From Candidatus Giovannonibacteria bacterium RIFCSPLOWO2_12_FULL_43_11c (GTDB lineage Bacteria > Patescibacteriota > Minisyncoccia > JACPKW01 > UBA11713): a DNA stretch of 47,799 bases. The stretch spans positions 5,884 to 53,682 of the forward strand of contig MFIO01000014.1 of assembly GCA_001780775.1 (NCBI GenBank), written 5' to 3'. The position numbers and the translations under genes were made by a program. The notes below the pieces were generated by a model. That model was given only the letters and a program-made list of their open reading frames with translations. It searched no databases and was not told the DNA's origin. Shown one piece after another: positions 1 to 47,799 of the stretch (positions within the stretch are counted from its first letter, which is position 1; the number at the start of each line of letters is the position of its first letter).

Positions 1-789
1 CCCTGCGTCTTTCGCAACTTCCAAAATCAATTTCTCGTCCAAAGGTTTTACGGTATGGCAGTTTAGAACGACGACTCCAACTCCCTCTTTTTCAAGATCC
101 TCGGCCGCGAGAATCGCATTATGAATAAGGGGACCACATGCGATTATCGCAACATCTGGTTTTTTATTTTTAGATTCAAAAAATATTTCAGCTTTTCCGA
201 TTTTAAACGGAGTCTCTGGAGTAGTACAGATGGGGGTTTTCTCTCTGGTGAATCTTAAATAGACAGGTCCATCAAATTCGGCGGCGGCAAGCGTCGCTTT
301 TTTCGCTTCCTCGGTATCACACGGCGCGATCACTGTCATATTCGGAATCACGCGCATGATTGCGATGTCCTCAATCGCTTGGTGCGTCGCGCCGTCCGGA
401 CCGACGGAAACTCCGGCGTGCGATCCTGCGATTTTCACTGGAACGTTGTTATAACAAATTGTTGTTCGGATCTGTTCCCAATTTCGTCCTGGAGAAAACA
501 TCGCGTAGCTTGAAATAAATGGGATCTTTCCGTAGTTCGCAAGGCCGGCGGCAATTGCCGCCATATTCTGCTCGGCTACGCCCATTTGAATAAATCTTTG
601 CGGAAATTTCTTGGCAAAGAGATGCATTTGTGTTGATTCCGTCAGATCAGCGCAAAGCGCGACAACTTTTTCGTTCTTCTCCCCCGCTTCAAGCAATCCC
701 TCGCCATATCCCTTCCGCGTCGGCGCCTGCTCAACAGTTTTTGGATCTAATATATTATTCGCTAGTTTTAAGTTTGGATTTATGGGCAT
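1..789 (-). CDS. tkt: Transketolase C-terminal (pyrimidine-binding) subunit, runs off the window edge
   Basis: Not in the ORF track. Manual translation from ATG at 789 gives MPINPNLKL...ALCADLTEST...FPQRFIQMGVAEQNM...SSYAMFSPGRNWEQIRT, the typical split-transketolase C subunit. The frame is open to position 1. Confidence 0.93.
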   Translation of the reverse strand, partial: MPINPNLKLANNILDPKTVEQAPTRKGYGEGLLEAGEKNEKVVALCADLTESTQMHLFAKKFPQRFIQMGVAEQNMAAIAAGLANYGKIPFISSYAMFSPGRNWEQIRTTICYNNVPVKIAGSHAGVSVGPDGATHQAIEDIAIMRVIPNMTVIAPCDTEEAKKATLAAAEFDGPVYLRFTREKTPICTTPETPFKIGKAEIFFESKNKKPDVAIIACGPLIHNAILAAEDLEKEGVGVVVLNCHTVKPLDEKLILEVAKDAG

Positions 790-790
790 G

Positions 791-1471
791 TCATTTCAAA
801 AATTTTATCGTTGAAACAATCTCATTAAAAGTATTGATAATTTCTTTGCCAGACTTCAATGGTGTTCCATTCTCATTGGTTACCAAAGTTACTATAGATA
901 TATAAAAATCTTCGCTTAGTGCTTTCAAAAAATAAGCCGTGAGTTGTTGCTGTTTATCCAATTGCAGTTGCCCAGTACGAATTTCTCTGACATATTTTAG
1001 GCCGAATTTATTTTCTAATTCCTTACATTCAACTACATGTGTTCCGATGGGGCACCCACTGTATGGTTCTGCGCCTACTCCCCAATAAGAATAATAAATA
1101 TCAATTCCAACTTCTAGGTTATTAGGATCAGTCAAAGCATAAATTGTTTCCACTTGCCTTTCTTTTTTTTCGAGCATCCAGGTTTCGGGGTATTTCACCT
1201 CAAACCCGTATTTTTCGTTGCGGTAGGTTTTCCAATTAATATCGGCAATATCGAAGTTCGACTTCGATAGATCGGGGCAATCCGCAAATTCGCAATTTGG
1301 GCCGATTCGGCCTACGGCCGAGCCATCGGGGCAGAGTTTGGCCTCTTGAGTACAGGCGATTTGTTGGGGCACGCTTGCAAAATAATATCTATATGCAAAT
1401 GCGGAAAATCCCGCAAACGCCAAAAGCCCAATCCAGAAAAATATGGTCGCGTGGTGATGAGTGAATTTCAT
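791..1471 (-). CDS. Membrane-anchored exported protein with a Cys-rich CPDGS motif and a PsbP-like domain
   Basis: N-terminal TM helix, ACTQEAKLCPDGSAVGRIGPNCEFADCP, then WKTYRNEKYGFEVKYPETW and a C-terminal FNEIVSTIKF, typical of PsbP-like domains. Confidence 0.7.
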   Translation of the reverse strand: MKFTHHHATIFFWIGLLAFAGFSAFAYRYYFASVPQQIACTQEAKLCPDGSAVGRIGPNCEFADCPDLSKSNFDIADINWKTYRNEKYGFEVKYPETWMLEKKERQVETIYALTDPNNLEVGIDIYYSYWGVGAEPYSGCPIGTHVVECKELENKFGLKYVREIRTGQLQLDKQQQLTAYFLKALSEDFYISIVTLVTNENGTPLKSGKEIINTFNEIVSTIKFLK

Positions 1472-2751
1472 TTCGGTTCTTCGGAAGAATTCTTTTTTAT
1501 ATTCGTAACAATCCTTAAAAGAAGAAAAGCTAATATTGCTACGACTACCCCAAGAATCGTCTGGAGAAGATACGGGGAACGCTCGGAAAGCGGAGGCGGA
1601 GGTGGCACTTTTTCAACAAACGCTGGATTTTTTCCAACAGTCGCCACTTTGACTTGGTTCAAACCATTCAAATCAACATACTTTGAAATACTTTCGATAT
1701 CATATTGCGGTCTTTTGGCATCTTTATTCCCGAGATAAAGGTAATATTCTTTCGAAGGATTGAAGTTGAATAGAATTCTTCGGACAAGTCCTGTTATTTT
1801 TGCGCCGGAAATTTCTATCGGCCTATCATCGCGGTTTAAGATAGAAATCTTCAGATAGCGCTTATTGGATTCGGGATAAGAAAATTCCAAATTGGATCCG
1901 ATAAATTTTAGAGTATTTACTGAAAAAATATACGCATAACCGATTGCCCTCCAACTAATTTTATCATCACTTTCATAAATCTGGACAGCCCTGCTAAAAT
2001 TGTCGCTTGTTGTTTCGATCGCAACCTTGCCATGCGGTATCCCGTTCGCGCTTAAGTCCAATATAACGTCCGTTGCCTTATCTGTTGAATTCTGAAGTAT
2101 TTCAACGGCTGGCAAATAGGAAATATCGCGAGCAGAAACCGAAACTTGCGTTGAAACAATCCCACCTGAAATCTTAAGTGGAGTTTCTCCTTGGTTCAAT
2201 ATAGTCACGCGCAAGTATCTGAAGGTTCCTTCAGGATAATAGACAGTCGTATCGCGAACTGATACCGGCTTAATATCACGAACAGTGTAATCGAAAATCT
2301 GTCCGCGTGGATTCAAAGTTCTCCATACGGATTGGTCATTTGATCCTTCAATTTCGACAATTCTTCTGAAGTTTTCAGAGCCAGTCTGGATTGTAACAGA
2401 ATTATGGAATTCTCCCTTCGCACCTACATCCAAAATAAAAGAGGACGACTGATCGCTCGAAGACAAATTAAACATCCTCGAAGCAATATTGCGAATCGAA
2501 CTCTGTTCTTTTTCGATTGCAACCATATATGAAACTTCCCCATCTTGATTTATAATACGCAGATCAGAAAGATCAGATTTTAGGTACGAAAATATCGACG
2601 ATGGCAATTCAAGAGTTACAAATCCTGAAACGGAACCTCCTAGAATTCGCGCTCTATATTCCCAATCCGCAGTGGAAAAATCAGCGAAAGCGGGCTCAAC
2701 CAAAAACAACATTAATAAAAGCGATGAGCCTATAAAACTTTTCTTGATCAT
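1468..2751 (-). CDS. DUF3999-like exported protein with a C-terminal membrane anchor
   Basis: Signal peptide (AFA-D), DLSDLRI motif, two repeated beta-sandwich units ending RYLRVTI/RYLKISI, LYLGN..A..PQYD, C-terminal TM. 4-nt overlap with the DUF2339-like gene. Confidence 0.7.
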   Translation of the reverse strand: MIKKSFIGSSLLLMLFLVEPAFADFSTADWEYRARILGGSVSGFVTLELPSSIFSYLKSDLSDLRIINQDGEVSYMVAIEKEQSSIRNIASRMFNLSSSDQSSSFILDVGAKGEFHNSVTIQTGSENFRRIVEIEGSNDQSVWRTLNPRGQIFDYTVRDIKPVSVRDTTVYYPEGTFRYLRVTILNQGETPLKISGGIVSTQVSVSARDISYLPAVEILQNSTDKATDVILDLSANGIPHGKVAIETTSDNFSRAVQIYESDDKISWRAIGYAYIFSVNTLKFIGSNLEFSYPESNKRYLKISILNRDDRPIEISGAKITGLVRRILFNFNPSKEYYLYLGNKDAKRPQYDIESISKYVDLNGLNQVKVATVGKNPAFVEKVPPPPPLSERSPYLLQTILGVVVAILAFLLLRIVTNIKKNSSEEPK

Positions 2752-4568
2752 ATAGTTAATTTTTGAGATGCTCCTTCAAGTCGGGATCTAAACTTAAAAT
2801 ATAGATAGGAAGCTAAGAGTAAAATAACGCCCAGCACCATGAAGGACATTATTCGAAGCGGAGGCGAGAGAACAGTCAAATCGACTAAGAATACCTTGCC
2901 AATCGTAATGCCAAATAATATAAGAGCCGTCCAACGCAGATAAGCGCTTCTCTTCATTATTCCTAAAGTTATCAGAAGTATCGCATATAAAGTCCAAAAA
3001 ACTGATATTGTCGCGTTTTTCCGGTTTGTTACCGATTTATGCTGTTCGGTCAACTGATTTTGATATACGTTATAGGAATCGTTGTAATAATTCCCTGGCA
3101 CGAAAGATTGCTCCTGTTTAGATCTCATATCATTATTTAGGCTGTAAAGTTTTGCTTCGAAAAAATACGAAATCTCCGAAGTGATCGCTATAAGGATCAG
3201 CAAATTTAAAACGGTTGCGAGAAAAAATTGCGTTCCTTTTTCAAATTGAGTGAATTTTTCTCTATTTTGAATAGCAATATAAGCCATAAGGCTCGAACCT
3301 AAAATAATCATCAGGTAGGTAAAGAATCGCTTATTAAAGAAAATTATAAATGAATTTAGTTGTAGGTTAAGGCTGTCATACGCAAAAAGGCGAATCAGGG
3401 AAATAATTAAGACGCCGAGTGAAAAAATCCGCATGCCCTCGTTCCTGAGGTATGCTCCCAGCGCAAATAAGAGCGCGGCTTCTATTGCCCATGCAATGGT
3501 AATTGCATTTTGCTTAAGCTCGAGAGGAATCGCGATCGTCAGAAAGACAACAGCGATTGCGCCCAAGAACAATGTTAATTTCTTATCTTCCGATCTCAAA
3601 TTAGATGCAATGTAGGCAAGCAAAATATAGAATGCTCCCAATATAACCGCTATAAAGCCGAGCGACAATTCATATTTCGCCTGCAGAAGAAAATAGAGCC
3701 ATCCAAAATACCAAGCCGGATTGATTGTTAATATGAATAAATCGTTCGAATCGGCGAGTTTCTTGTTGGCTATATTGGCGATAACCCCAGCCAAAGCATA
3801 AATGACATAAAATGCCGAAAGAACGAAAATCGCAAAAAAGAGCTTTTCCGTTTTATAATAGGATCCATACCATGAGATGAAGTTTAGGATGGTCAGCACA
3901 AATCCCAGCTGGATTAACGCATGCCATTTCTTGAAAAACGCGACGGCAAGCACCGTAAGATTTAATATAGCGAGATACATGAAAAATCCGAAATCATTGG
4001 AAACGCCGGTTGAAAGCAGAAAAGGAGTTAGAAAACCGCCGAAAATCGATATCGCCGAAATTGGTATCGCGTCTACCCAAACCGCTAGAACAACTCCGAA
4101 TAGCGTGATTAGAGACATAAATCCAAAAGCCGTTCCCTGTCCGATGAAATCGTAATACCAAAAAGCGCCGTAAGTTGAAAGGTATAAAAGCCCGAGGCCC
4201 CCGCCGGACAAAATGAAAGAATATTTTACAAGACGCGGCCTCAAATATTCCCCGAGGAATATCAGTAAAACCCCTCCTACAACTCCCATCGCAACTCTGC
4301 CTGCAGGGCCAATTAAACCATTCTCAAAAGCATATTTGAGAAAGAAGCTTGTACCGAAAAGAATGGCGACAACACCAACAATTCCCAAAATCCATCGTCC
4401 GATGTAACTTTCCACATCCCCTTTGGGAATCTGAGGCGACGACGAAGGTATATATTTTTCTGGCTGGGGAGGCTTTTCTTGCCCAGGCATTACATCCTGC
4501 CTAATATTTAGGACACGCTCAATAGCAGAAAGTCGATTTTCCAGATCTCCAAGTCTCTTATCGTCCAT
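2748..4568 (-). CDS. DUF2339 family polytopic membrane protein
   Basis: ESYIGRWILGIVG...FFLKYAFENGLIGPAGRV and C-terminal KVFLVDL...RIMSF..LG.ILL..SYLY; many TM helices. Confidence 0.85.
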   Translation of the reverse strand: MDDKRLGDLENRLSAIERVLNIRQDVMPGQEKPPQPEKYIPSSSPQIPKGDVESYIGRWILGIVGVVAILFGTSFFLKYAFENGLIGPAGRVAMGVVGGVLLIFLGEYLRPRLVKYSFILSGGGLGLLYLSTYGAFWYYDFIGQGTAFGFMSLITLFGVVLAVWVDAIPISAISIFGGFLTPFLLSTGVSNDFGFFMYLAILNLTVLAVAFFKKWHALIQLGFVLTILNFISWYGSYYKTEKLFFAIFVLSAFYVIYALAGVIANIANKKLADSNDLFILTINPAWYFGWLYFLLQAKYELSLGFIAVILGAFYILLAYIASNLRSEDKKLTLFLGAIAVVFLTIAIPLELKQNAITIAWAIEAALLFALGAYLRNEGMRIFSLGVLIISLIRLFAYDSLNLQLNSFIIFFNKRFFTYLMIILGSSLMAYIAIQNREKFTQFEKGTQFFLATVLNLLILIAITSEISYFFEAKLYSLNNDMRSKQEQSFVPGNYYNDSYNVYQNQLTEQHKSVTNRKNATISVFWTLYAILLITLGIMKRSAYLRWTALILFGITIGKVFLVDLTVLSPPLRIMSFMVLGVILLLASYLYFKFRSRLEGASQKLTI

Positions 4569-4688
4569 TGATGTATTATGAAATGAATCAAATTAATAAG
4601 CAAATCTAAAAACTACCGACCGATTTTTCCGGGCAAGCTTATTTGAGAAACTGGTGATGCGGGCATTTGCACCGAAACAGTAGCCATT

Positions 4689-5549
4689 TTACTGGTGCTC
4701 ACTTGTGATTTTGCCGCCGAGCGTTCTCAATTCGTTCAAGAATTTCACCGCCTGTTCTTTATTTGGCGGGATTCCGTGCCACCTGTAATCAAACTCTATT
4801 TCTTTAATGCCCTTCCCAGGAATCGTGTGCGCGATAATCATGGTCGGCTTTTCGTAAATCGCTTTCGCCTCTTCAACCGCGTTAACGATTTCCTCGAAAT
4901 TATGCCCGTCGATTTCCAAAACGTGCCAGTTAAACGCCTCATATTTCGCACGAAGAGATTCAAGCGGCATTATATCTTCCGTCATCCCGTCGATCTGAAT
5001 ATTATTCCTGTCGATAATTCCGGTTAAATTCGAAAGTTTATTTTTCCCCGCGAACATTGCGGATTCCCAAATAATCCCGCAATCCTGTTCTCCATCGCCC
5101 ATAAAACAATACGTGCGAAATTTTTTATTATCCATTCTCGCGCCATATGCTATTCCAACCGCTTGCCCAAACCCAGATCCGAGCGGACCAGAAGTTATTT
5201 CAATCCCCGGAAGCGCTCCCCTATGGGGATGCCCCTGCAAACGCGTCCCAAATTTTCGGAGAGTTTTCAGCTCCTCTATTGGAAAATACCCTGCGTGCGC
5301 GAGCGTTGCGTATTGCACAGGGCAAATGTGCCCATTCGAAAGTACCAAGCGATCCCGCTCTTCCAATAAGGGATTTCTCGGGTCGTGATTTAAAATATGA
5401 AAATAAAAAGCCGTAAAAATGTCGGCCATTCCCAACGGCCCCGCCGTATGCCCAGATCCAGCCTCAACGAGCATCTCAATAATCGACTCGCGAATATCAT
5501 TCGCCTTTTTTTCTAAAAATTTGATTTTATCGTCGTGGAGATGCGACAT
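4689..5549 (-). CDS. tkt: Transketolase N-terminal (TPP-binding) subunit
   Basis: GSGHTAGPLG, RDRLVLSNGH, RLQGHP, SGPLGSG and the GDGE...N TPP-binding motif. Confidence 0.95.
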   Translation of the reverse strand: MSHLHDDKIKFLEKKANDIRESIIEMLVEAGSGHTAGPLGMADIFTAFYFHILNHDPRNPLLEERDRLVLSNGHICPVQYATLAHAGYFPIEELKTLRKFGTRLQGHPHRGALPGIEITSGPLGSGFGQAVGIAYGARMDNKKFRTYCFMGDGEQDCGIIWESAMFAGKNKLSNLTGIIDRNNIQIDGMTEDIMPLESLRAKYEAFNWHVLEIDGHNFEEIVNAVEEAKAIYEKPTMIIAHTIPGKGIKEIEFDYRWHGIPPNKEQAVKFLNELRTLGGKITSEHQ

Positions 5550-5552
5550 AGC

Positions 5553-5807
5553 TCAATTATAATCACTTTCTCCTTTTTTAATAAATATATCAACTACATC
5601 TATCTCTGCTTTTCCTAAAATAAAAAGAATTCGCCATCTACCGACGCGGATTCTATATCCAGCGGTATGGCCTTCTAATTTTTTCGTATTCGTGGGAAAT
5701 GCTCCTTTTTGCAAAATATTGATAGCTATTCTTATTCTCTTTTGGTCTTTTTTGCTAGCAGATTCAAAGCCCTTAATGGCTCTGGGCCTAAAGAAAATCT
5801 CTGCCAT
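5553..5807 (-). CDS. RelE/ParE family type II toxin
   Basis: 84 aa, basic, KKLEG..GYRIRVGRWRILF; lies directly downstream of the antitoxin. Confidence 0.85.
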   Translation of the reverse strand: MAEIFFRPRAIKGFESASKKDQKRIRIAINILQKGAFPTNTKKLEGHTAGYRIRVGRWRILFILGKAEIDVVDIFIKKGESDYN

Positions 5808-5812
5808 AAAAA

Positions 5813-6019
5813 TTACAAACTTGAAAATTTAATCCTCTTTTTGTTCTTGGGATCTCGTAGTGCCTCTTTTAATCTTGCGGAATCCTCTGCGTCTTCCATT
5901 ACCATCTCTAATCTCTGATATGTCTTCCAATCCAAAATGACATAGCGCGGGTTACCGCGTTCTTTTATTACAGCCGGCTTGCCGCTCTTTATTGCTTTTG
6001 AAATAGTAGCTAAAGTCAT
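5813..6019 (-). CDS. Phd/YefM-like antitoxin
   Basis: 68 aa, PAVIKERGNPRYVILDWKTYQRL followed by an acidic EDAED helix; upstream of RelE. Confidence 0.8.
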   Translation of the reverse strand: MTLATISKAIKSGKPAVIKERGNPRYVILDWKTYQRLEMVMEDAEDSARLKEALRDPKNKKRIKFSSL

Positions 6020-6025
6020 AATTCT

Positions 6026-6054
6026 ATATTAAACGTTTTTAATCGAGAATTCAA
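6026..6054 (-). promoter_or_regulatory. Sigma70 promoter of TA module 1 (leaderless)
   Basis: TTGAAT-17 nt-TAATAT, ending 6 nt before the antitoxin ATG. Confidence 0.55.
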
Positions 6055-6089
6055 ACTGGAATTTTCTTTTACTTACCCGCCTGAATACG

Positions 6090-6332
6090 CTAACTTTTGA
6101 CAGGTCGTCGTGGTAATGTAGCATATTTACTTTTCCAATAAGATCTCCCTGAAATGCCGCCTGCAATTGCCAAGATATAGGGCATAAAAAAACCCACCAA
6201 AAAAGGTAAGCCAGGGCCTTTAGAAATTGGGGATTGTGTAAAGTAATAAATAATTACGAGTCCCGCAAAATAACCAATGATACATCCAGAAACAATATAA
6301 GGCCAAGACCAAGGTTTTTCGTTATTAGACAT
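6090..6332 (-). CDS. Small hypothetical membrane protein (2 TM)
   Basis: Two hydrophobic segments; its start overlaps the rpe stop. Confidence 0.6.
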   Translation of the reverse strand: MSNNEKPWSWPYIVSGCIIGYFAGLVIIYYFTQSPISKGPGLPFLVGFFMPYILAIAGGISGRSYWKSKYATLPRRPVKS

Positions 6333-6954
6333 TTTTTAAATTATTTATCGCTTCTTCTATATTTTTTGACCCGAAAATATAATTCGCGGAAACAAGGATG
6401 TTGGCACCGGCTTCAACGCACTTCTTTCCAGTTTCAAGATTAATTCCACCGTCTGCTTCAATTATAGCTTTTGGATGGGATTCGCGGATGTGCTTAATTT
6501 TATCCAAAATCTCTGTCTTAAATGCCTGTCCTGCGTGCCCAGGATAAACCGCAAGCGTTTGCACTAAATCCGCTTTCGCGCAAAAAGACTCCAATTTCCT
6601 CCAATCTGTCTCGGGACGTATTGCCACGCCGACTTCTTTTTTTTCTTCTTTGATTTTATTTAAAACAAATTCCGGGTCGTGCGCCGCCTCGGCATGGAAA
6701 ATAATCCTATCCACTTTCGGTAAAACCCAATCTTGCCACCGTGTGTCCATATCAGCAATCATCAAATGCACTTCGATCAAAAGCGGCGTTTCGAGCGTTG
6801 ATAAATCCGATGCATTATGCCAAAGCGTATTGAGAGTAAATGTTCCGTCCGCAATATCCAAATGCACCCATTTTGAAAAAGGCTCAACAAGCTTGATTTT
6901 ACTTTTTACCTCTTCAAAACTCTCGGCGTTAATCGCTGGAATGACTTCAATCAT
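6325..6954 (-). CDS. rpe: Ribulose-phosphate 3-epimerase
   Basis: HLDIADG, EVHLMI, FHAE, PGHAGQAF and ADGGIN motifs. Confidence 0.93.
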   Translation of the reverse strand: MIEVIPAINAESFEEVKSKIKLVEPFSKWVHLDIADGTFTLNTLWHNASDLSTLETPLLIEVHLMIADMDTRWQDWVLPKVDRIIFHAEAAHDPEFVLNKIKEEKKEVGVAIRPETDWRKLESFCAKADLVQTLAVYPGHAGQAFKTEILDKIKHIRESHPKAIIEADGGINLETGKKCVEAGANILVSANYIFGSKNIEEAINNLKNV

Positions 6955-8585
6955 TTTTTCTTTGAAATCACAGCTTTTATGAATTCTCTAAAAAGCGGAT
7001 GGGGATTTAGCGGGCGAGATTTAAATTCCGGATGAAATTGCGTGCCAAGAAAAAATGGATGGTCTTTCAATTCTATAATTTCAACCAGCCCCGATTCCGT
7101 ATTGATTCCGGATGTCACAAGTCCCTTTGATTCTAAAATACTTCGAAGCGCTTCGTTGAATTCGTAACGATGTCGATGCCGTTCATAAACTGTTCTTACT
7201 CCGTAAGCACGGCGCGCGATAGTTTTATCCTTGAGGCGGCAGGCATACGCTCCCAACCTCATCGTCCCCCCCATTTTCCCGGAAAAAACCTTCTCCTTCT
7301 GCTCCGCCATCAAATCAATCACGGGATATTTGGTCCTCGCGTTAACTTCCGTGGTATTCGCCCCCTTCATGCCCGCGACATTTCTCGCAAATTCTATCAC
7401 CGCCAACTGCATCCCGTAGCAAAGGCCGAGGTACGGCTTTTTATTTTTTCTGGCGAAAGTTATTGCTTTTATTTTTCCTTCAATACCTCTTGATCCAAAT
7501 CCTCCCGGGACTATTATTCCATCCAATTTTCCAAGCTCTTCTTTCATCCTCTCTGGATTTTTTTCATATGCTTCCGCGTCCAACCAAAAGATTTTTGGAA
7601 TTCTCCCAAATTGCCACGAAGCATGTTTGATTGCCTCGATAACGGAAATGTACGAATCAGAGAGAGTAAATTTACCTGTTCCGAAATATTTTCCAACAAT
7701 CCCAATGTTAACTTCCTTTTTTGAAAAAAGAGCTTTCCTGACCATTCTCGCCCATTCTTTCATATCGCGCTTCCCTTCTTTCATGTCGAATTTTTTCAAA
7801 ATTTTAGCGCCGAGTTTTTCTTTTTCTAAATTAAGGGGCACCTGGTAAATATTTTCTATATCAGGAGCGGAGATAACATCCTCCGGATGCACGTTGCAAA
7901 ACACGGAAAGTTTTTTCTTCCGCGGTTCGTCCAGGGGAACTTCGGCTCGGGCGATTATGAAGTCCGGCTGGATCCCCACGGAATTTAACGCGCGGACAGC
8001 GTGCTGCGTCGGTTTCGTTTTCATCTCTCCGATCTTTGTCGGTATCGGGAAATAGCTTATCAGCATGAATAAAACATCCTTCGGGGATTTCAGGTGCATC
8101 ATCCGAGCCGCTTCTAAAAATAAAATGTTTTCGTATTCCCCCGCGGTCCCTCCGATCTCAACTAAAACAAAATCGGCCTTTGATTTCCTGGCCGCTAATT
8201 TTAGTCTCCTTATAACTTCTTCTGGGACATGCGGAACGATTTGAACGCAATCCCCGTTATATTTCAAAGCCCTCTCTTTCTCTATAACAGAAAGATAAAC
8301 CGAACCGGAAGTCATGTAATTCTCCGAGAAAATGTTTTCGTCCAAAAATCTTTCGTAGTTTCCGATATCCTGGTCGGTTTCCATTCCGTCTTCAGTCACA
8401 AAAACTTCGCCGTGTTCGATTGGATTCATCGTGCCGGCGTCAACGTTAAGATACGGATCGATTTTTACGCAAGTTGTTTTATATCCCTTAGACTTTAAAA
8501 TCCTCGCCGTTGAAGCCGATGCAATCCCTTTGCCGATGCCGGACATCACTCCGCCAATTACAAAAATAAACCTTGGGCTGGGCAT
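6951..8585 (-). CDS. pyrG: CTP synthase
   Basis: GGVMSGIGKG, KIDPYLNVDAGTMNPIEHGEVF, KTKPTQH, PGGFG, GLCYGMQ, ERHRHRYE and QFHPEF. Confidence 0.98.
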   Translation of the reverse strand: MPSPRFIFVIGGVMSGIGKGIASASTARILKSKGYKTTCVKIDPYLNVDAGTMNPIEHGEVFVTEDGMETDQDIGNYERFLDENIFSENYMTSGSVYLSVIEKERALKYNGDCVQIVPHVPEEVIRRLKLAARKSKADFVLVEIGGTAGEYENILFLEAARMMHLKSPKDVLFMLISYFPIPTKIGEMKTKPTQHAVRALNSVGIQPDFIIARAEVPLDEPRKKKLSVFCNVHPEDVISAPDIENIYQVPLNLEKEKLGAKILKKFDMKEGKRDMKEWARMVRKALFSKKEVNIGIVGKYFGTGKFTLSDSYISVIEAIKHASWQFGRIPKIFWLDAEAYEKNPERMKEELGKLDGIIVPGGFGSRGIEGKIKAITFARKNKKPYLGLCYGMQLAVIEFARNVAGMKGANTTEVNARTKYPVIDLMAEQKEKVFSGKMGGTMRLGAYACRLKDKTIARRAYGVRTVYERHRHRYEFNEALRSILESKGLVTSGINTESGLVEIIELKDHPFFLGTQFHPEFKSRPLNPHPLFREFIKAVISKKK

Positions 8586-8614
8586 AAAATATTTGACCTA
8601 TTTTAGGATACCAC

Positions 8615-9067
8615 CTACAGGTCTAGCTTTTCAATACGCCTTTGATGCCGTCCCCCGCCAAAAGGTGTGGACAAGAAAATTTCAACCGCTTTTTTGGCCT
8701 CCTCCTCGGAAATTAGCCGTGCACCTAACGATAAAACGTTGGAATCATTATCTTGCCGGGCCAGTTTAACCGTCTCGAGCCCGCTATCCGGCGAACCGCC
8801 GTAGTACACCTCCGCACGGACGTGTTTGAAGCGATTCGCCTCAATCGCCTCCCCCTGCCCCGAGCCGCCGATGACAATACCTCTAGAATTTTCCGGATCT
8901 TTGGAAACGGCTTCCGCCACGAGTTTAATAAAATCCGGATAATCGTCTTCGGGATCAAGTTTAAAGGCACCTTTATCCTCAACTTCGTGCCCTTTTTCTT
9001 TGAGATAAGCTATGAGTTTACTTTTCAACTCAAACCCCGCGTGATCCGATCCAATATAGATTTTCAT
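8615..9067 (-). CDS. rpiB: Ribose-5-phosphate isomerase B
   Basis: IGSDHAGFELK, DDYPD, GGSGQGEAIEAN, DNDSNVLSLGAR and FGGGRHQRR. Confidence 0.95.
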   Translation of the reverse strand: MKIYIGSDHAGFELKSKLIAYLKEKGHEVEDKGAFKLDPEDDYPDFIKLVAEAVSKDPENSRGIVIGGSGQGEAIEANRFKHVRAEVYYGGSPDSGLETVKLARQDNDSNVLSLGARLISEEEAKKAVEIFLSTPFGGGRHQRRIEKLDL

Positions 9068-9070
9068 AAA

Positions 9071-9337
9071 CTATTTATACGCTCCACCACGCCAATCAAT
9101 AACGTCGATGAAAATTGATGAGTTGTCAAAATTAAATTTTGCGATGATCCTAATCTCACCTTTTCTGATGCGATGGAATTCGTCCCATTTTTCCTTCATC
9201 TTTTTGATATCTATATTCACTTTCTCGCCTTGAAACTTTTTTATCGAAAGACTTAATAGTTCAAGAATGTCATCTTTTGGAATTCTATTTTGTTTTAAAA
9301 ATTTCTCCGATCGCGCTGAAAAATCTATCCGCCACAT
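9071..9337 (-). CDS. RelE-like type II toxin (start revised to ATG 9337)
   Basis: MWRIDFS...IKKMKEKWDEFHRIRKGEIRII...IDWRGGAYK. The ATG at 9337 overlaps the antitoxin stop (TAATG coupling). Confidence 0.8.
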   Translation of the reverse strand: MWRIDFSARSEKFLKQNRIPKDDILELLSLSIKKFQGEKVNIDIKKMKEKWDEFHRIRKGEIRIIAKFNFDNSSIFIDVIDWRGGAYK

Positions 9338-9531
9338 TACAGTTCTACTTGATAGCTTCGCGAGGCTTTGCGTGAAGGCCATTTGTAGAGCTTGACGATA
9401 TTTTTCTGTTCCGCTTCTGATACATAAGGGATTAAAAACGCGCCCAACTTTATCATCTGAGCATCCATAGCCTCTTTTACGCCTTCTTTAATCAAAAGTT
9501 TTATTTTTTTATCGTCTAATTTTAACGCCAT
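9337..9531 (-). CDS. Putative antitoxin
   Basis: 64 aa, translationally coupled upstream of a RelE-like gene; IKEGVKEAM...IPYVSEAEQKNI. Confidence 0.7.
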   Translation of the reverse strand: MALKLDDKKIKLLIKEGVKEAMDAQMIKLGAFLIPYVSEAEQKNIVKLYKWPSRKASRSYQVEL

Positions 9532-9533
9532 AT

Positions 9534-9605
9534 TTAGTTTATATCACAGCTTATAAAAGTTTTCAACTCAAACCCCGCGTGATCAGAACCAATATAGATT
9601 TTCAT
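9534..9605 (-). pseudogene. Remnant 5' end of rpiB (MKIYIGSDHAGFELK then TFISCDIN-stop)
   Basis: 9560-9606 matches 9022-9068 at 45/47 nt; both differences are synonymous. Confidence 0.9.
9538..9566 (-). promoter_or_regulatory. Sigma70 promoter of TA module 2 (leaderless)
   Basis: TTGAAA-17 nt-TATAAA with a TGn extension, 6 nt before ATG 9531. The -35 box lies inside the rpiB remnant. Confidence 0.6.
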
Positions 9606-9612
9606 ATCTGAT

Positions 9613-9870
9613 TTACAAAAAAGGCCACAATATAATTTGCAAGATAATGTTAGATAAAGTTTTTTCAGGTTCAGAAAAGGCAGATACCAATCCTAATATT
9701 ATATACAAAACCGCAAGAACAATTAAGCCGCCGAGAAAAATCTTCTTTTTTGTCGCAATGAATAATACAAATGATATAAAAAATAAAACTGGAACAATGT
9801 AACCAATTCCAAAAATCAGATAAGCAAAGCTATCAAAGAAAGAAGAAATTGGAGATACTTGAGTTAGCAT
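9613..9870 (-). CDS. Small hypothetical membrane protein
   Basis: 85 aa, almost entirely hydrophobic; starts 4 nt after the gap stop. Confidence 0.65.
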   Translation of the reverse strand: MLTQVSPISSFFDSFAYLIFGIGYIVPVLFFISFVLFIATKKKIFLGGLIVLAVLYIILGLVSAFSEPEKTLSNIILQIILWPFL

Positions 9871-9874
9871 AAAG

Positions 9875-10852
9875 TCATTTCAAATTCTGGCAAACCCTCC
9901 TCACATGCTCAACTAAAGTCGCTGTGTACCCGGCTTCGTTGTCGTACCAGGAGAAAACTTTTACGAGATCGCCCTGCAAAACTTGAGTTAAAGTCAAATC
10001 AATAATCGCGCCGTAGGGTTCACCAATAATATCAGAGGAAACAATCGGGTCTTCGGTGACCTTTAAACTTTTTGACCAACGCGGATCGCTTGCGGCTTTT
10101 TTGAAAACATTATTTATTTCTTCAACTGTCGTTTTCTTTTCGGTGATGACTGTCATTATAGAGAGCGAGCCGGTAAGCGTCGGCACTCTAACTGACTCCG
10201 CCTGAAATTTTCCTTCAAGCTCCGGAATGGATTGAATCACTGCTTCCATAGCACTGGTAGTTGATGGCACAATATTTGCGGCGGCGGCTCTCCCTCGCCT
10301 CGGGTCTTTTTCATCCGGCCCGTCAACCAATTTTTGGGTTGCCGTATATCCATGAACAGTCGTCATCGCCGCTTTTTTTACGCCGAAATTTTCTAAAATA
10401 ATTTTCATTGCAGGCGACACTGAATTCGTCGTGCAAGAAGCATTACAAGTTAACGGATTCTTATTTTTTGCAAAAATATCGTCATTAACTCCGATAAGCG
10501 CAGTAATCACGTCCCCTTTTGCTGGAGCCGTGATAACTACTCGCTTTGCGCCAGCATCCAAATGAGCTTTTGCTTTATCTGCAGTTGTAAAAAATCCAGT
10601 CGATTCAATAACAATATCAACGCCCAATTTCTTCCACGGGAGTTTCGCTGGGTCTCTTTCCGCCAAAAATTGGACTCCTTTCGGCTCTTTCAAATAACGG
10701 CCGTAAACAGAATCATATTTCAACAAATACATCAGTGTTTTTTCATCCGCCAAATCGTTTACGGCGACGATATCAAATTCCGACAATCCCCACGCCGCGC
10801 GAAAAAATGACCTCCCAATCCTCCCGAATCCGTTTATCACTATTTTTGTCAT
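9875..10852 (-). CDS. gap: Glyceraldehyde-3-phosphate dehydrogenase, type I
   Basis: INGFGRIGR, ESTGFF, NASCTTN, HGYTATQKLVDGP, RVPT and WYDNE. Confidence 0.97.
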   Translation of the reverse strand: MTKIVINGFGRIGRSFFRAAWGLSEFDIVAVNDLADEKTLMYLLKYDSVYGRYLKEPKGVQFLAERDPAKLPWKKLGVDIVIESTGFFTTADKAKAHLDAGAKRVVITAPAKGDVITALIGVNDDIFAKNKNPLTCNASCTTNSVSPAMKIILENFGVKKAAMTTVHGYTATQKLVDGPDEKDPRRGRAAAANIVPSTTSAMEAVIQSIPELEGKFQAESVRVPTLTGSLSIMTVITEKKTTVEEINNVFKKAASDPRWSKSLKVTEDPIVSSDIIGEPYGAIIDLTLTQVLQGDLVKVFSWYDNEAGYTATLVEHVRRVCQNLK

Positions 10853-10872
10853 AAGTTAATTATAACATTATT

Positions 10873-11844
10873 CTACTCTGCCGCTGGCGATGTCTTAGCT
10901 CTTTTCAAAAGATAATTATATGCCGCCAAAGCTGCTTTGACCGCGTCCCCAGCAGAAATATTATTTTGCTTATACGGGTCGTCTGTTATGTCTCCGGCGG
11001 CGAAAACACCGGGATGCGAAGTCGCGGAATGTTTCGAATCGATAAGAACTTGTCCGTATTTATCCAAATCGATTAAATTCTTCACCATCTCCGAATTTGG
11101 CACCGATCCTATCTCGACAAAAATACCCTCAACTTCCAAAACTTTCTCCTCGCCGGTCTTGGTATTTAGGTATTTTATCCCCGAAACAAACTTATCTCCC
11201 AAAACTTCCACCGTTTTTGCGTTAAATATCATTTCTTTCAACTTGGGATTTTTCTTCACTTCCTCCTGTGTCACTGGATCCCCTTTTAAGCTGTCCGCGT
11301 ATTCCATGATATAAATCTCGCTCGCGTAAGGAAAAAGATCGATCACCGCCTCAAGTCCGGCGTTCCCTCCGCCGACAACCGCAACTTTTTTTCCGGAAAA
11401 CAAAGGAGCATCACAAGTCGAACAATATGCAACTCCTTTGCCCTCGAACTTCTCTTCTCCGGGAATATTTAATTTTCTTCTCCTTGCTCCCGCGGTCAAA
11501 ATTATGCTTTTCCCCTCATATTTATTTCCTTTATCCGTCGTAACTTCGAAATCGCAAATTCGTGATTCAGAATCGCATTTAATACTTTTTATTTCCGTGA
11601 CTCGCTCCGGTATTTTAATATCGACCATATCCGAAAACGCCCGGACATGCGCTTCGAATTTTTTAGCAAGGTCAAAACCAGATATGTGCGGCTCGCCTAT
11701 CCAGTTTTGTATATCATCCGAAACGATTGATTGCCCGCCGAAAGATTCGGTAATTAAAATAGTTTTTAATCTCTTTCTTGCGACATAAACTGCCGCCGCG
11801 CACCCCGCTGGCCCGCCTCCGATAATAATTATGTCGTAAAGCAT
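10873..11844 (-). CDS. trxB: Thioredoxin reductase / AhpF-like FAD-dependent disulfide oxidoreductase
   Basis: GGGPAG, GVAYCSTCDAP, VGGGNAG and GVFAAGD. Confidence 0.9.
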   Translation of the reverse strand: MLYDIIIIGGGPAGCAAAVYVARKRLKTILITESFGGQSIVSDDIQNWIGEPHISGFDLAKKFEAHVRAFSDMVDIKIPERVTEIKSIKCDSESRICDFEVTTDKGNKYEGKSIILTAGARRRKLNIPGEEKFEGKGVAYCSTCDAPLFSGKKVAVVGGGNAGLEAVIDLFPYASEIYIMEYADSLKGDPVTQEEVKKNPKLKEMIFNAKTVEVLGDKFVSGIKYLNTKTGEEKVLEVEGIFVEIGSVPNSEMVKNLIDLDKYGQVLIDSKHSATSHPGVFAAGDITDDPYKQNNISAGDAVKAALAAYNYLLKRAKTSPAAE

Positions 11845-11855
11845 ACCTCCGACAA

Positions 11856-12605
11856 CTATTTTTTCAATTCTTCTTCAATAATTTTCTGAAAAATAGAAAA
11901 TGACGCGGCTCCAACGGAATTGCCATTAGTATCAGTAACTGGTTTGCTGTTGATAAATGATGCGGGCGTGCCATTTACTCCCGCGATGTTTCCATCATCC
12001 GTAGATTTTTTTACAGCTTCCGTATATTTTCCAGAATCGAGACATGAATTAAATTTAGATTGGTCAAGCCCAAGATCTCCCGCGAATTTTTTCAAGTTCG
12101 CTCCTGAAAACGCACCCTTGTTCTCCCCCTTTTGATTTACGAAAAGCTTGTCATGATACTCCCAGAATTTTCCCTGCTCCCCCGCGCAACGCGCGGCCTC
12201 CGCCGACATATGCGACTCTCCGCGCTCTATCCCGTTAATCGTGTCCAGAAACGCGAAATCGCGCCAGACGAAAGCAACTTTACCTTGCTCGACATATTGC
12301 GAAACGATCTGCGGTTCGATTGTTTTATAAAAAACTCCGCAATATGGGCACTGAAAATCCCCATATTCGATATATAAGACTTTCGCCTTTGGATCTCCCA
12401 AAACAAAATCCCCTTCTCTAATCTTAAGAATATCGGCTACGGCGGGATTAGTATTCGCGATATTATCTTTGCCTCGAGGCGCCTGAACGCCGGAGTTGCC
12501 AAGCGTATACATGACGGCAAACGCGATTAAAAGCCCGGCAACTATGATGCTCGCCGGAATTAGCATTTTATTTTTATCTTCAGTAGTTTTAGTTTCGTTT
12601 TCCAT
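11856..12605 (-). CDS. Membrane-anchored DsbA-family thioredoxin-fold protein
   Basis: N-terminal TM, EYGDFQCPYC, AEAARCAGEQGKFWEYHD and GVNGTP. Confidence 0.9.
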   Translation of the reverse strand: MENETKTTEDKNKMLIPASIIVAGLLIAFAVMYTLGNSGVQAPRGKDNIANTNPAVADILKIREGDFVLGDPKAKVLYIEYGDFQCPYCGVFYKTIEPQIVSQYVEQGKVAFVWRDFAFLDTINGIERGESHMSAEAARCAGEQGKFWEYHDKLFVNQKGENKGAFSGANLKKFAGDLGLDQSKFNSCLDSGKYTEAVKKSTDDGNIAGVNGTPASFINSKPVTDTNGNSVGAASFSIFQKIIEEELKK

Positions 12606-12626
12606 ATTGGTGAGTATAGCACCAAT
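12606..12626 (-). promoter_or_regulatory. Extended -10 promoter inside an inverted repeat (candidate operator)
   Basis: Minus strand reads ATTGGTG-CTATACT-CACCAAT-ATG: 7-bp perfect arms around TG-C-TATACT. Confidence 0.5.
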
Positions 12627-14813
12627 CTAGAAAGAAGTGAAAACATTGCTTATTATGTATGATTTTGTTTTGGCAAGTTTTTCGTAAATCGGCCGCATGA
12701 CTTCTTTGAAGCCGGAATCCCTTATTGAAATATTGAGAGTAATAACGAGCAGTCTCGGGCTCAAGTTAGACGTTTCTCCATGAATAGTGACTGTATATAG
12801 TCCGGAAGGCGTGTTGGGTGGAACGGTAATAGAGAAAGAGGAACCAGTGCTATATTCCTCCTCGGAGAGTATCGTATCGGAAAAATTTCCAACCGCGCCC
12901 GCAATCGCTGGATTAATATTTTCGAGGCTTAGCGTCACATCCTTATCAAAACACTCGCACGGAGGCAATGGAACAACGGTAATTTGAACCGTATTAGAGG
13001 TAACGGCCCCAGAACCGGAAATCGTCAAAAATAGAGAATCCGAATTTAGGGAATATAAATTAAAGTCTGGCGGTAATGTGCATTGCGATTCGTCGAATTT
13101 ACAAGTAGAAGCATCGTAACTTAATGATCCTCCTGTAAATCCGCGCGAAGAGCAAGTTGCCCCTCCCAAGCATTGGCTGGAAGGATTTCCTATTTCAGCC
13201 GCCGAAAGAGCGCGGTCGTAGATGCGAACATCGTCGAAGGAGCCTTCGAATTGATAACCGCCTTCAAGAAATCTCCCCAGCATTGAATGTGTGCATGTGT
13301 TATCTAGATTCCCGGATACGTCCCTGATTGCGTCTTGATTTCCATCAAGATAGAGAATCATCTGTGTTGAAGTCTTAACGCCAACAACATGATGCCATGT
13401 TCCTGCACTTACTGCAGTTGTTCCGTCAAGATCGGCAAATCCCAGACGAAAAGAGTAGGTTCCATTAGCCAGTAAATCAATATAGTAACAAGGGAATCTG
13501 CTGGCAGTATGCTTCTGCGCGCCAATCACATCCGCCTTTGCCCACATAGAAATAGTAATTTCATCGCCTGATATATCGAGATTCGAACCGGTTCCAAAAT
13601 CAACATAATCATCCTCCCCGTCAAAATGCAAAGCGCCACCAATCTTACCTGTAGTCCATGCTGGATCATAAGTGAGTACCCCCGTATTTCCGTTACCGGA
13701 AGAATCACTTGCCGTTGTTCCAGAGTCATCAAGCTTCCACCAGGCGACGGGATTTGTCGGTCCGGCATCACAATCTTCTCCTGCATCAATAACTCCATTG
13801 CCGCACAGCCCCTGTTGTTGACCGCTCACAAAATTAATATCAAAAGCAATAGACGCACCGTTGGGCAACAATTGAGGAATTGGCGGCGTCACGGAATCAT
13901 ATGTCGCGCCCGCAGGACCGCCACTCAAATAATTTAATGCGTAAGTTTCATCTGCTACAACATCTTCATAAGTAAAAGGTACGGAAGAATTACTGATGTC
14001 TCCTGATGGACCGGACAAAGTATAAGTTACGGCATTGCTTCCGCTTGCCGGCCACGGCTGGCCATTTAAAGTGGCCGTAACATAAATGCTGGTCGCAATA
14101 CCACTATAAAGTTCACTAACCTCTCCGGCCGAAAGCACACGGTTGTAGATGCGGACATCATCGATGGACCCCTTGAATAAATTGGCACCATTCGAGGCGC
14201 TTCCTATGGTTGTCCCCTGTATGCCAGATGAACCATAGCCACCTGCGCTGGAAATCGGATGGATTGTGCCATCAATATAAACCAAAAAATTTGAGTTTGT
14301 CGTGGCGCCTTGGCCATTGTATGTAACTGTAATATGGTGCCAGGCATCAGTCAGCGTCGCCAGGTCATCATCTGTTTTAATTGTTGTCCAATCGCTCGCC
14401 GAGCCCATTGAAAAACCGAGATAACTAGAGTCGGCAGAGAATAAGAAATGAAGTCCGGAGTTGGTATTTGTGCGTAAAAGAATTAAATCAGGGTAATTGC
14501 CTAATGCGGATGAATCCAGATAATACCATGCGCTCATAGTGAAAGGGCTTCCGGTATTGGCATATGCCGTTGTGCCAGCGACATCTACTCCATCATCCAC
14601 CCCGTCAAAACTCAACGCATTTGATCCGATTTTGCCAGCAACAAAACTTGGACCGCCGATAAGTGTTCCATTATTTATACCAGCGGAGTCATTGGCATTT
14701 CCATCAAACTTCCACCAGCCAACGAGGCCGGCTGTCACATCCGCGTGAGCCGGGCGGATAAATCCGCTCATTAAAAACAATGAAACAATGGCGAATTTTA
14801 GAAAGTTTTTCAT
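12627..14813 (-). CDS. Secreted surface protein with two LamG/concanavalin-like domains, a Cys-rich repeat and a C-terminal Ig-like domain
   Basis: Signal peptide (AHA-D); two W(W)KxD...WHH...DDVRIYxRxLSAxE LamG_3-type units; CGNGVIDAGEDCD. Confidence 0.85.
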   Translation of the reverse strand: MKNFLKFAIVSLFLMSGFIRPAHADVTAGLVGWWKFDGNANDSAGINNGTLIGGPSFVAGKIGSNALSFDGVDDGVDVAGTTAYANTGSPFTMSAWYYLDSSALGNYPDLILLRTNTNSGLHFLFSADSSYLGFSMGSASDWTTIKTDDDLATLTDAWHHITVTYNGQGATTNSNFLVYIDGTIHPISSAGGYGSSGIQGTTIGSASNGANLFKGSIDDVRIYNRVLSAGEVSELYSGIATSIYVTATLNGQPWPASGSNAVTYTLSGPSGDISNSSVPFTYEDVVADETYALNYLSGGPAGATYDSVTPPIPQLLPNGASIAFDINFVSGQQQGLCGNGVIDAGEDCDAGPTNPVAWWKLDDSGTTASDSSGNGNTGVLTYDPAWTTGKIGGALHFDGEDDYVDFGTGSNLDISGDEITISMWAKADVIGAQKHTASRFPCYYIDLLANGTYSFRLGFADLDGTTAVSAGTWHHVVGVKTSTQMILYLDGNQDAIRDVSGNLDNTCTHSMLGRFLEGGYQFEGSFDDVRIYDRALSAAEIGNPSSQCLGGATCSSRGFTGGSLSYDASTCKFDESQCTLPPDFNLYSLNSDSLFLTISGSGAVTSNTVQITVVPLPPCECFDKDVTLSLENINPAIAGAVGNFSDTILSEEEYSTGSSFSITVPPNTPSGLYTVTIHGETSNLSPRLLVITLNISIRDSGFKEVMRPIYEKLAKTKSYIISNVFTSF

Positions 14814-15403
14814 TTATTTAAATTCACATAGCTTATAACAATATCTGACCCCGCCGCTATTTTTACGGAAGAACGGATGGTTATATTTATTTGCTCGGAC
14901 GCTTTTTTAAAATATAAAAATGAAATAGAATCGCCATTATTAGAAGAATTAACGACATCCCAGCCGTTATCTTTAGCCCATTTAGTATAAAAATCGAAAT
15001 TCGCTTCCGGACTTTTTGACGAAATAAATTCTACTGTAGCTTGCTTCGCTGGAGAATTAGGATAGGTCGCCGAATAAGATCCTGTGATTGCGGTTTTTGA
15101 GTTTAGAGTTAAATTTTTTGGAAAACCTCCGGCTACTTCTTTGGGAGGCGCTTGAGTTATATTCGGGACAACAATATTCTTAGCCGGGCTTTGGGGTTCT
15201 TCCGAAGCAGCTTTCTTCCTTTGCAAAAAAACTGCTGGATCAACAAAATAAAAAATAACAATTACAAAAATTAATACTCCAGCAATGCCGATAATCCGAA
15301 GATATTCTTTCTTTATAAATTTAATATCCTGCTTTAAAAAAGACTTTAACCCCTTTCCTTTCCTTTTGACTTTGGAGTAATCTTCTGCGAGAAAATGTCT
15401 CAC
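14810..15403 (-). CDS. Hypothetical single-pass membrane protein
   Basis: Basic N-terminus, TM helix and a soluble domain (FPKNL...FYTKWAKDNGW); 4-nt overlaps with both neighbours. Confidence 0.7.
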   Translation of the reverse strand: MRHFLAEDYSKVKRKGKGLKSFLKQDIKFIKKEYLRIIGIAGVLIFVIVIFYFVDPAVFLQRKKAASEEPQSPAKNIVVPNITQAPPKEVAGGFPKNLTLNSKTAITGSYSATYPNSPAKQATVEFISSKSPEANFDFYTKWAKDNGWDVVNSSNNGDSISFLYFKKASEQINITIRSSVKIAAGSDIVISYVNLNK

Positions 15404-17223
15404 AGTGATGCGTTCGAAGTTTGGATAAATGGCGAAACAAAATTCGCGAACGCTTCAAGGATCGGCCTAAGTGTCTCCCTGAAGCCGGGGTCTTTCAGGG
15501 CGACGTTAAGTGTGACATCCACGCTATTGTTGCGAACAGGGTCATCGCTACGTCCATGAATTGTAATGGTGTACGAGGGTGGAGATGGGGTGGTATTGGA
15601 TGGAATCGTTATACTAAATAAAGTCCCTGCTGAATATTCCGACTGAACAAGATTCATATCCGAAAAATTAAAAGTCGCACCGGTAATTGTGGGGGAAATT
15701 TCCACATCGCTTGCTGAAAACGTTATGTTATCAGAAAAACCTCCCCAAATAGTACTCACATATATTCTGCTACTAGATGTAACGGGACTTGAACCTTTTA
15801 TGGTCGCGAAGATGGAAGGAGGATTTGCAGAGAGAGAATAATCGGGAGGCTGTGGAGGTAAAGGCGCCGTATAATGCCACCATAAGTCAGAATACCCGCC
15901 AGCAGGCACATCAACGGTTACGGAATTCCCGGGCGTCGGTGCATTATTATGACAAGTAGTGACGTTGTAACATAGCGTATAGCCCACGCTCCACCCGGCC
16001 GGCACGCCTACAGAGACCACATGAGAACCTGCGGAAACATTAGAAAACATATAAGGATTTACATTTGTTTGCCTATCAACAACAGATCCGACAAAGTCAA
16101 TACTTGGATCAAAATTGGTTACATCGCCAATATTGTTTCCGCGTTTATTAATTACAAAATCGATATTGTCATTGGGAGAAACTGGCGTATTAATATCATA
16201 ACTAATCCCTGTAGTATTTCCATTCTCAATAGTTCCTTGCCATAAGATTGCGTTATTTTTTTTAATGAATATAATAACGCCATCCCCAGTAGGAAAGCCG
16301 TCGCTCGCATTTCCAGTTATATGTATTGTGCCGACGCCAGGAGCAACCCATCTCCTCACCACATCCAAGGCTCTTTCAGGATGCCCTTTAGAGGACCAGA
16401 GCCGGTTCCAGTTATAACGTGGTGGGGGAAATACTTCTAATCCGCGCCAACTATTAGACATATCATAGCCAGTTGGATCGCCCACTAAATCATAAACCAT
16501 CTGATTGCCGTTTGATTCAAGATAGTACCAATTTCTTTGACCCTGTGTAGAAGAAAAATCAGTGGAAGCCTTGTAAAGAGTATTGACGTTGTTATAAAGC
16601 GTTACAGTTTCATTAGCCGGAGGCACGGCTGTTTGATTATTGCCAGGCATTAACACTTTGTATCCTTGGATGGTTCCGGTGGTAGGAAGGCAATTCGGAG
16701 TGGTAAATGTGCCTGAACTAATTACATGGCCTTCATATATTCCAGCGACCGGGTCGACATTATAGAAAAAATGTTGACCAGTTACAGGGGAATTTGCTGT
16801 GCGGTACCTAACAAAATATTCATACGCAGTATTGGATTTCGCCGAAGGAGTCGGTGGACCAGGGTTTGTTGCGTCCCAAATGTAAGAACCGCTACACGGC
16901 AGATTTTCATCCACACTGCGAGAAGTTAAAGGATCGCCCATTATATTTACCCGAATCCAAACAGATTCACATGCAAGATCCAATGGGTTGCCGCCATCAG
17001 ACCACGAAAAGGAAACTGAAGGCGCGTTACCAGCGCATGTGGACATTGCGCTTGAGGATCCGCATGCTGGAGCAATAAAACCTTCGCCGACTTTTTCTAT
17101 AAATTTTGAATCCAAAGCCGCCTCACCAGATTTTCCGAGAGAAAAAAATAAAATTCCCGAAGCCGCGACGGCGCCAAGGACCAGAATTAGGCCAAAAACA
17201 TGCCTAGGAAAGCTTTTCCCCAT
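15400..17223 (-). CDS. Membrane-anchored or secreted modular beta-rich surface protein
   Basis: N-terminal hydrophobic helix, FN3-like segment (NTAYEYFVRY), jelly-roll-like segment (FSSTQGQRNWYY...HP...VRRWVAP...GDGV), and a C-terminal domain homologous to that of 12627-14813. Confidence 0.75.
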   Translation of the reverse strand: MGKSFPRHVFGLILVLGAVAASGILFFSLGKSGEAALDSKFIEKVGEGFIAPACGSSSAMSTCAGNAPSVSFSWSDGGNPLDLACESVWIRVNIMGDPLTSRSVDENLPCSGSYIWDATNPGPPTPSAKSNTAYEYFVRYRTANSPVTGQHFFYNVDPVAGIYEGHVISSGTFTTPNCLPTTGTIQGYKVLMPGNNQTAVPPANETVTLYNNVNTLYKASTDFSSTQGQRNWYYLESNGNQMVYDLVGDPTGYDMSNSWRGLEVFPPPRYNWNRLWSSKGHPERALDVVRRWVAPGVGTIHITGNASDGFPTGDGVIIFIKKNNAILWQGTIENGNTTGISYDINTPVSPNDNIDFVINKRGNNIGDVTNFDPSIDFVGSVVDRQTNVNPYMFSNVSAGSHVVSVGVPAGWSVGYTLCYNVTTCHNNAPTPGNSVTVDVPAGGYSDLWWHYTAPLPPQPPDYSLSANPPSIFATIKGSSPVTSSSRIYVSTIWGGFSDNITFSASDVEISPTITGATFNFSDMNLVQSEYSAGTLFSITIPSNTTPSPPSYTITIHGRSDDPVRNNSVDVTLNVALKDPGFRETLRPILEAFANFVSPFIQTSNASL

Positions 17224-17254
17224 GTCTTTATTATACTACTTCTATAAAAATTCT

Positions 17255-18043
17255 TTACAGCGCTTTATCAACAGAGCTCCTTTTCAAATTTTCCTCAATC
17301 GCCCGCTTAAAATCCGAAAAGCCTTTTTCCGATTCAGCCGGATTATTGCCGGGATAGGCCCTTGACCATTCTTCTAGGGTAATGGTTTCTGCGAGCTCCC
17401 GCGCTTTCCTAAACGACGCCTCTGCTGTTTTGTATTTTCTCAAATTAAGTTCTGCGACCCCGAGTGAATTCCAAAGCCATGAATTTTCTTCCGATTTATA
17501 GACATCTTGAAATGCGATCTCAAGGGCGTCTTCCGCCTCTTGATATTTGCCTTGCTTCAACAAAACCCACGCCAGATCGTTGTGGCCAGCCCATTCCTTC
17601 GGAGCCCAGCTGACAAAATTTCGAAAATCCTTCTCCGCGCTATTAAAGTTTCCGTTATAAGAATTTATAAGCGCGCGGATATAAAGCGCGCGGAGATTTT
17701 CGGGATTCGCGTCTAATTCCTTATTTATCTCGGATAAGGCCTTGATTCGCTCCCCCCTTACAAGATAAATTCGCGCCAATTGATAATGCCCCCAAAGAAT
17801 TTTCGAATCTATTTGAACCGCTTTTTTAAAAGCTCTCTCTGATTTTTCCAAATCATACCCGCCGGCTCCGTTGAAATAATGATTCCCGATTTCCAGCGCA
17901 AGCTTGTCGTCCTTCGTCAAAATAATCGCCGCCCTCGCATTGCGATATTTTTGCCAAGCAATTGTAGCCAGCGCGTTCTGCGACAACAAAAACCCAAACA
18001 GCAAAACCGCGAATACCGACATCCATACATCACGGGGTTTCAT
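17255..18043 (-). CDS. Tetratricopeptide-repeat protein with an N-terminal signal/TM
   Basis: Repeated TPR-like helical pairs (HYQLARIY, ALYIRALI, HNDLAWVL..G.Y.EA, WNSLGVA). Confidence 0.85.
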   Translation of the reverse strand: MKPRDVWMSVFAVLLFGFLLSQNALATIAWQKYRNARAAIILTKDDKLALEIGNHYFNGAGGYDLEKSERAFKKAVQIDSKILWGHYQLARIYLVRGERIKALSEINKELDANPENLRALYIRALINSYNGNFNSAEKDFRNFVSWAPKEWAGHNDLAWVLLKQGKYQEAEDALEIAFQDVYKSEENSWLWNSLGVAELNLRKYKTAEASFRKARELAETITLEEWSRAYPGNNPAESEKGFSDFKRAIEENLKRSSVDKAL

Positions 18044-18111
18044 AATATTATCTATATTGCATCTGTTTTCCCAGTAAGTAAAAAATCAGTATTCTTAGCA
18101 TTCTAAAGAAA

Positions 18112-19266
18112 TCAACTACCAGTAAAAGCTTCTTCAGACTTCTTCAGTTGCACGCGAAATTTTTCCTCGTCGAATTTTAGCAGTTCCTGTGCTACCCACC
18201 CGCTCATGAGCGTGGCCTTTGTATTCTCCCCTTTTTTAAAATTGCTTAAGAATCCGTAATCCCCGTCAAACTTAACTTCTTCTTCACTATCCCACAAATG
18301 CAAAACAACGCTACGCATCAAAGCGAGGGCGTCATCGCGATAGCGACTATTCTGATTATTTTCCATTTCCGCCAATATAAGAAGTGAGTCAATAATTTTC
18401 GCGAAATTTTGGATGTCCAATCGCCTTCGAAGCTCTCGCAGATGAACCTTCAAATTAGCTTTATCGTAAAAATCTTTGGCTGCTATCAAATATTTTTCAT
18501 CTTTGGTCGCAGAATAAGCAGGGAGGTATACAGACCAAACAGCCTGAAAAGAACCTACTTTGACTATAAAGCCGTTGTCTTCATAGAGAGGTTTTTTTTG
18601 ATCGGTAGATTCAATGCCCCTATTTAGAACTTCGTCCGCAACATGGCGCAATCGATCAATATATTTCCTCTCGGAAGTAACTTCGTAAAGCATCGCGAGT
18701 TTATTTCCGTAGTTTCCGCCAACCGCGTCTTTTAATGGCACTTTATCATCTAAAAATCGCCCGGAGACAGCAAGCATTGCATCCAAGTATTTCTTGTCTC
18801 CGGTATCTTTATAATAACGATAGAGCGGGAAAAAGTTCCACTCGCAGTAATTTTTATCGAGTTCATGGCACAATTTTATAGACACTTCCAAAGCCTTATC
18901 AGCCTTTTCCTTATACGTATTGTCGCCCGTTCTTTTTGTTAATTCGTAATAGGCCAAAATAATCTGCCCGGTATGCGGTGGCTCTTCGATCGGCGCTTCG
19001 CGGCACTTCTTCTCTTCTCTAGATTCCGGGTCGCATTGATAGCGAATTACGAACATCCCGTTTGGCTTCGAACTCATGTCCAGAAATTGCGCCGTTCTTT
19101 GTGCAATTTCAACTCCGCTTAGCTCTAAAAGAGGTTTCCTTTCGTCCTTGCCCGCAAAAAAATCATACAAAACATAAATTAAAACCAGAGAAAACACTGC
19201 TAACAGGGCTAAAAAAAACTTATTTTTATTGTCTCGAATATTTCCTACTTCCATCTTAATTTTCAT
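18112..19266 (-). CDS. Membrane-anchored alpha/alpha-barrel protein (six-hairpin glycosidase/LanC/AGE-like fold), paralog B
   Basis: TM anchor; four repeats of the [LA]Y..T.D.KY-type helical-hairpin motif; paralog of 19559-20728. Confidence 0.65.
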   Translation of the reverse strand: MKIKMEVGNIRDNKNKFFLALLAVFSLVLIYVLYDFFAGKDERKPLLELSGVEIAQRTAQFLDMSSKPNGMFVIRYQCDPESREEKKCREAPIEEPPHTGQIILAYYELTKRTGDNTYKEKADKALEVSIKLCHELDKNYCEWNFFPLYRYYKDTGDKKYLDAMLAVSGRFLDDKVPLKDAVGGNYGNKLAMLYEVTSERKYIDRLRHVADEVLNRGIESTDQKKPLYEDNGFIVKVGSFQAVWSVYLPAYSATKDEKYLIAAKDFYDKANLKVHLRELRRRLDIQNFAKIIDSLLILAEMENNQNSRYRDDALALMRSVVLHLWDSEEEVKFDGDYGFLSNFKKGENTKATLMSGWVAQELLKFDEEKFRVQLKKSEEAFTGS

Positions 19267-19281
19267 CCATTATAAAAAACA

Positions 19282-19539
19282 CTAACCGCCACAACCTGTT
19301 TTTGAAGGTGGAGGACTGCTCCCTGTATCAGCCATGGCTTCATTTACTATTACGGCACGTAAAAACTCGGAAGATTTTTTGTCCACATCCGTTAAGCTAG
19401 TAAAAAGCTTTCTTTTATACGCACTAAAGGTATCTATTAAAAACTTTCCCCCAAAGCGATACGCCAACGTTGGAACTGCCAAAAACACAAAAATCAAGAC
19501 AAGCGACAGATCGGCCTTTATAAGTTTAGTGTTTCGCAT
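19282..19539 (-). CDS. Small membrane-anchored peptide ending AMA-DTGSSPPPSKTGCGG (candidate precursor/substrate)
   Basis: 85-aa ORF filling the gap between the two paralogs (19- and 15-nt spacers), same strand; hydrophobic segment then a Ser/Thr/Pro/Gly tail with terminal CGG. Confidence 0.7.
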   Translation of the reverse strand: MRNTKLIKADLSLVLIFVFLAVPTLAYRFGGKFLIDTFSAYKRKLFTSLTDVDKKSSEFLRAVIVNEAMADTGSSPPPSKTGCGG

Positions 19540-19558
19540 AGATAAAGTTTAAGATATT

Positions 19559-20728
19559 TCACGGACTCTGTCCATCCGTAGGGGGTTCAAAACTATCGTC
19601 GAGCATTCTAAGATATAGCTGTATTAACCAACCGCTATAGAACGGAGACTTGTTATTCTTGCTTTTATTTGCAGCGTGTAAAAACCCATAATCCGCATTA
19701 AACTGTCTGTTGTATTGCGAGTCCCATCTTTCATTAAGGATATGTTGGCCAATCGCCTTGGCCTGCGCATAAAATACCTCCGGGTCGTCATCGGGTTCAT
19801 CGTGGGATGCTAAAGCCTCAGGCACAGTGCGCATACTACCTTGCAAATCGCCATAATGCGGGTTTCGACCTTGAGCAATTTCAGTAAGATCTAAAAGAAC
19901 TTCCCACGCCTTAGCAAGATTTCCAATGCCCAGCCCAGCGCCTGAATCAAATTTGCCAAGATGTTCGGTAATGTGCGACTTCTCAAAAAAATCCTTAACT
20001 GCGTTAAGATATATTACATTCTGAGTTTCGGCGTAAGCTGGGAGGTAAACGCTCCAAATGATATGGATATCATTATTCCTTACTACATAATAATCGCTGG
20101 TTACAAAAAACTCTAAGCCGCGAGAGAATTTCCCGTCTAATATATCTTTTGCTGTTTTATCAAGCTTATCAAGATATTTTTTTTCTCCCGTAACATGGTA
20201 AAGCGCGGCCAGTTTAATGCCGTTGTTGTTATTCACGGTATTTTCCAGCGATTCATTCAAAAACTTATCCGCAGATTTTAACATAGCTTTCTTAAAACGA
20301 TCGTCCTTGAAATCCATGTAGAAATCGTGGAGTGCGAAGTAATTCCATTCGCAGTAATCAGAATTTTTCTCGCAAGCATCTAACACAAAACCCATGGCGC
20401 GATCAGCTTTTTCTTTATATTTTGGATCACTGGTTGTTTTCCATAAATGATAATACGCGCGGAGAATTTGCCCAGTATGCGGAGGCCCGGACGATTCGAT
20501 GGCTTTGCAAGCGCTATCATTTTTTGTACACTCGTATAATAATTCAAAACTGCCGTCTGGTTTCAAAGTTTTATCAAGAAATAAGGCAGTTTTTTTGGCA
20601 ATTTCCAGCCCCGTTAGACGCTTTCCCGCTTTGACCCCAATAAATTCCGGCAAATATACCGCCGCGTAATACATCAGGGCGATCGCGAAAACAGCCGAAG
20701 CCGCCAAAATTATATTCTTCTTCATCAT
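19559..20728 (-). CDS. Membrane-anchored alpha/alpha-barrel protein, paralog A
   Basis: TM anchor; shares EIA..TA.FLD...KP.G.F, PPHTGQI..AYY, YKEKAD.A, YCEWN.F, WSVYLPAY, WDS, DYGFL and SGW with 18112-19266. Confidence 0.65.
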   Translation of the reverse strand: MMKKNIILAASAVFAIALMYYAAVYLPEFIGVKAGKRLTGLEIAKKTALFLDKTLKPDGSFELLYECTKNDSACKAIESSGPPHTGQILRAYYHLWKTTSDPKYKEKADRAMGFVLDACEKNSDYCEWNYFALHDFYMDFKDDRFKKAMLKSADKFLNESLENTVNNNNGIKLAALYHVTGEKKYLDKLDKTAKDILDGKFSRGLEFFVTSDYYVVRNNDIHIIWSVYLPAYAETQNVIYLNAVKDFFEKSHITEHLGKFDSGAGLGIGNLAKAWEVLLDLTEIAQGRNPHYGDLQGSMRTVPEALASHDEPDDDPEVFYAQAKAIGQHILNERWDSQYNRQFNADYGFLHAANKSKNNKSPFYSGWLIQLYLRMLDDSFEPPTDGQSP

Positions 20729-20750
20729 AAAATTATAAATCTTTTAGGTC

Positions 20751-22022
20751 TCAAAACCAAACAAAAATATCGCCATGCGCCTCAAATGCTTGGACTTTCT
20801 TAACGTCGAATTGTATCAAACCTTCATCTATAAAATGCTTGAGAGGAAAGTTTCTTTTAATAATCCATCTGTTCGCTATATGATCCGGATCTATAAAGCT
20901 TTTTGAGTTCGCCTTATCATCCAAATATTCCAATGAAATCCTAAGAGTAGCTTTGTTTTTTTGAGAGAAAAGCTCCGTAACATGAATCTGAAATTGAAAA
21001 TCTACATGGTGAATAGAAAATAAAACGTTCTTTAACTGGGCGATGTCCAGCTTGATTCCCTCAAAATGAAACTCCTTGTCTACGCTACCGACTACCCTTA
21101 GGAATTTTTTGCCGCAAGCGCAAATCTCGTCTTCCCAAATACCAAGATCAGAAGTCTTATATCTCACAAGGGGCAAAAATCCGTGTTTTTTTATTGAGCT
21201 TACGATAATGTTGCCGGGTTTGCGGATAGCTCCTCCTTCGCGCAACAATTCAACGAACATATCATCATATAAATGAAATAGATTGGGATCCTCGTACGGC
21301 GCCTTTCTGCATCTGTAGCCAACAATATTGCCGCCGATAATGCGGTAAGCATTTTCGACAACGGCATGCGGGTAAAAATTACTAAGGTTTTGCAAGCGGA
21401 AAAAAGAAAGATGTCCAGTCGGGACAAAAATGAATTTGATGTATTCCCCAGCGCCTGTAATATCCATTTCTTTCCCCAAATTCAGCGCATTTTGATAAGA
21501 CGCAATAAGGCTGTCGATTTTAAGATAATCAGCAAGCACCGCTGTGTATTTCATGGCATGAGGATCACCGATTATATGTAATAATTTAAGCTTACGGCAA
21601 ACTCTAGCTAGCCTATTGGTAAATGAGCTTGGCGTCAAAGTAATCGCCCCACTTATATTCCTTTCCGAAAGAATTTCGAGCGTCTTCTGGGAAGCACTTC
21701 CGTATTCATCTGAAACTTTAGCGAAATTCAAAAAGCCGTAGCGCTCCTCTATTGTTAAGAGACCAGAAAAATTATCCTTCCAAGATCCAGGACCGTGAAT
21801 TGATTCGTAATGCATCCTGATTGCCATGTCAATATTATCGTTCGTCAGTACGGGAATTTTTTCTATATCAATAAAGTTCTCAATAGACAATTTCCAATCA
21901 AAGCCTGCTTGCTTGTACTTATCTCTATAATAGGAATTTTCATCGCCTGCAACGCTTTTCAAGAAATCATTAAAAAAGCGTAATGCCGATTGGCGTTCTT
22001 CGTCTGTATATATTTCATTCAT
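20751..22022 (-). CDS. Phenylacetate-CoA-ligase (PaaK)-like ANL protein, degenerate
   Basis: YYRDKY...IEKIPVLT, PLVRYKTSDLG and CACG are present; the TSGTT loop is absent and the hinge GR reads GS. Confidence 0.7.
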   Translation of the reverse strand: MNEIYTDEERQSALRFFNDFLKSVAGDENSYYRDKYKQAGFDWKLSIENFIDIEKIPVLTNDNIDMAIRMHYESIHGPGSWKDNFSGLLTIEERYGFLNFAKVSDEYGSASQKTLEILSERNISGAITLTPSSFTNRLARVCRKLKLLHIIGDPHAMKYTAVLADYLKIDSLIASYQNALNLGKEMDITGAGEYIKFIFVPTGHLSFFRLQNLSNFYPHAVVENAYRIIGGNIVGYRCRKAPYEDPNLFHLYDDMFVELLREGGAIRKPGNIIVSSIKKHGFLPLVRYKTSDLGIWEDEICACGKKFLRVVGSVDKEFHFEGIKLDIAQLKNVLFSIHHVDFQFQIHVTELFSQKNKATLRISLEYLDDKANSKSFIDPDHIANRWIIKRNFPLKHFIDEGLIQFDVKKVQAFEAHGDIFVWF

Positions 22023-22060
22023 TTTTATATATCCTTAATTTCTATTATACCAAAATTAAT

Positions 22061-22936
22061 TTATCCCAAACGAAAAGAAGGAATACCGCAACTGCACGAG
22101 CCAGCCACAGAATACAATAGTATATTAGTTTGATAGCGTATCATTGGGCAAGCTTGAAGACGAGAAGAAGTTATAACGGCTATGCCGGGCTCTATAAAAA
22201 CATCATTGAAGGGGTGGAATACAAAATCCATGTCCCGGTTTGATTCAGGGCATTTAAAAGCTAATCGCCCCGTTTCAGGGAGGCTTAAGATATAGTCAAT
22301 AATGATGCCTTCAGGCCAGTGCCAGTCGGTATAACAAAATTGAGAATCAATAAGCGTTATGCTTTTTAATGGGAGTTTCGCTCTAATTAAGTCGTGCTTA
22401 TAGTGATCTATCGAATATCTATCGAGAAAAATGCTATCCGCCTCGTATTGCTTCGATACAGAAAATATAAGTTCAGAATTCGGGATTTCTCCAATCAATG
22501 GGATAAGATTCTGCTCATAAATATAGACGCAATGTTCTAATGCTTCATATATGTCCCCCATCAGAACTAGAGGGCGTTTACCGTTTATCGGCAGACCACT
22601 CTTTTTTATCTCATCAACAGTCCTGTGCAATAAAAAAGACCTTTCTGCTTCTGGAGACTTAATCAGTTTATATACGGCGGGACCTTCACCATAAATTCTG
22701 TCGTGGTAAAACGTTAAGGCAAGCTCCTGCCTCGTCACAATAGGCAGCTCTCTTAAAAAATCGTAATTCAAATTGTCTGGCAAATCCGAAAAACTTATTT
22801 TTAATCCTTTTTTCTTATATTTTTCACGATAAAAATCTGCGGGTGCCGACAGAACCGTCTTTAAAAGGTTCGAAAACTGACTTAAAAAAACTTTTTCCGA
22901 ATTATTCGTTGAGTTGCAAATCCTAGTGTCAAGCAT
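22061..22936 (-). CDS. PaaK-like ANL protein, short and degenerate (N-terminal domain only)
   Basis: FYREKY...LRELPIVTRQEL, LPETG, FHP, PMIRYQT and CSCG; ends just after the CxCG motif; no TSGTT. Confidence 0.65.
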   Translation of the reverse strand: MLDTRICNSTNNSEKVFLSQFSNLLKTVLSAPADFYREKYKKKGLKISFSDLPDNLNYDFLRELPIVTRQELALTFYHDRIYGEGPAVYKLIKSPEAERSFLLHRTVDEIKKSGLPINGKRPLVLMGDIYEALEHCVYIYEQNLIPLIGEIPNSELIFSVSKQYEADSIFLDRYSIDHYKHDLIRAKLPLKSITLIDSQFCYTDWHWPEGIIIDYILSLPETGRLAFKCPESNRDMDFVFHPFNDVFIEPGIAVITSSRLQACPMIRYQTNILLYSVAGSCSCGIPSFRLG

Positions 22937-22964
22937 TTGAAATTGGGTTAAGCTTCGTTATAAT
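22937..22964 (+). promoter_or_regulatory. Sigma70 promoter of the 54-aa ORF
   Basis: TTGAAA-16 nt-TATAAT, 14 nt upstream of ATG 22979. Confidence 0.5.
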
Positions 22965-22978
22965 TATATATATTGAAT

Positions 22979-23143
22979 ATGCCTTACTACATCCTCAAAA
23001 AACTATATGCAATAATGACTGATCTCCTCGCCAAATGGCGAGGCCATTTTAATAAGGATGACGAAACTGAATCACAGCCCACACCCAAAAAAGAAAATCC
23101 GAACGCAAAACTTTTCATAAGCTGTGGCGGTTTCATAGAATAG
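22979..23143 (+). CDS. 54-aa small protein MPYYILKKLYAIMTDLLAKWRGHFNKDDETESQPTPKKENPNAKLFISCGGFIE (not in the ORF track)
   Basis: Manual translation ATG 22979 to TAG 23143. Has its own promoter-like motif, fills the intergenic gap and stops 3 nt from the convergent gene's stop. Confidence 0.6.
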   Translation: MPYYILKKLYAIMTDLLAKWRGHFNKDDETESQPTPKKENPNAKLFISCGGFIE

Positions 23144-23146
23144 ATT

Positions 23147-24481
23147 TCATACAATTTTTCTTAAAACAAGCCGCTTGTTTTTTGGCGGAAAATCTTCAAC
23201 AAAATCCAATTTAAGGGGTAAAAACTTATTTTTCTCAACCAAGCTTGCGATGGTATCCGTGGGAGTTATAAATAAATTTTTACTGACAAAATTTGAAATA
23301 AATTTGCTCTTATTATGTTTTTCAGACTTATCGCTAAACTTTAACTTAAGAAGGAGCTCTCCAAGTACGCCATCTCCAACAAGAACCTCGCGAGCCTCTC
23401 CCTCCCAATCATCTATCCAATCACGAATAGCATCTAATGACAATACTCTTTCTATCTCACTTCGCATAATAACAGCGCCTCCGCATTTAATATAATCAAA
23501 ATCTTTCCGACCCGCTAGAGCAAAGCTCCAAAAAGCGCCGCACTTGCATTTTTTGAACGATGCCTTTGCAATGTCCCCTGTTCGATACCTAAGAAGCGAA
23601 AATAGAGCATCATCTCTGTCAGAAAAGCGCGTACAAACAACCTCCCCGTATCCATCTTCGTTCACATCAACTATTTCAATTATTGCACTTTCTACCGGAT
23701 GATAAACATTTACGCCTTCTTCCTGTTGCAAATGGAAACACGATGCGCCAATCATCCCGGCTTCGACTGAGCTGTACTGACTATCCAAACTGATTGAATT
23801 AACTCCTTGTTTGCCATAAAATTTCAACAAGTTATCGAGTTGTGGCTTACTTACAAAATCCCCAGTCAATGCCATGCCTTTCACGGATGAAATTAGAGAA
23901 AATTCGTCATCCAAGAAAATTGAAGAAAAATTTACCAAATGCGTTGGGAAAGCGAAAATAAAGTCCGCATTAAAATCCGCAATCGCATATTTTGCGCTGG
24001 CGTTAAGTTGGTTTGGTAATAATGTAAATTGATGGCACTTGCCCCCATTTCTTTTGCTTCCCGAGATTGCTACAAGCAACCCGCGCAAATTATGGGAGAA
24101 TGACCCGGTAATCCTTAAAGACCTTTGAGGCGCCAAAAAAAATTGAGGAATTTCATTTATAAGAAGTACTGGCTCCGTAGATTTTGTTGTTCCAGATGTA
24201 GTGCGGAGAATATATTTGTATTTATAGGCATCTCCTCCAGCGCTGTTTTCAAAATCGTCCCATAATGTTGCGAAGCCTATATCTATGAAATCTTTTTTCG
24301 TCAAGAAAGGAATCTCCTTCCAACGTTCCCAATTAAAGTCCGAAAAGGCCGGCTGAAATTTTTTGTTCACAAAATGACTACGCCAAAATTTTAGCTTATC
24401 AAGTTTTTCCAACGCCGAACCAACGAACTCTCGCTCTTTTTCAAGTTCCTCATGGGTTTTCAAAATTATTTCGCTTGGCAT
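23147..24481 (-). CDS. PaaK-like adenylate-forming enzyme with intact motifs (start revised to ATG 24481)
   Basis: IPFLTKKD, RTTSGTT, LTGD, YSSVEAG, RYRTGD, CKCG, LAGRKD, EIE and a C-terminal K-rich segment. The ATG lies 2 nt after the upstream stop. Confidence 0.85.
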   Translation of the reverse strand: MPSEIILKTHEELEKEREFVGSALEKLDKLKFWRSHFVNKKFQPAFSDFNWERWKEIPFLTKKDFIDIGFATLWDDFENSAGGDAYKYKYILRTTSGTTKSTEPVLLINEIPQFFLAPQRSLRITGSFSHNLRGLLVAISGSKRNGGKCHQFTLLPNQLNASAKYAIADFNADFIFAFPTHLVNFSSIFLDDEFSLISSVKGMALTGDFVSKPQLDNLLKFYGKQGVNSISLDSQYSSVEAGMIGASCFHLQQEEGVNVYHPVESAIIEIVDVNEDGYGEVVCTRFSDRDDALFSLLRYRTGDIAKASFKKCKCGAFWSFALAGRKDFDYIKCGGAVIMRSEIERVLSLDAIRDWIDDWEGEAREVLVGDGVLGELLLKLKFSDKSEKHNKSKFISNFVSKNLFITPTDTIASLVEKNKFLPLKLDFVEDFPPKNKRLVLRKIV

Positions 24482-24483
24482 AC

Positions 24484-25851
24484 TTATTCCACGACGAATA
24501 ACTCGCCCCAATCCTTCGCCCGGTACGAAGGTCCTAAAAATATTTCTCGTAGGTCCTCTTTTCCGACATCCTTCCTTATATCATCTAGGGTTTTATATAT
24601 TGAGCCTCCGGCGAATCTACTCCCGACAAAATTGGGCCTTTCTTCCAATCTCCAAACGCTACGATTAAAAGGTAGGAAAAAAAGGCTAGGATAACTCCGC
24701 ACGATAAACACATAAGAAAGAGGATTCAATACGCCGCTTGCCGCTTCAATCTTTGCCATACGCAAAAAAGTTTGCTCATGAATAACTCCGTTCCAGAAAA
24801 ACAAGTCCAAAAGGCTTGATTTTTGGCTTAAAACAAGAAACTTGTCTAAAAATTTTCGCCTCCAATGCAAGTCGGCGATAGAAGCCAAATCTGCCTGATA
24901 CGTAAAATCTCGAACCGAATAAAAAGTTGTTGCCGATTGATGCCAAAATCTGATACCTCTTTTGATTAGCGGTTCATAGATTGAAATACCCTCATGAAAT
25001 TTGTACTTGGCTGGATCGATTTCAAGAAAAAAATATTCATCTGCGAGAGTGATACGCAAAAATTTTTTATCCGCTTCAGGTGATTTCAAAATGTACAGAT
25101 AAAATTGATGATTTTTAGGCCGACCGTCAAAATGTGAAAGTGTATAATAAATCGGGCCGTATCGTTCTAAAATACTCGGCATAACATCTTCCTCGAGCGA
25201 AAGTATGAAGTCTGATTCCGCTGTTAGTTTAGGCCCGACAAGCTCGAAAGGAATATAATCCATGCGAGGAACAGTTTCCAGTAAATCTTGATCAACCTTA
25301 ACATTGTCTTTTTTTGAAGCAATCGCCGAATTAAGCAATAACTGCAAGCGAAACAAAATCTCTGCTCGTAAGATTTTCCCATTCTCAGCCAGTAAATCAA
25401 TGGACTTTAGAACATCACTTAAATTTACAGAGTACTTATTATAAATATACTCCGGATTACTGCGTTCAAGACGCTCCATTCGTATAAAAGCAAGATGGGC
25501 TTTTTTATAAGAAGAAACGTCACCTTCCCATGAAGCGAGAGCGTGCCAATAGCTATTAATAAGTCTTCTGGCCGAAGCGGCAGAAGGTTCTGCCAGAAAT
25601 ATTCTCCGCCTTTTTTCACACTCGATAAAACTACGCAAGAAATTAAATGGGTGAAGAGTTTTTAAAAAAGAATGGCGAAAATGAAACCAATATTCTTTCT
25701 TGGTTTCTCGGTATAATTTTTCTAAACGCGAAGTGGTTTGATAAAGTTCTCCAATGGCCGCTGACGCATTTTCCAAATCCATTCCTTCTGCGGCAAAAAG
25801 AGGGTCGCCTTTTGTTTTAATATAAAATTCCTGAAGTGACGGTGGAATCAT
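24484..25851 (-). CDS. Hypothetical protein (455 aa), first gene of the PaaK-like operon
   Basis: Long ORF, no TM, no motif I recognise; coupled to the downstream ligase. Confidence 0.75.
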   Translation of the reverse strand: MIPPSLQEFYIKTKGDPLFAAEGMDLENASAAIGELYQTTSRLEKLYRETKKEYWFHFRHSFLKTLHPFNFLRSFIECEKRRRIFLAEPSAASARRLINSYWHALASWEGDVSSYKKAHLAFIRMERLERSNPEYIYNKYSVNLSDVLKSIDLLAENGKILRAEILFRLQLLLNSAIASKKDNVKVDQDLLETVPRMDYIPFELVGPKLTAESDFILSLEEDVMPSILERYGPIYYTLSHFDGRPKNHQFYLYILKSPEADKKFLRITLADEYFFLEIDPAKYKFHEGISIYEPLIKRGIRFWHQSATTFYSVRDFTYQADLASIADLHWRRKFLDKFLVLSQKSSLLDLFFWNGVIHEQTFLRMAKIEAASGVLNPLSYVFIVRSYPSLFFLPFNRSVWRLEERPNFVGSRFAGGSIYKTLDDIRKDVGKEDLREIFLGPSYRAKDWGELFVVE

Positions 25852-25887
25852 TTATTTACTTTACATTAATTTATTAACTTTAAAAAG

Positions 25888-25926
25888 AATACCACACTGC
25901 CTATGACAATATGACAATGTGGTATT
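25888..25926. terminator. Inverted repeat with an internal tandem repeat, downstream of the symporter
   Basis: aataccaca...tgtggtatt arms enclosing tatgacaa x2; A-tract on the left (U-tract on the minus strand). Confidence 0.45.
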
Positions 25927-25953
25927 ATCGTAAAACTGAATCTCCTTTCTTCG

Positions 25954-27384
25954 CTATGAAAGCGACTTGAAATCGAATGGTCTTTTGTTAGTAAGGCCGC
26001 TAAGTAGCGCCGCTCCAAGTGTAATGCTTATTGGAACAAGCGCGCCAACTGATGAGACTGTGGAATTCTTTACAATCGAACCGTACACGAATAACGGAAC
26101 TCCGATGGCAATACCGAGGAGTATGCCTCCGAAAGTAAACCTTGAAGAAGGTCGCGGCCAAAATAGGGACAAGACCGTGGGAACAAGAAGAGAAGATCTT
26201 AAAACTCCCACCAAAAGGATCAAATAAAGGAGCTGGATTGTCGGGATAAGCGCGATCGACATGCCGACAAGGATGAGAACGGCCATAGCGCTTCTTGACG
26301 CAATCAAAATAGCGCGATCGGAAGCGTTAGGCCGAAAAGAGCGGAAGACATCCACGGCGCCTATCGAACTTATCGCGGCAAGCGCGGAACTTCCCGCTGC
26401 CACAAGCCCGGCAAGCACCATCAGAGTAAAGCTAATTACCCCTATATCGGAAAGCGCTCCAATAGCCATAGAGAATCCAGCAAGCTGGGGATTTTGAACT
26501 AATGTCTGCAGATTTTTGTTTGCAGCCAAAAATCCCAAGGCTCCCAGCATTATTGGCACAATAGCAAAGATTAATCCCCCAAGAAGAAATGCCCTCCTGC
26601 TAATGCCTTCCTTCATTGAGAAAGCCCTTTGCCATTGTTGCTGGTCAATCATGATGCCGGATATTAACGACACGCTGACTGGAACCCCAAATGTCCAAGC
26701 GACAGTCGGATTAAATAGATCAGAAAAGGTGCCGCTTTTCCCGCCAATCCCTGAAATCAAAGCCGAAATGCCTCCCCTTTCCGCAATCACAAAAGGAACA
26801 ATCCAGAAAACAACGACGGCTATGAAGCAAGCCTTGATTACGTCTTCCACGAGCGACGAACGTATACCCTTAAGAACGCTCAATGATACCATCATGCCGC
26901 CCAAAATCAAGATCAGCAACTGCTTGGAAATCCCCATCACCAAATTCAGCATCAGGAGCGCCGCAGTCAAATTGAAAATGATCGCGTAGCTCTGAACGAT
27001 GAATATAGTGGCGACATACAGAACCCGCATTTTTCGGTCAAAGCGGCGCCCTATAAATTCCGGGAGGGTAAAGCCCTGATTGAAAACTTTACGCATTCTC
27101 GCCGCCATGAAGGAAAAAAGAATCAAAGCAAGCGCATTCGGGAAAGTAAACCAAAAAAGACCCGGGATTCCTTGCTCGAAAGCCTTTTGCGATGAAACAA
27201 AAAGCGCTCCTGCCCACACCCAAGCAACAGCAGTCGTTACCGCCCCAAGCAAAAGACCTACATTCCTCTCTGAAACCAGGAAAGAAGCGGGGGTTGCCCT
27301 CGCTCCTGAAACCGCACGAATGGAAATCCAAGAAAAAAACCAGAAACCTGCCAAAATCCAATACCCGCTGATCGTGTCAACCAT
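25954..27384 (-). CDS. Sodium:solute symporter family transporter (DUR3/PutP-like)
   Basis: About 13 TM; FLVSERNVG, AWVWA, GFTLPEFIGRRF, GIRSS...D and DQQQWQRAFS; strong SD GGGAGG. Confidence 0.85.
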   Translation of the reverse strand: MVDTISGYWILAGFWFFSWISIRAVSGARATPASFLVSERNVGLLLGAVTTAVAWVWAGALFVSSQKAFEQGIPGLFWFTFPNALALILFSFMAARMRKVFNQGFTLPEFIGRRFDRKMRVLYVATIFIVQSYAIIFNLTAALLMLNLVMGISKQLLILILGGMMVSLSVLKGIRSSLVEDVIKACFIAVVVFWIVPFVIAERGGISALISGIGGKSGTFSDLFNPTVAWTFGVPVSVSLISGIMIDQQQWQRAFSMKEGISRRAFLLGGLIFAIVPIMLGALGFLAANKNLQTLVQNPQLAGFSMAIGALSDIGVISFTLMVLAGLVAAGSSALAAISSIGAVDVFRSFRPNASDRAILIASRSAMAVLILVGMSIALIPTIQLLYLILLVGVLRSSLLVPTVLSLFWPRPSSRFTFGGILLGIAIGVPLFVYGSIVKNSTVSSVGALVPISITLGAALLSGLTNKRPFDFKSLS

Positions 27385-27461
27385 TATTATTCCCTCCCCT
27401 TTTTTAAGTTTCCATTAAAGTCTAATATACGTGGCGTGGCGTAGTCAATCGCGGTTTCAGT

Positions 27462-27490
27462 TTGCAATAAAAACAGTATCAATGTATAAA
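27462..27490 (+). promoter_or_regulatory. Sigma70 promoter of the UbiD-like gene
   Basis: TTGCAA-17 nt-TATAAA; SD AAGGAGG precedes ATG 27533. Confidence 0.5.
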
Positions 27491-27532
27491 TGGCACGAAT
27501 AGTTTCATTAATTTTTTAAGGAGGGGTTTATC

Positions 27533-28510
27533 ATGCCGTATAGCGATTTGAGATCGTATTTGGAAGTTCTCGAAAAATGCGGAAAGTTGCGCCGTATCAG
27601 AAAAGAGGTTGATGCAAGTTGGGAGATAGCTGCGGTATGCCGCCAGCTATTCTACAAATTCCAGCCTAAGGAGCGCCCAGCCATTATTTTTGAAAATCCC
27701 AAGGGGTATGGCATTCCGGTTGCCGCAGGAACGGCGGCCGCTTCTCCCGAAATTTATCAGATCGGGATGGAGGCGAATTCGCTTGAAGAGATCAATCAGA
27801 AATGGGATCATGCGCTCGAAAATTTGATTCCACCGCGAATCGTTAAGGAAGCATCGTGCAAGGAAAATATTCTTCTTGGCGAGAAAATTGACTTGTCTAT
27901 ATTCCCTGTGCCAACCTGGACGCCTGGGCTGGATGCCGGACCGTATATAACTTCCGCGCTTGTTATCACAAAGGATCCGGAAACTGGCACATACAACATC
28001 GGAACCCACCGGATGATGATAAAAGGGAAAGACGTTACGGGAATGCACATCGGGAGCGCTCAAGACGCAGCGCGGCACATCGAGTGGTATGAAAAACAAG
28101 GCAAGCCCGCGCCCGTTGCAATCGCTCTCGGAACCGATCCCAGTCTCTGTTATGTCTCGACGACCCGCACCCACGAGCACGTTGACGAATTCTTCCTAGC
28201 CGGCGGACTTAGAGGCGAGCCGGTTGACCTGGTCCCGTGCGAAACAATTCCGCTTCTTGTCCCCGCGACAGCTGAAATTATTCTTGAGGGAGAAATTCCC
28301 GCCGGGACACGGGAAATGGAAGGACCCTTTGGAGAATATACCGGCTATATGAGTCCGAGCGGTATGCGCAGAATCTTTCGGATAAAATGTATTACTTTTC
28401 GCAACAATCCGATTTATCACGCGTTTATCAGCCAGATGCCGCCGTCGGAATCGAGCTGCATCCGGAAAATCGGGAACGAGCGCATAATTTTCCATACCTC
28501 CTCATCATAA
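27533..28510 (+). pseudogene. UbiD-family (prFMN-dependent) decarboxylase, C-terminally truncated
   Basis: DLRSYL, PAIIFEN, DAGPYIT, NIGTHR, VPATAEIILEG, EGPFGEYTGY and PPSE. Only 325 aa; stops shortly after PPSE, where family members continue into the C-terminal domain. Confidence 0.75.
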
Positions 28511-28557
28511 CAAATTTAAGCTGAATTTTCCAGCCAGAAAACCGGGAGACAGATAAT

Positions 28558-29787
28558 CTAAATCCCCTCTAAGAATTCTTCCACGATCGGACTTTCTTTT
28601 TTCGGGATAAGTTCACGCCTGATCGGTAGCAAGATTGTGAATGTGGTTCCCTTTCCTTCTTCTGAAACAAAAGTGATCTCACCGCCGTGGCGCTTGATAA
28701 TGTTCCTGGCGATAAAAAGCCCAAGTCCCGTTCCTTCCGTTTCGAGCTTAATGGCGTTCGAGGCGCGGAAGAATTTTGAGAATACTCTTGATTGCTCCCC
28801 AGAAGGAATTCCAGCCCCCGTGTCCGAAATAACGGTCTGGACGTAATTTTTTTCTAAGGATACGTTGATATTTATTTTCCCTTCTTCTTTCGTATAGTGA
28901 AGCGAGTTTTCAATGAGATTCGAAATTACAAGCGAAAGCCTGTCTCTGTCCGCGTAAATGGGCGGAATTAAATCTTTTGCAGGAAGGAAAGTAATGCTGA
29001 TTTTCTTTTCTTTGGAAGTAAGCTCGTAATTCTTGATCAGCTTTGACAAAAAATCCAAGTAATCTATTTCCGTAAATTCATATCCAAATCTTCCCTCCTC
29101 GATGCGCGCCGCATCAAGGAGATCGTTTACGAGCTTAATCATGCGCTCCGTCGTCTCAAAACTGCGGTTCAAAAATTCGAGCTGTTTTGCGTCAAGTTTT
29201 CCCATATCGCCGTCTATAAATAGCTTTATTGTCCATTTAAGGGCTGACAGAGGCGTTCTAAGCTGGTGCGCGGCTACTGATACGAATTCGGACTTAATCT
29301 TCGATATTAGCGCCTCGTGGCTTATATCGCGCATTATTTTCGCGTATCCGTTACCACCGCCTCCGGCGCTTTTAATTTCTTTACTCACGACAAAAAGCCG
29401 CAATTCCGGGCGGGAAGTATGGATCTCAATCCCCTTCTCGGAAGAAAAACTCTCGCCTCCCATCGCTTGGGTAAACGGGGCAAGCTCCGGATAGATCACC
29501 TCAACCAAAGCACGATACGCGGGCTTATCATCCCACAAATCCTCAACAATTTTTACGCCAAAAAGATCTTTTTGCTTAACTCCAAAAAATTCTTCCGCTT
29601 TAGGATTCATGAAGATAATTTTTTTATCGGCGCTATACTGCAAAACTCCGTCGGAAAGCGACGCCAGAATTACTTCCATCTCTCGTTTCTCTGCGCGAAA
29701 AAGTTTAGTCTGGCGCGCGAAATCAAAATAGCTTTTTGCCAAAAAGACTAAAAGTATTCCGATCAAAATTGAAGAAAAAATAATCAT
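28558..29787 (-). CDS. PAS-domain sensor histidine kinase
   Basis: TM, PAS-like region, H-box AHQLRTPL, N-box NLIEN, DTGAGI, FSKFFR, GTGLGL and GKGTTF. Confidence 0.95.
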   Translation of the reverse strand: MIIFSSILIGILLVFLAKSYFDFARQTKLFRAEKREMEVILASLSDGVLQYSADKKIIFMNPKAEEFFGVKQKDLFGVKIVEDLWDDKPAYRALVEVIYPELAPFTQAMGGESFSSEKGIEIHTSRPELRLFVVSKEIKSAGGGGNGYAKIMRDISHEALISKIKSEFVSVAAHQLRTPLSALKWTIKLFIDGDMGKLDAKQLEFLNRSFETTERMIKLVNDLLDAARIEEGRFGYEFTEIDYLDFLSKLIKNYELTSKEKKISITFLPAKDLIPPIYADRDRLSLVISNLIENSLHYTKEEGKININVSLEKNYVQTVISDTGAGIPSGEQSRVFSKFFRASNAIKLETEGTGLGLFIARNIIKRHGGEITFVSEEGKGTTFTILLPIRRELIPKKESPIVEEFLEGI

Positions 29788-30933
29788 CTATTCTTTCAAA
29801 TCATAAGCTCCCCTCGTATATTTGTTAGCCGGGTCCCACGAAAGCCAGCTCGAGAGCCCAGAGTCATAAACAGCCTTTTTCTGGGCGCGCACCATGGCCG
29901 CGTCGTATTTTGCCCCGAGATCGAAATCCTGTATCCAGGGGCGAAGTTTTGCCGGAGTTGATGTTGGAGCGGAGAGGCGCAAAAACGCCGCGTCCATCGC
30001 GAACTTTATAATTTCATATGGATGCTCCGCCGGATTTTTATAGCCCTGGAAAGTCGGAGGGTAGTGCGAAGGGTAAACCATGGGAGAAATATAATCGAAG
30101 TGCTTGTCGATCCGCTCCAAAACTTGTCCAATTCCCAAATCGTCTGTATTCGTAGTCGTCATGCCAAAAATATCCGCGGACATCGGAATCGAAATGGGAT
30201 CTTTCCCGTTTTTCAACTCTCCCCTTAAATAAGAAAAGAACGAATCGAGAACATCAGCTTTGTTCGTATTCCCGGAAAGCGGGAAGACTGCATCGGACAT
30301 ATTCCCGTCCGAAGGAAAACGAATGTAGTCGTAATTAAGCTCGTCAAAACCAACTTTCTCCGAAGCGCGTGATAGTAAAACCATGTAATCCCAATAATCT
30401 CTGGCAAAAGGGTCAATATATGAAAGCCCCTTCCTGTCCTTCCATATAGCCCCGCTTTTAGTTTTGACAGAGCTCTCGGGATATTTTTTTGAATAAAATG
30501 GATCTTGAAAAACCGTTATTCGGGCGATAGTATAAATGCTTTTTTTGTGAAGATCTTCGATAAATGCTGTAAGGTCTTTGATTCGAATCTCTTCCGAGCC
30601 AATTTCTTTGATTTTCTCGTCGCCAGTATCAAAAGAGACGCGTCCGGAATAATCCTTGACGTCTATAACTATGGAATTTATTTCAGTTTTATCAATAAAA
30701 TTGACCATATCGGCCCTCCAATCCTTGGTGCCTGATACCCAGCTTGTCATATAAATTCCCCGGACGGCTTCTGGGGTTGGCAAATGTTGAACCTTTTGAA
30801 CTTCCGCCTTTTTTTTCTCCTTGTCTAGCCCTAAGCGTTCAGAAATATATTCAACTGGCTCGAACGCGCGGGAAATAAAAAATAGCGAGATCAGCACTGC
30901 TCCGATAAAAACAGATAAGCTAAAAAATTTCAC
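29788..30933 (-). CDS. Putative glycoside hydrolase (DUF4015-like TIM barrel)
   Basis: VRGIY, NSIVIDVKD, IYTIARITVFQD, GFDELNYDYIRFP, SADIFG, SPMVYPSHY and RPWIQDF. Confidence 0.85.
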   Translation of the reverse strand: MKFFSLSVFIGAVLISLFFISRAFEPVEYISERLGLDKEKKKAEVQKVQHLPTPEAVRGIYMTSWVSGTKDWRADMVNFIDKTEINSIVIDVKDYSGRVSFDTGDEKIKEIGSEEIRIKDLTAFIEDLHKKSIYTIARITVFQDPFYSKKYPESSVKTKSGAIWKDRKGLSYIDPFARDYWDYMVLLSRASEKVGFDELNYDYIRFPSDGNMSDAVFPLSGNTNKADVLDSFFSYLRGELKNGKDPISIPMSADIFGMTTTNTDDLGIGQVLERIDKHFDYISPMVYPSHYPPTFQGYKNPAEHPYEIIKFAMDAAFLRLSAPTSTPAKLRPWIQDFDLGAKYDAAMVRAQKKAVYDSGLSSWLSWDPANKYTRGAYDLKE

Positions 30934-30934
30934 C

Positions 30935-31402
30935 TTATCTTAATTCTAATTCAGGAGGAAGTGAAACCAAAGCTCCTGATATGATGCCGAATTCCTCCGC
31001 CCGTCCTCGCGGGAGCTCGAGAACCATATCAACCGCGCCAGGGGAAGGAACAATTTTGAGGCCATTTTGCGGCTCACGCGGAAGAAAATCAACGCTCAAT
31101 ACGCGGTTATCTTTTATCCAAACCAGATCCAAGTCCAAAGGTGTTTGTTTATTCCAAAAAGAAACGTCGCCATCGTTCGCAAAAATAAAAAGCATTCCAT
31201 CATATCCTTCAACTCTCAAGACACCCATAAGACCCTGTTCCCGCTCCGCTTCGGTATCGGCAATTTTCACAGAAAGCCTATGCCCATTAATGTGGATCAA
31301 TTTTATATCTTCCCCGGTTTTTGGAGGTGCTTCCACTTTTTTGAAATAAAGAAAACTGCCGATAATAATTCCGATTACTAGAAATAATAAAGCTGGTTTC
31401 AG
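30935..31402 (-). CDS. DUF192 family protein (start may be CTG 31402; the track uses GTG 31336)
   Basis: IADTEAEREQGLM, GMLFIF, FWNKQTPLDLDLVW and VLELPRG. The upstream in-frame extension encodes a signal/TM helix. Confidence 0.8.
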   Translation of the reverse strand: MKPALLFLVIGIIIGSFLYFKKVEAPPKTGEDIKLIHINGHRLSVKIADTEAEREQGLMGVLRVEGYDGMLFIFANDGDVSFWNKQTPLDLDLVWIKDNRVLSVDFLPREPQNGLKIVPSPGAVDMVLELPRGRAEEFGIISGALVSLPPELELR

Positions 31403-31403
31403 A

Positions 31404-32408
31404 TTAGCTTTTTGCTTTTTCTTTTATGCTTTTAACGAGCTCAGCCGCGGCTTTGGAATTTTGTCGTAAAAATTCCTTGGCGTTCTCAAACCCTTGCCCC
31501 ATCCGGACTTCACCAAAAGAAAGAGACGCGCCTGATTTTTTTATCAATTCGTATTTGAGTCCGAGATTAATCAGGTCACCCTCGTAGGAAATCCCTTCGT
31601 TATACATTATGTCAAATTCCGCGCGCCTGAAAGGCGGGGCAACTTTATTTTTCACAATTTTGACATTCGTCCGGTTCCCGATTATTTCTTCCCCCTTCTT
31701 TAATTGTGCAGCGCGCCTGACTTCGATTCTGACCGAGGCGTAAAATTTAAGCGCGTTGCCTCCCGTCGTCGTCTCCGGATTGCCAAAGACTACTCCGATC
31801 TTCATGCGTATCTGATTTATGAAAATTACAACCGTTTTGGATTTCGCGATGATCGCGGTAAGTTTTCGCAAAGCCTGCGACATCAGCCGAGCCTGCAAAC
31901 CCATATGCGATTGACCCATATCCCCTTCAATTTCCGCCTGTGGCGTCAATGCGGCGACGGAATCAATCACTATGACATCGATTGACCCAGACCGCACCAA
32001 ACTTTCAACAATCTCGAGCGCCTGCTCCCCGGTATCCGGCTGTGAGATTAAAAGATCGTCGATTTTGACTCCTATTTTTTTCGCGTATTCCGGATCCAGC
32101 GCGTGCTCCGCGTCTACAAACGCGCAAAGTCCTCCTCCCTTCTGCGCGTTCGCTACAATATGCAAAGCGAGCGTCGTCTTTCCGGAAGATTCCGGACCGT
32201 AAATTTCGATAACTCTGCCCCTTGGAACACCTCCGACGCCTAGCGCCATATCAACGGCGAGCGATCCCGTCGGGATAACGTCCACATCCACTCTCCGGGC
32301 ATCCCCGAGCTTCATAATCGCCCCCTCCCCGTATTTCGCCTGTATTTCACGAATGGCGGCTTCGACCCCAGACTTTTTTTCGTTTATAACTTCAGATTTT
32401 TTTGTCAT
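31404..32408 (-). CDS. recA: Recombinase A
   Basis: [32 protein letters not shown] and [12 protein letters not shown]. Confidence 0.99.
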
Positions 32409-32430
32409 TAGTTAATTATATAAAAGCTTT

Positions 32431-32766
32431 TTATTTTAACAAGACCGTCCTTAATATCCTCTTCTCGTGGCCAAATTTGTCCTCGGCGTAAATTTCAATG
32501 TCGTTTACTCCTTTGGCAAGCAAAATCTCCTCTTTAAAATTTCCATTTTCATCCGTGAAAATAGTCCTTCCGTTCAAGGTAAATTTTATAACATCCAAAG
32601 CTCGTCCTTTTACTTCCATAGGATTTTTATCAAAAACTTCCCCTTGGGTCGGACTTTCAATATAAATGCGCGGACCCCTTAAAAAATCTCTCGCCTGCCA
32701 GAGGCCATAAAACAAAACCAAAACGCCGACAAAACCAATAAAAAACTTTTTGTGCGATATTCTCAT
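32431..32766 (-). CDS. Small membrane-anchored Ig-like domain protein
   Basis: TM, then GP.I.I.SP...V.G...LNG...G.F...L..GVN.I.I.AED..G beta-sandwich pattern. Confidence 0.7.
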   Translation of the reverse strand: MRISHKKFFIGFVGVLVLFYGLWQARDFLRGPRIYIESPTQGEVFDKNPMEVKGRALDVIKFTLNGRTIFTDENGNFKEEILLAKGVNDIEIYAEDKFGHEKRILRTVLLK

Positions 32767-34950
32767 TTAAAAACTATCGTAAAATTCATCGGGTTTTAGT
32801 TCTGGCTTCGGCTCCGGGCTTGGCATAAAATTTTCCCTGCCAATTAATACTTCTCTCGCCTTCGAACCATCTTTTGGGCCAACAACCCCGCGTTCTTCAA
32901 GCAAGTCTACAATTCGGGCGGCTCTCGCGTATCCCAATTTCAATCTCCGCTGAAGATGCGAAGTAGAAACACTGCCAGATTCTATCGCGATCTGCCTTGC
33001 TTTCTCAAAAAGCTCCTCGTCCTCATCATTTTCTATATCCCCATCTAGGTTAATCGGGCGCGGCGCTGATAAACCCGGTGCTAGAGCTCCTCCATTTGAA
33101 ACATCTCCGGAAATTTCCGTGATTACCTCGCCAACATCCTCAACATGCTCTTCGATCCATTCCGTAACTTTTTGGACTTCTTTTTCCGAAACGAATGCTC
33201 CTTGTATCCGTTTTGGCTTGCCAACATCCCCCGCGAGAAAAAGCATATCACCGTTTCCGAGAAGTTTATCTGCTCCGGATATATCCAAAATTGTCCGCGA
33301 ATCGATCTGCGATGCCACCGCGAAAGCTATTCTTGAGGTAATATTCGCCTTAATTAAACCAGTGATAACCTCAACCGAAGGCCTTTGGGTCGAGAGGACT
33401 AAATGTATGCCAACCGCGCGCGACATCTGGGCTAACCGAACAATCGAAGCTTCAAGCTCTCTGGGATATGTCGCCATTATATCGGCTAATTCATCAATGA
33501 CTATGAGCAGATACGGAAGTGTCTCGGCTTCTTTATCTTTAGAAAGAATATTTGAGTGATACGAGCTTATATCGCGCACTCCCCTTTGAGACAGAACTTC
33601 GTATCTCCTTTCCATTTCTTTCACAGCCCAGCGCAAAGACAGAATTGTCTTTTTTGCTTCATTGATCGGAGGAAACATTAGATGCGGAATCTTGGAATAC
33701 GCGGAAAGCTCAACCCTTTTCGGATCAACAACTATTAATCTTAAAAATTCCGGAGTGTTCCTGTATAGGAGGCTCATCATAAAAGAATGTATCTGGACTG
33801 ATTTCCCGGAACCGGTTGCACCAGCGATCAGCAGGTGCGGCATCTTTGCAAGATCGGCGTAAACAGCTTTGCCCGAAACATCGCGCCCTAGTGCAAACAA
33901 AAGTGGCCTGTCTGATTTTTGAAATTCCTCCGCGCCCAAAAGAGATCGAAGCCCAACTAGAGCAATGGATTTATTTGGAATTTCAATCCCAACAAGAGAC
34001 CTGCTCGGAATCGGCGCCTCTATCCTCAAAGGATGCGCGGCAAGCGCCAAAGCAAGATCATTTTGAAGCCCAATTATTTTGGAGAGTTTCATGCCCTCCG
34101 CGGGTTTGAGCGTGTATTGCGTTACCGAAGGGCCGACATTCACTTCCATCATCTCAACCTCAATCCCAAAAGTCTGAAGAGTTCGTTTTATAATGTTCGA
34201 ATTAGCCTTAATATCTCCAGAGGAAGGCGTCCCGCGATCATTTTCAAGGAGATCCAATGGCGGAAGTAACCCGGACATTTCGCGAAGCCCTTTTGATCTT
34301 TTTGTTTTCAACGAGAGAACGCCGAATTCATCGGCTGGAGCCGGTTTTGGTTCCGCTTCTTTGATAACCGGCTTTAGCGGGGCAACCGGTATAGTGATGA
34401 CTGGTTTAAGCTCGTCTTCTTCCCTCCTGGCCGTTGTGCCCGACGGGCCAGAGGCCTCATCTTTTTTAAATAATCCTAAGATGTGAAAATTCATCATTAT
34501 AAAAAACCCGGCGATATCCAAAGCCAAAAGCAGGATCAATGCCGCCCAGAAATCAAAAAGTCTTAAAAAGGTGTAGCTTGCTCCAAGCCCTACGTATCCA
34601 GCGGCCATATCCCGAAATACCAAATCAACTATGCCTAAAGTTGAGATTAAAAATAATCCGGCGCCGATAACGGTCGCGGATACAAAATTCCTGCGGAAGG
34701 CGAAAAGAAACGAAAATCCGCCGAAAAGAAAAACCAACGGGACCAAGAAAAATGCTTTTCCAAAAAGAAACTCAAATAAACTCTGTAGTCCATTCCCGAC
34801 AAGCCCCGCCTTCCCGAAAGCCGCCAAAGTCAGCAAAAACGCTACCGCAAATGCAAAAATCGCGAAGATTGATTGCTTCGTCTCATGCCTTATTCCCTCA
34901 TGCCATCGGGACTTTGATTTCCCGTTTTTATTTTTATCTTTCTTGACCAC
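32767..34950 (-). CDS. ftsK: DNA translocase FtsK/SpoIIIE
   Basis: N-terminal TMs, RIEAPIP, PHLLIAGATGSGKS, DPKRVEL, IDELAD, TQRPS and gamma domain LQRRLKLGYARAAR. Confidence 0.97.
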   Translation of the reverse strand: MVKKDKNKNGKSKSRWHEGIRHETKQSIFAIFAFAVAFLLTLAAFGKAGLVGNGLQSLFEFLFGKAFFLVPLVFLFGGFSFLFAFRRNFVSATVIGAGLFLISTLGIVDLVFRDMAAGYVGLGASYTFLRLFDFWAALILLLALDIAGFFIMMNFHILGLFKKDEASGPSGTTARREEDELKPVITIPVAPLKPVIKEAEPKPAPADEFGVLSLKTKRSKGLREMSGLLPPLDLLENDRGTPSSGDIKANSNIIKRTLQTFGIEVEMMEVNVGPSVTQYTLKPAEGMKLSKIIGLQNDLALALAAHPLRIEAPIPSRSLVGIEIPNKSIALVGLRSLLGAEEFQKSDRPLLFALGRDVSGKAVYADLAKMPHLLIAGATGSGKSVQIHSFMMSLLYRNTPEFLRLIVVDPKRVELSAYSKIPHLMFPPINEAKKTILSLRWAVKEMERRYEVLSQRGVRDISSYHSNILSKDKEAETLPYLLIVIDELADIMATYPRELEASIVRLAQMSRAVGIHLVLSTQRPSVEVITGLIKANITSRIAFAVASQIDSRTILDISGADKLLGNGDMLFLAGDVGKPKRIQGAFVSEKEVQKVTEWIEEHVEDVGEVITEISGDVSNGGALAPGLSAPRPINLDGDIENDEDEELFEKARQIAIESGSVSTSHLQRRLKLGYARAARIVDLLEERGVVGPKDGSKAREVLIGRENFMPSPEPKPELKPDEFYDSF

Positions 34951-35016
34951 AAATTATTTGAGTATTATACCAGAAAACAAAAAAACCGTCGCATGAATGC
35001 TAACGGAATTGTTTTG

Positions 35017-35048
35017 GCGGAGTGGATTGCATATGCAATCCACTCCGC
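35017..35048. repeat. Perfect 32-bp palindrome downstream of the Nudix gene
   Basis: gcggagtggattgcat|atgcaatccactccgc. Confidence 0.9.
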
Positions 35049-35061
35049 TGTTAATTTCTCC

Positions 35062-35799
35062 TTATTTCAGAGGTCGAACGCCTCTGACTTCATCTTCCCA
35101 GGTACGCGGTCTGGATTCTACTGGCCGGGCGGGAGCAGGAAACTTCAGCTCAAGATCTCGAGAAATGCGATCTAGGTGTCCGAGATACTCTTGCCGCCCA
35201 CGCTTCACTTCTTTAGTCAGTGCGGCTTTGAGTGCCAGACAATGTTTGGGAAAACAATTCTCTGGGTTGAGCGCCGATAACTCCAAATACCGTGGCGCTT
35301 CTGCTTCTCCCGGAGTTCCTGCATCTTTGAGTTCCCCGATCGTTTTTATCAGATAAAAATGGCTGGGGATTGGAGATTGAGCACCGAAAGTTATTATGCG
35401 CTCAAAACTCACGACCTCTAATCGTGTTTCTTCCCAAACTTCTCTCTGAAGGGTGGAGTACAGGTGGTCGCCATGTCCCTCGATTCTGGCTGATTCATAA
35501 TCCTCTTCGTCAACCATTCCACCGGGAAAGCCGTATAGATCGGGTTTTACCGTCTCCGTCCGACGCACCATCCATTCCTGGTAACGTTCGTCTGGAATGC
35601 CTTCTCTTCTCCAAGCCTCGAACAAATCCTCCCGCTTGAAAAACTTGATCACTGCGATCAATGTCTCAATACTTTTTACAACCAGGACTTTGCCCTCAAC
35701 TAAATTAATCCCGCCGACAAATTCTCTTTTCATAATCTGCCTTTCTGCCCGAATGTCGGTGCCGCGTTTTGAATTTTTGTTAAAGCAACAACCTCTCAA
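35062..35799 (-). CDS. Nudix-fold hydrolase with an interrupted Nudix box
   Basis: YGFPGGMVDEED...LQREVWEETRL; SD GGAGG 6-7 nt before TTG 35799. Confidence 0.7.
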   Translation of the reverse strand: MRGCCFNKNSKRGTDIRAERQIMKREFVGGINLVEGKVLVVKSIETLIAVIKFFKREDLFEAWRREGIPDERYQEWMVRRTETVKPDLYGFPGGMVDEEDYESARIEGHGDHLYSTLQREVWEETRLEVVSFERIITFGAQSPIPSHFYLIKTIGELKDAGTPGEAEAPRYLELSALNPENCFPKHCLALKAALTKEVKRGRQEYLGHLDRISRDLELKFPAPARPVESRPRTWEDEVRGVRPLK

Positions 35800-35850
35800 C
35801 TAAATCCTCCTCCGACCTTGCGTCGGAGAAGAACTTGGTTGAAGTTTTGT

Positions 35851-35894
35851 GTCGGGGGGAGTTGGTGAATATTTCATCACCAACTCCCCCCGAC
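35851..35894. repeat. Perfect 18-bp-arm inverted repeat (strong hairpin or terminator)
   Basis: gtcggggggagttggtga-atatttca-tcaccaactccccccgac. Confidence 0.9.
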
Positions 35895-35900
35895 GGGTTT

Positions 35901-36077
35901 TTACGCCTTTCGAGCTATGGCCATGATGACCAATCCGGCTATCGCGCATAGAGCCAACGCGATTGCAGAATGATAGTCAAAATTGCCGGTAATCGTGGCC
36001 AGCTGCTTCAGCTCTAAAACTAGATAAGCCACTACCGCCTCCACAAAAACGCCCCCAGTTAGAAGCGCTTTATTCAT
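35901..36077 (-). CDS. Small 2-TM hypothetical protein (start revised to ATG 36077)
   Basis: SD AAGGAGG before MNKALLTGG; two hydrophobic helices. Confidence 0.65.
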   Translation of the reverse strand: MNKALLTGGVFVEAVVAYLVLELKQLATITGNFDYHSAIALALCAIAGLVIMAIARKA

Positions 36078-36111
36078 GCTCCCTCCTTTTTTGTCTCGAT
36101 ATATCGAGACG

Positions 36112-36321
36112 TTAGCGTTGGCGTCGTTGAACCGACTGAACTTGGGGCTTGAGTTCCAGGCTACGAACAATCGTGCCCGTAGTTAGAAACTCAGAGTAAC
36201 AACATGTGCTGTGCAAAATTGTCTGAGCTTCTTCCAGTAGTGCGATTGCCTTCAGAAGCAATTTTCCAGCCTCCTCGTCCGCACTCATCAAGTCCACCGG
36301 CAAATATTCTTCATTAGCCAT
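36112..36321 (-). CDS. Small hypothetical protein
   Basis: SD AAGGAG upstream and its own promoter. Confidence 0.6.
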   Translation of the reverse strand: MANEEYLPVDLMSADEEAGKLLLKAIALLEEAQTILHSTCCYSEFLTTGTIVRSLELKPQVQSVQRRQR

Positions 36322-36387
36322 CGTCTTTTTCTCCTTTCAAAGTTTTAAGAACATGTTAATGTTTAGCCCTTTGGCCACATTTTTTCA

Positions 36388-36416
36388 ATTATACCCCTAA
36401 AACGGCTTTAAGTCAA
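36388..36416 (-). promoter_or_regulatory. Sigma70 promoter of the orphan/Nudix insert
   Basis: TTGACT-17 nt-TATAAT. Confidence 0.7.
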
Positions 36417-36422
36417 CAACAT

Positions 36423-36449
36423 AAAGAGCCCTTAAAATAAGGGCTCTTT
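36423..36449 (-). terminator. Intrinsic terminator of rpoBC
   Basis: aaagagccctta-aaa-taagggctcttt, 17 nt after the rpoC stop. Confidence 0.8.
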
Positions 36450-36466
36450 GAGAGAAAATATGAGAT

Positions 36467-39400
36467 TTAATATCTTGAGCGTGTTCGAGATTCCCTTCTT
36501 TCGCGGTGATATTCTTCCTCTATCTCTTCTTCATCTTTAGATTCGTAATCTTTTCGGTACCCTGTTCCGGCCGGAATTAAGCGTCCAATGATGACGTTTT
36601 CCTTAAGTCCGTGAAGTTTATCTTCTTTTCCTTCGAGTGATGCAGATATTAGGACGCGAGTCGTTTCCTGGAAGGAAGCGGCGGCCAAAAAACTCGAAGT
36701 TGAAAGCGCGGTTTTTGTAATCCCCAAGACTATCCCCGCTCCTTCGGCGACTTTCCCATTTTTCACAGAGACTTTTTCATTCTCCTCGATCAATTCGGTT
36801 TTCTCGATAACATCTCCGATCGCGAATTTCGTATCCCCGGAATCCTTAACCCTAATTCGGGAGAACATCTGCGAAACAATCACCTCAACGTGCTTGTCGT
36901 TTATGGACGCACCTTGCAAAGAATAAATTTTGCCAACTTCGCTTATTATATAATTTTGCGCCACAGACGTGCCCGAGAGCCCAAAAAGCTCTTTGATATC
37001 AATTGGCCCTTCGCACAAGGCTTGTCCTTTCTTAACTTCACTTTCTTTCTGCACAGTGAGCGATCTTCCAAAAGGAATTACAAATTCTTTTGTCTCCTCC
37101 CCTTTCTTTTTATTTTTTTCGCTAACCAAAATTTTAACCACTTTTTCCCTGCCACTATCCCCTATTTCGATAACCGTCCCGTCAACATCCGAAAGAACCG
37201 CAGCATTCTTTGGTAGACGCAGTTCGAAAATTTCTTCAATCCTCGGCAAACCCATTGTTATGTCCGAGGCTCCGGCAACTCCTCCGACATGGAAAGTCCG
37301 CATAGTAAGCTGCGTGCCCGGCTCGCCTATCGCCTGCGCGGCGACAATACCAACCGCTTCTCCCATTTTAACCGTAGCGTTCGAACCTAGATCGTACCCG
37401 TAGCATGTTTGGCAAAGTCCGCGTAAGGTCTGGCAAGAAATCGGAGAACGAAGCGTTACAATTTCAATTCCTGATTTATCTAATAAATCCGCATCTTCAT
37501 GCGATATAAGATGCCCTTTTTTGAAAATCAGTTTTTGATCCGCCCACTTCGCGTCCTGCGCCAAAACTCGTCCGAAAATCCTTGCGTTAAAAGATTTTCC
37601 GTACTCCTCAATATTTTTTCGGATTATCTTGAGGCCGGTCGTATCTTTGCAATCCTCTTCTCGAATAATCAGTTCCTGCGCGACATCGACAAGGCGGCGC
37701 GTAAGATATCCGGCATGCGCGGTCTTAAGCGCGGTATCCGCCGTTCCTTTTCTGGCGCCGTGTGTCGAGATAAAATATTCCAAAACGTTAAGGCCTTCCT
37801 TGTACGAAGATAGGATCGGGAGCTCTATTGTGCGGCCAGCCGGGTTTCGAACAAGTCCCTTCATTCCAGTCATTTGCGTCACCTGTGTCCAAGTTCCACG
37901 TGCGGCGGAAGAAACCATTAGATGTATAGGCCCCTCTTCATTCAAAACTGTCGGAACAATTTCATCAACTTTTCTTTTGACCTCCGCCCAAATCGAGATG
38001 ACTTTATCGTATCTCTCTTCGTCGGTAAGCAATCCGTCGTTATATTGTTCGTCTACTTTCTTTGCCTCTATTTGCGCTTCTTTTAATATCGCGCTTTTTT
38101 GTTCTGGCACTTTCAGATCGTCCATTCCCCAAGAAATCCCAGACACAGTCGCGTACTTAAATCCGAAAGATTTTATTTTGTCCAAAATTGGTGGCACTTT
38201 ATCGACTCCGTAATCAACGATTAATTTAGCGACAATTCTTTCCAAGATTTTCTTTTTAATATCTTCATTCATGTATTCGAAATCGTTCGGCAAGACGGAA
38301 TTGAATAAAAGCCTGCCGACGGACGTCTCAAAAATTCCGCCCTCATATTTCTTATACTTCGGAGTCATTGTTGCGCGAACTTTTATTTTAGCTTTCAGGT
38401 CCAAAATTTCGTAATCATAAGCTAAAACCGCTTCATTGGGATTCGAAAATATTTTTCCTTCTCCCTTTACGTCGGATCTTAATTTTGTGAGCCAATAGCA
38501 TCCGATAACCATATCCTGCGAAGGTGTGACTGTCGGATCGGCGGTTCCAGGTTTTAGAAGATTCTTGGTCGCCGCCATAATATCCGCCGCTTCCCGCTGA
38601 GCTTCTTCAGTAAGCGGGACGTGGACCGCCATTTGGTCTCCGTCAAAGTCGGCGTTGAAAGCGGAACAAACCATCGGGTGGATTTGGATCGCGTTTCCCT
38701 CAATCAAAATCGGCTGGAAAGCCTGAATTCCTAGGCGGTGCAAAGTCGGCGCGCGGTTCAATAAAACATATTTCCCTCGAATCACATCTTCCAATATCGC
38801 CCATACATCTGAAGTCACATCGTCAATCAATCTGTTGGCAGATCGTATATTATGCGCGAGGCCAGCGGTTATAAGCTTATTAATTACGAACGGGCGAAAA
38901 AGTTCCAATGCCATATGCTTCGGAAGCCCGCATTGATGTAGCTTAAGATCTGGTCCGACAACAATAACAGAACGCCCTGAATAATCCACGCGCTTCCCCA
39001 AAAGATTTTGGCGGAATCTGCCCTGCTTTCCTTTAAGCATGTCCGCAAGCGAGCGCAGAGGGCGTTTTTGCGCCTGCGATGTTGCGGCACCAGGCCCGCG
39101 CCTTATTGAATTATCCAAAAGCGCATCAACAGCTTCCTGGAGCATCCTTTTTTCGTTTCGAACAATCACTTCAGGGGCTTTTAGCTCCAAAAGTTTTTTC
39201 AAACGATTATTCCGATTTATTACTCTTCGGTAAAGGTCGTTTACATCGGATGTTGCGTGCCTTCCTCCTTCGAGCTGAACCATAGGGCGAAGCGCTGGAG
39301 GAGAAACTGGAATAATATTTAAAAACATCCACTCTGGACGAGTTCCGGACCTTTCCATCGCTTTGACGAGCGAGAGTCTCTTGATAACTTTTTTCCTCGC

Positions 39401-40135
39401 CAACGGATTTTCCGTTTCCTCTAGTTCTTTTTCAAGCTCCTTCCTAAGACTCGACATGTTTACATCTTTGCAAAGTTTAAATAGAGCTTCCGCCCCGATG
39501 CCCGCTTCAAAAACCTCGCCCCAGCGCAAAGAGAGCCTATGATACTCCACTTCAGACAAAACTCTTCTAATGCGGACACTGTCGATTTCTTTTTTGGCGG
39601 CATCCCATGCTTCTTTTAGGCTAGACTTGTCTTTCTCCTTCATCCCTTCTTTTTTTGCTTTAGATTTGAATTCTTTCTCAAGCTCCCTGTGTGATTCCTC
39701 TTTAGCTTTATCATTAACTTTAGTAATAATGTAGCCGGCGAAATATATCACTCTCTCCAATTCTGGAATCGATAGGTTCAAAACCAGCCCAACGCGAGAC
39801 GGGACTCCCCGCATAAACCATATGTGCGATACGGGCGAAGCAAGCCTTATGTGCCCCATACGCTCCCGGCGCACGATTGAGCGTGTTACTTCAACTCCGC
39901 ACTTGTCGCAAATTATTCCCTTGTACCTGATCCTGCGATATTTTCCGCAATAGCACTCGTAATCTTTTTCCGGGCCAAAAATGCGCTCGTCAAAAAGCCC
40001 GTCTTTCTCGGCTCTCTGCGTCCTGTAATTTATTGTCTCGGGTTTCGTAACCTCTCCTCTGGACCAAGCCAAAATTTTCTCGGGAGACGCGAGCCTGATT
40101 GAAATTGATTTAAAATCTGTTACTTTTGTTTCCAT
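36467..40135 (-). CDS. rpoC: RNA polymerase beta' subunit
   Basis: Zn finger CYCGKY...[30 protein letters not shown] and [13 protein letters not shown]. Confidence 0.99.
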
Positions 40136-40139
40136 AATT

Positions 40140-43100
40140 TTAAATTCTGATAACTATGTCATCCTTGCCCCTCTCAACCTTTGCATTTTTTTCAACTTCT
40201 TCTTTGACTCCCTTTAGATCAACGTCAAGTCCCAAAGCTTTAAGCTCATTTACCAAAACATGGAAAGAGGCCGGCAAATTTGGGCTCTTGAATTTCTCTC
40301 CCCGAACGATAGCGTCGTAAGCCGCCGCGCGTCCCAAGACATCGTCCGATTTTATCGTCATCATTTCCTGCAAAGTATGCGCGGCTCCGTATCCCTCGAG
40401 CGCCCAAACTTCCATTTCCCCGAATCGCTGTCCTCCTCCCTGCGCCTTCCCTCCGAGAGGCTGCTGGGTAATTAGCGAATATGGCCCGATCGATCTCATG
40501 TGAATCTTATCTTCCACCATATGTATCAGTTTCATTATGTAAATCATCCCAACCGTTACTTCCTGATCAAATACCTCTCCGGTACGTCCGTCGGAAAGTT
40601 TAATCTTTCCGTGTTCTGGCAGACCTGCTTTTTTCAATTCGCCTTTTATCTCTTCTTCAGAAACTCCGTTCAGCGCCGGAGTTATCGCTTGATAATTGAG
40701 CGCCTTCGCGGCCCATCCCAAGTGCGTTTCCAAAATTTGCCCGATATTCATACGAGACGCAACTCCGAGAGGATTTAAAATTATATCAACCGGTGTGCCG
40801 TCCGGAAGATACGGCATCTCCTCAACCGGAAGAATTTTCGAGATGACTCCTTTGTTTCCGTGACGTCCAGCAAGCTTGTCTCCGACGGAAATTTTTCTCA
40901 ACTGCGCGATCTCAACCTGTACTCTTTTTATAACACCCGTATCTAGTTTATCTCCTCTTTCTCTCGAAAAAACTTTTATACCGACGACTCTTCCAGCTTT
41001 TCCGTGCGGAACGCGCATAGAAGTATCCTTGACATCCCTCGCTTTTTCTCCAAAAATCGCGCGCAGCAGCCGCTCTTCAGGAGTAAGCTCAACTTCGCCC
41101 TTGGGCGTAATTTTGCCAACTAAAATATCGCCAGATCGTACTTCCGCGCCGATTCTAATAATTCCCTCTTCGTCCAAATCCTTTAATTTTTCTTCGGAAA
41201 CATTCGGAATATCGTGCGTGGTTATCTCTGGCCCGAGTTTCGTATCCCGCACATCCACCATGAAATCCTCGATATGAATCGAGCTGAAAGTATCTTCCTT
41301 GACCAATCTCTCGGAAAGTATAATCGCGTCCTCAAAATTAGCGCCTCCCCATGAAAGAAAAGCTACAAGCAAATTCTGCCCGAGCGCTAAAACACCGTGA
41401 TCAGAAGAAGAAGTATCAGCAAGGACTTCTCCTTTTTCGACGACATCGCCAAGCTCTACGATGGGACGCTGATTGATGACGGTAAAATCATTCGAGCGCA
41501 AAAAATTTACCAAAGGATAATTGGTTTCTTTATTGGACGATTTGACCGTAATTCTTGAAGCATCTACCTGAGAGATAGTTCCGCCCTCACCCGCGACTGT
41601 AAGCCTTCCGGAATCTCGGGCGGCGCGTTCTTCTATCCCAGTTCCAACCAAAGGGGCTTGCGGCTTTATGCATGGAACCGCCTGCCTCTGCATGTTTGAA
41701 CCCATCATCGCGCGATTCGCGTCGTCGTGAGCGAGAAATGGTATAAGCGTAGTCGCGATTGAAAACGCCTGTTCCGAAGCGACTTCTATAAAATCTATTT
41801 CTTCTCTCTTCATCAATCCCGGAGAACCCTTAACCCTGCCTTCGGTTTCCGCGTCTAAAATCAATCCGCTCTTATCCATATTGGTACCGGCCTGCGCGAT
41901 ATTGTATTTCGCATCCTCAAAAGCTGTCATATACCTTATCTCATCCATGATCTTCCCTTCTTTAACTTTCCTATACGGAGTCTCCAAAATTCCGTATTTG
42001 TTCACTCTGGCGTATCCCGCAAGGTGAACAACAAGACCGATGTTCGGTCCTTCCGGAGTTTCAATCGGGCAAATTCTCCCGTAGTGCGACGGGTGCACGT
42101 CGCGAACCTCGAAGCCGGCGCGCTCTCGAGTTAATCCCCCGGGACCGAGCGCGGAGAGGCGGCGTAAGTGTTCGAGCTCGGATAAAACATTGACTTGGTT
42201 CATAAACTGGGAAAGCTGGTTAGTTGTGAAAAATTCTTTCAAAATCGCCATAAAGGGGCGTGCGTTTATTAGATGCGCGGGCGTGAGCGTTGTTTGATCG
42301 AGAGTTGACATTCTGTCTTGTATAGTTCGCTTCATTCTCGTCATTCCAACTCTTAACCTTTGTTGTAAAAGTTCGCCCAAGGAGCGGATTCTCCTGTTTC
42401 CGACATGATCAACATCATCCGCTTCCGCGTTTGGCGCTGAATTCAAAGTTAAGATATGCAAAATTATTTTAACCAAATCGTTGCCAGATAAAACTCTGGA
42501 AGTTGGGTCATCTGAAAGCCCAAGGCGCTGGTTTAATTTATACCGTCCAACAGACGAAAGATCATATCTTTCTCCTGAAAACATCGCAGATATAAGATCC
42601 TTCGCCGTCTCCATTGTTGCGGGCTCGCCCGGACGAAGCCTTTTATAAATTTCCATATAGGCCTCGGTTGCGTTTTTTGTCGGGTCCTTATCGAGCATTT
42701 TCTTTATGATCTGGTCAACTTCTCCATCTTTGGAAAACTTGCTTAAAATCTCCTCGTTCGTCTCAACGCCGAAGATCCTCAAGATGCAAGAAGCGGGAAT
42801 TTTTCTTTTACGATCAATTCTCGCGTAGAGAGCTCCGTCAGCGTCCGATTCAAATTCAATCCAGGCTCCTCTCGAAGGAATTATTTTCGCTCCGAAATAT
42901 TTTTTCCCGCGAGAAAAATTAGCGGTGAAATAAACTCCGAAGGAACGGGCTAACTGCGAAACGATGACGCGCTCAACGCCATTCACTATAAATGTTCCTC
43001 TGGGAGTCATTAATGGCATGTCCGCTAAAAATATTTCCTGCTCCTTCATCTCCCCGGTTTTCTTATTTGTGAGACGCGCCTTAACTCTCAAAGTCGCGTC

Positions 43101-43352
43101 GAATGATGCATTTTGCGCCTTCGCTTGATACTCATCGTATTTCGGCTCGTCTAAAACATAATCTATAAATTCCAATTCCAAATCCTCTCCGCCGTAATCC
43201 TTGATCGGGGAAGATTCCTTGAAAAGATCCTTAATTCCGTCGGACAGAAACCAGCGCCAGCTCTCGAGCTGGATTTCCGGTAAGTAAGGCAATGCGACTA
43301 AGGGTTCGCGATAATTAGAAAAATATTTTTTCTGCATAAAATTAACAACCAA
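40140..43352 (-). CDS. rpoB: RNA polymerase beta subunit (ATG 43337 is an alternative start)
   Basis: GTFIVNGVERV, HYGRICPIETPEGPNIGL, GSNMQRQAVP, GDKLAGRHGNKG and GQRFGEMEVWALE. Confidence 0.99.
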   Translation of the reverse strand: MVVNFMQKKYFSNYREPLVALPYLPEIQLESWRWFLSDGIKDLFKESSPIKDYGGEDLELEFIDYVLDEPKYDEYQAKAQNASFDATLRVKARLTNKKTGEMKEQEIFLADMPLMTPRGTFIVNGVERVIVSQLARSFGVYFTANFSRGKKYFGAKIIPSRGAWIEFESDADGALYARIDRKRKIPASCILRIFGVETNEEILSKFSKDGEVDQIIKKMLDKDPTKNATEAYMEIYKRLRPGEPATMETAKDLISAMFSGERYDLSSVGRYKLNQRLGLSDDPTSRVLSGNDLVKIILHILTLNSAPNAEADDVDHVGNRRIRSLGELLQQRLRVGMTRMKRTIQDRMSTLDQTTLTPAHLINARPFMAILKEFFTTNQLSQFMNQVNVLSELEHLRRLSALGPGGLTRERAGFEVRDVHPSHYGRICPIETPEGPNIGLVVHLAGYARVNKYGILETPYRKVKEGKIMDEIRYMTAFEDAKYNIAQAGTNMDKSGLILDAETEGRVKGSPGLMKREEIDFIEVASEQAFSIATTLIPFLAHDDANRAMMGSNMQRQAVPCIKPQAPLVGTGIEERAARDSGRLTVAGEGGTISQVDASRITVKSSNKETNYPLVNFLRSNDFTVINQRPIVELGDVVEKGEVLADTSSSDHGVLALGQNLLVAFLSWGGANFEDAIILSERLVKEDTFSSIHIEDFMVDVRDTKLGPEITTHDIPNVSEEKLKDLDEEGIIRIGAEVRSGDILVGKITPKGEVELTPEERLLRAIFGEKARDVKDTSMRVPHGKAGRVVGIKVFSRERGDKLDTGVIKRVQVEIAQLRKISVGDKLAGRHGNKGVISKILPVEEMPYLPDGTPVDIILNPLGVASRMNIGQILETHLGWAAKALNYQAITPALNGVSEEEIKGELKKAGLPEHGKIKLSDGRTGEVFDQEVTVGMIYIMKLIHMVEDKIHMRSIGPYSLITQQPLGGKAQGGGQRFGEMEVWALEGYGAAHTLQEMMTIKSDDVLGRAAAYDAIVRGEKFKSPNLPASFHVLVNELKALGLDVDLKGVKEEVEKNAKVERGKDDIVIRI

Positions 43353-43470
43353 AAACCCCTTATTCTTTAAGGGATTCGCTTTATATTAGGTTATTTATGA
43401 TTTATGGGTTTGCACCCTGGCCTATATTTAGGACGTGTAATTTTTCATCCAAAACTCAATCGTTATTTCC

Positions 43471-43498
43471 ATTATAGACGTATCCAAAAACATGTCAA
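43471..43498 (-). promoter_or_regulatory. Consensus sigma70 promoter of rpoBC
   Basis: TTGACA-16 nt-TATAAT. Confidence 0.75.
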
Positions 43499-43525
43499 CC
43501 CCGTTGTGTGTAAACAACGGGGTTG
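43496..43525 (-). terminator. Hairpin after the 43537 ORF, overlapping the rpoB -35 box
   Basis: caaccccgttgt-gtgtaa-acaacggggttg, 12-bp perfect arms. Confidence 0.65.
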
Positions 43526-43536
43526 GGTTAGAAGAG

Positions 43537-43794
43537 TTAATTAAATTCTCGAGGCTTGGTTTTTCTCAATGCTTGAACTTTCTTATTCCTAAGCCTTTTT
43601 AGGGTTTCTTGATGATCCAGGCCAAAGAGTTTAGCAATGCATCCGGAAGCTTCCCATAACTCCTTTTCGGTTGCGTCAACCCAAAAGAGTTTAAGTTTTT
43701 CCTCAAGTTCCTCCTTTCTCGCCCCCATAGATTTTTTGTTTCGAATCTCATAAGCCTCCAAAGCCAGAGTCAACCAAACAACAAAATTAGCCAT
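43537..43794 (-). CDS. Small hypothetical protein (start revised to ATG 43794)
   Basis: SD AAGGAGG before MANFVVW; upstream TTTACA-16-TATAAT. Confidence 0.6.
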   Translation of the reverse strand: MANFVVWLTLALEAYEIRNKKSMGARKEELEEKLKLFWVDATEKELWEASGCIAKLFGLDHQETLKRLRNKKVQALRKTKPREFN

Positions 43795-43858
43795 AGCCCC
43801 TCCTTTTACTGAAAACATTATACTCTCGAAAACGCTTTTGTAAACAAAAGGCAAAATG

Positions 43859-43886
43859 CCGTATTTGCGCTATCGCGTAAATACGG
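43859..43886 (-). terminator. Hairpin downstream of secF
   Basis: ccgtatttgcgc-tatc-gcgtaaatacgg (one mismatch). Confidence 0.55.
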
Positions 43887-43905
43887 GATAGATGAACTTG
43901 TGACT

Positions 43906-44793
43906 TTATGCCTTCTTCTCGCGGTAGTTATTCCAAGTGACAAGCAATGGCGAGGCGATAAAGATTGAGGAATAAGTTCCTGCGACAATGCCGATGATTA
44001 ATGCGAGGGCAAAATATTTTGTCGCCTCGGCACCAAGAAAAAATAGCGCAGTCAAAACGACGAGAACCGTGAGAGAAGTGTTAATGGAGCGGGTTAAAGT
44101 CTGGCTCAAAGATTTTCCCACCGTCTCTTCAAATGTTTCTTTCTTGGCAAGCGTCAGGTTTTCTCTAATTCGGTCGAAAACGACGATCGTATCATGAACG
44201 GAAAATCCGAGGACCGTTAAAATCGCTGTGACGAAAAGAGTGTCTACTTCTACTCCTTTAAAATGCCCGAGAAGCGAGAAAACTCCGAGCGGAATAAAAA
44301 CATCGTGGAAGAGGGCTATAACGGCAAAAATTCCGTAGAACCAAGATGAGACCGGGAGGGAAACTTTCCTGAAAGCAAAAGCGATATATAAAATAATCGC
44401 GACGAGCACCAAAATCATCGCCCAGATTGAGCGTGAGCGTAGTTCCTGACCAATCGTCGGCCCGATTGTATTCGCGCTCGAATCTTTAATCTCCCCCAAT
44501 TTCGAAAGTTCTATCGTGATTTTTTGCCGTTCATCCGTCGAAAGCTCGCGAGTTCTTATGGAAAACCCGGCATCTCCCGCGGGCTGGACAACAACTTGCC
44601 CCAAATTAAGCGCTTCCATTTTCTGCCGGACTATATTTATATCGGGGCGCGAACTATATTGAATTTCAATAAGCGAACCTCCGGTGAAATCAATCCCAAA
44701 TTTCAGCCCGTAAAAAGCGAGCGAAATAACGCTCGTCGCGACCAAAATTATCGAAAATATATAACTGAATTTTCTAATTCTAACTAGCCCCAT
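43906..44793 (-). CDS. secF: Protein translocase subunit SecF
   Basis: GIDFTGG, IGPTIGQEL, HDV, GFSVHDTIVVFDRIREN, TLTRSINTS and GTYSSIFIA. Confidence 0.97.
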   Translation of the reverse strand: MGLVRIRKFSYIFSIILVATSVISLAFYGLKFGIDFTGGSLIEIQYSSRPDINIVRQKMEALNLGQVVVQPAGDAGFSIRTRELSTDERQKITIELSKLGEIKDSSANTIGPTIGQELRSRSIWAMILVLVAIILYIAFAFRKVSLPVSSWFYGIFAVIALFHDVFIPLGVFSLLGHFKGVEVDTLFVTAILTVLGFSVHDTIVVFDRIRENLTLAKKETFEETVGKSLSQTLTRSINTSLTVLVVLTALFFLGAEATKYFALALIIGIVAGTYSSIFIASPLLVTWNNYREKKA

Positions 44794-46108
44794 ATAGAGT
44801 TCTCATTATCTTTCTTTCTTGGCCTTTGTTCGAAAATTCAAGAGCGCGTAAGAACGTCCTTGTTATCGTAATCGCGGAGAGCATGCTCAAAACAATGCCA
44901 AGCCCCAAAGTCAGCGCGAAACCGGAAACGCTCTGGCTACCGAGATAAAAAAGTATTACTGACGTGATTAAACTCGAAACGTTGGAATCCCTAATCGAAA
45001 GCCACGCACGGGAAAATCCCTCCTCCACCGCCATCGCGAGAGATTTTCCGCCGCGAAGTTCTTCTTTCGTGCGTTCAAAAATCAGAATATTCGCGTCAAC
45101 CGCCATACCGATAGATAAAATGAACCCGGCGATGCCTGCGGCGGTCAGATAAATTGGGATTAGTTTGAAAAGAGTTAGAGCAAGAGACGTGTAAATCAAA
45201 AGGGCGATGACGGCAATCAACCCTGGCAGGCGATAGAAAAAAATCAAAAATAGGGCGACCCCAATTATCCCGTAGAACCCGGCCTGAAGCATTCGATTCA
45301 AAGTATCCGCGCCAAGATAAGCGCCGAGAGTTTCTTCCTTAATCAAAGATATGGGAACTGGCAGAGCCCCGGAATTTAGGTTTCTGACAAATTTCCGCGC
45401 TTCCTCGCGAGAGAAATTTCCGCTGATGACCGCTTGTCCTTGCGTTATCTCCTCGCGAACAGTCGGCATGGAAATCGGGATGCCATCAAGAAAAATCGCC
45501 ACGGGCTTTCCTATATTTTCTTTTGTTATTTTCGCGAAAAGGTCGCGCCCCTCGTTGTTAAATTCGAGGCCGACGGTCGATTCCAAAGTTGTCTGATTAT
45601 ATTCCAACAAAGCCTTCTGCAAAAATCTTCCAGTAAGCTTCGTCGGCTCGAAGGAACCTAAGACTCCGACAAAATCTTGCGCATCCTGTTTTTTCTGAAG
45701 GTCTTCAATAGTCACACCTGTCTTAAGCGTCTGGAATTCGAGATAAGGCGTCTCGCCTATTATTTTTATCGCGTTATTTACGTCAAAAACTCCCGCCAGT
45801 TCCACGATTAGCCTATCTTCATCTCCCCTCTTTTTAACTTGAATTATCGGCTCGGATACTCCAAATAAATTTACGCGGTTCTCGATTATGTCCCGGAGCC
45901 CGGCCATCGCTTCCGATCTTTCGGAATCCGGGATGGAAGATGTGTCTGCCTTATATTCCAAACTTATCCCTCCCTGCAAATCCGGTCCTAAACTAAACTC
46001 TCTCTTTAAAAAATCAGGAGTAAAAGCAAAATGCCCGGCAATATCAAAATAACCGGCTAATATTCCCAAGATTATAAACAATGCCGCCAATATTCTCGAT
46101 TTCCACAT
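44780..46108 (-). CDS. secD: Protein translocase subunit SecD
   Basis: LGPDLQGG, RVNLFGVSEP, SGALPVP, GMAVDANILIFER and DSN. Confidence 0.97.
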   Translation of the reverse strand: MWKSRILAALFIILGILAGYFDIAGHFAFTPDFLKREFSLGPDLQGGISLEYKADTSSIPDSERSEAMAGLRDIIENRVNLFGVSEPIIQVKKRGDEDRLIVELAGVFDVNNAIKIIGETPYLEFQTLKTGVTIEDLQKKQDAQDFVGVLGSFEPTKLTGRFLQKALLEYNQTTLESTVGLEFNNEGRDLFAKITKENIGKPVAIFLDGIPISMPTVREEITQGQAVISGNFSREEARKFVRNLNSGALPVPISLIKEETLGAYLGADTLNRMLQAGFYGIIGVALFLIFFYRLPGLIAVIALLIYTSLALTLFKLIPIYLTAAGIAGFILSIGMAVDANILIFERTKEELRGGKSLAMAVEEGFSRAWLSIRDSNVSSLITSVILFYLGSQSVSGFALTLGLGIVLSMLSAITITRTFLRALEFSNKGQERKIMRTLYGAS

Positions 46109-46170
46109 ATATTGAAAAAGTTTAGCATATCTATTAGGATGGATACAATTTGCACGAATAAGGAGGCGGA

Positions 46171-46935
46171 ATGGACATTAAAATCATTGTAGCGGTTTCA
46201 AAAAATGGATTCATGGATATCCCCGGAGTTCAGATGTCAAAAGAAGACCGAGAATTTCTGAGAAGTAAAATTAAAGGCGAAGCGGTCATAATAAGCCGCG
46301 GCACATATGTAAACGCTCTGAAATTCAGGGGTGGCAAGCCTTTCGATTGCAGCGAGATTATTGTAATCACAACGAAAGAGAATCTTTCTTTTCCTAGGTG
46401 TCGCACTGGGGGCTCGCTCAGAAAGGGGCTTAGCTTACTCCAAAACAGAGAGAAAGTTATGGTGCTCGGAGGACAAAAACTTTATAGTGAAGCGTTGGCT
46501 CTGCCGGAAACATCTACAATCTACCTGACCGAAATAGATGTGGAATACGACGGGAAAGTAAAGTTCCCCGAATTCGATTGTTCTTACTTTAAGTTAATTC
46601 ACTCGGACTCGCACGATAACGCAAAACCGCCCGTCACCTTCAAAATATTCAAGCGATCTTGCCCCCTTTGTCTTTCACATCCGCGCAAGTTCTTCGGCAA
46701 TCCCGTAAAGGAAGAGGTTTTCTGGGATTTCTATCAGCATCGCGGGAGATATATTGCCATATACAAAAAAGGGCATACGCATGTGATAATGAGCAGAGAG
46801 GAAAGTCAAGAATTGGATAGCTTTGTCGCATGGTTAAAGTTTGAACACAGGGAAGGGTGGAAAACTCCCTGGCGCACTCTTGGGTTCGATCATGCGCATG
46901 TTTTTTTCAACTGGCGAGCCGTTGCTCCAAATTAA
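46171..46935 (+). CDS. Divergent dihydrofolate-reductase-fold protein fused to a C-terminal CxxC/HxH (HIT-like) domain
   Basis: IIVAVSKNG, ED..F, VLGGQKLY, IYLTEID..YDG...FP and TFKIF, then CPLC...GH...DHAHVFF; SD AAGGAGG. Confidence 0.7.
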   Translation: MDIKIIVAVSKNGFMDIPGVQMSKEDREFLRSKIKGEAVIISRGTYVNALKFRGGKPFDCSEIIVITTKENLSFPRCRTGGSLRKGLSLLQNREKVMVLGGQKLYSEALALPETSTIYLTEIDVEYDGKVKFPEFDCSYFKLIHSDSHDNAKPPVTFKIFKRSCPLCLSHPRKFFGNPVKEEVFWDFYQHRGRYIAIYKKGHTHVIMSREESQELDSFVAWLKFEHREGWKTPWRTLGFDHAHVFFNWRAVAPN

Positions 46936-46941
46936 AAAGAG

Positions 46942-46971
46942 ACCCAGTCCGAAAATATTCTCGGACTGGGT
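46942..46971. terminator. Bidirectional terminator between convergent genes
   Basis: acccagtccga-aaatattc-tcggactgggt, flanked by A and T tracts. Confidence 0.8.
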
Positions 46972-46980
46972 TTTAATAAT

Positions 46981-47799
46981 TTACTGACTGAATTTTTCTT
47001 TGAGTTTCTCCTCCTTTTTTTTAATTTTTTCCTCAAGACCGCGCCTTGCGAAATCGTATTCATTCATATCGGCTTTGATAAAGGAAGCAATTATTGGATA
47101 GGCCTTCTGGATCAATTTAAATTTCTCCTGCGCGACGTGGCGATAATCCGGGTGTCCCTGCGAGCCAGTCCGAAGCTCTATTTCCCAAAACGCCTGCCGC
47201 ACATTTTGATATTGATAAAATCGCACTCGATGAAAAAGAGTCGTCGCGTATTGCGCGTGCTCCTCTCCGAGCTTTGACACAATTTTTTGATAAAGCTTTT
47301 CCACTTTCTCCATTGCTTTATGAACATGATCCGCGAGCCCAGCCTCTTCTATCTCCGGAGGAACATCATATCCGTGGACAACCGTAAAAAACTGGCGTTC
47401 TTGTGTGTGCATGCGGTGACGGTGCAAATCGCGATACGCTCCCGCGTTCAAAACAATCTCAAAGCGCATGAAAGCGTTCTCGAACGCTCTCCCGACTTTC
47501 TGCCATCGCTCTCCCCTACCTTCGAGATATTTTGCAATAATCCGCTTCTTTTCCTCCGCGCTCATTTTTTTTGCGGCGTCAATCAAATTCGCCCAGCTTG
47601 ATTTTGATGCAGGAAAAAGTATTCCGGCTACTATCGCCGCCTCGCCGTCCTGATCGTAATTCGCAAGTAGGACTTCGGCCTTGCTGGCTTTAATGACGAA
47701 AGATTCGGCCTCCGGTCTGATTCTATCTTTTTTGCCGGCCAAATATTTCTGGTATTCCTTGGATTTCACCTCGTCGAGGCGCAAAAGTAGCGAGCCAAT
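46981..47799 (-). CDS. thyX: Flavin-dependent thymidylate synthase (long/tandem type), C-terminal part; starts beyond the window
   Basis: RAFE, AYRDLHRHRM and ELRTGSQGHPDYR; the frame stays open to the window end. Confidence 0.85.
   Translation of the reverse strand: MGSLLLRLDEVKSKEYQKYLAGKKDRIRPEAESFVIKASKAEVLLANYDQDGEAAIVAGILFPASKSSWANLIDAAKKMSAEEKKRIIAKYLEGRGERWQKVGRAFENAFMRFEIVLNAGAYRDLHRHRMHTQERQFFTVVHGYDVPPEIEEAGLADHVHKAMEKVEKLYQKIVSKLGEEHAQYATTLFHRVRFYQYQNVRQAFWEIELRTGSQGHPDYRHVAQEKFKLIQKAYPIIASFIKADMNEYDFARRGLEEKIKKKEEKLKEKFSQ

Follow-up and report, generated by a model that had tools for sequence, protein, structure and literature searches.

A small open reading frame (ORF) enclosed between two genes for membrane-anchored barrel proteins is best read as encoding a membrane-tethered, possibly cleaved, Cys-bearing peptide that would work with the barrels outside the cell, a reading that we put forward tentatively and at somewhat less than an even chance. 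By its architecture and gene position the peptide may further belong to a set of very rare small genes lying beside transmembrane (TM)-anchored barrels in ultra-small groundwater bacteria, an assignment that is possible but falls short of likely. What is directly established is the ORF with its architecture, the reappearance of this architecture next to barrel homologs, and the fold class to which the barrels belong. Judging from the position and architecture that recur in three lineages, the product is probably a new form of membrane-anchored, precursor-like small protein, and in the literature we came across no account of a pairing between GH76-like barrels and small TM peptides with a terminal Cys. 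Because the evidence is positional and architectural, we keep the claim modest.

The ORF and its predicted product

The window, i.e. the whole stretch of 47,799 nucleotides that was analysed, is one long co-directional gene array, and many of the proteins encoded around the ORF are secreted or anchored. One neighbour, at 12627..14813, has a conventional signal peptide ending PAHADV. The ORF itself starts with ATG, stops with TAG and encodes 85 residues, and all the parts that the sequence-only reading had described are present in it: a basic N-terminus, a hydrophobic helix, a charged spacer and the C-terminal end NEAMADTGSSPPPSKTGCGG, with the A-M-A-D motif and a single Cys at residue 83, third from the end. 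As a side observation on the last codon, one base separates the ending CGG of the window peptide from CGC (protein letters). The coordinates of these parts and of the adjacent genes are collected in Table 1.

Table 1. Positions of the ORF, the parts of its product and the adjacent genes in the window
Feature	Position	Strand	Basis or remark
85-aa ORF under study	19282..19539	minus	best of six frames by codon usage; identical protein called on 25 contigs
TM segment of the peptide, codons 6-24	19468..19524	minus	best 19-residue Kyte-Doolittle window, 2.07
A-M-A-D, codons 68-71, part of N-x-A-x-A-D	19327..19338	minus	sequence; end of predicted helix
15-residue Ser/Pro/Gly/Thr-rich tail, codons 71-85, ending C-G-G	19285..19329	minus	sequence
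Barrel, 384 aa, TM-anchored six-hairpin (alpha/alpha)6	18112..19266	minus	directly downstream of the peptide, 15-nt spacer
Barrel paralog, 389 aa, TM-anchored six-hairpin	19559..20728	minus	directly upstream of the peptide, 19-nt spacer
Three tandem PaaK/F390-synthetase-like adenylate-forming paralogs	20751..24511	minus	weak NCBIfam matches, no Pfam match

An AlphaFold2 model of the peptide, of low confidence (pLDDT 54.8), predicts one helix from residue 4 to residue 68 followed by a disordered tail, with the helix stopping exactly at the A-x-A; this agrees with the earlier view that there is no beta-grasp fold. The TM segment has a net charge of +3 on its N-terminal side versus +1 on its C-terminal side, a bias that suggests, and mildly favours, an N-in/C-out topology and would place the tail on the side of the anchored barrels, as had been supposed. 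The tail is neutral in charge. A-x-A is the consensus of signal peptidase I, and A68-M-A70 had been taken for such a site; it lies about 44 residues past the hydrophobic window, which is too far for a textbook one.

Taken by itself, the evidence that the ORF is coding is equivocal. It fills 258 of the 292 bases between the two same-strand paralogs, and the short spacers on either side resemble those of neighbouring genes; of 504 pairs of co-directional neighbours (ORFs of 120 aa or more), 16% are separated by 292 nt or more. The codon-usage score of its frame, 0.089, is the highest of the six, yet ranks only at the 7th percentile among in-frame chunks taken from long genes, while exceeding 82% of off-frame chunks, and an antisense ORF of 72 aa overlaps it. 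A promoter and terminator scan of positions 17000-26200 gave no informative site at the ORF; the counts were 28 for promoter-like sites (21.2 +/- 4.8 in shuffles) and 11 for terminator-like ones (9.9 +/- 3.1). The runs listed for positions 18000-21000 are nine DNA runs from 6 studies, every one flagged as a possible source, and no RNA run; comparing the contigs of 4 of the DNA runs revealed no variant within the ORF. It is the comparative evidence, to which we now turn, that favours a real gene.

Small ORFs of like architecture beside other barrels

Three features, namely an N-terminal TM segment, AxAD, and a Cys among the final four residues, were fixed from the sequence-only reading ahead of any search. 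In the host genome (796,513 bases, as is usual for the ultra-small CPR/Patescibacteria, in 35 contigs, rated 99% complete), only one of the 2571 ORFs of 50-120 aa combines them, and that is the 85-aa ORF itself. We then inspected the small ORFs around barrel homologs at 10 metagenome loci and 2 distant genome loci (L027 and L028), 73,187 nt in all. At two of the 10 metagenome loci, L014 and L015, an ORF with all three features stands directly beside a barrel; over the 12 loci these are 2 of 246 ORFs of 50-120 aa, both directly adjoining barrels, where 0.008-0.02 would be expected (Poisson p 3e-5 to 2e-4). At L012, L013, L016, L017, L018, L019, L020, L021, L027 and L028, of which L018 and L019 are copies of one locus, such an ORF is missing, several of these contigs ending near the barrel.

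The ORF at L014 (658..885) encodes 75 residues and lies 12 nt upstream of its barrel; the product has an N-terminal TM segment, AQAD and a 27-residue tail ending CCGC, and is the same as the entry P0010. At L015 (2033..2284) the ORF sits between two barrel paralogs, on the strand opposite both, and specifies 83 aa from the first start codon or 77 aa from the start that its relatives use, with a TM segment, AHAD and a Pro/Asp-rich tail with a terminal Cys, ending GDC. Two further entries, known as proteins only, are of the latter type: P0011 (70 aa, ending DCGC) and P0012 (68 aa, ending DGC), both with a TM segment and AxAD. The L015 peptide, P0011 and P0012 are 64-76% identical to one another, AxADAPP is invariant and the last residue is Cys in all; the front part is well conserved while the tail varies in length, and by sequence comparison the L015-type small ORF is a conserved gene. 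Three independent groups therefore share the architecture: the window peptide, the L014 peptide and the L015 type.

AxAD is common to the window peptide and its look-alikes, with Asn, Asp or Glu two residues before it, and so is the Cys at or near the C-terminus, the endings being CGG, CCGC, GDC, DCGC and DGC. The comparison of ORFs beside barrel homologs that the sequence-only reading had called for thus bears it out as to AxAD and the terminal Cys, which recur at L014, at L015 and in P0011 and P0012, and goes against it as to the Gly-Gly, which is not conserved. A C-terminal Gly-Gly is the adenylation handle of ThiS/MoaD/ubiquitin-like proteins; the tails of the look-alikes are without it, so that such a handle is left without comparative support. 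The groups also differ in other respects: the look-alike tails are acidic, 17-27 residues long and Cys-terminated, whereas the window tail is neutral and CGG-terminated, and the distance from TM segment to A-x-A is about 15-25 residues in the look-alikes versus about 44 in the window peptide. For the L015-type peptides the charge bias towards N-in/C-out is clear.

It could be argued that the ORF arose by chance or encodes a small exported or membrane protein of an ordinary kind, with no tie to the barrels in either case, and that its A-x-A followed by Asp is no more than a signal-peptidase-like site. Co-directional arrays rich in secreted proteins are normal in such genomes, and the window is one, with its many secreted or anchored neighbours and the PAHADV signal peptide among them; the coding score is weak; and at L016, L018/L019, L020 and L027 the barrel is followed by a larger secreted protein with an Asp/Gly-rich mature start past an Ala-rich site. 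Nor do the peptide-associated barrels form a clade, since on the barrel tree the label takes 4 changes, a count matched in 191 of 500 shuffles. Against this stand the architecture itself, found once among 2571 ORFs genome-wide and yet twice directly beside barrels in 73 kb of unrelated contigs, the placement of the ORF between two barrel paralogs in two independent lineages, and the scarcity of the motif, in that Asp directly follows the first AxA in only 3 of the 60 long genome ORFs with an N-terminal hydrophobic segment and AxA. On balance we consider it unlikely that the ORF is unconnected with the barrels.

Whether the window peptide is related by descent to its look-alikes is a separate matter, and homology between them cannot be shown by sequence. 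In a word-indexed search of 5.8 billion clusters the 85-aa protein matched itself only; among 60 related genomes nothing credible appeared, the best non-self match (E = 0.0019) having an internal stop; a profile run against 1.84 billion representatives yielded nothing beyond the sequences of the query alignment and close kin of these; and Pfam and NCBIfam scans gave no match. The ESM Atlas offered ATP-synthase-b-like look-alikes at 0.77, under the noise bar. With P0010 as query there were just 21-residue TM matches in Pseudomonas, and when a further 400 genomes of the phylum were scanned with an L015-type profile, the 9 weak matches had neither the architecture nor a barrel nearby. The single match to P0011 (26%, on a high-GC Acidobacteriota contig) was judged spurious after the ORFs of that contig had been read. 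A profile of the four look-alikes, with the window peptide left out, placed it 6th of 4861 genome ORFs (E = 1.8), and in that alignment the helix end, AxAD and Cys were covered in matching order. As the peptide has no demonstrable sequence relative, its grouping rests on the three short features and on position.

The position of the ORF between tandem paralogs also suggests another origin, which is the main rival to a working peptide: the ORF may be the decayed 5' part (TM anchor and first helix) of a third barrel copy, left by tandem duplication/deletion and still open, perhaps translated, yet functionless. In that event AxAD and Cys would be coincidental, or inherited from barrel positions. 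We regard both the leftover and this corollary as somewhat unlikely, and such an origin would also be compatible with a functional gene derived from the 5' end of a barrel. Several observations point this way. The barrel-family profile runs collinear with the TM segment and the next helix of the peptide (LTDVDKKSSEFL against the LTGLEIAKKTALFL region of the barrel) at E = 0.005 in a single comparison, and ranks the peptide third among 559 non-barrel frames of the window; the L014 peptide fits the same barrel region better (6.0 bits, E = 2.5e-4, or about 1e-3 allowing for five peptides); and the codon-usage score of the ORF is low. Moreover, the closest syntenic locus, L012, which comes from a related organism and shares four genes with the window (histidine kinase at 66.5% identity, UbiD at 73%, sodium/solute symporter at 66% and barrel at 51%), has a single barrel and no small peptide ORF, so that the second barrel and the ORF would be recent additions in this lineage. 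The sequence-only reading would have the ORF kept at syntenic loci; L012 speaks against that, and what does recur, at L014 and L015, is the type of ORF.

On the other side, the similarity sinks to noise in wider searches (E = 2.5 among 561 window frames; hhalign probability 1.9%), and the window and L014 peptides align to the barrel in different registers, so that their AxAD motifs would not be homologous barrel positions. The DNA of the ORF has no similarity to either barrel gene beyond chance matches of 9-13 bases. The L015-type peptides are a conserved family without barrel similarity (E about 0.05), and the L015 copy, being encoded on the other strand from both barrels, cannot be a same-strand duplication scar. 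A scar would also be unlikely to keep spacers of 19 and 15 nt and to recur with a terminal Cys in three lineages. The alignments with the barrel nevertheless hint at an origin of such peptides in the 5' end of barrel genes, and if the ORF should prove to be a barrel-duplication scar, it would illustrate on a small scale how a gene can arise from the 5' end of a paralog.

The flanking barrels and the search for maturation genes

The 389-aa and 384-aa barrels are 36-39% identical, and the 384-aa copy shares 39.5% identity with the L014 barrel, which is also preceded by a small peptide gene. Both paralogs have an N-terminal TM segment and weak Pfam matches to six-hairpin glycosidase families. The model of the 389-aa barrel is confident (pLDDT 85.4, pTM 0.83). 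Foldseek placed GH88 unsaturated glucuronyl hydrolases first (E = 1.7e-6, TM-score about 0.55), followed by GH76 mannanases and GH105, and VIA-align over 48,161 chains gave Z = 23.2 to 7tem, an exported protein of unknown function, 21.2 to GH88, 20.7 to cellobiose 2-epimerase and 20.5 to GH76. A profile of 16 barrel sequences agreed, with GH76 BT2949 at 8.9e-10, YteR-like GH105 at 6e-5 and LanC-like 2 at 0.0046. LanC was not among the top 50 Foldseek or VIA rows. Best matches do not favour a LanC-like identity, the GH76, GH88 and GH105 glycosidases scoring far better; a barrel acting as a prenyltransferase on a C-terminal CXC/CC, or as a LanC-like cyclase, was set aside because glycosidases and epimerases rank first, though the barrels may be distant kin of those folds.

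The catalytic Asp-Asp pair of GH76, taken from the Bacillus circulans enzyme, aligns to variable columns of the barrels in a weak, low-scoring part of the alignment, directly before their conserved W-S-V-Y-L-P-A-Y. Among the invariant or near-invariant positions are four Cys, two Asp and one Lys. By alignment and model, the barrels are six-hairpin proteins that resemble GH76 and GH88 but seem to lack the catalytic Asp pair of GH76, and they are probably extracytoplasmic. The family is rare: there are 7 other clusters among 5.8 billion, none in the 60 relatives, 2 distant matches in 400 further genomes of the class and 10 metagenome loci, and a search of species-representative contigs with two barrel peptide patterns found none. 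A tree built from 18 barrels joins the 389-aa copy and the L012 barrel as sisters (98/93) and does the same for the two barrels of L015 (88/90). The scatter of peptide-associated barrels over this tree implies that the layout of two barrels and a small ORF arose at least twice.

The three PaaK/F390-like paralogs are ATP-dependent, adenylate-forming and on the same strand, and they precede the series barrel, peptide, barrel. This invites the view that the peptide is a cytoplasmic RiPP, whose Gly-Gly is activated or whose Gly-Cys is modified by the PaaK-like enzymes, standing in for the YcaO of L014, while the barrel serves as cyclase or tailoring enzyme before or during export. At L014 the C-terminal part of a SagD-type YcaO (Pfam YcaO 1.3e-12; TIGR03604 6.9e-21) lies 62 nt upstream of the Cys/Ser/Thr-rich look-alike, which in turn is followed by the barrel, and YcaO is a classic maturase of Cys/Ser/Thr-rich peptides. 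The L015-type peptides combine a conserved front with a tail of variable length, as do RiPP leaders and cores, and the TMcins give a precedent for membrane-embedded precursors (PMC13712780).

The rest of the genome and of the comparison does not accord with this proposal, which we consider very unlikely. Searches of the 99%-complete host genome found no match to YcaO PF02624 (control positive in 5 of 14 genomes) or to DUF3267 PF11667 (control positive in 3 of 14), and none to LanC-like PF05147, for which the control was silent too. Among the flanking proteins, Pfam and NCBIfam scans identified no Ser/Thr dehydratase (LanB, LanM, LanKC/L) and no other known RiPP maturase family, nor, among 11-13 of them, an E1-like ThiF/MoeB adenylyltransferase, the ATP-dependent neighbours being ANL/PaaK-like. 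PADLOC reported no defence family. A link of the PaaK/F390-like paralogs to the peptide finds no support, as no homolog of theirs stands beside barrels at the 12 other loci. The same 12 loci hold no counterpart beside barrels of the 455-aa upstream orphan, which has no similarity to the HTTM-like protein of L015 and found nothing in the ESM Atlas. With neither the paralogs nor the orphan having a counterpart beside those barrels, the barrel is the only constant partner of the small ORFs. In addition, Gly-Gly lacks conservation, the tail of the window peptide has only one Cys, and the barrels are GH76/GH88-like and probably extracytoplasmic. Ser/Thr plus Cys cores are typical of thioether RiPPs, and the sequence-only reading had seen one in the tail; the glycosidase matches of the barrels, the flanking genes without a RiPP maturase and the genome without a YcaO all count against that idea.

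Proposed role and comparison with known systems

Our favoured reading, of a tethered Cys-bearing peptide acting with the barrels, can be put as follows. A lineage-restricted small gene would give rise to a single-pass protein anchored N-in by its TM segment; a long helix next to the membrane would run up to N-x-A-x-A, and a short disordered tail outside the cell would carry one Cys near its end. The peptide would be inserted into the membrane next to the anchored barrels, and its tail would either be displayed on the tether or be released by a signal-peptidase-type cut after A-x-A. Function would reside in the Cys-bearing tail, as a substrate, a ligand or a thiol partner for one or both barrels. 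With the peptide N-in/C-out and the barrels, which have conserved Cys pairs, resembling exported enzymes, tail and barrels would share the same outer face of the membrane. Translation, topology, cleavage and any contact with a barrel we infer. As to the enzyme for such a cut, the signal peptidase I model TIGR02227 has one match in the genome, at 20.7 bits and under the 47-bit cut-off. What survives of the original picture, in which a leader presents a core to the barrels, is the tether together with the recurrence of AxAD and Cys; the Gly-Gly handle, the thioether chemistry and the textbook cleavage site find no support.

A bolder extension can be envisioned, although we think it decidedly unlikely as a whole, in which the peptides form a new class of Cys-ending tethered precursors. 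They would have as dedicated partner a TM-anchored six-hairpin barrel outside the cytoplasm, turned from glycosidase chemistry to binding or modifying the tail at the surface of an ultra-small episymbiont, with a cytoplasmic SagD-type YcaO added in some lineages and the gene perhaps born from the 5' end of a barrel. Life attached to other cells is the rule among the ultra-small CPR/Patescibacteria, whose surface proteins mostly have no known function; a Cys-tipped tethered peptide and a rare, anchored, sugar-enzyme-like barrel would make a compact and tractable pair in this setting.

Among known systems, the ThiS/MoaD/ubiquitin-like carriers have the C-terminal Gly-Gly of the window peptide as their sole likeness to it, and differ in that the peptide has a TM helix and, in its low-confidence model, no beta-grasp, while the four look-alikes have no Gly-Gly and no E1-like gene is among the neighbours scanned. 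The TOMM precursors resemble it as short peptides with Gly-Cys near the C-terminus and Ser/Thr in the tail, and the L014 look-alike follows a SagD-type YcaO. However, TOMM leaders are soluble and have no TM helix, whereas the window peptide has one, along with a single tail Cys, and its host genome is without YcaO. With Sec signal peptides and the Phr-type pro-peptides of Gram-positive signalling it has in common a basic N-terminus, a hydrophobic helix and an A-x-A followed by a short, releasable C-terminal peptide; in those peptides the A-x-A falls within about 10 residues of the hydrophobic segment, as against about 44 here, and neither a cognate receptor nor an oligopeptide permease was identified in this comparison. 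The peptide is neither a ThiS-like carrier nor a textbook signal peptide, and it cannot be shown to be a lanthipeptide or TOMM precursor. The flanking barrels have the (alpha/alpha)6 six-hairpin fold in common with GH76 alpha-1,6-mannanases, GH88/GH105 unsaturated glucuronyl/rhamnogalacturonyl hydrolases and AGE-type epimerases, and differ from GH76 in that the catalytic Asp-Asp columns, weakly aligned as they are, are not conserved, and in having an N-terminal TM anchor and four conserved Cys.

The nearest described concept is the TMcin pathway (Nur, Antwi and Dickey, mBio 2026, PMC13712780). There the precursor, TmcA, carries a single TM helix; its processing takes place in the membrane and involves an S2P-like protease, a DsbA-like enzyme, an escort protein and an ABC exporter. 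In that account, the helix of TmcA is part of the mature product, the soluble leader before it has 45 residues and two conserved Cys form a disulfide. The window peptide likewise is small with one TM helix, and where TmcA is inserted and processed in the membrane of the producer, with cysteine chemistry on the outer side and a compact cluster that includes membrane proteins (PMC13712780), the window ORF too lies beside genes for membrane-anchored proteins. It differs from TmcA in having its helix at the N-terminus, a C-terminal tail as the candidate product and one Cys, and its host genome has no DUF3267 S2P-like protease (TmcP); the Pfam and NCBIfam scans brought up no gene for an ABC exporter, a DsbA-like enzyme or an escort protein beside the ORF. 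Of the features that define TMcins, those tested (DUF3267, two Cys and helix position) are absent, and what the peptide would share is the membrane-inserted small precursor. If peptide and barrel do work together, the idea of membrane-made peptide products that the TMcins embody would be extended to another architecture and another partner fold.

Genes around the barrel pair in the window

Downstream of the two barrels, the membrane-anchored GH76/GH88-like proteins that flank the peptide gene, are encoded secreted proteins of 728 aa, with two LamG-type domains, and 607 aa, which belongs to no known family. By visual inspection the C-terminal ~90 residues of the two are alike, and both end in the pattern ...TITIHG...LNV/I...DxGF.E..RPI.... 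Upstream, the three adenylate-forming paralogs (423, 291 and 454 aa) gave weak NCBIfam matches (FlxY, PaaK and DVU_1553 family) and zero matches in Pfam, and the 291-aa copy ends at the expected start of the C-terminal subdomain. For the 455-aa orphan, neither a family nor a look-alike was found.

The window UbiD protein matches residues 2-322 of the 472-aa homolog at L012, the closest syntenic metagenome locus, with 73% identity and so is without its C-terminal third. Converging on the UbiD gene is one for a histidine kinase, whose end lies 48 nt past it.

Features in the window and at loci with barrel homologs
Locus	Position	Strand	Feature
Window	12627-17223	-	Large secreted proteins
Window	20751-24511	-	Three tandem PaaK/coenzyme-F390-synthetase-like adenylate-forming paralogs
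Window	24484-25851	-	455-aa orphan, upstream of and overlapping the trio
Window	27533-28510	+	UbiD-family decarboxylase, 325 aa
L014	3-596		SagD-type YcaO fragment
L014	658-885		75-aa TM peptide
L014	898-1980		Barrel
L015	1-786, 3410-4774		Two paralogous membrane proteins on either side of barrel-peptide-barrel unit
L027	5349-6635		428-aa secreted protein, next after barrel homolog

Companions of barrel homologs elsewhere

In a genome of the same family as the window's organism (G004, locus L027), the barrel homolog is distant (E = 4e-17). The secreted protein that comes after it has Asp/Gly/Ala repeats at its start and an 'acidic double-disulfide repeat' (NF033662, 2.7e-7) at its end. Secreted partners that are acidic and contain Cys may be a general companion of the barrel family. 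At the metagenome locus L015, the peptide tails of the barrel-peptide-barrel unit are Asp/Pro-rich, and the first of the flanking membrane proteins matches the Pfam family HTTM (vitamin-K carboxylase-like) weakly (E = 0.0035).

On L014, a 2-kb groundwater contig, spacers of 62 nt and 12 nt separate the peptide gene from those of YcaO and the barrel, respectively, and the peptide has a Cys/Ser/Thr-rich tail with three FDTG repeats. We regard this unit as a candidate thiazole/oxazole peptide cluster, for which the hydrophobic leader would be unusual.
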